Shown here piece after piece: positions 1 to 31,463 of a stretch of 31,463 bases of DNA. The first letter of the stretch is position 1. Each line of letters begins with the position of its first letter. A program made the translations under genes and the position numbers. Source of the DNA: Candidatus Micrarchaeota archaeon (GTDB lineage Archaea > Micrarchaeota > Micrarchaeia > Anstonellales > Bilamarchaeaceae); assembly GCA_037440825.1 (NCBI GenBank), contig JBBITJ010000002.1, positions 23,016 through 54,478 on the forward strand. The letters run 5' to 3'. The notes under the pieces were generated by a model. The model had not been told where the DNA came from, made no database searches, and saw nothing but the letters and a program-made list of their open reading frames with translations.

Positions 1-639
1 CTTCATCTGCGCCTCCATCCTCTCTTCAAGCGAAATCTTGCGCTTCTCGGCTATCTGCAAAGCTATGAGCGTCTCCCCGTACTCCTCGACTATCTTGGGG
101 CTCAGGGAGCCGTAATTCACCTTCACAGCAGCCCCTCCGCCGAAAGGATCAGGGCTCTCTATCTTTATCTTGTCCATTATCTCCTTGAGCATCTGCTCAT
201 CCACCTTCTCCCGCACCATCTGGGACGCGACGAACGAGTACATCCCGTAAGCAGACCTCTGTCCCAGCGCCTCCTCTATCACCTGCTCGGTCTCGTCCTC
301 GTAATTTATCGTAACGTTCCCCTCCACAACCTCCACCTTCTTGGATTCGGGGTTGAAATACACCAGTGAATAGCTGCTCGTCTCCTTCTCGCTCTTGGCG
401 ACCTCCTGCTTGTCCGGCTTCTGGAAGCTGCTGGCGCTTTTCTCGGATTTGCCGAAATAGGACCTGCTCTGCTCCCACGACTGTTTGGATTTCACCACGT
501 CGTCGCTCAGCTTGTCCTCGATCCTGACCGCCAGCACGGTGGGGAATATCATCTGTGGAGGAATCTGGAGCTCGAGCATCGGATTCTGCTGCCCGAACGC
601 GAACTTGCCCGCGTCGAGCATCTTCATGAAGTCGCCCAT
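1..639 (-). CDS. Hypothetical protein, runs off the window edge (at least 213 aa, MGDFMKMLDAGKFAFGQQNP...)
   Basis: Own translation: open frame from ATG 639 to position 1 with natural acidic/lysine-rich composition. TTTATAA box begins 28 nt upstream. Absent from the ORF track because no stop falls within the window. Confidence 0.8.
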   Translation of the reverse strand, partial: MGDFMKMLDAGKFAFGQQNPMLELQIPPQMIFPTVLAVRIEDKLSDDVVKSKQSWEQSRSYFGKSEKSASSFQKPDKQEVAKSEKETSSYSLVYFNPESKKVEVVEGNVTINYEDETEQVIEEALGQRSAYGMYSFVASQMVREKVDEQMLKEIMDKIKIESPDPFGGGAAVKVNYGSLSPKIVEEYGETLIALQIAEKRKISLEERMEAQMK

Positions 640-660
640 GCGCCAATAATCCCTGCAAAA

Positions 661-709
661 TTATAAATCGTTTCGCCACTGGAAAGCCCCTCTCCGCATC
701 TGTTTAAAT
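661..709. promoter_or_regulatory. Divergent archaeal TATA boxes
   Basis: TTTATAA on the minus strand (667-661) and TTTAAAT on the plus strand (703-709), each starting 28 nt before an ATG (639 and 731). Confidence 0.6.
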
Positions 710-730
710 TTGAAATCGAGAAATATGCTC

Positions 731-1498
731 ATGGACGGCCACATGGTGGGATTCATCCCGACGAGCATGAAGCTCCGCTTCTGGAAAAACGGCGCAGTGG
801 ACGAGCTTCAGCTCGCAGGCGAAGTGTCCATGGAATTCGGGATTGAGAAGTCCTGCATAGGCTACAACGACGGCGAAGCCCTGCACAGGTGCCCCAGAAG
901 CATGAGAGGCTCCAAGCAATGCCCTGCCTGCGCCTCCAGGGATATATCGCGCATGTACACCCGCCTGGATTACGCCGGGTTCGAGCGCTTCTATGAGAAA
1001 TTCAAGAACCAGGGCTTCAGCGTCTATCTCGCGTCCTTCGGCCACCTGGTGAAGTGCGGAGTGACGCGCACAGCAAGGCTGAACGAGCGCGTGCGCGAGC
1101 AGGGCGCGGACTATTTCTGCGAGCTGGCGAAAACCGAGGACGCGGAAACCGCATATTCGATAGAATCCTTCGTGCACAACAACTTCGCGATAAGGAACGG
1201 GATCACTTCGGCCCAGAAGCTCAAGCTCATGGCCGCACCTTCAGCTCCCGGCAGATTGGAGGAGATACTTGAAAAGGTGAAGGAGAGCGGCGTTATAGCC
1301 GAATGGGCCGGGGAAATGAAAACCACAAAACTTGATTATCCAATTCCGGCGTCCTTTTCCGAAAGCAATTCCATTGAAGGCGAAATCCTCGGCACCAAGG
1401 GGCAGGTGCTCTTCTACGAGAAAAACGGCGCAGCCTACGCGGTCAACATGAGCAAGAAAACAGGCTCCTTCTTCTCTTATTCCCTTATGGGCTCGTAG
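731..1498 (+). CDS. DUF2797-family protein (Cys-rich N-terminal part, GIY-YIG-like VYLA..VKCGVTR..R..EQGA motif)
   Basis: CIG...C...CPAC cluster and VYLASFGHLVKCGVTRTARLNERVREQGA match the DUF2797 pattern as recalled. Start 731 chosen from TATA spacing; 725 is an alternative. Confidence 0.75.
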   Translation: MDGHMVGFIPTSMKLRFWKNGAVDELQLAGEVSMEFGIEKSCIGYNDGEALHRCPRSMRGSKQCPACASRDISRMYTRLDYAGFERFYEKFKNQGFSVYLASFGHLVKCGVTRTARLNERVREQGADYFCELAKTEDAETAYSIESFVHNNFAIRNGITSAQKLKLMAAPSAPGRLEEILEKVKESGVIAEWAGEMKTTKLDYPIPASFSESNSIEGEILGTKGQVLFYEKNGAAYAVNMSKKTGSFFSYSLMGS

Positions 1499-2190
1499 CG
1501 GTCGTGCCCTTTCCCCAAAAGGTGCGTTTTCAGGAAATTGGTCGCATGGAAATACGTATAGTACAATTTCCCCCATTTCTTCACGCGGCGCATGGATATG
1601 TAAGCAACAGCTTCGGGGGTATAAACGACATCCCCATACCTCTTCATCCTCTTTATGAGCTCGGTGTCCTCCCCGCTTATCAAATCCGTGTTGAACCCCC
1701 CTGCCTTCATGAATTCGTTCCTCGTGAATGCGAGGTTCGTGGAATCCACGTAGTGCATGTTTATCTTTGTGAGCACCTTGGACGCGGGATGGAGGATTCC
1801 GTGCGCGAACACGTTGTCTATGAGGTCCCCGTCCCTCGGAACCACGCGCCCCAGGCTTGCGATAATCCCCTTCCTTTCAAACGGCTTCACTAGGTTCGCT
1901 AGCCAGTCCGGAGGGTAATAGGTGTCCGCATTGGCGCACACGAGCACATCCCCTTTCGCCGCGAGCGCGCCTTTCTGCCTTCCTGCAGCGACCGTGCGCT
2001 TGGGCTCGCACACCACGATGTCAGCGTATTTCCGCGCTATTTTTACGGTGTTGTCACTGCTCTTCCCGTCCGCTATTATGAGTTCGTATTTGGGCGCGCC
2101 CTTCTGCGCTGTTATGGAAGCCAGCGCATTCTCTATGTACTTCTCCTCGTTGAAGGTCGGCACTACTACTGAGACCTTGGGATTCTTCAT
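1477..2190 (-). CDS. Glycosyltransferase family 2 (GT-A fold)
   Basis: VSVVVPTFNEE, IIADGKSSDNT, ANAD (DxD variant), GGFNTDLISGED motifs. ATGA overlap with the mre11 stop. Confidence 0.93.
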   Translation of the reverse strand: MKNPKVSVVVPTFNEEKYIENALASITAQKGAPKYELIIADGKSSDNTVKIARKYADIVVCEPKRTVAAGRQKGALAAKGDVLVCANADTYYPPDWLANLVKPFERKGIIASLGRVVPRDGDLIDNVFAHGILHPASKVLTKINMHYVDSTNLAFTRNEFMKAGGFNTDLISGEDTELIKRMKRYGDVVYTPEAVAYISMRRVKKWGKLYYTYFHATNFLKTHLLGKGHDRYEPIRE

Positions 2191-3314
2191 GCTTTTCCCT
2201 TGGCTTTCCTGCTATTTAAATATTCCATTCCTGCTTCCGCGCTTTCAGCGAGCGCCTCGAAAAGCTCGGAGGGCTCGAAAAGGGTGATCCTGCCTCTGAG
2301 CCGTTCAGAAAGCTGCTTCAGCGCCACTTCGCGCACGGAAAGCTTCTCCCCGTGCTTCTCCCGCATCGCCCTTATCTTTTCAGCGATGCTCTCCACGTTC
2401 AGGCTGTTCTGCACGTATATTCCGTCCGAGTATGCTAGTGAGAGGTCGCTCGCAGTAAGCCCCTCCTTCAGGGTGCCGTTTAGCTTTATCTTGAGCACCG
2501 CGTCCGGGTACTTCGCCCTGATCTCGTTTATCGTGTTTTCTATTTTTTCCTTAACCTCTGTAAGAGGCGCGTCCCTGAATTCCAGCTCGCGGTAGAAGAA
2601 AAGCCTGCTCGGAATAGGGACGAATTCAGCCTTCTTCGTGCCTGTGTCGTAAAGGACGTACCCTCGTTCTCCCTGCTCGTCGTTCCTGAGCTGGGTTATC
2701 ACCGTGCTTCCGGGTATTATCAGCTTTCCGCCCATCTCCACGTGGTGCTTGTGTATGTGCCCGTTTATTATCAAATCAAAAGGGAGGTCGCGCAAGTCGT
2801 CGAAGGAAAGCTCGTCTTCCTCTCCGTACACCAGCTCCTTTATGGACTGGTGCAGGACCAGCACCTTGAATTGTTTCCCGTTTTGGGTTTCGAGTTTCGC
2901 CCTTTCCTCTTCCACGACCTTCGTGAGCGCGGTCTTGGCCAGATCCTCAGGCACGCTTCCGAAGAACGTGATCGTTATGCGTTCCCCTTCTGTCTCTATA
3001 GTTTCCGTCCTGCCGTGAAGGTACCTGATGTTGGAAAGGAGAGAAAGGAGCTGGACGGAGTTCACCATGTCCTTGCTCCTCCTTTCGTGGTTCCCGTGTA
3101 TGACGTAAACCGGCTTCTTCACTTTGGAGAATATGTCTGCTGCTCTCTTGAGCGTTTCGAGCTTGGGAATCTTGACATCGAATACGTCGCCTGCGACCAG
3201 TATGATGTCCGCTTGCTTCTCCGCGTCCAGGAGCGCATGCTCGGCCTGCGCGAAAGCGTCCTCCTCGAACCTCGTGTATCCGAAATGGGTGTCCGCGATT
3301 ATGCCAATCTTCAT
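2187..3314 (-). CDS. mre11: Mre11/SbcD DNA repair nuclease
   Basis: Phosphoesterase motifs ADTHFG, AGDVFD, GNHE, LHQ, GHIH, then PGS and a capping domain. GGAGG upstream. Confidence 0.9.
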   Translation of the reverse strand: MKIGIIADTHFGYTRFEEDAFAQAEHALLDAEKQADIILVAGDVFDVKIPKLETLKRAADIFSKVKKPVYVIHGNHERRSKDMVNSVQLLSLLSNIRYLHGRTETIETEGERITITFFGSVPEDLAKTALTKVVEEERAKLETQNGKQFKVLVLHQSIKELVYGEEDELSFDDLRDLPFDLIINGHIHKHHVEMGGKLIIPGSTVITQLRNDEQGERGYVLYDTGTKKAEFVPIPSRLFFYRELEFRDAPLTEVKEKIENTINEIRAKYPDAVLKIKLNGTLKEGLTASDLSLAYSDGIYVQNSLNVESIAEKIRAMREKHGEKLSVREVALKQLSERLRGRITLFEPSELFEALAESAEAGMEYLNSRKAKGKA

Positions 3315-3460
3315 TTGCCCGACGCCTCCAGTCGTCTTCGGACGACAGTCTCCAAAATCCTTGCGGGTTTCGGATCGGGCAAAAACCCGTAAATCCAGCT
3401 GCTTTCGGCGGCTGCCCCTTCGACAAGGCCAAAGGAAGCGCCTCGGCTTTTTCTGTTCAT
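3311..3460 (-). CDS. Possible 49-aa upstream ORF or structured leader of mre11
   Basis: ATG 3460 to TGA 3311 (MNRKSRGASFGLVEG...EASGK) overlaps the mre11 start as ATGA. TTTATG box 28 nt upstream. The sequence is rich in hairpins. Confidence 0.35.
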   Translation of the reverse strand: MNRKSRGASFGLVEGAAAESSWIYGFLPDPKPARILETVVRRRLEASGK

Positions 3461-3494
3461 AAGTAATTTAAATGCTGGAGTCCATAAAAAGTTT

Positions 3495-3569
3495 ATGCCT
3501 GACGAAATAGTGTTCTACTTGGCGGTGGTGGCGGTCATACTGGTGGCTTCATACTTGGCTACAAGGTAG
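3495..3569 (+). CDS. 24-aa single-helix membrane peptide (MPDEIVFYLAVVAVILVASYLATR)
   Basis: Own translation: uninterrupted hydrophobic helix. TTTAAAT box starts at 3467, 28 nt before the ATG. Confidence 0.55.
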   Translation: MPDEIVFYLAVVAVILVASYLATR

Positions 3570-3591
3570 AAATCAGGCGGTTATTTGTTCC

Positions 3592-3619
3592 GGAACGCGG
3601 AACGCAAGACAGGAAACCA
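3592..3619 (+). repeat. Degenerate heptamer array (4 units)
   Basis: GGAACGC GGAACGC AAGACAG GAAACCA. Confidence 0.55.
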
Positions 3620-3659
3620 ACTTTAAAAACATTTACAACCAGAGAATACTTACTCTTTG

Positions 3660-3750
3660 GGGCCTATAGCTCAGCCAGGCTAGAGCGTTCGACTGATATT
3701 CCAAAACATCAGACATCGAAAGGTCATGAGTTCAAATCTCATTGGGCCCA
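3660..3750 (+). tRNA. tRNA-Ile(GAT) with a 16-nt intron at 37/38 (intron 3699-3714); CCA not encoded
   Basis: Acceptor stem GGGCCTA/TGGGCCC plus A discriminator. D arm GCTC/GAGC, anticodon stem TTCGA/TCGAA, anticodon GAT at 3695-3697, T arm ATGAG-TTCAAAT-CTCAT. TATA box at 3622. Confidence 0.95.
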
Positions 3751-3956
3751 TCACTAATTCTAGGTTCCCAGTTCACCCATGGCGACGTCACGCGGATCGT
3801 CTCTGAATACGAAAAGCTCAAATCGTCGCATTCAGGCCTGGCCAGGAAGCTCGAGCCCCACATAAGCCCCCTCGCGGTCTATTCGAAAAGCAGTGTGCTT
3901 TTTGTCAGCTTCCGCGGCCTTTGTCATGTTCCCAACAACATCCTATGTTTTTCCGC

Positions 3957-5048
3957 CTATAAAATACCCTGTTTTTTGAGCACTTTCTTAATATCCCCAA
4001 TGCTTGCATAGGTCTTCACGCCCCTCTCGTTGAAATGGGTGCGCACTGCCTTGAATCCACTCCGCTTCAGCGCGGCCATGAAGCCCTCCAGCTTGGGGAT
4101 TTTGGCCACCTTGTGCCTCGCGCACAAGTCGTGTATCTCGTAATAGAACGGGGGCATTCCTATTTCACCGATGAGCAAATCGAGCGTCTTGCCTATTTCC
4201 TCCTTGTCCGCATAATCCCTTTCCTGGTTCAGTTTCGCCATCCTCTCCAAAAACGCCTTGTTGTGCAGCTCGCCCAGCCACAGGGGCCCTGCGTAATCCA
4301 TATCGCGTTTGCAGTTGGCACATTTTCTATTAGGAAATTTCCCCGTTTCCCTGTATCCGCAGTGGAAGCAGTAGGAAACGTAGCCCAAGGCGCGGGGGAT
4401 CTCCGAAGCTTTCTCGGCGCTCCGCGTTATCCTCAATAAAATCTTGATGTAATGTCTGTCTGAAATCGAATAGAGCGGCTCCATCCCGAAATCGAACTGG
4501 GACGCGAAGTCGCCTATCTTCTTCAAAAGCACCCTCGTCCCGATTTCGTGTGTGAATTCGTTCCTCAAATTCTTTGCCCCGTACTTCTTGAGGCACGCCT
4601 TCGTATTCTCCCCGCAAAGCACCGCAACGTCGGTAGCGGTAATGGATATGTACCCGACCTTCTTCCTCCTGAACGAATAGAACGCATTGTTCAGGAAGTG
4701 GACCGGGGAACCGAAGGGATCTATCTCTATGAAATCGAAATCGTTCGCGACAGCGTATTCGTTGAAGTCCGCAATGAACGCCTTAGCATTCCTTATTCCG
4801 TTCTTCTTCGCGTTTTTCCTGATGAGCGGAGGGGTTATCTTCCACACGTCCAGCAGCGTGACCTTCTCCACGTTCGCGTTCTCCTTCGCGTACCTGAGTC
4901 CCCTTATTCCGGAAGCCGCGAACCCGTCAAGCACAGTTATCTTATCCCCAATAGCACCGACTGAAAGGGAGCCGAAGCTGCGGCTGAACCTCATGTTGGG
5001 GTTGTAGAAAAGCTTGCCGTGCTCAAAAACGAAATTCTCCTCTTGCAT
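3957..5048 (-). CDS. trm1: tRNA (guanine26-N2,N2)-dimethyltransferase
   Basis: FYNPNM..SR, LDGFAASGIRGLRY, IEIDPFGSP, SITATD, CxxC/CxxC, GPLWLGEL, RTHF...GVKT motifs. Confidence 0.96.
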   Translation of the reverse strand: MQEENFVFEHGKLFYNPNMRFSRSFGSLSVGAIGDKITVLDGFAASGIRGLRYAKENANVEKVTLLDVWKITPPLIRKNAKKNGIRNAKAFIADFNEYAVANDFDFIEIDPFGSPVHFLNNAFYSFRRKKVGYISITATDVAVLCGENTKACLKKYGAKNLRNEFTHEIGTRVLLKKIGDFASQFDFGMEPLYSISDRHYIKILLRITRSAEKASEIPRALGYVSYCFHCGYRETGKFPNRKCANCKRDMDYAGPLWLGELHNKAFLERMAKLNQERDYADKEEIGKTLDLLIGEIGMPPFYYEIHDLCARHKVAKIPKLEGFMAALKRSGFKAVRTHFNERGVKTYASIGDIKKVLKKQGIL

Positions 5049-5057
5049 AGCCTGAAC

Positions 5058-6380
5058 TCACCACAAGTCCTTAATAAATTCACGCAAAGCCGAGGTCGCA
5101 TAGCTTCCAGAAGGAAGGGAAAACGCGAACCAATTCTCCTTGTATTCGAAATCCTTCATCGGTGCGAGCAGCGTGCGGTATGTGCCCTTGGAATTGATTT
5201 CAGGCATCGCCCTTATCCTGAAATCTTCTTTTCTTATGTTGAATCTCTCCAGGAGCTCACTTTCGCGCTCATTCAATTCGGTCTCGTAGCCGATTACCTT
5301 GCCTGCGATCCAGTTCCCTGTTTCCAGTCGAGTGCGCTCGATCCCGTCTTCGACATTTCGAAGACGATCTGTCGAAAGCCCGGCTTTCGACACCGTCTGT
5401 TGAACGCGTTCACCATCGAGTTTCACGCCCAGATTGGGGAACCCGTGCGTTTCCCCGCAATAGTATTCTCCTTCCTCAATTTCCAGCTCTCCTTCCGCGA
5501 GCCGCTCGGAAAGCATCAGATTGAAAAGATGGGACTGGAACGCATGTATGAACATGAGCAGCACCTGCCTGGGCAACCTCCTCAGCGCATTCGCATAATC
5601 GTAAGGCTGCTCCGCAAGATGGAGCAGCATCAGCCTCTCCAATCTCAGGTGCTTGGGGAAATATTCCAGCGCTTTTTTGTAATCCCTATCTTCGGTGAGC
5701 TTCTTCCTCGCCTCCACCGCGTATTGGTTGGTTTCCCCTGCGCTATCCATCAAATAGGATTCAACAGCCCCGCGCAAATCGCTGCGCACGAGCTTCTCCC
5801 CTATCAGATGGGTGTTCGCGCGAGCGGTCCCGAACCTCTGCGGCCCGAAGTAATTGGGGAATTTGCAGTTCCGCAGGGCATCATCTACAGGTTCGCCGTT
5901 TCCAGTTTTCAGTTCCGACGCGATTTCCCGCACCATGCCTGCATCCACTTCCCCTATGACTTTTACCCTGAACCTGTTGCCAAGCAGCATCCCCAAATCA
6001 ACTTTCTCGGCAGCATTCCATGCGCCGAGCACCTTCATGCCTGTTATTTTCAACCTGAGGACATCCTCTTTCTTCACTCCGTACGCGGACATGAGCTGCG
6101 TCGTTATAGCCCTCTTGTCCTTCGTGCCTGCGTAGTTTATTCTCTTGGGGGACACGTGCAGCCGCGAAGCTATCTCCCGGACAGCATCAGTGGTGCTCCA
6201 GTTCTCCTTCTGCAATACGAAATGCACGAACGCGCTTCCACTATCCGGGCGCTCAATCGGCGTGTCCAATTCGAGCACGATGCCGTTCTCCATCACTTCC
6301 TCGACTGCGAAATCCGAAGCATCTTGCTTTATGCTTCCGCTTATCCGCTTTGAAGGGGAAGACAAGTAGGCTAATCCCAT
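5058..6380 (-). CDS. truD: tRNA pseudouridine(13) synthase TruD, with apparent in-frame insertions
   Basis: DFAVEE, YAGTKDKRAITTQ (catalytic Asp), LLGNRF, FPNYFGPQRFG, FSLPSGSYAT. Start set at ATG 6380, with a TTTAAT box about 30 nt upstream. Confidence 0.96.
   Translation of the reverse strand: MGLAYLSSPSKRISGSIKQDASDFAVEEVMENGIVLELDTPIERPDSGSAFVHFVLQKENWSTTDAVREIASRLHVSPKRINYAGTKDKRAITTQLMSAYGVKKEDVLRLKITGMKVLGAWNAAEKVDLGMLLGNRFRVKVIGEVDAGMVREIASELKTGNGEPVDDALRNCKFPNYFGPQRFGTARANTHLIGEKLVRSDLRGAVESYLMDSAGETNQYAVEARKKLTEDRDYKKALEYFPKHLRLERLMLLHLAEQPYDYANALRRLPRQVLLMFIHAFQSHLFNLMLSERLAEGELEIEEGEYYCGETHGFPNLGVKLDGERVQQTVSKAGLSTDRLRNVEDGIERTRLETGNWIAGKVIGYETELNERESELLERFNIRKEDFRIRAMPEINSKGTYRTLLAPMKDFEYKENWFAFSLPSGSYATSALREFIKDLW
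5328..5421. repeat. Cluster of short inverted repeats inside truD
   Basis: TCGAG-TGCG-CTCGA, CGTCTTCGA-CATT-TCGAAGACG, TGTCGAAAGC-CCG-GCTTTCGACA and TGAACGCGTTCA within about 95 bp. TCGAGT occurs at both ends. Confidence 0.8.
5889..5916 (-). repeat. Degenerate heptamer array (4 units) inside truD
   Basis: Minus strand GGAACTG AAAACTG GAAACGG CGAACCT. Confidence 0.55.
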
Positions 6381-6405
6381 AGTTGAATTATGGGCAAAAA
6401 AGGAA

Positions 6406-6873
6406 TTAAAGGTGACCTTCCGCGAGCACTTCCTTCTTTTCAAGCATCTTGTGCACATTCGCAGGAGTGCGCAGGTCCCCTATGTGCTTGCGGCTCATAC
6501 GCGCGCTTTCCTTCGTCTCGGGATCTGCGCCGTTGCCTATCAGGCGGTCAATGAGCTTCAGCACAGGCCTCTTGAGCTCCTCGTTCATCGCGAGGTTCTC
6601 GAGCACTACGAATATGCAGTCGCCCATCATCCCGCCTTTCTTGGCGTAGGATATGAGCTCTTTGAGGACCTCTTCTCTGGAGCGCTTCGTAGCCCCTGCT
6701 TCCATCGCCTGCTCTATCAGCAATAGCGCACTGTACTGCCTGTATCCGGTGAGGTGCTCAGCCACCTTGAGAATCCGCAGGTCGTCGACCTTGCGCGCAG
6801 AAAAAGAATTCCTATCAGGTGCTCTGGGGGTTTTAGCAACCGCTTCTGGTTTCCAGCCCATAGATGTTGCCAT
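6406..6873 (-). CDS. Hypothetical helical protein (155 aa)
   Basis: GAGGTGG ribosome-binding site before ATG 6873, TTTAAATA box further upstream. No recognised motif. Confidence 0.75.
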   Translation of the reverse strand: MATSMGWKPEAVAKTPRAPDRNSFSARKVDDLRILKVAEHLTGYRQYSALLLIEQAMEAGATKRSREEVLKELISYAKKGGMMGDCIFVVLENLAMNEELKRPVLKLIDRLIGNGADPETKESARMSRKHIGDLRTPANVHKMLEKKEVLAEGHL

Positions 6874-7228
6874 CCAGACCACCTCTTTTTGCTCTCAGCT
6901 TGCCTTCATCACTTGTTTTATATTATGGATAAAGATGTATTTAAACATTGGCTTTGGCTGCAAACAGGGGTAATAGAAAGAATGGAATGAGAATGAACTC
7001 TGGAGGAAGCTTGCAAACCTGTGGAGGCGCTGGACCTTTGGGATGGACCTGGACATCGCTTTCATCGCTTCCGATTCCGCGCTGGGACGCGGAACCTTCT
7101 GGTTCGCCGCTCTTTCCTCCAGTTCCTTATATTTAAATTTTTCGTGTCAGGAACGCATATTCTGTGCTTCAGGAATCCGGAAACCATCCCAAAACCAATT
7201 TAAACCAAGCGCCCAAAAGCCTTAACTT

Positions 7229-9343
7229 ATGCAACTCATAGTGGCGGAAAAGCCCAAAGTAGCGGGTAAAATAGCCATGTTCATAGGCTCCAAAGTCGTA
7301 AGGAAATCCGCGGGCAGCGTGAGCTATTACGAGACCACGGTGAACGGCAAAACCGTGGTGGTAGCTCCTGTAGTGGGGCACGTCTTCACCCTTGTGGAGA
7401 AGAAGCGCACCAAGACCTACCCCACATTTGATATAGAATGGGTGCCTGCGTACAAGGGAAGCAAGGACGCCGCGTACACGAAAGAGTATGTGGACCTCCT
7501 CACCCAGCTTTCCAAACAGGCTGACGAGCTTGTGGTAGCTACGGACTTCGACATAGAAGGAAGCCTGATCGGCTACAACGTTTTCAGGTTCTGCTACGGC
7601 AAGCAGAACGGGAAGAGGATGCGCTTTTCCGCGCTTACTCCGAGGGACATCAAGGAAGCGTACGAGAAAATAGAGCCCCTGGACTACCAGAACGCGTACG
7701 CAGGCGAAGCGAGGCACATACTGGACTGGTATTACGGAATAAACCTTTCACGCGCGCTCATGAGTTCGCTCATAAAGAACAACGTGTTCAAGGTAATGAG
7801 CATAGGGCGGGTGCAGGGCCCCACCTTGGGGATACTCGCGGAGCGCGAACTGGAAATAAGGAAATTCGTCCCCACTCCGTATTGGGAGGTTTTCGCGTAC
7901 GCGAAGGACGCGGAGTTCAAGCACGCGCTGGACCGCTTCACCGAAGAGAATTCTGCCCAGCAGGCGTACGAAAAAATCGGCAAAGCAGGAACCGTGGAAG
8001 AGGTGCAGAAAGAGGAGAAAACCGTTTACCCCTACCCTCCGTTCGACCTCACCAGCTTGCAGATCGAGGCGTACAGGCTGTTCGGGTTCTCCCCTTCACA
8101 AACTCTGGAGCTCGCGCAGTCCCTCTATGAAAGCTCCTACATCTCATACCCAAGAACCAGTTCGCAGAAGCTTCCGCCCAACCTGGGCCTGCAGAACATA
8201 ATCATGAAAGTGGCGGAGATCCCGGATTACAAGGAGAAGGCGCAGGAGCTCATAGCCAACGAATGGTTCAGGCCCTTCCAGGGAAGGAAAGAAGATCCCG
8301 CGCATCCAGCAATACATCCCACCGGCATTTACGGGAAGATGGAGGAGAAGGAGAGGAAGCTCTACGATTTGATAGTCCGCAGGTTCCTTTCCGTGTTCGC
8401 GCCGTTCGGGAAAAAGGAACTCACAAAGGTCACGCTCGATTCGAACGGCGAAAAGCTGCTGGCTAACGGCGCACGCCTCTTGGAGCCTGGCTGGACGAAG
8501 TTCTACGGCGATTACTACACTGCAGAAGATGTGCTTATACCGGAATTCACCAAGGGCGAGGTGGTCTTCATCTCCGACAAGAAGAAGGAGAAGAAGGAGA
8601 CCAAGCCCCCGAAGCGATACACTGCAGCCTCGCTCATCTCCGAATTGGAGAGACGGCACCTGGGCACCAAGGCAACGCGGGCAGTGGTGATCGACACGCT
8701 GGTGAGCCGCGACTACATAAAGGGAAGGAACATAGAGGTCACGGATTTCGGAATGGCCGTCTACCACGCGATGAAAACCAATGCCAGCCGCATACTCGAC
8801 GAGAATCTCACCCGTGCGATAGAGGACGACATGGAGAAAATCCAGACTGGCGAGATGACCAAGGAGAAGGTGGTGCAGGAAGGCAAGGACGCGCTCGTGG
8901 AAATCCTCAATGAATTCAAGCTGCACGAGGCGGAGATTGGGAAGGAGCTCAAGGCAGCGCTCGAGGAGACGGAGATGCGGGACAAGGTTGTGGGCAAGTG
9001 CAACCTGTGCGGAACCGGAAACCTGAAGATAATCAATTTCAAGGACAGCAATTTCATAGGCTGCTCCAGCTACCCGAATTGCAGGAACTCATTCCCCCTT
9101 CCGCGTTTCGGGTTCCCCAAGCCCACGGGCAAGGTGTGCAAGATAGACGGGATGCCGATAGTCCTCATACTGCGCGGAAAGGGCTCGAGATTCGAGATGT
9201 GCATAGGCAAGGACTGTCCGAGCAAGGCGGATTGGGGCAAGAAAGAGGAAAAGAAGGAAGCTGCGAAGCCTGTTTCACCATCCGCTCCGAAAGAGGAGAA
9301 GAAGCCGAAGGCAAAGAGAGTGCGGAAAAAGAAAGCCGAGTAG
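7229..9343 (+). CDS. topA: DNA topoisomerase I (type IA) with C-terminal Zn ribbons and basic tail
   Basis: VAEKP, ATDFDIEG (TOPRIM), GRVQGPTL, YISYPRT (catalytic Tyr), AHPAIHPT, LGTKATR, C-terminal Cys clusters. Confidence 0.97.
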   Translation: MQLIVAEKPKVAGKIAMFIGSKVVRKSAGSVSYYETTVNGKTVVVAPVVGHVFTLVEKKRTKTYPTFDIEWVPAYKGSKDAAYTKEYVDLLTQLSKQADELVVATDFDIEGSLIGYNVFRFCYGKQNGKRMRFSALTPRDIKEAYEKIEPLDYQNAYAGEARHILDWYYGINLSRALMSSLIKNNVFKVMSIGRVQGPTLGILAERELEIRKFVPTPYWEVFAYAKDAEFKHALDRFTEENSAQQAYEKIGKAGTVEEVQKEEKTVYPYPPFDLTSLQIEAYRLFGFSPSQTLELAQSLYESSYISYPRTSSQKLPPNLGLQNIIMKVAEIPDYKEKAQELIANEWFRPFQGRKEDPAHPAIHPTGIYGKMEEKERKLYDLIVRRFLSVFAPFGKKELTKVTLDSNGEKLLANGARLLEPGWTKFYGDYYTAEDVLIPEFTKGEVVFISDKKKEKKETKPPKRYTAASLISELERRHLGTKATRAVVIDTLVSRDYIKGRNIEVTDFGMAVYHAMKTNASRILDENLTRAIEDDMEKIQTGEMTKEKVVQEGKDALVEILNEFKLHEAEIGKELKAALEETEMRDKVVGKCNLCGTGNLKIINFKDSNFIGCSSYPNCRNSFPLPRFGFPKPTGKVCKIDGMPIVLILRGKGSRFEMCIGKDCPSKADWGKKEEKKEAAKPVSPSAPKEEKKPKAKRVRKKKAE

Positions 9344-9360
9344 CCCGCTAGTCGTGAATT

Positions 9361-9674
9361 ATGTGCCTGAGCGCCTTCCTCAGGAGAAAAAAGCGGCTGA
9401 AAACAGGAATGCGGTGTAAAAGCTCATCCCCCCTCTCACTCAGCGGTTCAGCAAATCCTGAAAAAACCTGAACAGCTATCCGCTTTGCGACGCGAGGTAC
9501 ATGGGCGTGGACATAAAGACTCCGGCGTGGTTCATGGGGTACTGGAACGTAGTTGCGATAGGACTGCCTTCCGCAAAACCCATAACCATAGAGATAACGA
9601 ACAAGGAAATCGCGGACTCGTTCAAGGCGTATTTCGAGGACTTCTGGAAAAAGAGCAGGTCTTTCAAGCAGTAG
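9361..9674 (+). pseudogene. Remnant of a TrmB-like regulator C-terminal domain
   Basis: Frame 9501-9674 ends ...PITIEITNKEIADSFKAYFEDFWKKS, typical of TrmB-family C-termini. Upstream similarity is broken by frameshifts and stops. No HTH domain. Confidence 0.6.
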
Positions 9675-9725
9675 TTTTTTATTCCTCCGCTTCCATCTAC
9701 GCTTACTAATCGTCAGGTGCATCTC

Positions 9726-10919
9726 ATGGTAAGGAAATTCGGCAACCATCATTTGAAGGGAAAAGTGGTCTTCAAGCGCATAGACATAAACTCGCCTGTG
9801 GAAGGCGGGGTGGTGCAGATGAATCCCCGCATCCGCGCGCACGCGAAGAGCATAGCCGAGCTGCGGGACGCCGGAGCCAAAGTCGTGCTCCTTGCGCACC
9901 AGGGCAGGCCCGGCGAAGAGGATTTCATCCAATTGGACCAGCACGCGAAGCTCCTCGAAAAGGAGCTGGGGACGCCAGTGCATTATGTAGACGACGTGAT
10001 AGGCGAGAAGGCGCAGAAGGCGATCGCGCAGCTGAAGGAAGGCGAAATCCTCCTGCTCAACAACGTGCGCATGCTCGGCGACGAGATGAAGAAGACACAC
10101 GACGCGGAGATAGTGAAGGCCCTAAAGCCGCTCGGCGACTATTTCATACTGGACGCGCTTTCGGTCTCGCACAGGGAGCACGCGAGCGTCACCGGGTTCA
10201 CGTACCACCTTCCAAGCGGTGCTGGGAAGGTGCTGCACGAGGAGATTGAGGCGCTGAAAAGGATGGACAGCGCGAGGAACATAACGTTCATATTCGGCGG
10301 CTCCAAGGTAGAGGACTCGTTCCACGTGATGAAGCGCTGGCTGAGCACGGACAAGGTGAAAAAAATCCTGGTGGGCGGCGCGCTGGCGATACTATTCCTG
10401 CACGCGAAGGGTTACAGAGTAGGCAAGTCGCTCGATTTCCTCCAGAAGAGCGGGTTGATAATCCACGCGGACGAGGCGCGGCGCATGGTGGAAAAATACC
10501 CGGACAAGATCGAAATCCCGATAGACGTTGGGCTCAATATAGATGGAAAAAGGGTGGACTGCAACGTGGACGAGATCGTGGAAGGCGAGATATTCGACAT
10601 AAGCGAAAAAACCCTCTTGCGGTACAAGCAGATAATCTTCGATTCCGATTTCATATTCATGAACGGCCCCATGGGCGTGTACGAGAAGAAGGAGTTCGGC
10701 TGGGGCACGCAGCACGTGCTCGAAGCGGTTTCGCGCTCCAAGGCGTTCTCCATACTCGGCGGAGGGCACACGATAACCGCAATAGAAAAATTCGGCATCC
10801 CAAGGGAGAAGCTCGGCTACATCTCCCTTTCCGGAAAAGCGCTTGTGGAATATTTGAGCGGAAAGGAATTGCCCGGGCTCAAAGCCCTGATGGACAACCT
10901 GGAGAAGTTCAGCGTTTGA
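9726..10919 (+). CDS. pgk: Phosphoglycerate kinase
   Basis: RIDINSP, LAHQGRPG, LLNNVR, SHREHAS, GGSKVED, NGPMGVYE, GGGHT, SLSGKA. AGGTG before ATG 9726. Confidence 0.97.
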   Translation: MVRKFGNHHLKGKVVFKRIDINSPVEGGVVQMNPRIRAHAKSIAELRDAGAKVVLLAHQGRPGEEDFIQLDQHAKLLEKELGTPVHYVDDVIGEKAQKAIAQLKEGEILLLNNVRMLGDEMKKTHDAEIVKALKPLGDYFILDALSVSHREHASVTGFTYHLPSGAGKVLHEEIEALKRMDSARNITFIFGGSKVEDSFHVMKRWLSTDKVKKILVGGALAILFLHAKGYRVGKSLDFLQKSGLIIHADEARRMVEKYPDKIEIPIDVGLNIDGKRVDCNVDEIVEGEIFDISEKTLLRYKQIIFDSDFIFMNGPMGVYEKKEFGWGTQHVLEAVSRSKAFSILGGGHTITAIEKFGIPREKLGYISLSGKALVEYLSGKELPGLKALMDNLEKFSV

Positions 10920-10978
10920 ACGCGCGCGTTCGTGGGAGCCGGGAATCTTTATAAACTTTCCCGGAGTTTTTCGCTCTC

Positions 10979-12598
10979 ATGAAGGGGCTGCATTTTCTCT
11001 TTCTATTCGCATTATTCCTCGCGCTCTCAGCATTCGTGATGGGCGGAGACGTATTCTATCTGGCTTATTTCACGCTCAGGAGCATTGTCAGGATGCTCGG
11101 CGCGTACGCCCTTTCAATCGTCTTCTCGTTCACAGTGGGCATACTCATAATCCACAACAAGAGGGCGCACGAGTTTCTCTTTCCCGCGCTGGACGTCCTG
11201 CAGGCCATCCCCATCCTGGGCTTCTTCCCGTTCGCGCTCCTTTTCTTCGTCTACACGTTCCCCGGAGGGCTACTCGGCGAGGAACTGTCATCAATATTTC
11301 TCATATTCACCGCGATGACGTGGGCGATCGTGTTCGCGGTGATAGAAAGCGCCGCGTCAATAACGAACGAAATGCGCGACCTCGCGCGCATAACCGGGCT
11401 GAAGGGAGCGCGCTATCTCACCCACCTCTTCCTTCCGGTCTCGTTCCCGCAGTTCGTGTCCGGCTCCATAACCGGATGGGGTGGCGGCTGGTACTTCCTA
11501 GTCGCGAGCGAGTACCTCGCATTAGGCAGCGACAAGATCGCGCTTCCGGGGCTGGGCGCGTTCATAGCCAAGTCCGCCTTTTCCTACAACATCCTCTATT
11601 CTCTGCTGGGGCTGGGGATGCTCGCATTCATAGTCGTGGGCATGAACCTCTACCTCTGGCAGCCTCTGCTCAGGAAAGCCAAGGGCTATTCGTCGGAATC
11701 CCAGCTCGAGCACGCTGAAACCAGCCCGTTCCTCATCAACATCCTTGAAAATGGCTATTCGGCGATGTGCGCCGGCGCCGAGAGGTTCCAGAAGCAATCC
11801 GAAAAAATCCTTTCGTCCCTTTCCGTGATTCCGGAGAGTTCAGGAATGAAGGAGGAGCGGGGCGCGGAGGCGGTATCCACGGTCCTCATCATCGCAGTGT
11901 CCTTCATTTTCCTTTACGTGCTTCTTTTCCGCACGCCTTCCCTTCTTGAAAACTTCTCGATTCTCAATCACACCTTCAGTTCCCTCCTGCGTCTTTCCGT
12001 GGCGTTTGCAATCGCGCTCTTCTGGACCGCATCGGTGGCGATATTCCTCGCGAAGAACAAGAATGCGATGAGGATCCTCATGCCGCTTTTCGACATAGGG
12101 CAGTCCATACCCGCGGTCTCCCTCTTCCCCATATTAGTCATCCTTGTTGTCCAAACAATAGGCGGAAGGCTCGGGCTCGAAGTCGCGTCCGTGCTCCTCG
12201 TGCTCACTGGCATGCAGTGGTACCTCCTCTTCAACCTCATAAGAGCGGTGCAGAACATCCCTGAAGACATACTGGACCTTTCCAAGCTCCTGAAGCTCGA
12301 CCGCTGGCAGGCGCTAGCGCACGTCGCAGTACCCACCATACTTCCTGCGGTGTTCGTAGGCGGGCTCGAGGCGATAGGGGGTGGGTGGAACGCCTCCATA
12401 ATAAGCGAGTACATAGTCGGGCCAGAAGGGAAGCCGTTCGAGATGCCCGGGCTCGGATTTCTCCTCTTCTCTTCGGCGATATCCGGAAACATGGACGGCA
12501 TAATCCTCGGGGTTTCCGGCATAACACTAATAATACTGGCGACCAATAAGTTCTTGTGGAAACCGCTGATAAAGGGAAGCGATAGGTACAAGTTCTGA
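10979..12598 (+). CDS. ABC transporter permease, NitT/TauT type, with two fused TM domains
   Basis: Two homologous halves (LDVLQAIPILGFFP / FDIGQSIPAVSLFP; GWGGGWYFLVASE / AIGGGWNASIISE; LPGLG / MPGLG). Confidence 0.9.
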   Translation: MKGLHFLFLFALFLALSAFVMGGDVFYLAYFTLRSIVRMLGAYALSIVFSFTVGILIIHNKRAHEFLFPALDVLQAIPILGFFPFALLFFVYTFPGGLLGEELSSIFLIFTAMTWAIVFAVIESAASITNEMRDLARITGLKGARYLTHLFLPVSFPQFVSGSITGWGGGWYFLVASEYLALGSDKIALPGLGAFIAKSAFSYNILYSLLGLGMLAFIVVGMNLYLWQPLLRKAKGYSSESQLEHAETSPFLINILENGYSAMCAGAERFQKQSEKILSSLSVIPESSGMKEERGAEAVSTVLIIAVSFIFLYVLLFRTPSLLENFSILNHTFSSLLRLSVAFAIALFWTASVAIFLAKNKNAMRILMPLFDIGQSIPAVSLFPILVILVVQTIGGRLGLEVASVLLVLTGMQWYLLFNLIRAVQNIPEDILDLSKLLKLDRWQALAHVAVPTILPAVFVGGLEAIGGGWNASIISEYIVGPEGKPFEMPGLGFLLFSSAISGNMDGIILGVSGITLIILATNKFLWKPLIKGSDRYKF

Positions 12599-12605
12599 TG
12601 ATTCC

Positions 12606-13349
12606 ATGGTAGAGCTGCGCCTGAAGAATGTGTCCAAGACGTACGAAGTGGAGGGCAAGGAGATCCCTGCAATTGAGGACGTATCGCTCAAGATAACCAA
12701 GAGAGAATCCATCGCGATCGTGGGTCCCTCGGGCTGCGGAAAGACCACTCTTGTGCGCATGATTGCAGGGCTGGAGAAGCCGAGCGGCGGGAGCGTGTTC
12801 TTCCACAACAAGCCTCTCGAAGGCACGAATGAAAAGATAATGATGGTTTTCCAGAGCTCCGCGCTGCTTCCGTGGAAGACTGTGCTGGAGAACGTCGAGC
12901 TTTCTCTCCTCAACAAAGAGGAGAAGGAGCGCCGCGAGCTGGCGAAGAGGTACATAAACATAGTGGGGCTGGACGGCTTCGAGGAGAACTATCCGAGGGA
13001 CCTGAGCAGCGGGATGAAGCAGCGCGTGAGTATCGCGAGGGCGCTGTGCAGGGAGCCGGAAATACTCATACTGGACGAGCCGTTCGCAGCGCTCGACCCG
13101 CTGACCGCGCGCAACCTGCAGAACGAGATATTGAGGTACTACCACCACAAGCGCCTCAAGCCCGACGTCATCATGCTGGTCACGCACAACATCCAGGAAG
13201 CGGTGTACATGGCAGACCGCGTAATCGTGCTCAGCCAGAGGCCCGGGCACGTGAAAGCCGACATGCGCATAGAGCTCGAGAAACCGAAGAACATGCACGA
13301 CCGCAGGTTCCAGGACTACGTTGACGAGATAACGTCCCTGATTACCTAG
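12606..13349 (+). CDS. ABC transporter ATP-binding protein, NitT/TauT type
   Basis: GPSGCGKTT, VFQ..ALLPW, LSSGMKQR, LILDEPF, VTHNIQEA, SQRPG. Confidence 0.95.
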   Translation: MVELRLKNVSKTYEVEGKEIPAIEDVSLKITKRESIAIVGPSGCGKTTLVRMIAGLEKPSGGSVFFHNKPLEGTNEKIMMVFQSSALLPWKTVLENVELSLLNKEEKERRELAKRYINIVGLDGFEENYPRDLSSGMKQRVSIARALCREPEILILDEPFAALDPLTARNLQNEILRYYHHKRLKPDVIMLVTHNIQEAVYMADRVIVLSQRPGHVKADMRIELEKPKNMHDRRFQDYVDEITSLIT

Positions 13350-13833
13350 GCTGCGTAGAAACGCTGCGGAACATGCGGTTCTGGCCGTCGTATTCGAATA
13401 TATCCACGTAAGTGCCCCAGTTTATGAAAAGCTTGTGGAACCTCTCGCGGTCCTGTATAGGGTATTTCTCGCTTATCTTCTGGAAAAGCTCCTCCTCCTT
13501 GCATGCGCCCTTATTTTTCAGGTGCGCGACAGCGGTCCTGAACGGCTCTATCCCCTCTATCTTCTTCCTCAGGATCCTCTTCTTGTCGTCTATCGTTCCC
13601 AAGCTGACCGCTTCCCCGTAGAGGGTGAGGCTGGCAGTGCCTTCCTTGACCTTCAGCAATTCTAAAAGCTCCGCCATGTCAACTGCGGCGCCCAATTCGT
13701 CTATCGGCATCCTTAGCTCCTCGCTGAGGAAAGAGATTTTCGCCTGCGAGCAGTAGGAGTACAGGACTTCGACCAGACCGAGCACTCGCCCGACGGTCGC
13801 ATCAGGAATCGGAAGTATCTTGTGCTTCACCAT
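13342..13833 (-). CDS. Stand-alone AAA-associated C-terminal domain protein (winged-helix like)
   Basis: P.ATVGRVLGLVE..., LSEEL.M.IDEL...AELL, INWGTY..IFEYD resemble the C-terminal domain normally fused to this NitT/TauT ATPase subfamily. Confidence 0.75.
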   Translation of the reverse strand: MVKHKILPIPDATVGRVLGLVEVLYSYCSQAKISFLSEELRMPIDELGAAVDMAELLELLKVKEGTASLTLYGEAVSLGTIDDKKRILRKKIEGIEPFRTAVAHLKNKGACKEEELFQKISEKYPIQDRERFHKLFINWGTYVDIFEYDGQNRMFRSVSTQPR

Positions 13834-13888
13834 AATACTCGCATTTTTCTTCGGTAAATATGTTTAAAAAGGATGGCAGGGGTGGTTT

Positions 13889-14083
13889 TCAGGGATTGGC
13901 TACTTCCGCCCTATCCAGATGAATTCCTTGTCGCCCCTGACTTCGAGTATGCCGACCTCGTGCCCGGAAGAGCCGGAACATGAGAACCCGGGCGCCGTTC
14001 ATCCGCGCCGGGATGTGCGTATTGTCGAACCTCGCCAGCGCTTCCTGCACTGTGAGCATGGTAACAACTTTTGCCTGAATCAT
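13889..14083 (-). CDS. Small hypothetical protein, possibly frameshifted
   Basis: ATG 14083 with AT-rich upstream region. The +1 frame after 13965 gives a more protein-like C-terminus ending at TAG 13900. Confidence 0.4.
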   Translation of the reverse strand: MIQAKVVTMLTVQEALARFDNTHIPARMNGARVLMFRLFRARGRHTRSQGRQGIHLDRAEVANP

Positions 14084-14224
14084 AATCTCAAGAATATACT
14101 TTATCCCACACTCTATTTAATGGTTCGCGCGCCCAGACGAAAATAATTCAGTACTCAAGGTCCCAATCATAGCCGCTTTCGCAGCTCAGACAATCTTGTG
14201 TTCATCAGCAATACGATTAGGAAA

Positions 14225-14265
14225 CAGGGAAATAAAAAACCAGATGAAAAGGAAAAGAAAAGGGA
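14225..14265 (-). terminator. T-rich archaeal terminator after tfb
   Basis: Minus strand CCCTTTTCTTTTCCTTTTCATCTGGTTTTTTATTTCCC directly after the stop. Confidence 0.55.
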
Positions 14266-14271
14266 TATGGA

Positions 14272-15180
14272 CTAGAGGTTTATCTTGAGGCCGAGCTCCT
14301 TCTTGAGCTCCCTGTACCTGTTCCTGATGGTAACCTCGGTAACTCCTGCTACGTCCGCGACCTCCTTCTGCGTCCTCTTCTCCCCGTGCATTGCACTGGA
14401 GATGTAAAGGGCAGCAGCCGCAACCCCTGTGGGCCCGCGCCCGGAAATCAGCCCTTTCTTGACCGATTTCTTGATGAGCTTCACCGCCTCTTCCTGCACC
14501 TGCGGGCCGAGCTTGAGCGCAGCAGCGAACTTCGGCACGTACTGGCTCGGGTCAGTGAGCGGAACGTCCACGTCCAGCTCCACCTTTATGAACCTGTAAG
14601 CCCTCCCTATCTCCTTCTTCTCAATTCCGGACGCCTTCGCAATCTCGTCCAGCGTCCTCGGTATCCCGTGCATCCTGCAAATGGCGTAGATGACCGCGGA
14701 TACGACGCTCTCTATGAGCCTTCCGCGTATGAGCTCCTCCTTAACCACCCTCCTGTAGAGCAGGGCTGCGCTCTCCTTTATGTTCTCAGGGAGCCCGAGC
14801 GAGGATGCTATCCTGTCCAGCTCAGCCAGTGCAATTGCGAGGTTCCTCTCCATAGATGTGGCTATGCTCACCCTCTTGTGCCACTTCCTCATCCTGTAGA
14901 GCTGCGCCTGCTTCTTGGGCGAAATTTTCACTCCCCTGATGTCCCTGTTGTACTGGTCTATCTCGGTGACGAGGCCCTTGTTCGGCCTCATGAACTTGAC
15001 CGGAGCGCCTCCGCGCGCCCTTTTCTCCTTCTGCTCAGCGTCGAACGCCCTCCACTCGGGCCCGAAGTCCACGATGTTCTCGCTTACGATCAGCCCGCAG
15101 CTCGCGCAGATTATCTCCCCCTTCTCGTAGTCCCTTATGAGTTTCTTGCTTCCGCATTCTGAACATTTGGTTTCGCTCAT
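14272..15180 (-). CDS. tfb: Transcription initiation factor IIB (TFB)
   Basis: Zn ribbon CSEC...CASC, GPEWRAF, two cyclin repeats, GRGPTGVAAA, VTEVTIRNRYREL. Purine-rich RBS before ATG 15180. Confidence 0.98.
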   Translation of the reverse strand: MSETKCSECGSKKLIRDYEKGEIICASCGLIVSENIVDFGPEWRAFDAEQKEKRARGGAPVKFMRPNKGLVTEIDQYNRDIRGVKISPKKQAQLYRMRKWHKRVSIATSMERNLAIALAELDRIASSLGLPENIKESAALLYRRVVKEELIRGRLIESVVSAVIYAICRMHGIPRTLDEIAKASGIEKKEIGRAYRFIKVELDVDVPLTDPSQYVPKFAAALKLGPQVQEEAVKLIKKSVKKGLISGRGPTGVAAAALYISSAMHGEKRTQKEVADVAGVTEVTIRNRYRELKKELGLKINL

Positions 15181-15440
15181 TTCAAATCCCCCTTCAGTCA
15201 CGATAAGATTTTTAAATATTGCTATGATTTGCAGAACCATTTGGTAGCCTGGGGTTTAAATATTTTTCGCTTTTCTTCGGTTCAGTGAGAGATTTTTAAA
15301 CAAATCCCCCTAGCTTCAGGACCTTCCGGCGCTGGATGCACATAATAAAGACTAGGGGGTGCACGACAGCGAGAGGCAGACCTGGCGAGGAAGAGGGGCG
15401 GAGCCCAGAAAGGAAGCTGATTCCAAAATATCTGAAGGGA

Positions 15441-15468
15441 GGGTTCCAGGTTTTCTGTTTCCAGTCCC
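15441..15468 (-). repeat. Degenerate heptamer array (4 units)
   Basis: Minus strand GGGACTG GAAACAG AAAACCT GGAACCC just after the ABCE1 stop. Confidence 0.55.
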
Positions 15469-15474
15469 GCTGCT

Positions 15475-17220
15475 TCATTCCGTCTGGTAATAATACGCTC
15501 CCGTCTCTTTTTGCTCGCGGTCCAGCACGCTTTCCGGCTTATTTATGCGGGGACGGTTGGTGTCCTTGTCCCTGCGCATGGTGACGTCCACGAGCTTGAG
15601 GAACGCGTTCATCCCCTCCCTCTTGTTCATGGGCGTGGAAGCATGCCCATTCTCGCTCTGCTCGCCGTCGAAGACTATGAGCCGCGAGGAGACCGCGTCT
15701 ATGAACACTATGTCGTGGTCAACGATGAACGCGCTCTTGCTCGCATCCGCGAACACCGAGCGCAGCAGGTCCCCAAGGTTGAGCCTCTGCTCTATGTCCA
15801 GAAAAGCTGACGGCTCGTCCAGCAGATAAATGTCCGCCTCTGTGCTGAGCGCGAGCGTTATCGCCACTCTCTGCAATTCCCCTCCGGAAAGCTCCGAGAG
15901 GTTCTTGAGCATGAGCCTGTTCACGTCCAGCCTGCGCTTGCACTCCTCCAGCACGCTTCCTGAGAGCTGCTTGGACCTGAAGAGCTGCTCCACAGTCACT
16001 CCTTCCTCGCCTTTGATGTATTGGGGCTTGTAGGAGACCTTGAACTGCCCGCCTTCGCCCTCGTCAGGCTTCTCCACTCCCGCGAGCATCTTCACGAACG
16101 TGGATTTGCCGAGCGCGTTCCTTCCCACGATTCCCACTATTTCCCCTTCGCGTATGCTTCCTTCATCGCAGGAAAGGTCGAAGCCAGAATAATGCTTCTT
16201 CATCCTGGAATAGGAGAATTTGGGCGGCGTCTTCCTTTCGCCCTCGCTGAACCTGCTGAATATGATCTCGCGCTCCCTGAACTTTATGTTCTCGTCCTTC
16301 AGGAACCCGGAGAGGTATTCATTGATCCCTCCGCGCACGTTCTTCACGTTCGACACTACTCCGTAGACGTTCTCGTCTCCCCAGAAGAGATAGACGTAAT
16401 CGCTCGCGTAATCCAAAATGGCGAGGTCGTGCTCCGCGAGCATTATCTTGTTCTTCTCCCCGAACTCCTTCAGGAGAACCGCAATCCTCATCCTCTCGGC
16501 TATGTCCAGGTAGTTAGTTGGCTCATCAAAGAAGTAGATGTCCGCGTTTTTCATGTATGCGGTGGCAATTGCAAGCTTCTGCATCTCCCCTCCGGAGAGC
16601 TGGGAAAGTTTCCTTCCCAGTATCTTCTGCAAGCCGAATTTCCCTATCGCCTCCTCCATCCTTCCTTCGTCGAACTTCTTCAGCAATTCCCCTGCGGTGC
16701 CGTCGAAAAGGTCTCTTATCTGCTCTATGTTCTGCGGCTTGTAGCTGGCCTTCGCGGTCTTTCCGAGCGCTTCCCAGTACCGCCTCTGCTCTATGGTGAA
16801 TTTCTCCATGAGCTCCTGTTCGGAGTACTTCCTTTCGTAATCCCCGAAATTAGGCACAAGCTGCTTGGTGAGTATGCGCAGGGAAGTGGTCTTTCCTATG
16901 CCGTTCTTGCCCACGAGTCCCGTAACTCCGTCTTTGGGAAGGGGCATGCCGTGCACCCTGAACGCGTTTATCCCGTACTGGAAGAGCGGCGCGCCTATCT
17001 CCTCCTTGAGGTTGATTATGCTTATGCAGCTCACCGGGCACTTCTTCACGCATATGCCGCACCCTATGCAGAGCTGCTCGCTTATCACAGGGTAGCGCGT
17101 CGCCTCCTCGGTGACTATGCACTCCTTGCCCATCCTGTTCACTGGGCACGCCTTCTCGCACACGTAACCGCATTTCTCGCGGATGCACAAGTCCCTGTCA
17201 AGGACCGCTATTCTGCCCAT
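15475..17220 (-). CDS. abce1: ABCE1/Rli1 ribosome-recycling ATPase with N-terminal Fe-S domain
   Basis: RIAVLDRDLC...C...C...CP and CIGCGICVKKCP Fe-S motifs, two ABC domains (GKNGIGKTT, GRNALGKST, LSGGE), RPRINKP C-terminus. Start 17220 preferred; 17235 possible. Confidence 0.97.
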   Translation of the reverse strand: MGRIAVLDRDLCIREKCGYVCEKACPVNRMGKECIVTEEATRYPVISEQLCIGCGICVKKCPVSCISIINLKEEIGAPLFQYGINAFRVHGMPLPKDGVTGLVGKNGIGKTTSLRILTKQLVPNFGDYERKYSEQELMEKFTIEQRRYWEALGKTAKASYKPQNIEQIRDLFDGTAGELLKKFDEGRMEEAIGKFGLQKILGRKLSQLSGGEMQKLAIATAYMKNADIYFFDEPTNYLDIAERMRIAVLLKEFGEKNKIMLAEHDLAILDYASDYVYLFWGDENVYGVVSNVKNVRGGINEYLSGFLKDENIKFREREIIFSRFSEGERKTPPKFSYSRMKKHYSGFDLSCDEGSIREGEIVGIVGRNALGKSTFVKMLAGVEKPDEGEGGQFKVSYKPQYIKGEEGVTVEQLFRSKQLSGSVLEECKRRLDVNRLMLKNLSELSGGELQRVAITLALSTEADIYLLDEPSAFLDIEQRLNLGDLLRSVFADASKSAFIVDHDIVFIDAVSSRLIVFDGEQSENGHASTPMNKREGMNAFLKLVDVTMRRDKDTNRPRINKPESVLDREQKETGAYYYQTE

Positions 17221-17302
17221 GTTGAAATCGCCCATCAATCAGACTGATCTTTCTTATGTTTTTACAGATAAAGAGAAGAATAAATATGTTCCGCTGCAGG
17301 CG

Positions 17303-17480
17303 TTATTCGAACCTCAGCGCTTCGACCGCGTCCTCGAACGGTATGTAAGAGACCATGTCTATGATGCTGGTGAGCCAGGTTGGGTATGAGGTTGAACGCC
17401 TGGAAAACGAAACCATGGTCGCAGAACGGGCATTTCCGGCCGAGTTTATAGCGAGAAAACTACCCAATCACCATTTTCAT
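17303..17480 (-). pseudogene. Collapsed relic of a LolD/MacB-type ABC exporter (ATPase and permease fragments)
   Basis: GAGGAG RBS plus ATG 17480 and an in-frame TAG at codon 7. The same frame then gives GFVFQAFNLIPNL (17414-17376). Another frame ends SYIP..DAVEALRFE-stop at 17303. Confidence 0.6.
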
Positions 17481-17585
17481 TATATCTCCTCGCGGAATGG
17501 AGAATAGTTTTCTTGGAATCGAAGTTTATAATATTTATAGTTGGACTGGATGTGAAGCAATGCCGACAATCAAAAAATAGAATTG

Positions 17586-20270
17586 CTAGCGCCTTTCCCC
17601 GTATTCTCTAAGGAACTCTTCGTATTCCTCCAGCATGTCCTTGGTGATGGAGGGTCTGCGGCTGGAGATTATCTTGAGGAGCCCTTCAGTGGTGAGCTTC
17701 GGCGTGCCTCCTCTTATCTTCTGCCTAAGCGCGTCCATTTTCGCAGACTGGACTATTGAGGAAATGTCCGCTCCTGAGAAGCCCTCGCTGTCCTGCGCGA
17801 GCAGGTCCAAATCAATTCCTTTCGCGAAATCCCCGAGGTTTATCTGGAATATCTGCTTCCTTCCTTCTGCATCAGGAGGTGGGATGTAGAATATCTTGTC
17901 GAACCTTCCCGGACGGAGAATAGCTGGATCAAGCATGTCCGGCTTGTTCGTCGCGCCTATCACAACTACCCCCTTCAATTCCTTCATGCCGTCCATTTCC
18001 GTAAGCAATTGCCCTATTATGTCGCTGGACGCGAGCCTGCGCGAGGGTATCATGGATTCTATTTCATCTATGAAGAGGATTGCAGGCGTGTTCTCCTTCG
18101 CGCGGATGAACATCTCCTTCAGCACTGAAACCGCTTGCATTGGGCCTTTCTTCACCAAGTCAGCGCCGCTCAGGGTGATGAACGCTGCTTTCAATTCATT
18201 GGACGCGGCGCGCACAATAAGAGTTTTACCGCATCCTGGCGGGCCGAACAGCAGGATGCCCTTGCTGGGCTTGACCTTGTATTCCTTCATCAGGTCCTCG
18301 TGCAGGAGCGGAAGCTGTATGGTTTCCAGAAGTGCCTGGCGCACGTCTGCAAGCCCTGCGACGTCGTCCCATTTCACCTCGCTCTCCTTCTCCACCCCTG
18401 CCTTCTCGGGCTCTTTTCCGCCTAAGCGGCGCTGGAAGTCGAGCTTGAACTTTTCATAGTCTTCAAGGTGCGCCAGGCTCACCGAGGGCTTGGTTCTGGA
18501 GATTATAGCGAGGAGGTCTTCGGTGGTTATAGGAACCACGGTGTCGCTTTTCTGCGCCTTTTTCGCTACGGATTTGACCGCCTCGTCTATTACGTTCTTT
18601 ATGTCAGCGCCGGAGAAGCGGTCGGTCTTCTTAGCGAGTTTGTCGAAGTCTATTTCCCCTGCAGGGTATTTCTTTATGTGCACCCGGAAGATGGATTTCC
18701 TGCTGTTGTAGTCCGGAAGGGGTATGTAGATTATCTTGTCGAACCTTCCGGGCCGCAGGAGCGCTGGATCCAGCGCGTGCGGGATGTTCGTAGTTCCTAT
18801 TATCATGATGGGCTTCTTGCTGTTCGCAGCGCCGTCTATCTCTTGGAGGAGGACGCTGAGCACCCTTGGGGTAACGTCGTCGCTGCTCGAGGAGCGGGAT
18901 TTGCCTATGATGTCTATTTCGTCGAACATTATTATGCAGGGCGCGTTCTTGCGCGCGTCAGCGAACAATTCCGCGACGTTCTTCTCCGATTCGCCGTACC
19001 ACTTGCTCAGGAGCTCGGACGTGTTCACGTAGTAGAGGCGGTAGCTAATCTCGTTCGCGAGCGCGCGCACTATCATGGTTTTACCGGTACCGGGCGGGCC
19101 GAACAGGAGTATTCCTTTGGGTGGAACGAGGCCGTAGGCGTACGCTAGCTCCTTCTGCTCTATAGGCAGCATTACCGCGTCCTTTATCTCCTCCTTCACG
19201 TCTTCGTATCCGCCCACGTCCGCGAACTTCTCGCTCCCTTCCAGGCTTAGGTCGCGCACCCCGAACTTGCCGAAGGACTTGAGCCTCTCCTTCTTGAGTA
19301 TCGCGCTCTCCTGGCTGAAGTTTATCCCGTTCGCTTCCAGGAGGGCGATTACAGCTATCGAGGCCGCGGTGTAGAAGACGATTTCCTCCTTGAACGTGTA
19401 GCCGTAGACCTGCGAAAGGAAGTAATTGGTGATGGGGATGAGCACAAGGAAAAGGCTTGAATAGAGCTGGGTGTGCTTGCCTTTCTTCAGCCTTCCTGAG
19501 ACGAAGCTTATCATGAAAAGGACGAAGGACCATACGATGAGCTGCGCAACCCCACTGTCCGAGAAAATTATCGTTATGAGGTTCTGGCCGGTCTTCTCCA
19601 GCGCTACGCTGAACTCATTCGCCTTGGAGAAGTCGAACAGCGACTCGACAGCCTTCACGAATTCCACGGGCAGGGAAAGGAGCTGGACTTCGGGCTTGCC
19701 CTTTTGGAGGACCGGAGTAGGATCGTAGAGGCTGAGGTTGATTGGAAGGTAGGCGGAATTGTCCTGCATCCATATCGAAGAGAGGAAGAGGATTATGAGG
19801 ATGGACGGGACGGAGACCAACATGCTCTTGGAGGAGCCGAAATTCAACGCGCTCAGGGTCATGCCCAACATCACAAATCCTCCCAGCAAGGAGACCGGGA
19901 AAGGGGCAAAGGGAAGGAAAATGAGGACTTCCAGCGCGGAGATTATCGCCCAGTGCTCGAACGACTCGAAGAGCACTATCGCGACTATAAGGATGAAGAG
20001 GAAGCCAAGGGAATATGACTGGTATGCGAACGTGGGCAGGGCGAGCAGCACGCTCAGTATGGTGCCCATGGGCGCATACCGGTAGGCGATTCCGCCGCAG
20101 AGCAGCGCGAGAATCGGGACGATGTAAGAGGGATAGAATGGCATCGCGAAAAGGATGGAGAGCGAGCCTATGAAGACGAGAAGCGCGTGCCAGAAGTTCT
20201 CGTCGGCCTGCAATATCTTCGCGTAGGCCTGCACTTTCTGGGAGGAGATGGATTTTTGCTCGTATGGCAT
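17586..20270 (-). CDS. Polytopic membrane protein with two Cdc48/VAT-like AAA+ domains (894 aa)
   Basis: About 9-10 hydrophobic segments in the first ~315 aa. D1: GPPGTGKT / IIMFDEID / DPALLRPGRFD. D2: GPPGCGKT / LFIDEIE / DPAILRPGRFD. Confidence 0.92.
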   Translation of the reverse strand: MPYEQKSISSQKVQAYAKILQADENFWHALLVFIGSLSILFAMPFYPSYIVPILALLCGGIAYRYAPMGTILSVLLALPTFAYQSYSLGFLFILIVAIVLFESFEHWAIISALEVLIFLPFAPFPVSLLGGFVMLGMTLSALNFGSSKSMLVSVPSILIILFLSSIWMQDNSAYLPINLSLYDPTPVLQKGKPEVQLLSLPVEFVKAVESLFDFSKANEFSVALEKTGQNLITIIFSDSGVAQLIVWSFVLFMISFVSGRLKKGKHTQLYSSLFLVLIPITNYFLSQVYGYTFKEEIVFYTAASIAVIALLEANGINFSQESAILKKERLKSFGKFGVRDLSLEGSEKFADVGGYEDVKEEIKDAVMLPIEQKELAYAYGLVPPKGILLFGPPGTGKTMIVRALANEISYRLYYVNTSELLSKWYGESEKNVAELFADARKNAPCIIMFDEIDIIGKSRSSSSDDVTPRVLSVLLQEIDGAANSKKPIMIIGTTNIPHALDPALLRPGRFDKIIYIPLPDYNSRKSIFRVHIKKYPAGEIDFDKLAKKTDRFSGADIKNVIDEAVKSVAKKAQKSDTVVPITTEDLLAIISRTKPSVSLAHLEDYEKFKLDFQRRLGGKEPEKAGVEKESEVKWDDVAGLADVRQALLETIQLPLLHEDLMKEYKVKPSKGILLFGPPGCGKTLIVRAASNELKAAFITLSGADLVKKGPMQAVSVLKEMFIRAKENTPAILFIDEIESMIPSRRLASSDIIGQLLTEMDGMKELKGVVVIGATNKPDMLDPAILRPGRFDKIFYIPPPDAEGRKQIFQINLGDFAKGIDLDLLAQDSEGFSGADISSIVQSAKMDALRQKIRGGTPKLTTEGLLKIISSRRPSITKDMLEEYEEFLREYGERR

Positions 20271-20297
20271 ACGATTGGGATTACCGTATGAGGTTTT

Positions 20298-20657
20298 TTA
20301 ATCGTTATCGCAGGGCCCGAAACGGAATTCATCCTGAACGAAGCCGGAGAGGTTGCCTTCCCTTATGCGCGGAACGCTCGCGCGCGAGGAGGATGCGGAA
20401 TCGGAAACGAGCTTGGATGTCAGGTCGGTCTGGCCCATTTCAATGCACATGCCGGTCTTTTCCAGGATTTCCATCGCGATTTCGTTCCCGATCGTGAGGT
20501 TCTCGAATCCCCCTTTCAGGTAAATTACATTTTTGGCGTCTCCCTGCAATTCGTATATGTATAATGAATTGTCTATCTGCGCATCAGCATGGATGGAAAG
20601 GAACATCGCGAGGGAGAGAAGCGCTGCGAAGGAAAGTAGGGATTCGAGCATTTGCAT
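20298..20657 (-). CDS. Small protein with N-terminal pilin-like hydrophobic helix (MQMLESLLSFAALL...)
   Basis: GGTGA RBS before ATG 20657, 1 nt after the upstream stop. Glu at position 5 followed by a hydrophobic helix. Confidence 0.7.
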   Translation of the reverse strand: MQMLESLLSFAALLSLAMFLSIHADAQIDNSLYIYELQGDAKNVIYLKGGFENLTIGNEIAMEILEKTGMCIEMGQTDLTSKLVSDSASSSRASVPRIREGNLSGFVQDEFRFGPCDND

Positions 20658-20658
20658 T

Positions 20659-21105
20659 TCATTCACCGCAGAAATAGAGCTTTCTTACTTCTCCAGTGGG
20701 TTCGTACACCACTAGGCGGTAGATGCACGTCCCTTCCCCCTCTTCGAAACTTATGGAAAATGATTTGAGGTTAAGGCGCTCGCGCAGGGATTTTTCCAAT
20801 TCGGGAAAGGAGGCTGCGGATACCAGGTTGGGATGGATAGCCTTTTCCGGGAAGCCGCTCCCCTCCGTTTGCGCGGCCCCTATTTTCACTGCGTAATTGC
20901 TCGCTGAAACCAGCTTGTCGAAAAGTATCTGGCGTTCCAAAAGGTCGGAGGTGCGATTTTCCAGCTGGGCGGAGAAAATGAGGGCATAGGAAACGATGAG
21001 GATGATGGGTATTACGGAGAAGAGGAAGTCCGGGGAGACGAAGCCGCGGCTCGCACGTGCGGAATTGGAGGCCGAAAACCTGGGACATTTATACCGGTTC
21101 GCCAT
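20659..21105 (-). CDS. Putative type IV pilin-like protein (class III signal peptide RG|FVSPDFLFSVIPIILIV)
   Basis: Basic leader, RG followed by F, acidic residue at +5 and a hydrophobic helix. GGGGGAG RBS. Overlaps the upstream gene by 17 nt. Confidence 0.7.
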   Translation of the reverse strand: MANRYKCPRFSASNSARASRGFVSPDFLFSVIPIILIVSYALIFSAQLENRTSDLLERQILFDKLVSASNYAVKIGAAQTEGSGFPEKAIHPNLVSAASFPELEKSLRERLNLKSFSISFEEGEGTCIYRLVVYEPTGEVRKLYFCGE

Positions 21106-21406
21106 AGTCTCCCCCTATTCCATATATCGTATAGCCACGGGCATCTGTTCCGGCTTCCTGCACGTACGAGCTTCCGGTCTCGGACTTGAGCGATGAATTC
21201 GTAGAGTAGACGAACCTTTCGTGCAGGATTGATTCCGCGGCGTCCAATGTGCGCGCGAATTGCTCGTTCTCCGCCTTTTCGGAAACCGCGGAGCTGAAGG
21301 ATTTTGACGCTGAAATGAGGGGCTGGAAGGAAGCGAGCAGGATGGAGATTAGCGAGAGCATGAGCAGGAAATTGAGCAGGAATTCAGAGGAAGCTTGGGC
21401 TTTCAT
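21089..21406 (-). CDS. Putative type IV pilin-like protein (class III signal peptide MKA|QASSEFLLNFLLML)
   Basis: Classic archaeal K-A|Q-x-S-x-E pattern followed by a hydrophobic helix. ATGA overlap with the upstream gene (true start 21406, not 21709). Confidence 0.8.
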   Translation of the reverse strand: MKAQASSEFLLNFLLMLSLISILLASFQPLISASKSFSSAVSEKAENEQFARTLDAAESILHERFVYSTNSSLKSETGSSYVQEAGTDARGYTIYGIGGDYGEPV

Positions 21407-22044
21407 TCTGCCGCGCCTGGCACCGTATAAGGCGCCTCGAATATCTTTTCGCTGGTGGGGATGTACGCGACCTTGGAGAGGTTGAATTTTTGCGAATAGA
21501 GCGTGATGCCGAAGATTCGCGGAGTGGAACCGAGGTTTGCCGAGCCCAGGGCGAGGTTCGCGAAGGAGGAATTGGAGAGGACATCCACTTCTATGAAATC
21601 CTTGCACAAGGGAAGGGGGCGGCAAGTCGGGCAGGAAAGGGGTTTCCCTTGCGCGAGGCTGGATTCCGCAATGCGGTTCAGTTCGCTGTTCCCGGATATT
21701 TCGCCGCACCAGAGCGATGCCTCGAAATCCATATCTCCGGCATGCACGAGCGAGAGTGAAGTGATGGCGCCGAGGCGGATGCGCTCCCTTGCTTCCTGCA
21801 TATCGAAGGCCATCGCTCCTCCTGAAGCCGCGATTTCGGCAAGGTATTCCAGGAAGCCTGCCGCTGCACCGTATTTTGCTGCGAGAAGCATACTGCGCTT
21901 CGCATCGAGCGAAAGCTGCTCCGCCCTTTCCAGGGCTATCGCCTTCTGGAAGTTGAGGGATTTGGATTCCCCGTATGCGCCGGCAAGCGCTGCGAGGGCT
22001 GCGAGTGCTGCAAGCACAAGCAGGAATGCGGCATATCCTTTCAT
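21403..22044 (-). CDS. Putative pilin-like or secreted protein (MKG|YAAFLLVLAAL), Cys-containing
   Basis: KG followed by a long hydrophobic helix; four Cys in the C-terminal half. TTTATAA box starts 29 nt upstream. Confidence 0.7.
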   Translation of the reverse strand: MKGYAAFLLVLAALAALAALAGAYGESKSLNFQKAIALERAEQLSLDAKRSMLLAAKYGAAAGFLEYLAEIAASGGAMAFDMQEARERIRLGAITSLSLVHAGDMDFEASLWCGEISGNSELNRIAESSLAQGKPLSCPTCRPLPLCKDFIEVDVLSNSSFANLALGSANLGSTPRIFGITLYSQKFNLSKVAYIPTSEKIFEAPYTVPGAAE

Positions 22045-22077
22045 AATGATGATACAGGAAAAGAAGTTATAAAGAGA

Positions 22078-22110
22078 TTAGAAAGGAAAAGGAAAATAAA
22101 GATGAAAATC
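22078..22110 (-). terminator. T-rich terminator after the VirB2-like pilin gene
   Basis: Minus strand ATTTTCATCTTTATTTTCCTTTTCCTTTC immediately after the stop. Confidence 0.55.
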
Positions 22111-22116
22111 CTGCGT

Positions 22117-22449
22117 TCAGCAGGAGAAACCGCCGCTCGGGTAAAGCGCTCCGAGGATGTTCGGGGTTATGACCACGATCAGGAGGCCGATTACGGCACC
22201 CACGAGCATCGCGGTTGCCCACACGGACGCCCTTGCCCTGGTCTCTGCACCGAGGAGCTGGCCTGCGGCGTAGATGACACCGGCGGAAACAATCATCAGG
22301 AACGAGACTATCGGGATGAGGCCTTTGATGTCGCTGCACAGGCTGGTAAGCGCATTGCTCAGTGCGCTCACGCCTCCCGTGGTCGCGGCTACGAGCGAGG
22401 TCGCGACTGCAAACATAAGGACTGCGTACATAATGGATTTCTTCCTCAT
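22117..22449 (-). CDS. VirB2/TrbC-like (conjugative-type) pilin, 110 aa
   Basis: Signal peptide, amphipathic helix, then two hydrophobic helices joined by a short basic loop (GQLLGAETRARASVW). GGTGA RBS and upstream TTTAAAAA box. Confidence 0.7.
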   Translation of the reverse strand: MRKKSIMYAVLMFAVATSLVAATTGGVSALSNALTSLCSDIKGLIPIVSFLMIVSAGVIYAAGQLLGAETRARASVWATAMLVGAVIGLLIVVITPNILGALYPSGGFSC

Positions 22450-22563
22450 TACTGATCACCATGGCTTTTTTATTGGTTTTTATTAGTAATAAAGATTTTT
22501 AAACATTGCGAGACTTTTTAGAGGACTAACTACGTCGTAAAATTATTTCTTTGCGGTGGGCGG

Positions 22564-24030
22564 ATGGACAAGAACGAGTTTGGGAAACTATCAATAATAG
22601 TGGCGTGCAGCTTCCTCCTCCACCTCGCGTTCATAACTTCGCACCCATTCTACCTGGACGAAGCGCTCTACGCGGAAATGATATGGGAGATGGAGGATCA
22701 TCCGACGCTTGTCCCGATGTTTTTCGGCTACGAGGCGGGGTGGAAGCCGCCCATGTTCTTCTGGACGTTCGCGGCAGCCACAGCGCTTACGCAGCAGATA
22801 TTCAGCAATCCTGAGTTCGCATACAGGCTTCCCAACGTGCTGTTCGCGATGGCGAACGTGGTGCTGTTCCACCTCCTCGCGAGGAAATGGCTCGGAAAGG
22901 AGACGGCGCCGTATGCAACAGCATTCTACGCGTTCTCCGCGCTTTTCCTGTACACGAACGAAAGGCTGCTCATAGACACGCTGGCAGTCACTTTCATACT
23001 TGGCTCGATATGCGCTTACGTCGAGTTGCGGGGCGCCCGCAGGTTCGCGCTGGGAGGCGCGCTCCTGTTCTTTGCCGTGCTCACCAAGTCAGTAGTGGGG
23101 TTCATCGTGCCCGCAGTGGCGGTGGCTTATTTCATCCAGCACGAACGCAGGGAGCTGCTCAATCCCGTGTTTATCCTTTCGCTAGCCGCGATACCGCTCG
23201 CGCTGGGGGTGCACTATTTCAGCCTAAGCCCTGAAGCGGCGCAGGGAATATTCTTCAGGGACATGGGAGGAAAAGTCGTAGGAGACGGCGCGGAGCTGGT
23301 GGAGAGGGTAGGCAGCTCGTTCATGAGCGGGCTCAGCTTCCTCAACGCGCTGCTCGTGCTTTCCGCAGCAGGGCTGCTGCTCAGGTGGAGGGAGAACTAC
23401 GCTATGGCGGCGTGGTACGCGCTCGCAGTCTTTCCTCTGCTGGGAGGCGCTTTCATGGCCTGGTATTTCTACGCGGTGCTTCCTCCGATGGCGTTCTTCG
23501 CCACGCTGCTGATGGCGCACGACCCGAAGACCGGAAAAACCAACATAGACGGATTCTTCAAGTTCGTGTTCGCGCTCGTGATAGGAATTAACATCCTAGT
23601 TTCGCTCCTCTGGTTCGAGCGGCTCATGGACATAGGCGAGCTGAAGATGGTAGGGGAATTCCTCGAAGGAAAAAAGAATGTCGCGTTCGTGGGCAGCTAC
23701 GGGGCGGCGGCGAGCGCAGTGGTTTACAAGGCGCTGGGCGAAAGAGCTGAAAACGGGAGCGCTGAGGACTTCGGGTGGGTGATTGTCCCGATGAACAGCA
23801 TAAACGACACCATGATAAGGGACTTCGCGCTGGACTACCGCACTTCGAAATACGAGGCGAACGAGGAGGATTTCGAGCGGCTGTTCTGGAGCGGCGAGAT
23901 ATTCAGGAAGAAAACCGGCGTGGAGAGGTTCGACTGGCTCGTGGTCAGCGGACCTTCGAAGCCGGAGATAAGCTGCTATTCCCAGGTGTTCATGGGAGAC
24001 GACCTGGCCATTTACCAGAGGGAATGCTAG
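22564..24030 (+). CDS. GT-C fold glycosyltransferase (ArnT/PMT-like)
   Basis: LDEALY acidic motif after TM1, KPPMFFW, RLP, D.L, LTK, many TM helices and a soluble C-terminal domain. Confidence 0.88.
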   Translation: MDKNEFGKLSIIVACSFLLHLAFITSHPFYLDEALYAEMIWEMEDHPTLVPMFFGYEAGWKPPMFFWTFAAATALTQQIFSNPEFAYRLPNVLFAMANVVLFHLLARKWLGKETAPYATAFYAFSALFLYTNERLLIDTLAVTFILGSICAYVELRGARRFALGGALLFFAVLTKSVVGFIVPAVAVAYFIQHERRELLNPVFILSLAAIPLALGVHYFSLSPEAAQGIFFRDMGGKVVGDGAELVERVGSSFMSGLSFLNALLVLSAAGLLLRWRENYAMAAWYALAVFPLLGGAFMAWYFYAVLPPMAFFATLLMAHDPKTGKTNIDGFFKFVFALVIGINILVSLLWFERLMDIGELKMVGEFLEGKKNVAFVGSYGAAASAVVYKALGERAENGSAEDFGWVIVPMNSINDTMIRDFALDYRTSKYEANEEDFERLFWSGEIFRKKTGVERFDWLVVSGPSKPEISCYSQVFMGDDLAIYQREC

Positions 24031-25529
24031 TGGACGAGAAGGCACTGCAACGGATCACGCTCGCGCTGCTCGCAGTGTCCATGGCAATAAACTTCTTCTA
24101 TTTCATCACCAACCCTGAGGCGAAGCTGAGCGGGGACCTGATAGAAACGACTGCTGCAATAAAGCAATTCAACGAATACGGATTCTTCGGATTGAATCCC
24201 ATGTTCGGGGAAAATGGGTACAGGCTTTTTGGGAACTATCCGCCGATTCCGCTGATAATCGGGGGGCTGTTCTCGCTCGTTTTCGATTACAATGTGGTGA
24301 CCGCTGCGATGAGCGTTGCGCTCCAGGCTGCGATATTCTATCTGCTCTATTACCGCGTGTTCAGCAAGGTGGACTTGGAATGGAGGCTGCTGCTATCCGT
24401 GTTCTTCCCGTTTGCGACAGTGTTCGGATTCCCCATGTTCTTCGCGTTCAGGCTGCGCTCGCTCATATCGCTCATATTCATCGTGCTGCTTTTCACGCTG
24501 GACAGGAAGGGAAGGAATTACGGTCCCATGGCGGCCGTGCTTTCCGCAGCTGCGTTCCTTTCCCAGCCGCTCATGGGCATGTTCACGTGGTTTTTCTACA
24601 CAGCCAGGGCAGCGGAGGAGAAAGACTGGAAGACTGCTGGATGGTTCGTTGCTGCACCCATATTCTCTTCGCTGTTCTATCTCGACCTTTTTGCCCAGGT
24701 TGGAGTGGAAAGCGAATTCCTGGGTTCGATCCTGTTCTCTGCTTCGCACACGCAGAACGCGTTCCTGGGACCGGTGTGCCTGATTGCAGTGCTGCTTGTC
24801 GCAGACCTTTCCAGGAATTCCGCGAAAGCTGCTGCGCTCGTGCTCGGCGCTCTTGCGATAATAACCACGAGCATTCTGTTCGGGGTGAATGAGATAGTGC
24901 TTGCTCTCGTACCGTTCAAGCAGGGTCTCGTCTATCCTGTGGCGCTGCTCCCCCTTTCCTTTATCCTCGTTGCGGAATCGGCGCGCGAGGGGAAGATGAA
25001 GAAGAATATGCTCGCCTTCTTCTGGATGGCGATAATCGTGTTTTCCGCAATGGATTTCGGGGCCAAGGCCGCTGCCGAGATGGACAGGTTTTCCGAAGCC
25101 AAGAACGCGGTGGATGCGATGGAGGACGCGGGCATCACGCATATGCTTGGGATAATAGCGCTCATGCATGGCGATGATGTATATTTCATCCATAGCGAAT
25201 ACACTGTTGGCTCTGCCGCGTACGTGATGGGCAAGAATTTCACCTTCATCAACAGGCCGCTCATGGGGCAGATGGACAGAGGAGGAATTTACGAGGAAGG
25301 GGCGCGGCTCATCAGGGACATAGCGGAAAGGGGCGGAGAATGCGAAGAGCTCGCACGGAACGTTTCCGCCAAGACGAGGTATTTGCTCCTGCAGATCGTG
25401 CAGGCGACAGGCGAAGAGGATCCGAAGGGCGTGCTTTTCGACGCATCGTATTTGGAGGGATGCGGGATAGCGGCTGTTGCGAGCAGCGGAACTTACGGAA
25501 TATACGACTTGAAGCCGGTGGCTGGATGA
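24024..25529 (+). CDS. Polytopic membrane protein, probable GT-C glycosyltransferase (paralog A)
   Basis: Acidic GDLIE after TM1, YGFFGLNP..G..GY.LFGNYPP loop, many TM helices. Start 24024 overlaps the upstream stop. Confidence 0.7.
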   Translation: MLVDEKALQRITLALLAVSMAINFFYFITNPEAKLSGDLIETTAAIKQFNEYGFFGLNPMFGENGYRLFGNYPPIPLIIGGLFSLVFDYNVVTAAMSVALQAAIFYLLYYRVFSKVDLEWRLLLSVFFPFATVFGFPMFFAFRLRSLISLIFIVLLFTLDRKGRNYGPMAAVLSAAAFLSQPLMGMFTWFFYTARAAEEKDWKTAGWFVAAPIFSSLFYLDLFAQVGVESEFLGSILFSASHTQNAFLGPVCLIAVLLVADLSRNSAKAAALVLGALAIITTSILFGVNEIVLALVPFKQGLVYPVALLPLSFILVAESAREGKMKKNMLAFFWMAIIVFSAMDFGAKAAAEMDRFSEAKNAVDAMEDAGITHMLGIIALMHGDDVYFIHSEYTVGSAAYVMGKNFTFINRPLMGQMDRGGIYEEGARLIRDIAERGGECEELARNVSAKTRYLLLQIVQATGEEDPKGVLFDASYLEGCGIAAVASSGTYGIYDLKPVAG

Positions 25530-27028
25530 AACGGGTTGCCGAAGCGATAAGGAACGGAGGGATTGCGCTCGCTTTATCCTCAGCCGCGCTCTATTTCGGG
25601 CTGCTCCTCTTCAGCGCCGCAGACATCATGGGCATATACATGTTCTTCCCGGACGTCGGGGAGACGGTTTCATCGGTAAGGATAGTGCACGATTACGGAT
25701 TCTTCGGCACGGTGCCTCAGCTCGGAAACGGCGGCTATTCGTTCTTCGGAAGCATGCCGCCGCTATTCCCTGCGATGGCGCAGGTTATTTACTCAGTTCT
25801 GGGCGACGCGGCGCTCAGCGCGTTCCTGCTGAACGCGATCGTGTCTGTTGCTGCTGCGGCGCTCATATTCCAGGTTGTTGACGGCGGGATGGAGATGAAG
25901 GCACTTGCTGTGCTGCTCCTGCTGGTGAACGTGTTCACAGGCGCGATGTTCCCGTTCGTGGTCAGGGCGAGGTCGCTGCTCGCAATGCTCTTCTTCCTGC
26001 TCGCAATCCACCTGGAGAAGAAGGGAACTGCCGGAAGAGGGGCGTATTTCCTGTGCTTCCTTGCGGCTTTCCTGAGCCAGCCGCTTGTGGCCGGGCTGGG
26101 CGCCGCGCTCCTTTCCTGGAGGATTTTCGCTAGAGGGGGCGACAGATGGAAGCTCGCTGCGATGGCGCTCGCGCTGGCTATTTCGATACCTTTCTATTAT
26201 AAGCTCATGGTGGGCGCAGGTGCTGAGCCGAGGAGTCTGGGCAGCTCGGCTTACGACGTGCGCAACGACACTCTCATCCCGGTGTATGGAACCGCGTTCC
26301 TCGCTTTCTCATCCGCCCTCCGAGGAAAAGAGAAGAATGAGGCGCTTCCTGCGCTCGCATTCCTGCTGCTGCCGCTCGCGAACACGGCAAGCTATATGAT
26401 TACCGGAAGGCTGGACCAGACGTTGTTTGCGAACGTGCTGTTCGGCTCGGACCTCGTATATGCGGCGTTCTTCGCGCCGTCCGCGGCGTTCCTGCTCTCT
26501 TTTTACGGCTCGAGGCTGAGCAGAAGCAAGATTGCAGCAGGGCTGCTTTTCGCCATCGCTGGAATAGGCGTGGCAGGGACCTACGGATACGTGCTTCACG
26601 GCGCGGCGGACTTCCAAGACAAGATGCAGCTCATCGAAGGAATAGACGAGGCGGCTTCTAAACTGCTCGTCGTGCCGGCGGTTGAAAGCGGCGGGAAAGT
26701 TTGGATGATACACGGGGACTTCATGATAAGCGGGCTCGCCGTCGCTACAGGCAGGAACATCTCCTTCGTGGGCAATTTGATTCCGCCACAGCTGGACAAG
26801 GGTCCGGAATTCAGCGCGGCGATGGAGCTTGCGAACGGGAATGTTTCCGATTGCGATGGGCTGGTCGCGGGCATGGGTGATGCGGACATGCTCATATACA
26901 TCACGAACAGCCCTAAACTGAACTGGAAGCTGGATGGCTGGGCGAAGGAGTGCGGGTTGGTGAAAAAGGAGTTCGGAACTTCTTACGGCGGAGCCATCGC
27001 TGCGTATTCCATACCTAAGGACGGCTAG
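25526..27028 (+). CDS. Polytopic membrane protein, probable GT-C glycosyltransferase (paralog B)
   Basis: PDVGE, YGFFGTVP..G.GGYSFFGSMPP, R.RSL and AAFLSQPL shared with the preceding gene. ATGA overlap. Confidence 0.7.
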   Translation: MKRVAEAIRNGGIALALSSAALYFGLLLFSAADIMGIYMFFPDVGETVSSVRIVHDYGFFGTVPQLGNGGYSFFGSMPPLFPAMAQVIYSVLGDAALSAFLLNAIVSVAAAALIFQVVDGGMEMKALAVLLLLVNVFTGAMFPFVVRARSLLAMLFFLLAIHLEKKGTAGRGAYFLCFLAAFLSQPLVAGLGAALLSWRIFARGGDRWKLAAMALALAISIPFYYKLMVGAGAEPRSLGSSAYDVRNDTLIPVYGTAFLAFSSALRGKEKNEALPALAFLLLPLANTASYMITGRLDQTLFANVLFGSDLVYAAFFAPSAAFLLSFYGSRLSRSKIAAGLLFAIAGIGVAGTYGYVLHGAADFQDKMQLIEGIDEAASKLLVVPAVESGGKVWMIHGDFMISGLAVATGRNISFVGNLIPPQLDKGPEFSAAMELANGNVSDCDGLVAGMGDADMLIYITNSPKLNWKLDGWAKECGLVKKEFGTSYGGAIAAYSIPKDG

Positions 27029-28548
27029 CCCCTGCTGTAGTAGACGACCGTGGAATTGCTCACGTTGAAATAAACCGGCGAGTAGTTCGAATCCAGGAAC
27101 GACTTGAACTCCGAGAGGCTGGCGGGGGAAAAGGAGGAGAGGTCGAAATCTGACTGGAAGAAAAGGACGTGGTCCGGCATGCCATCTTCAACCGGCCGCA
27201 TCACTTTCTCTTCGAACCATTCCCGGCTCTTCGGGAATCCGGAATCGGAATGCTGGAATATCAGGGGCATGAACGGCTCTTTGCCTAATATTGTGTAGTA
27301 TGCTCCGCGGCTGGGGAAGACGAAAAATGAGCCTTCGGAATGTTCCTTAAGGTATTGGATCATTTCGCCGTTGCTGCCGCAGAACGAGACATGGTTGTTC
27401 GTGGAGAAGTGGGATGCGGCAAAGGAGGGAAGCAGCAGCATCATTGCCAGGAGAGGGAAAAAGATCGCTGACGCGGGCAGCGCCACAGAGCCTAGGAGCT
27501 CGCGGATTCCGGCCTTCTGGGAGCATTTGCGCGCCGCAGGCGCGAGCTCGGAAATTGAAAGTGTCCATGCGAAAGATGCTGGAAGCAGGTAATAGGAGAG
27601 CACGAGCACGTAGAAATGGAAGGAGAATGCCCTTGACAGGAAGAGGACTATGGTGCTGAGGAAAAGCAGCAGCACTGCGCCTTCGAAATGCCCCTTTTCC
27701 TTTTTCATCATGAAAGGAAGGGCTGGCGCGAGGAAGAGGAATGACAGAACCCCATAAATCGGGGCGGAGAGCATCCACGAGAAGGAGCTGAAATACTCGA
27801 TGAATTCCGCAACGCTCCAGCCGTTCGCCTGCGCCGGGAACCCGGAGAGGTTCAGGAACAGGAAGGAGATTGCGAGGAGGGGAATGGCTGCCGAGAGGAA
27901 GCCTGCTGACGCCCAGAGCGCGGATTCGCGCGGGTTTCCGGATTTCGCGATCGCGTAAAGAATAGGCAGGGCGAGGGCCGCTGCGGAGAGCGGCTTTATG
28001 AAAAGGGGGAGCGCAGCGAAGAAGCAGGCGAGGAATATTGGGCGCGGCCTCCTTTCGTCCATGGATGATATAAGGAAATGGAATGATGCTGCCCAGAAGA
28101 GAATTGTGAAGAGCTCGGCGCGCAGGAACGCGTTGAGCCCGAGGAATAATGCGAAGAATATGTAAATCAGCGGAGGCAGATACTTGTAAATGCCGCCCAT
28201 TCTCTGTGCGGAAGTGGCGAATATTATAGCGGCGATTAGGAAATTCAACGCGAGCGAGATGCCCCTTATGCAGCCCATGGACGTGCCGCATGCGCCTACG
28301 ACCAGATAATCAAGAGCGTGGAGAAGGGGAAGCTTGTTGTCGTAAACGTCCCTGTACAGGACTCCGCCCTGATGCATGATTTCAGCCACGAGGACGTACA
28401 TGCCCTCATCATGCTCTATGAGCCCGCAGGAGAACATCGGGAAAGAGAGCGGAAGGAACGACAGGGCTGCGAGGATTGCGAGGAACGACCAATGCTGCCG
28501 CACGAATTGCGCAACGCCGCTTGATTCGGGCTTTATGGGTGGACGCAT
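27025..28548 (-). CDS. GT-C fold glycosyltransferase (ArnT-like)
   Basis: EHDEGMY, LYRDVYDNKLPL, AELF, FIKP motifs, many TM helices, extracellular C-terminal domain. Confidence 0.85.
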   Translation of the reverse strand: MRPPIKPESSGVAQFVRQHWSFLAILAALSFLPLSFPMFSCGLIEHDEGMYVLVAEIMHQGGVLYRDVYDNKLPLLHALDYLVVGACGTSMGCIRGISLALNFLIAAIIFATSAQRMGGIYKYLPPLIYIFFALFLGLNAFLRAELFTILFWAASFHFLISSMDERRPRPIFLACFFAALPLFIKPLSAAALALPILYAIAKSGNPRESALWASAGFLSAAIPLLAISFLFLNLSGFPAQANGWSVAEFIEYFSSFSWMLSAPIYGVLSFLFLAPALPFMMKKEKGHFEGAVLLLFLSTIVLFLSRAFSFHFYVLVLSYYLLPASFAWTLSISELAPAARKCSQKAGIRELLGSVALPASAIFFPLLAMMLLLPSFAASHFSTNNHVSFCGSNGEMIQYLKEHSEGSFFVFPSRGAYYTILGKEPFMPLIFQHSDSGFPKSREWFEEKVMRPVEDGMPDHVLFFQSDFDLSSFSPASLSEFKSFLDSNYSPVYFNVSNSTVVYYSRG

Positions 28549-28556
28549 TTGGACGC

Positions 28557-29273
28557 CTAGGTGAGCAGGGATCTGCAGTATGAAAGCACGTGGAAGGCGC
28601 TTATCTTGGACGAGCCGGATTTCCTCAGGCCGAAATCGTATCTTATTTCAGAAATCTTGGTGCCTGCCGGCAGCTGCTTGAGCACGTCGAAAAGGAGCTT
28701 GTAGCCCCTCATGTTTATGCGGCTCTTGTCCACTTTGGAGAACAGGGTTTTTTTCATCCCGAAGAAGCCGGACATTATATCGTACCTCCAAGGCTTGCCT
28801 CTGATGGCGAGGGAAATTGAGCCAAGAGCGTTGGCGCCTGCGCTTATGAGCCAACGAATAGCTGACCAGTCCTTCGTAGATGCGCGCGAAGCGATCACTA
28901 TGTCGGCAGCCGAACGGTCGAACTCGCGGATAATCTCCCCTACTTTCGCAGGAGGGTGCTGGAAATCGCCGTCCATAACTATGAAGCGGGCGGTTTTGCA
29001 TTCCTCTATCGCGTGGACCACGCTTGCGACGTTCCCCTTCACTTTTTCCCCGCTTCTGTCCAAGAGGGAGATGCGGCCGGAGGCGGATTTTTCCAGCCCA
29101 CGCACGAGCTCGCGCGTGCCGTCCGTGGAGCCGTCGTCGGAAAATATTATGCTTATGCCGGGGTAGAGGGACTGGAGCTCCTTTGCCAAGGGAACCGCAT
29201 TGCCGGATTCGTTGAGCACCGGGATTATTATCGTGTAGCCTTCGAAGCTGCTGCCTGTTTCTGGTTCTGGCAT
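28557..29273 (-). CDS. Polyprenol/dolichol-phosphate sugar synthase (DPM1-like GT2)
   Basis: IIIPVLNE, DDGSTDGT, VMDGDFQHPP, VIASR, DIMSGFF, GYKLL, R..GSSK. Confidence 0.9.
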   Translation of the reverse strand: MPEPETGSSFEGYTIIIPVLNESGNAVPLAKELQSLYPGISIIFSDDGSTDGTRELVRGLEKSASGRISLLDRSGEKVKGNVASVVHAIEECKTARFIVMDGDFQHPPAKVGEIIREFDRSAADIVIASRASTKDWSAIRWLISAGANALGSISLAIRGKPWRYDIMSGFFGMKKTLFSKVDKSRINMRGYKLLFDVLKQLPAGTKISEIRYDFGLRKSGSSKISAFHVLSYCRSLLT

Positions 29274-29313
29274 GCTGGATTACCGGAAAGAATAAGAGGC
29301 TAAAATTTAAAAC

Positions 29314-30501
29314 TCACACGACCTGCGCCCACGCGCACAGCCTCCATCTCTGTCCGATCCTCCTGGATAGGGCCGCCTTGCTGCCCTTGTCCACGCATAT
29401 CGGGCGCTTGAGCTTTATCGTGGCGATGCCCTTTGCGATCGAGGCTATCACGCCCACTGCTGTGGCGGTCTGCACGTTCAGCACCACGGGCTCGGCCTGC
29501 TTGAAAGGAGGGTTGTCGATGTCGCTCCTTTCCAGCATGTGGTATTTCAGGTTGATGGAGTCCACGACTTCAGGAAGCTTGCCTGCCATGCCCAAGACGG
29601 AACCTACGAGCATGTCCGACTTGGTGAGCGAAGGGTCGAGCGGCGTTCCAACCGCGATCAGCCCTCCTGGCCCTGCTTCTTCGAGCTTTGACGTTTCGGA
29701 GCGCAAGGATGCGATCTTGAATTTTATGGGCTCATACGGAGCGTCCTCCTTCTTCTGTATTCCTGGTCTGAGCTCCACCTCGTCTCCTACCTTGAGGACG
29801 CCCTGGAGGAGCGATCCGCCTATAACTCCGCCATGGAGTTTTGAAATTTCAGTGCCAGGCTTGTTCACGTCGAACGAGCGCGAAATGTACAAACGAGGAG
29901 GGGCTTCCTTGTCCCTCTTGGGAGTGGGAATCTTCTCCTCTATCGCTTCCAGGAGCGCGCCCACGTTCACGCCATGGGTCGCGATTACCGGGATTATCGG
30001 TGCGCCCTCGGCGACCGAGCCCTTGAGGAACTTCTCTATCTCCTGCCTGTGCTCGAGCGCGCGCTGCTTGCTTACCAGATCTATTTTGGTCTGCACCACG
30101 ATCACGTTCTTTATCCCGGTGGCGTTGAGTATCATAAGGTGCTCCGCGGTCTGCGGCTGCGGGCATGGCTCGTTCGCTGCAATCAGGAATATCGCGCCGT
30201 CTATTATGCTGGACGCGGCTATCGCAGTCGTCATGAGGGTTTCGTGCCCTGGAGAGTCCACGAAGGACACGCGCCTGCTCAGCTCGCCTTTCTGGCCGCA
30301 TTTGCATTTATCGGAAGGCGAGTATTCGCCGCACTTCTTGCAGCGGTAGATGGTCGCGTCGGCGTAGCCCAGCCTTATGGAGATGCCCCGCTTCAGCTCC
30401 TCGCTGTGGGTGTCCGTCCACTTGCCGGTAATCGCCTTGGTGAGCGTGGTCTTGCCGTGGTCCACGTGGCCTAGGGTACCTATGTTGACTTCAGCTTGCA
30501 A
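29314..30501 (-). CDS. eif2g: Translation initiation factor 2 gamma subunit (TTG start)
   Basis: QAEVNIGTLGHVDHGKTT, EELKRGISIRLGYA, Zn knuckle, DSPGHE, PQPQTAEH, TKID, RSFDVNKPG, RWRL. Confidence 0.97.
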   Translation of the reverse strand: MQAEVNIGTLGHVDHGKTTLTKAITGKWTDTHSEELKRGISIRLGYADATIYRCKKCGEYSPSDKCKCGQKGELSRRVSFVDSPGHETLMTTAIAASSIIDGAIFLIAANEPCPQPQTAEHLMILNATGIKNVIVVQTKIDLVSKQRALEHRQEIEKFLKGSVAEGAPIIPVIATHGVNVGALLEAIEEKIPTPKRDKEAPPRLYISRSFDVNKPGTEISKLHGGVIGGSLLQGVLKVGDEVELRPGIQKKEDAPYEPIKFKIASLRSETSKLEEAGPGGLIAVGTPLDPSLTKSDMLVGSVLGMAGKLPEVVDSINLKYHMLERSDIDNPPFKQAEPVVLNVQTATAVGVIASIAKGIATIKLKRPICVDKGSKAALSRRIGQRWRLCAWAQVV

Positions 30502-30518
30502 TGAATCACTTCATCCTC

Positions 30519-30546
30519 CGGTTTCCGGTCCTGAGTTTTCGGTCAC
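30519..30546 (-). repeat. Degenerate heptamer array (4 units)
   Basis: Minus strand GTGACCG AAAACTC AGGACCG GAAACCG between rps6e and eif2g. Confidence 0.55.
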
Positions 30547-30547
30547 A

Positions 30548-30943
30548 CTACTTCTTCTCTTCCTTCTTCTCCTTGGCCGGGAAGAGCTCGTCGAGCTTGA
30601 CTCTGCCGTGCTCGAGCACCTTGAAGTTCACCTGAACTGTGTCGGCAGCGATCGTGTTGCCGCGCACGGTCTTCTTCTTCCTCGTGCCCTTCATCTTAAC
30701 CCTGTACCCCGTTCCGCCGGAGAGTATGGGCGCGATCTTCCTCGAGCCGCTTATGTCCTTCCTGAGCGGGAAACCGCTGTTGTCGCTGCCGCCCCTTATC
30801 TCAAGGGAGTAGCCCGCGAGCCCCAGGGCGCCGCCGTCAACCTTCTCGCCTATCTTCTTGCCTATGAGAAGGCTGTCCTTGGACTTGTCCAGCTCCACCT
30901 GGTACGATTTTCCCGTCTTTGGATCGGAAATCACTGCTTTCAT
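30548..30943 (-). CDS. rps6e: 30S ribosomal protein S6e
   Basis: VISDPKTGKSYQ, LIGKKIG, GGSDNSGFP.R.D, RKKKTVRGN. Lies directly upstream of aIF-2 gamma, as is usual in archaea. Confidence 0.97.
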   Translation of the reverse strand: MKAVISDPKTGKSYQVELDKSKDSLLIGKKIGEKVDGGALGLAGYSLEIRGGSDNSGFPLRKDISGSRKIAPILSGGTGYRVKMKGTRKKKTVRGNTIAADTVQVNFKVLEHGRVKLDELFPAKEKKEEKK

Positions 30944-31066
30944 ATTTTCACCTTTTTCCAGCTAAATGGATTAATGTAAAGATTTGAGGATAATATAATC
31001 CTGAAAACGTTTAAAAATGGTGTATAAAGGAAAAATAAAAGAATAAAGAAAGGAAAAGCCGAGGAT

Positions 31067-31288
31067 TTACTTCTTGTAGTTCTTGAGCTTCGCCTTGTAC
31101 ACTGCGCCGTCCTTCCCGACGTAGTACATGTAGCCGTCTTCCTTGGTTATCTTCTCAGAGCCTACCCTCTTCTTCCTGCCGTTCTTGTTGTGCTTCATCG
31201 GCACTGCCCAGACGTATCCGTCCTTTCCGACAAAATAGAGATATCCGTCTTCCCTGCTTATTTTCTCAGATCCAACTTTCGATCCCAT
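31067..31288 (-). CDS. Small basic protein with two internal repeats (73 aa)
   Basis: GGAGGTG RBS before ATG 31288, TTTATAAA box upstream, T-rich tract downstream. The repeat VGSEKI.[RK]EDGY.Y.VGKDG.V occurs twice. Confidence 0.88.
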   Translation of the reverse strand: MGSKVGSEKISREDGYLYFVGKDGYVWAVPMKHNKNGRKKRVGSEKITKEDGYMYYVGKDGAVYKAKLKNYKK

Positions 31289-31463
31289 GTTCACACCTCC
31301 CAAAATTTTCTATCTCCGGTTTTCACGTCGGAGTGGTGGTTATTATTGAGGGTAGATTTATAAAGTTATTCTCGATACCGACGTGGTGTTTATATATCCT
31401 ATGGTGATTGGGTCGAAAACAACCTAATTACCTATTCTATTCGAAGCGGGCTAGAAAAAGTCG

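Follow-up and report, generated by a model that had tools for sequence, protein, structure and literature searches.

Results

The ATPase gene and its immediate neighbours

The window, meaning the whole 31,463-nt stretch of DNA that we analysed, belongs to a Candidatus Micrarchaeota archaeon of the family Bilamarchaeaceae. On its minus strand lies a gene for an 894-aa protein in which an N-terminal ten-helix membrane domain is followed by two classical AAA modules, D1 and D2 (Table 1). The ORF list and the translation agree with an earlier note on the position of this frame. The last of the small genes for pilin-like or membrane proteins that lie upstream ends 27 nt before the ATPase start. Oligo-T stretches act as terminators in archaea and, judging from the run of six T beyond the stop codon, the gene is probably the last of its transcript.

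Table 1. Features of the ATPase locus, in window coordinates.
Feature	Position	Strand	Basis
Run of six T, 9 nt past the stop codon, archaeal terminator-like	17572..17577	-	Sequence read directly
Whole gene, 894 aa: membrane domain and two AAA modules	17586..20270	-	ORF list, translation, homologues of equal length and architecture
AAA module D2, residues 631-894	17589..18380	-	Pfam; best PDB stretch VAT D2 458-716; motifs
D2 pore-loop position, residues 707-714, KKGPMQAV, no aromatic-x-Gly, Gly-Pro instead	18129..18152	-	Motif position
Flexible charged D1-D2 linker, residues 616-630	18381..18425	-	pLDDT <50 at 617-629
AAA module D1, residues 346-615	18426..19235	-	Pfam; best PDB stretch p97 D2 476-704; motifs
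D1 pore loop 1, residues 422-429, SKWYGESE, canonical aromatic-x-Gly (W424-Y425-G426)	18984..19007	-	Motif position
Short cytoplasmic linker, residues 314-345, helix 321-334	19236..19331	-	Alignment, AlphaFold2, motif position
Ten-helix membrane domain, residues 24-313	19332..20201	-	Hydropathy, AlphaFold2, alignments
Long extracytoplasmic loop, residues 168-239, helices 197-210 and 214-237, net acidic	19554..19769	-	AlphaFold2; charge count
Cytoplasmic N-terminal tail, residues 1-23, helix 8-22, Lys-rich	20202..20270	-	AlphaFold2 secondary structure; family mean 5.3 K+R
Five tightly packed small genes, pilin-like or membrane proteins	20298..22449	-	ORFs; without Pfam family

The membrane domain

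Kyte-Doolittle hydropathy and two AlphaFold2 models place the membrane helices at residues 24-42, 51-64, 66-84, 86-103, 107-121, 126-144, 146-167, 240-260, 267-289 and 296-313. In the AlphaFold2 model pLDDT is 84-93 over residues 20-320; modelled alone, the N-domain reaches pLDDT 95.2 and pTM 0.91. The earlier note had proposed that about ten transmembrane helices with one long loop stand where Cdc48 has its N-domain. Hydropathy and AlphaFold2, together with Pfam and NCBIfam searches, bear out both the polytopic N-terminus and the absence of the Cdc48 N-domain. The long loop is also present, but it spans 72 residues rather than the ~65 proposed.

Among 25 family members, the short loops placed in the cytoplasm contain 0.68-2.84 Lys plus Arg each, against 0-0.40 each in those placed outside. 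Because these residues are richer in the loops assigned to the cytoplasm, the counts support placing both termini in the cytoplasm (N-in/C-in) and the long loop, which is net acidic (3.9 K+R versus 6.8 D+E in the family), outside. Conserved motifs of the membrane domain are PFYP (45-48), AYQS (82-85), W107, PF (120-121), GSK (145-147) and D238-S239, and Q84 of AYQS is invariant in the alignment. According to the alignments and the topology, the best-conserved residues lie on the outer face, with polar ones (Q84, D238, S239, Q243) at the outer ends of helices. FGKFG, at residues 333-337 of the linker, is nearly invariant. Since only ~30 residues separate helix 10 from D1, the D1 module is placed next to the membrane.

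No Pfam family matched the membrane domain, and residues 1-330 gave no match in Pfam or NCBIfam. Foldseek, a check that the earlier note had suggested, returned nothing significant for this domain in the PDB (best E 1.1). The last six helices resemble S-components of ECF transporters (Z 9.5, rmsd 3.6 Å, 146 of 164 residues, model residues 101-324), and ECF-type S-components or their solitary relatives make up 13 of the 14 best structural matches (Z 9.5-6.8 for the superposed bundle), values to be read against the fact that Z below ~13 is common among unrelated helical bundles with this tool. The superposed S-components were RibU, ThiT, BioY, FolT, PanT, CbiM and BtuM. In contrast to them, the present protein has four extra helices, the 72-aa insert, and a fusion to AAA modules instead of EcfT and EcfA partners. 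None of the 25 N-domains matched an S-component Pfam family at E values up to 10. As far as its sequence tells, the membrane domain is of no described family. A complex prediction with three copies of the domain (residues 20-330) scored 0.00, which is evidence neither way.

The AAA modules and their pore loops

In Pfam, AAA (E 1.5e-82), AAA_lid_3 and a Vps4_C-like C-terminal helix each match the protein two times. Walker A lies at 391-398 in D1 and 676-683 in D2, Walker B at D450-E451 and D735-E736, and sensor-1 at N495 and N775; RPGRFD, at 506 and 786, supplies the arginine pairs R506/R509 and R786/R789. Walker A and B, sensor-1 and both arginine fingers are invariant in 17 aligned relatives, and for each ring Walker B DE together with RxGR is kept in 52 of 54 family sequences. 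Arginine fingers of classical AAA proteins act in trans, and the protein is therefore expected to form a ring oligomer.

The aromatic-x-Gly pore loop is found in D1 of 47/54 relatives and in D2 of 5/54. At the D2 position, 34/54 carry Tyr or Phe directly after Gly (K-x-G-Y/F), and Gly-Pro occurs in just four of the 54, this protein included. The earlier note had described intact Walker motifs and arginine fingers in both rings, an aromatic pore loop in the membrane-proximal ring D1, a similar PS[VI][ST]-type helix closing both modules, and no protease domain, all of which agree with the motif positions, the alignments and Pfam. The helices in question are PSVSLAHLEDYEKF at 595 in D1 (PSVS..YEKF) and PSITKDMLEEYEEF at 873 in D2. 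The note's view that D2 had lost its aromatic loop stands in that this loop is non-canonical across the family, but most relatives keep an aromatic residue after the Gly.

Profile scores stay below the family cut-offs for TIGR01243 (Cdc48/p97/VAT; 483.9 bits, cut-off 802.65), for the FtsH model TIGR01241 (397.1 bits, cut-off 600) and for the CdvC model (364.7 bits, cut-off 650). Likeness to Vps4/CdvC is limited to the C-terminal helix (PF09336, 40.3 bits), and no MIT domain was found in the protein. The protein has no M41 protease domain (PF01434), nor did a search of the genome find one. The C-terminus, EYGERR, lacks the HbYX motif of proteasome-activating AAA proteins (PAN, Cdc48); in the family, YGER[RK] ends 41/54 sequences and HbYX one.

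Both modules align with the D2 half of the Cdc48 profile. In maximum-likelihood trees built from Micrarchaeota sequences and a TPR-AAA outgroup only, they fall outside the Cdc48 D1+D2 clade (SH-aLRT 93) and form clades of their own, separate from Cdc48 D1 and D2. The tree that unites them lies 0.84 log-likelihood units above the free tree (p-AU 0.528), and grouping D1 with Cdc48 D1 was not rejected (p-AU 0.239). The tandem duplication of one module that the earlier note had suggested may thus be called compatible with the module phylogeny, as may orthology of D1 with Cdc48 D1.

Phyletic spread

The membrane domain is carried by 331 of 401 Micrarchaeota genomes, nearly always within a frame of ~900 aa, and by 163 of the 188 genomes of high quality. 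Nearly every genome with a match has one copy, and genomes of the phylum measure ~0.5-1.8 Mb. No copy was detected in nine families, for which 48 genomes were searched, some of them 92-97% complete. A fusion kept across the phylum, with identical architecture in hundreds of genomes, is not an assembly chimera, and this concern of the earlier note is thereby dispelled. The gene is real and conserved across Micrarchaeota, a phylum of tiny symbionts. D1 of several relatives holds inteins, which tend towards conserved, important genes.

Names were looked up for 10 of the 40 N-domain matches; all ten were Micrarchaeota, none of them a Sulfolobus protein. Among longer proteins, the N-domain profile search returned nothing beyond the same Micrarchaeota family. 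The best ESM Atlas score, 0.88 with bacterial clusters, was under the trusted level. Single-ring or stand-alone forms were considered and rejected: the matches of 645-652 aa look like fragments, and one of them shares a 90% cluster with a 927-aa protein. The earlier note had also allowed that the family might already be characterised, and we found no paper in the literature that describes it; the supplements of PMC8975820 held nothing relevant on AAA family ATPase or CDC48. Of the sequencing runs listed as carrying the gene, none was RNA and one was DNA, from a subsurface metagenome.

Gene neighbourhood and genome context

Homologues of the pilin-like genes lie upstream of the ATPase in three of four loci of the same genus. 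They adjoin it in none of 20 loci from other genera, one of which has a homologue 4 kb downstream. Synteny with the window neighbours TFB, ABCE1 and the pilin-like genes is absent from those 20 loci.

In 42 of 116 genomes, representing 14 families, the gene directly downstream of the ATPase is an S-layer gene of the same strand. This adjacency was seen in 0/50 genomes of the window's own family, 0/7 of family f6 and 0/5 of f17, and it is also missing in the single f12 genome and the single f13 genome examined. Four measured gaps between the two genes were 218-288 bp, which leaves room for a separate promoter. The next gene encodes a ~700-aa membrane protein in six of 20 loci, and in five of these a ~155-aa paralogue is present too. 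In the loci examined, no other secretion components are conserved near the gene. The nine families without the ATPase still have the S-layer gene.

The S-layer protein carries a signal peptide and lacks both a C-terminal membrane helix and a cytoplasmic tail. The idea that surface proteins share a conserved cytoplasmic tag by which the motor grips them found no support: S-layer proteins lack that helix, and their conserved N-terminal motif, MKGxNxKK, occurs once in this genome. Subunits of the 20S proteasome are encoded in the same genome, together with a single Cdc48, whose MYR tail is HbYX-like, and a LonB candidate, which is a 672-aa frame of contig C3. The earlier note did not mention these LonB, Cdc48 and 20S genes, the conservation of the outer face or the S-layer neighbour seen in other families.

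Discussion

The closest relatives of known structure, both in sequence (p97, E 5.2e-156) and in fold (Foldseek E 2.1e-38), are the type-II unfoldases Cdc48, p97 and VAT. Like them, the protein carries a tandem of classical AAA modules in which every catalytic motif is present, and an aromatic pore loop of the unfoldase type. However, a ten-helix membrane domain replaces the Cdc48 N-domain (double-psi barrel and beta-clam), the canonical pore loop is in D1 and not in D2, and the HbYX tail is missing, whereas the Cdc48 of this genome ends in MYR.

Membrane-bound AAA machines offer a second comparison. FtsH is a classical AAA ring, anchored in the membrane with its pore entry on that side, and it extracts membrane proteins. 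It pairs a single AAA ring with an M41 protease and has two membrane helices, in place of ten helices, two rings and no protease. Archaeal LonB, a membrane-anchored AAA+ machine for membrane-protein quality control, is built from a Lon protease domain and one AAA+ module into which membrane helices are inserted; this genome encodes a LonB candidate separately from the double-ring ATPase. The MBA proteins, which Serek-Heuberger et al. are said to have described in 2009, reportedly combine a single AAA module with an outer domain that lies between two membrane helices, and on this account they differ from the present protein. MBA of Sulfolobus are likewise archaeal membrane-bound AAA proteins, according to excerpts of PMC3493965. 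Msp1 and Bcs1 are membrane-tethered AAA rings that extract and translocate proteins, respectively (excerpts of PMC7018516 and PMC10567702). Msp1/ATAD1 and Bcs1 are proteins of eukaryotic organelles, with one ring only and one N-terminal helix in each subunit.

Reading function from architecture, we infer a hexamer, its direction of threading and its clients, and give about even credence to a type-II classical AAA dislocase or unfoldase acting on membrane and envelope proteins. In this hexamer the paired ATPase rings would hold the six protomers together, each of which contributes a ten-helix bundle. The D1 ring would thus lie ~30 residues beneath the membrane, its entry face turned to the bilayer. 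The Trp-Tyr pore loops of D1 would grip tails or loops on the cytoplasmic side of membrane-anchored proteins, probably cell-surface proteins, and thread them through D1 and then D2 into the cytoplasm, driven by the ATP that both rings hydrolyse. D2, whose loop is non-canonical, would contribute power and stability rather than grip. Lacking both a protease domain and a tail for docking to the proteasome, the motor would release the extracted chain to other factors such as Cdc48-20S or LonB, or let it reassemble. The conserved residues of the outer face may recognise the extracytoplasmic part of the client or a lipid-linked ligand. In the type-II AAA translocases studied, the substrate enters at the D1 face and leaves at the D2 face, a direction that fits extraction from the membrane better than export. 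The envelope genes that recur beside the ATPase, its wide spread in mostly single copy, its inteins and the placing of the canonical pore loop in the membrane-proximal ring also speak for this reading.

Several observations weigh against such a dislocase. With LonB, Cdc48 and 20S already in the genome, an extra quality-control motor is not obviously needed, and a plain extraction motor does not account for the conservation of the outer face. The S-layer protein, if it were the client, would give the motor no cytoplasmic tail to hold. The S-layer gene persists in nine families where no ATPase was detected, and the adjacency of the two genes is missing in the window's own family, in f6 and f17 and in the single f12 and f13 genomes examined.

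An assembly or anchoring machine of the envelope is an alternative that we hold unlikely. Here the hexamer would be a membrane base that organises, anchors or remodels S-layer or pilin-like surface structures, which the outer loop and outer-face residues would contact while the rings drive assembly or turnover. The recurrent S-layer neighbour, the ~700-aa membrane protein with its ~155-aa paralogue, the pilin-like genes directly upstream within the genus and the conserved outer face all speak for it. It would also fit a published gap: excerpts of two papers (bioRxiv 10.1101/2021.04.28.441871; PMC8975820) state that how the Micrarchaeota S-layer protein is anchored in the membrane is unknown, and describe a lattice that is probably hexagonal with ~16 nm spacing. 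Against it stand the nine families just mentioned and a pairing broken in f1, f6, f17, one f12 genome and one f13 genome. Moreover, the outer loop has only ~72 aa, and an anchor would have no use for a pair of active ATPase rings and a pore loop that grips. A broader version, which we consider distinctly improbable, sees the protein as the ATP-driven base of an undescribed Micrarchaeota envelope machine, a sixty-helix membrane ring on a double AAA ring. Its outer face would dock S-layer or stalk proteins, or its S-component-like pocket would bind a host-derived lipid or glycan. The double ring would act on surface proteins where the cell touches its host, whether to insert, anchor, remodel or recycle them.

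The S-component likeness of the last six helices raises the idea of a module for uptake or sensing in which AAA rings replace ABC ATPases as energy source or regulator. These helices would bind a small molecule or lipid, for example host-derived, on the outside. Micrarchaeota rely on hosts for many metabolites, and the structural matches and the conserved polar residues at the outer helix ends would suit such a role. We nevertheless regard it as very unlikely, given Z values usual for unrelated helical bundles, the Foldseek result and the unmatched S-component families. To our knowledge there is no AAA-driven small-molecule transporter, and the polypeptide-gripping pore loop of D1 would be left without a role. 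The chance is slimmer still that the protein is an outward motor, pushing proteins across or into the membrane or remodelling the membrane at host contact. The neighbouring envelope genes would agree with export, and Bcs1, an AAA protein moving cargo across a membrane, is a precedent. The family, as far as its matches were named, is also confined to a phylum described, in excerpts of PMC8975820, as dependent on interactions with hosts. However, the neighbouring surface proteins have ordinary signal peptides, and no further secretion components are kept nearby. With the gripping ring facing the membrane, export would need threading from D2 to D1, of which we know no case among type-II AAA proteins.

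The membrane-tethered AAA motors known to us (FtsH, Msp1, Bcs1, LonB) are single-ring machines, each subunit of which contributes one or two membrane helices. The joining of a double ring to a ten-helix domain, retained so widely among small genomes, suggests an important function, and provides a new architecture for structural work on AAA motors that engage membrane-embedded clients. The recurrent S-layer adjacency is a testable lead into envelope biogenesis or turnover in DPANN archaea. If the protein were the base of an envelope machine, it would address the question of S-layer anchoring in Micrarchaeota and would be the first type-II AAA machine with a polytopic membrane domain. Relatives occur in cultivated Micrarchaeota such as ARM-1, so that biochemical tests are feasible.

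Results

The window covers an unremarkable piece of chromosome from a small archaeal genome (45 contigs totalling 875 kb, completeness 95.6%) and carries genes for TFB, ABCE1, eIF2-gamma, ribosomal protein S6e, a topoisomerase, tRNA modification and several glycosyltransferases. In Pfam, the only matches of the membrane AAA protein encoded there were two copies each of the AAA domain (E 1.5e-82), AAA_lid_3 and a Vps4_C-like terminal helix, which bears out the earlier note's view that a protease domain is absent. Residues 1-330 (N-domain) had no Pfam match. The NCBIfam CDC48 model scored 483.9 bits, under its cut-off of 802.65, and its alignment was confined to the D2 half of the model.

Coordinates of the genes discussed (C1, C13, C19 and C26, other contigs of the same genome)
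Feature	Position	Strand	Remarks
Membrane AAA protein	window 17586..20270	-	894 aa (ORF list and translation)
Five small pilin-like/membrane protein genes	window 20298-22449	-	upstream of the membrane AAA gene
Cdc48, only canonical copy	C26:5325-7433	+	ends in MYR, an HbYX-like tail
TPR-AAA protein	C13:16463-17311	-	573-aa frame; locus L080
S-layer gene	C1:30187-33054	-	
700/155 pair	C19:9272-11987	-	

Hydropathy and two AlphaFold2 models agree on an N-domain of ten membrane helices with a single long loop (residues 168-239, containing two short helices), as expected from the polytopic N-terminus proposed earlier. The whole protein was modelled with pLDDT 81.1, and the N-domain alone, from 39 aligned sequences, with pLDDT 95.2 and pTM 0.91. 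Across 25 family members, Lys+Arg are concentrated in the loops assigned as cytoplasmic (0.68-2.84 per loop), the short loops assigned as outer are poor in them (0-0.40) and acidic residues outweigh them in the long loop; therefore an N-in/C-in topology is predicted, which would place the ATPase on the cytoplasmic side. Only about 30 residues, including a nearly invariant FGKFG, separate helix 10 from the first AAA module (D1). According to the alignments, the residues with the highest conservation lie at the outer helix ends (PFYP 45-48, AYQS 82-85 with an invariant Q84, PF 120-121, D238-S239).

The N-domain showed no match to a described family. When 25 N-domains were searched against Pfam at E up to 10, no family was matched by more than one member, and Foldseek gave nothing in the PDB at E <=0.001 (best E 1.1). 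Among 1.84 billion cluster representatives only 40 clusters contained it, most of 890-930 aa and the rest longer forms or short matches that look like fragments; all those whose names were looked up (10 of the 40) are Micrarchaeota, including the ARM-1 genome record. Within the phylum it was found in 310 of 401 genomes with a single sequence and in 331 with a 25-sequence profile (163 of the 188 high-quality genomes), almost always as one copy, within a frame close to 900 aa long. These tallies include two unpublished genomes, G028 and G197, on which no other result depends. The profile found none in nine families (f15 0/7, f16 0/21, f19 0/8, f21 0/4, f22 0/4 and four families with 0/1), and in three genomes of these families (92-97% complete) the CDC48 profile matched ordinary Cdc48 only.

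A full-text literature search returned no description of a double-ring AAA protein with a polytopic membrane domain. The sole archaeal "membrane-bound AAA" found in print was the MBA group of Sulfolobus, which has two helices and one ring, whereas the present protein has ten and two. We rate this membrane domain and ring number as unprecedented for a membrane-tethered AAA protein and predicted unfoldase.

Both rings had been described as keeping Walker A/B and arginine fingers. An alignment of 17 relatives shows no variation in Walker A, Walker B (D450-E451, D735-E736), the sensor-1 Asn or the arginine-finger motif RPGRFD, and Walker B DE plus RxGR occur in each ring in 52 of 54 family sequences (20 from fetched loci and 34 stored proteins, duplicates kept). 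The pore loop of D1 is canonical (aromatic-x-Gly) in 47 of the 54 and that of the second module (D2) in 5, so the asymmetry noted earlier is real and extends to the family as a whole. Complete loss of the aromatic residue, however, concerns few members: 34 keep Gly followed by Tyr/Phe, and the window protein is one of four with Gly-Pro. The C-terminal tail is YGER[RK] in 41/54 and HbYX in 1/54.

Longer relatives carry inteins in D1. In many of them (stored proteins P0010, P0020, P0021, P0026, P0061) Intein_splicing and LAGLIDADG_3 matches split D1 between Walker A and Walker B; such frames, of 1350-1958 aa, occur in at least 16 genomes, and one relative of 1912 aa has two inteins. The window copy has none. 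In some distant members the second module appears, from its profile matches, to have decayed: P0046 (822 aa) matches AAA once instead of the expected two times, and P0055 (926 aa) reaches only 131 bits for AAA, against scores of 244-259 for full-length relatives (P0041 and P0053, for example). Thus, some lineages may not need D2 for catalysis.

Searched singly, each module had p97 or VAT D2 as its best stretch in 60 of the 60 matches listed, and both align to CDC48 profile positions ~445-731 in 15 genomes belonging to the class. A maximum-likelihood tree was built with 50 modules from 14 Cdc48, 10 membrane AAA and, as outgroup, 2 TPR-AAA proteins, leaving out one Cdc48 with a probable insert. 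Clade support was 100 for Cdc48 D1, 98 for Cdc48 D2, 96 for membrane D1 and 98 for membrane D2, with the two Cdc48 clades as sisters (support 93). The tree in which membrane D1 and D2 were constrained together exceeded the free search by 0.84 log-likelihood units (p-AU 0.528); joining membrane D1 with Cdc48 D1 cost 10.6 units and was not rejected (p-AU 0.239). Within the genome, membrane D1 is 40% identical to its D2, 43% to Cdc48 D2 and 34% to Cdc48 D1. The tandem duplication suggested in the earlier note is compatible with these data and, for a D2-like module, slightly favoured by them, though short of established.

Five tightly packed small genes on the same strand precede the membrane AAA gene, with a 27-nt spacer between, and six consecutive T come after it. 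Three of 4 same-genus loci share this arrangement, which was not found beside the gene in 20 loci of other genera. The small products have hydrophobic N-termini with archaeal pilin-like starts (e.g. MKAQASSEF..) and no Pfam family; one of 110 aa weakly matches VirB2/TrwL pilins (E 0.0022, far under cut-off). ORF 21089-21709 overlaps 21403-22044 in a different frame, and its true start is probably an internal Met near 21400. Beside them, window 22564-25529 (+) and 27025-29273 (-) encode a PMT_2-type (dolichyl-phosphate-mannose) glycosyltransferase, a GT2 enzyme and two large polytopic membrane proteins (584 and 507 aa) without a Pfam family, in what looks like a surface-glycosylation neighbourhood.

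Discussion

We put the chances at about even that the protein forms a hexamer and works as a dislocase or unfoldase on proteins of the membrane or envelope. The membrane-facing D1 ring would grip the client, and threading would run through D1, then D2, into the cytoplasm. We favour this since the ring that grips lies on the membrane side, both rings appear active, the protein lacks a protease as well as a docking motif and envelope genes are neighbours in several lineages. Against it stand the conserved outer-face residues of the membrane domain, which it leaves unaccounted for, and the LonB and Cdc48-20S already in the genome. The genome encodes 20S alpha and beta subunits, a LonB candidate, one Cdc48 and a TPR-AAA protein; neither a PAN-like module nor an FtsH protease domain was found. 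Cdc48 has been proposed as the proteasome ATPase of PAN-less archaea (PMC3493965), and here its HbYX-like tail and the lack of a detected PAN-like gene suggest that it probably fills this role.

A base or remodeller of the S-layer or other surface structures seems unlikely to us, and gene linkage speaks on both sides. In 7 of 20 loci of other genera the membrane AAA gene is immediately followed, on the same strand, by an S-layer gene (PF05124, E 1.3e-14). An S-layer profile matched 341 of 401 genomes; when the listed S-layer and N-domain coordinates were intersected (116 genomes in both lists), 42 had the S-layer gene downstream in the same orientation, with 2.3-7.8 kb between the two starts. 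It was nearby but differently arranged in 1, far apart on the same contig in 6 and on a separate contig in 67, 47 of them from f1, the family of the present genome. The pairing spans 14 families. It is absent from f1 (0/50), f6 (0/7), f17 (0/5) and one fetched genome each of f12 and f13; in the present genome the S-layer gene (C1), the genes of the 700/155 pair (C19) and the membrane AAA gene (C2) are scattered, and nine families without the membrane AAA protein still have S-layer homologues. The available portions of the Micrarchaeota S-layer papers (bioRxiv 10.1101/2021.04.28.441871; PMC8975820) make no mention of a membrane AAA ATPase, "ATPase" and "operon" being absent from one and "AAA" and "Cdc48" from the other. 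An S-component-like uptake or sensing module energised by AAA rings appears improbable. In an all-against-all structural search, ECF-transporter S-components took 13 of the top 14 rows (4hzu_S: Z 9.5, rmsd 3.6 A, 146/164 residues, model residues 101-324), followed lower by Lnt (membrane part, Z 6.7) and MreD (Z 6.2); because Z below ~13 is common among unrelated helical bundles, this likeness is a lead and not membership. Least probable is a motor for outward export or host contact.

Six of these 20 loci from other genera continue with a gene for a membrane protein of about 700 aa, joined in 5 of the six by its paralogue of about 155 aa. The conserved envelope cluster of these two with the S-layer gene was seen in loci L038, L039, L040, L046, L047, L049 and L052, and the 700/155 pair remains joined also in genomes whose S-layer gene lies elsewhere. 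The larger protein combines a signal peptide with a large outer domain and two membrane helices, and could be the missing S-layer stalk or anchor; the smaller is anchored in the membrane and paralogous to the larger one's C-terminal domain. Also unusual is the TPR-AAA protein, which fuses N-terminal TPR repeats to a single classical AAA module; comparable frames (487-590 aa) were seen in six further genomes of the class.

Follow-up and report, generated by a model that had tools for sequence, protein, structure and literature searches.

Gene organization of the locus

The DNA analysed here, referred to as the window, is a 31,463-nt stretch of an 875-kb Micrarchaeota genome. Between positions 17586 and 22449 it carries six ORFs, all co-oriented on the minus strand, that encode a VirB2/TrbC-like small membrane protein, four small pilin-like proteins (p213, p103, p148 and p122, together the cassette) and a membrane-anchored double-AAA ATPase (Table 1). 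The original prediction had described this arrangement, including the N-termini MKG↓YAAF, MKA↓QASSEF, RG↓FVSPDF and MQMLES (the arrow marks the end of the leader), the overlapping or abutting small genes, a T-rich run, a TATA box and a 27-nt gap ahead of the ATPase gene, and each of these features was recovered from the ORF list and by reading the sequence directly.

Table 1. Features of the six-gene locus, listed in the direction of transcription.
Feature	Position	Strand	Description and basis
VirB2/TrbC-like small membrane protein	22117..22449	-	110 aa; ORF list, family alignment
Intergenic spacer	22045..22116	-	T-rich terminator-like run ~22081-22110; TTTATAA box 22067-22073
p213, largest pilin-like protein	21403..22044	-	alignment, n=21; AF2 model
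p103, pilin-like, class III motif	21089..21406	-	alignment, n=18
p148, pilin-like	20659..21105	-	alignment, n=20
p122, pilin-like, no leader	20298..20657	-	alignment, n=21
Membrane-anchored double-AAA ATPase	17586..20270	-	894 aa; Pfam, PDB sequence search

The cassette genes are closely packed. The stop codon of p213 and the start codon of p103 overlap in a common ATGA, the ATG of p148 lies 17 nt ahead of the p103 stop, and a single nucleotide separates the p148 stop from the ATG of p122, a start codon that was picked by comparison across the p122 family (the ORF list starts at a GTG at 20666, three codons upstream). From the p122 stop there are 27 nt to the ATG of the ATPase gene, with no promoter visible in the gap; because this gap is so short, the cassette and the ATPase gene probably share one transcript in this genus. 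At the other end of the cassette, the T-rich run comes after the VirB2-like stop, a consensus scan placed a terminator-like hairpin and T-tail at 22125-22109, and the TTTATAA box stands 23-29 nt ahead of the p213 ATG. The run and the box would act as terminator and promoter, respectively. Homologues of all six genes are conserved in related genomes, and the observation goes beyond chance. None of the 19 other ORFs of the window that were scanned encodes PilB, TadC, a prepilin peptidase, VirB4 or a relaxase, as had been claimed.

The cassette encodes type IV pilin-like proteins

Every one of the 22 loci retrieved around a p213 homologue has the gene order p213-p103-p148-p122, with all four families found per locus except for p103, which was found in 21 of the 22, and the cassette is usually single-copy. 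These data support a conserved operon of four translationally coupled genes for type IV pilin-like proteins. A short positive leader that ends in G or A and precedes a hydrophobic helix is conserved in p213, p103 and p148 (18-21 sequences each), and across the cassette the N-termini read KG↓Y (p213), KA↓QxSxE (p103), RG↓FxSxD (p148) and leaderless MQxLE (p122). An acidic residue 5 is kept in three of the four, namely p103, p148 and p122. An acidic residue at +5, like the Q+1/E+5 motif, is a hallmark of type IV pilins that form filaments; some minor pilins lack the +5 residue.

In the largest protein, p213, the leader M-K/R-G is followed by Y-x-S-F-L-L-V with no acidic +5 residue (n=21), and a WCG motif and Cys residues are conserved. 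Its AF2 model (pLDDT 90.8) places helices at residues 3-28 and 33-73 and five strands after them. Type IV pilins and pseudopilins make up 17 of the 50 matches listed in a VIA-wide fold search, all of them weak, and the best match, GspK (Z 4.6, rmsd 2.9, 88 residues aligned), is tied with other pilins; Foldseek gave zero matches for p213 at E 0.001 or better. The model and these weak fold matches suggest a pilin-type helix-plus-sheet fold.

The other three proteins are best characterized by their N-termini. In p103, with its K/R-A/G leader, Q+1 and E+5 of the K-A↓Q-x-S-x-E motif are invariant (n=18), and the C-terminus bears a conserved GEP[VI]. Weak matches to the Class_IIIsignal family PF04021 were obtained for 8 of 18 p103 members (best E 0.0012, below cut-off) and to ComGE for 3 of 18, and there is also a weak match to ComGF. 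In p148, with its K/R-G/A leader, the motif is R-G↓F-x-S-x-D, D+5 is kept in 90% or more of the sequences (n=20), and an invariant Cys pair falls within the C-terminal motif CIYRLV...KLYxCG. The N-termini of p148 and p103 align in register (hhalign probability 88%, 43 columns), and the 28 database relatives of p148 are all unnamed Micrarchaeota proteins. The fourth protein, p122, begins M-Q-M-L-E, with E5 invariant when the initiator Met is counted as residue 1 (n=21); most members have no leader, and orthologues in family f10 retain KG or RG. Thus, the small proteins are, as predicted, supported as type IV pilin-like by the class III-type N-termini conserved in four alignments and, for p213, by the fold of the model.

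Among known systems, the cassette is most readily compared with the minor (pseudo)pilin sets GspH-I-J-K, FimU-PilV-W-X and ComGD-GG of bacterial type IV filament systems. In common are four small, co-transcribed proteins with a hydrophobic N-terminal helix, an acidic +5 residue that is present in three of them and absent from the largest, and the fold and profile matches of p213 and p103 to GspK and ComGE/ComGF given above; GspK, too, has no acidic +5 residue. The cassette nevertheless differs from these sets in showing no significant sequence similarity to them, in its archaeal-type leaders (short, K/R-G/A), in its leaderless p122 and in forming an operon that stands alone among housekeeping genes. 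The Q-x-S-x-E of p103 is likewise reminiscent of archaeal system 1 (Epd-like) pili, the PF04021 system with its QxSxExxxL motif, but the p103 match to that family is below cut-off. No window protein reaches the cut-off of a curated pilin family in Pfam or NCBIfam, and for p213, p148 and p122 curated families gave no match.

Pilus machinery lies elsewhere in the genome

A PilB/TadC machine adjoins the cassette at 0 of the 22 loci, where the usual neighbours are housekeeping genes, among them those for Rpo7, an aminotransferase, a thiolase and thymidylate kinase. An S-layer-like gene adjoins the cassette in family f10, and a PMT_2-like GT-C gene does so in genera g1, g13 and g18 and in family f4. 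The genome itself contains four strong PilB-type matches, TadC-type genes at four loci and one A24 prepilin peptidase gene, all away from this locus, as well as eleven more pilin candidates of the KGQxSxE type, mostly adjoining PilB loci. PilB-type genes were found in 201 of 201 genomes of the phylum. At three of the PilB loci two platform genes stand beside each ATPase gene, which is the arrangement described for system 1, DPANN archaea included, in an excerpt of PMC13705601; in DPANN archaea, according to the same excerpt, the ATPase and platform genes lie together and the pilin genes are scattered.

This setting raises the question of whether the cassette proteins are pilin-like only at their N-termini, with an envelope or pseudopilin-like role, for instance in a short secretion pseudopilus or an S-layer-associated complex. 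Such a role would fit the lack of an adjoining PilB/TadC machine, the S-layer-like neighbour in family f10, the leaderless p122, the conserved Cys pairs, which suggest extracellular globular domains, and the failure of curated families to reach cut-off. However, it sits poorly with the acidic +5 residue of three proteins and the Q+1/E+5 motif, with the p213 fold matches, which are mostly to pilins and pseudopilins, and with the scattering of DPANN pilin genes described in that excerpt, and we consider it distinctly unlikely.

The VirB2/TrbC-like gene belongs to a multicopy family

The first gene of the locus encodes a Sec-type signal peptide, two hydrophobic helices and a C-terminal Cys, and the loop that joins the helices, GAETRARAxVWAT, is invariant in the family alignment. 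A signal peptide with two hydrophobic helices and a short charged loop is a feature of VirB2/TrbC pilins, and the protein shares the same layout, with a short basic loop, with the archaeal proteins TedC and CedA1. TedC is cut by signal peptidase I, according to an excerpt of PMC9905601.

Matches to these pilins are weak throughout. TrwL was the top match in a PDB profile search (E 0.14), and among 29 family members, 16 weakly matched PF18895 (T4SS_pilin; best E 1.7e-4) and 12 weakly matched PF04956 (TrbC; best E 5.9e-6). The window protein reached neither the PF18895 cut-off (E 0.22; 12.1 bits against 26.6) nor that of the NCBIfam TrwL model NF033899 (E 0.0022; 18.3 bits against 100). The resemblance is consistent across these comparisons yet sub-threshold, and it is at that level that the predicted VirB2/TrbC-like identity of the gene is borne out. 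Unlike VirB2/TrbC pilins, the family is multicopy and arranged in tandem arrays, with 1-9 matches in each of 61 of 61 related genomes. No VirB4-type ATPase or VirB6-type channel is linked to the gene in the window; the HerA/VirB4-like genes of the genome sit on other contigs, a HerA-like gene lies near 2 of 76 independently fetched VirB2-like loci, and no VirB6-like neighbour was identified.

Could this gene and the cassette, perhaps along with the GT-C and GT2 glycosyltransferase genes nearby, form a surface module, such as a mixed filament or envelope structure or a set of glycosylated pilins, to which the ATPase is unrelated? Among the 22 cassette loci, 8, from six genera or more, include a VirB2-like gene in the stretch that was fetched. 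Cassette members occur at 12 of the 76 VirB2-like loci, where the VirB2-like gene is placed directly upstream, 2-2.5 kb upstream or directly downstream, and the PMT_2-like GT-C genes noted above adjoin them. On the other hand, a VirB2-like gene is missing within ~6 kb at 14 of the 22 cassette loci, cassette members are missing from 64 of the 76 VirB2-like loci, and the multicopy nature of the family makes adjacency by chance more likely. The gene in the window moreover appears monocistronic, with its own T-rich stop, and type IV and VirB2-type pilins follow different assembly routes. We therefore regard a shared module as rather unlikely.

The ATPase is a membrane-anchored Cdc48 paralogue

Pfam identified two AAA modules in the ATPase and no match of any kind in residues 1-340. 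Both modules are of the Cdc48 type, with p97 and VAT as the closest relatives in a PDB sequence search (E 1e-157 to 1e-119). In 24 family members the Walker A and B motifs are intact in both rings, whereas the pore loop K/Q-W-x-G-E-S-E is kept in D1 only, the D2 loop being degenerate. The protein thus resembles Cdc48, VAT and p97 in its two tandem classical AAA modules but departs from them at the N-terminus, where the CDC48_N double-psi-barrel was not found by Pfam in residues 1-340 and where a polytopic helical domain, residues 1 to ~345 (19236-20270), takes the place of the usual N-domain; AF2 modelled it (pLDDT 89.6) as a membrane domain of roughly ten helices. It likewise falls short of the TIGR01243 cut-off (483.9 bits against 802.65). 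FtsH and Msp1 also carry a membrane anchor beside a pore-loop ring and are in this respect functional analogues, although the ATPase has no protease domain. A canonical Cdc48 with CDC48_N is encoded elsewhere in the genome (contig C26, the sole CDC48_N match), and of the 201 phylum genomes searched, 166 contain the ATPase, mostly as one match each; it is thus a phylum-wide, single-copy Cdc48 paralogue.

Similarity to pilus machinery was sought and not found. T2SSE and T2SSF were absent from the best 25 of 56 Pfam families matched by the ATPase, genome-wide searches with PF00437 and PF00482 gave no match inside its gene, and the N-domain showed no similarity to a profile of the genome's own TadC proteins (hhalign probability 0.14%). 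A fold search with the N-domain yielded no clear structural relative, with no platform protein among the matches listed, which by itself weighs little either way.

Proximity of the ATPase and the cassette

The original prediction put the six genes together as a candidate surface or export machine, in which the AAA protein could double as platform and motor for extracting, assembling or retracting the pilin-like proteins. The co-oriented genes and the 27 nt between the last pilin-like gene and the ATPase gene speak for this, as do the D1 pore loops, which adjoin the membrane domain and would suit the pulling of membrane proteins. Proximity is, in addition, not confined to this genus, as the ATPase and cassette genes lie near each other in four genera (g1, g12, g18 and g32) in varied arrangements. 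These genera are not mutual closest relatives on a tree of the ATPase N-domain, on which the near-label requires 4 changes, while all 500 label shuffles required more. Proximity is thus above random, and there may be a functional tie between ATPase and cassette in part of the phylum.

The remaining data argue against a single machine. Of the 62 genomes that hold both ATPase and cassette, only 13, all in the four genera, have the two within ~6 kb; a caveat to this count is that 45 of the 49 scored as not near have them on different contigs. ATPase homologues are generally unlinked to pilin-like genes, which is the outcome that the original prediction had named as one that would refute it. Other genes (an aminotransferase, VirB2-like or S-layer gene) intervene in three of the four near genera, and the cassette lies between a VirB2-like gene and the ATPase in this genus only. 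The phyletic patterns conflict in both directions, families f13 and f14 standing against f16, f17 and f20. The ATPase is present in 52 of 56 genomes of f13 and 34 of 36 of f14 (86 of 92 pooled) against a cassette count of 0/56, 0/36 and 0/92, where cassette homologues may have diverged beyond the reach of the two profiles searched; conversely, f16 (0 of 6) and f17 (0 of 10) have no ATPase, and the cassette is found in 4 of 6 and 6 of 10, respectively. Genera share a wider gene block (eIF2-gamma, GT2 and PMT-like) whether or not the ATPase lies alongside, which points to inherited synteny and accounts for part of the proximity. Together with the PilB, TadC and A24 genes elsewhere in the genome and an N-domain that does not resemble TadC, these results leave the platform-and-motor proposal unsupported, and we judge it very improbable. 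The linkage may instead be incidental, a reading that the prediction had also allowed and that agrees better with the proximity and phyletic data.

The six genes are thus more likely to be neighbours than parts of one new machine, and we lean towards a reading in which three separate units adjoin in this genus: an operon for pilin-like proteins, a VirB2-like gene and an ATPase. The one A24 prepilin peptidase of the genome would cleave three of the cassette proteins, and p122 would need no cleavage because its initiator Met is already at +1. Through their N-terminal helices, the four proteins could then assemble as a minor-pilin complex for the tip or for priming, capped by p213, which is large and has no acidic +5 residue, and this complex would serve a PilB/TadC machine encoded elsewhere that polymerises ordinary KGQxSxE pilins. 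Attachment of a host-dependent archaeon would be its likely role. In the ATPase, the membrane domain would hold D1, with its canonical pore loops, against the membrane, and we infer a general membrane-protein extractase or unfoldase, whose position beside the cassette is a matter of local gene order and not the mark of a conserved machine. The family of its N-domain is narrow, with 79 representatives among 1.84 billion.

Layout of the six genes and their surroundings

The window (contig C2:23016-54478) derives from an 875-kb genome (45 contigs, 95.6% complete), and its proteins have database relatives labelled Candidatus Micrarchaeota or Micrarchaeia. The original prediction described six co-oriented genes as one candidate surface or export machine, comprising a VirB2-like gene, four type IV pilin-like genes (p213, p103, p148 and p122, hereafter the cassette) and a gene for a membrane-bound double-AAA ATPase. 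The ORF list and a reading of the sequence both matched this layout, including its junctions, which from p213 through to the ATPase consist of an ATGA overlap, a 17-nt overlap, a 1-nt spacer and 27 nt. A T-rich run is located 3' of the VirB2-like gene, and the p213 start is preceded at 23-29 nt by a TTTATAA box. Judged from sequence, the cassette and ATPase are probably co-transcribed in this genus.

Features of the six-gene stretch and the source of each assignment
Feature	Position (nt)	Strand	Source
VirB2-like gene, 110 aa	22117-22449	minus	ORF list
p213	21403-22044	minus	ORF list
p103	21089-21406	minus	ORF list
p148	20659-21105	minus	ORF list
p122	20298-20657	minus	ORF list
AAA protein (ATPase), 894 aa	17586-20270	minus	ORF list
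ATPase AAA modules	17586-19250	minus	D1/D2 motif alignment

Nineteen other ORFs of the window are housekeeping, transport or glycosyltransferase genes, none of which (0/19) belongs to a pilus or conjugation machine, in agreement with the prediction. Upstream of, and divergent from, the VirB2-like gene are consecutive genes for large polytopic proteins (488, 584, 562 and 507 aa; 22564-29273), the first of which matches PMT_2/PMT, and after them comes a GT2 glycosyltransferase. In other genera, too, PMT-like and GT2 genes adjoin the VirB2-like gene and cassette, and glycosylation of a pilin or of the envelope by these neighbours is a possibility.

Cassette and ATPase are mostly unlinked across the phylum

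The proposal that the ATPase is tied to the cassette mostly did not survive a neighbourhood comparison across the phylum. Among 19 ATPase loci for which 5 kb upstream was inspected, the cassette occurred at only one, a locus from the same genus. Both elements were present in 62 genomes; in a tally combined by hand from the listed match places, they were within about 6.2 kb of one another in 13 (four in g1, the genus of the window, six in genus g12, one in g18 and two in g32), on one contig but 40-353 kb apart in four, and on different contigs in 45. Direct adjacency was confined to g1, and the arrangement is not fixed even inside this genus, as one of its genomes carries an inverted ATPase (L146, G003:C33:1-10505) that is on the opposite strand, convergent with the cassette and separated from it by a 188-aa ORF. 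An aminotransferase gene separates cassette and ATPase in g12 and a VirB2-like gene does so in g18, while in g32 the ATPase is upstream of the cassette with an S-layer-like gene between the two.

The phyletic patterns of ATPase and cassette also disagree, and do so both ways. The absence of the cassette from families f13 and f14 is judged by two profiles, p213 and p148. The tallies include two unpublished genomes, G080 (f13) and G222 (f14), in which the ATPase is present and the cassette undetected, and the picture is the same without them.

Genomes with the ATPase and with matches to two cassette profiles in five families of the phylum
Family	ATPase	p213 profile	p148 profile
f13	52/56	0/56	0/56
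f14	34/36	0/36	0/36
f16	0/6	4/6	0/6
f17	0/10	6/10	2/10
f20	0/4	2/4	1/4

We think it somewhat probable that the stretch holds three independent parts, a minor-pilin-like operon, a VirB2-like gene and a Cdc48 paralogue, whose abutment is a feature of the genus. Here, tight abutment in one small genome did not predict a conserved functional unit. A single integrated machine built from all six genes, as originally proposed, fits their shared orientation and close junctions in the window, but is very unlikely in view of the 13/62 count and the conflicting phyletic patterns.

Some association between cassette and ATPase is nevertheless detectable. On a tree of the ATPase N-terminal domain, which is a gene tree and not a species tree, the label for genera with the two in proximity changes four times, and as none of 500 label shuffles (0/500) gave as few changes, the proximity goes beyond random placement. 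The four genera concerned are non-sisters on this tree. Inherited synteny appears to account for part of the proximity. In g1, g13, g18 and family f4 the VirB2-like gene and cassette are bordered by a block of eIF2-gamma, GT2 and PMT-like genes, which is present whether the ATPase adjoins or not. Recurrent proximity in four non-sister genera, together with a pore-loop ring positioned beside the membrane (see below), would suit a membrane-anchored Cdc48-type ATPase that some Micrarchaeota, this genus among them, recruited for work on type IV pilin-like proteins. Such an enzyme might pull N-terminal pilin helices from the membrane, either for filament retraction or disassembly or for clearing unassembled subunits. 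It would then be a motor for pilins that has no relation to PilB/PilT or VirB4. We regard this recruitment as a long shot.

A conserved four-gene set of pilin-like proteins

A single-sequence search identified p213 in 35 of 61 related genomes. Twenty p213 places were taken with about 6 kb per side, giving, together with the window and locus L047, 22 loci (the 20 being L127-L146). Iterated profile searches of these loci recovered p213, p148 and p122 in all 22 and p103 in 21, and the gene order was identical throughout. The genes most often next to the cassette are Rpo7 on its upstream side (9 loci) and an aminotransferase on its downstream side (5 loci). In L128 (G036:C1:489600-502200) three unrelated genes, eIF2-gamma among them, split the cassette between p148 and p122. 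The profile search did not find p103 in L130 (G030:C1:93400-106000), where only 4 nt separate the end of p213 from the start of p148, which suggests a three-gene cassette in this genome. The 28 relatives of p148 in the database are without exception Micrarchaeota proteins that are unnamed or 'hypothetical'. Our search of literature listings found no description of the cassette, and passages of PMC4158269 had no bearing on it; its genes may be listed among the scattered DPANN pilins of supplementary tables S3-S5 of PMC13705601. If the three parts are indeed independent, the Micrarchaeota hold a conserved and unannotated four-protein pilin-like set.

Family alignments revealed N-termini that are conserved and specific to each family. 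That of p213 reads M-K/R-G followed by Y/F-x-S/T-F-L-L-V and has no acidic residue at +5; p103 has K/R-A/G followed by Q-x-S/T-x-E, in which Q and E are invariant; and p148 has K/R-G/A followed by F-x-S-F-D. The N-termini of p103 and p148 align in register (hhalign probability 88%), and weak matches to Pfam Class_IIIsignal were found in 8 of 18 p103 members. The p122 proteins begin M-Q/K-T/L-L/I-E with an invariant E5. Orthologs of p122 in family f10 keep a KG or RG leader, and those of most genomes start without one. As the initiator Met aligns with the first mature residue of the leader-bearing f10 orthologs, p122 appears to have lost its class III leader and kept E5, such that one protein of the cassette apparently does without a prepilin leader.

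In the p213 structure modelled by AF2 (pLDDT 90.8), a long helix at the N-terminus leads into a sheet of five strands. Foldseek gave no PDB match at E 0.001 or better. In a VIA-wide search independent of Foldseek, type IV pilins and pseudopilins made up 17 of the 50 matches listed, with low and tied Z scores, the best fold match listed being GspK (Z 4.6, rmsd 2.9, 88 aligned). No cassette protein reached the cut-off of a curated family. Atlas leads (DUF7286, DUF7287 and 'TadE family') were set aside; a genome search with DUF7287 matched only the N-termini of other pilins, and one of 20 p148 members matched it weakly. When the four cassette proteins were predicted together as a complex, the score was too close to that of one control, and the prediction counts neither for nor against a complex. 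The description of these proteins as type IV pilin-like is supported by their conserved N-terminal motifs and, more tentatively, by the fold of p213, for which the matches are weak, but not at the level of curated families. A role for the four proteins outside pili would accommodate the lack of a curated match, but is improbable given the motifs and fold matches.

Pilus machinery is encoded elsewhere in the genome

The genome has four strong PilB-type genes (contigs C6, C11, C14 and C23), TadC-type genes on C6, C11 and C14 (two each, adjoining PilB) and on C9, and one gene for an A24 prepilin peptidase. Eleven further ORFs have K/R-G-Q-x-S/T-x-E N-termini and are mostly near PilB loci. PilB-type genes occur in all 201 of 201 genomes of the phylum. 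None of the fetched cassette loci contained a PilB, TadC, peptidase or HerA-like gene, and across the surroundings of cassette and ATPase from 41 sources the sole machinery gene, of PilB-like type, was close to the ATPase in locus L065. According to passages of a 2026 survey (PMC13705601), DPANN archaea have adjacent ATPase and platform genes with scattered pilins, and in system 1 (Epd-like) each machine comes with two platform genes; the adjacency and the paired platform genes both fit this genome.

We suggest that the cassette stands alone as an operon for four minor-pilin-like proteins, which would work in trans with one of the PilB/TadC machines. These proteins would be cleaved, form a complex and localize to the filament tip. 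On this reading the set is a good candidate for the complex that primes or tips the pili with which these host-dependent archaea attach. Upstream of the PilB/TadC locus on C14, a 759-aa ORF (G000 C14:2037-4316) with the N-terminal class III motif RRGQVSVEF is a candidate large pilin-like adhesin.

The ATPase is a phylum-wide, membrane-anchored Cdc48 paralogue

Pfam and PDB sequence searches identified two Cdc48-type AAA modules from about residue 350 of the ATPase onward. Across 24 family members the Walker A and B motifs are intact in both rings; D1, which adjoins the membrane domain, has a canonical pore loop (K/Q-W-x-G-E-S-E), and in D2 this loop is degenerate, with K-x-G-Y/P-x-Q-A-V in its place. 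Residues 1-345 form a polytopic helical domain (model pLDDT 89.6) that has no Foldseek match in the PDB at E 0.001 or better. Its best VIA-wide matches, ECF-transporter S components (Z 9.9, rmsd 3.8, 143 aligned), fall under the tool's noise level for helical bundles, leaving the domain without a clear structural relative. A TadC-like platform was rejected as an identity for this domain (hhalign against the genome's TadC profile, probability 0.14%).

A canonical Cdc48 with a CDC48_N domain is encoded separately on contig C26. The N-domain defines a narrow family (79 representatives out of 1.84 billion), which was found in 56 of 61 relatives, in 32/32 high-quality genomes and in 166 of the 201 genomes of the phylum, mostly as one match each; the ATPase is thus nearly universal within the phylum. 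Our search of literature listings found no account of a membrane-anchored archaeal Cdc48. Archaea are, to our knowledge, a domain of life without FtsH. The most likely function of this phylum-wide paralogue would be that of a general membrane-protein extractase, and this single-copy fusion of Cdc48 modules to a membrane domain is a candidate archaeal enzyme of this kind. Both the ATPase and the cassette would merit structural study, and proteomics in the few Micrarchaeota co-cultures.

The HbYX motif is a C-terminal motif for proteasome docking. The C-terminus of the ATPase (...EYGERR) does not resemble it, and docking to the proteasome appears unlikely on this basis. In several orthologs (e.g., L022, L033, L035 and L040) the open frame extends to about 1400 aa, and in one to 1958; the database member P0010 has intein and LAGLIDADG Pfam domains, from which we infer that inteins entered the gene in several lineages.

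The VirB2-like gene belongs to a multicopy family

In the VirB2-like protein a Sec-type signal peptide precedes two hydrophobic helices, which are connected by an invariant loop, GAETRARAxVWAT. Its resemblance to VirB2/TrbC was consistent but below threshold in every search, and to this extent the original assignment is upheld: TrwL was the best match in a PDB profile search (E 0.14) and below threshold in NCBIfam (E 0.0022), and weak matches to T4SS_pilin and TrbC were found in 16 and 12 of 29 members, respectively. The family is present in 61/61 related genomes with 1-9 matches each, often in tandem.

Of the 22 cassette loci, 8 have a VirB2-like gene no more than about 6 kb from the cassette. 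An independent collection of 76 VirB2-like loci, drawn from named MAGs, had cassette members in 12, three of which also had the ATPase, and 64 had neither. The co-occurrences could reflect a single module of VirB2-like gene and cassette, which the 64 loci lead us to consider unlikely. We suggest instead that the gene, one member of a multicopy family, is separate from both cassette and ATPase. Only two of the 76 loci had a HerA/VirB4-like gene nearby. Candidate partners of the family are two HerA/VirB4-like ATPases (G000 C7:19583-21214 and C9:29829-31523), which match DUF87, AAA_10 and TraG P-loop, although neither adjoins a VirB2-like gene.

Among loci L097-L126 and L171-L246, tandem arrays of VirB2-like genes reach up to 7 copies in one locus. 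The connecting loop is placed as cytoplasmic. A C-terminal Cys is invariant, most members have a further Cys near the start of the mature part, and some copies carry long Gly/Cys-rich C-terminal extensions.
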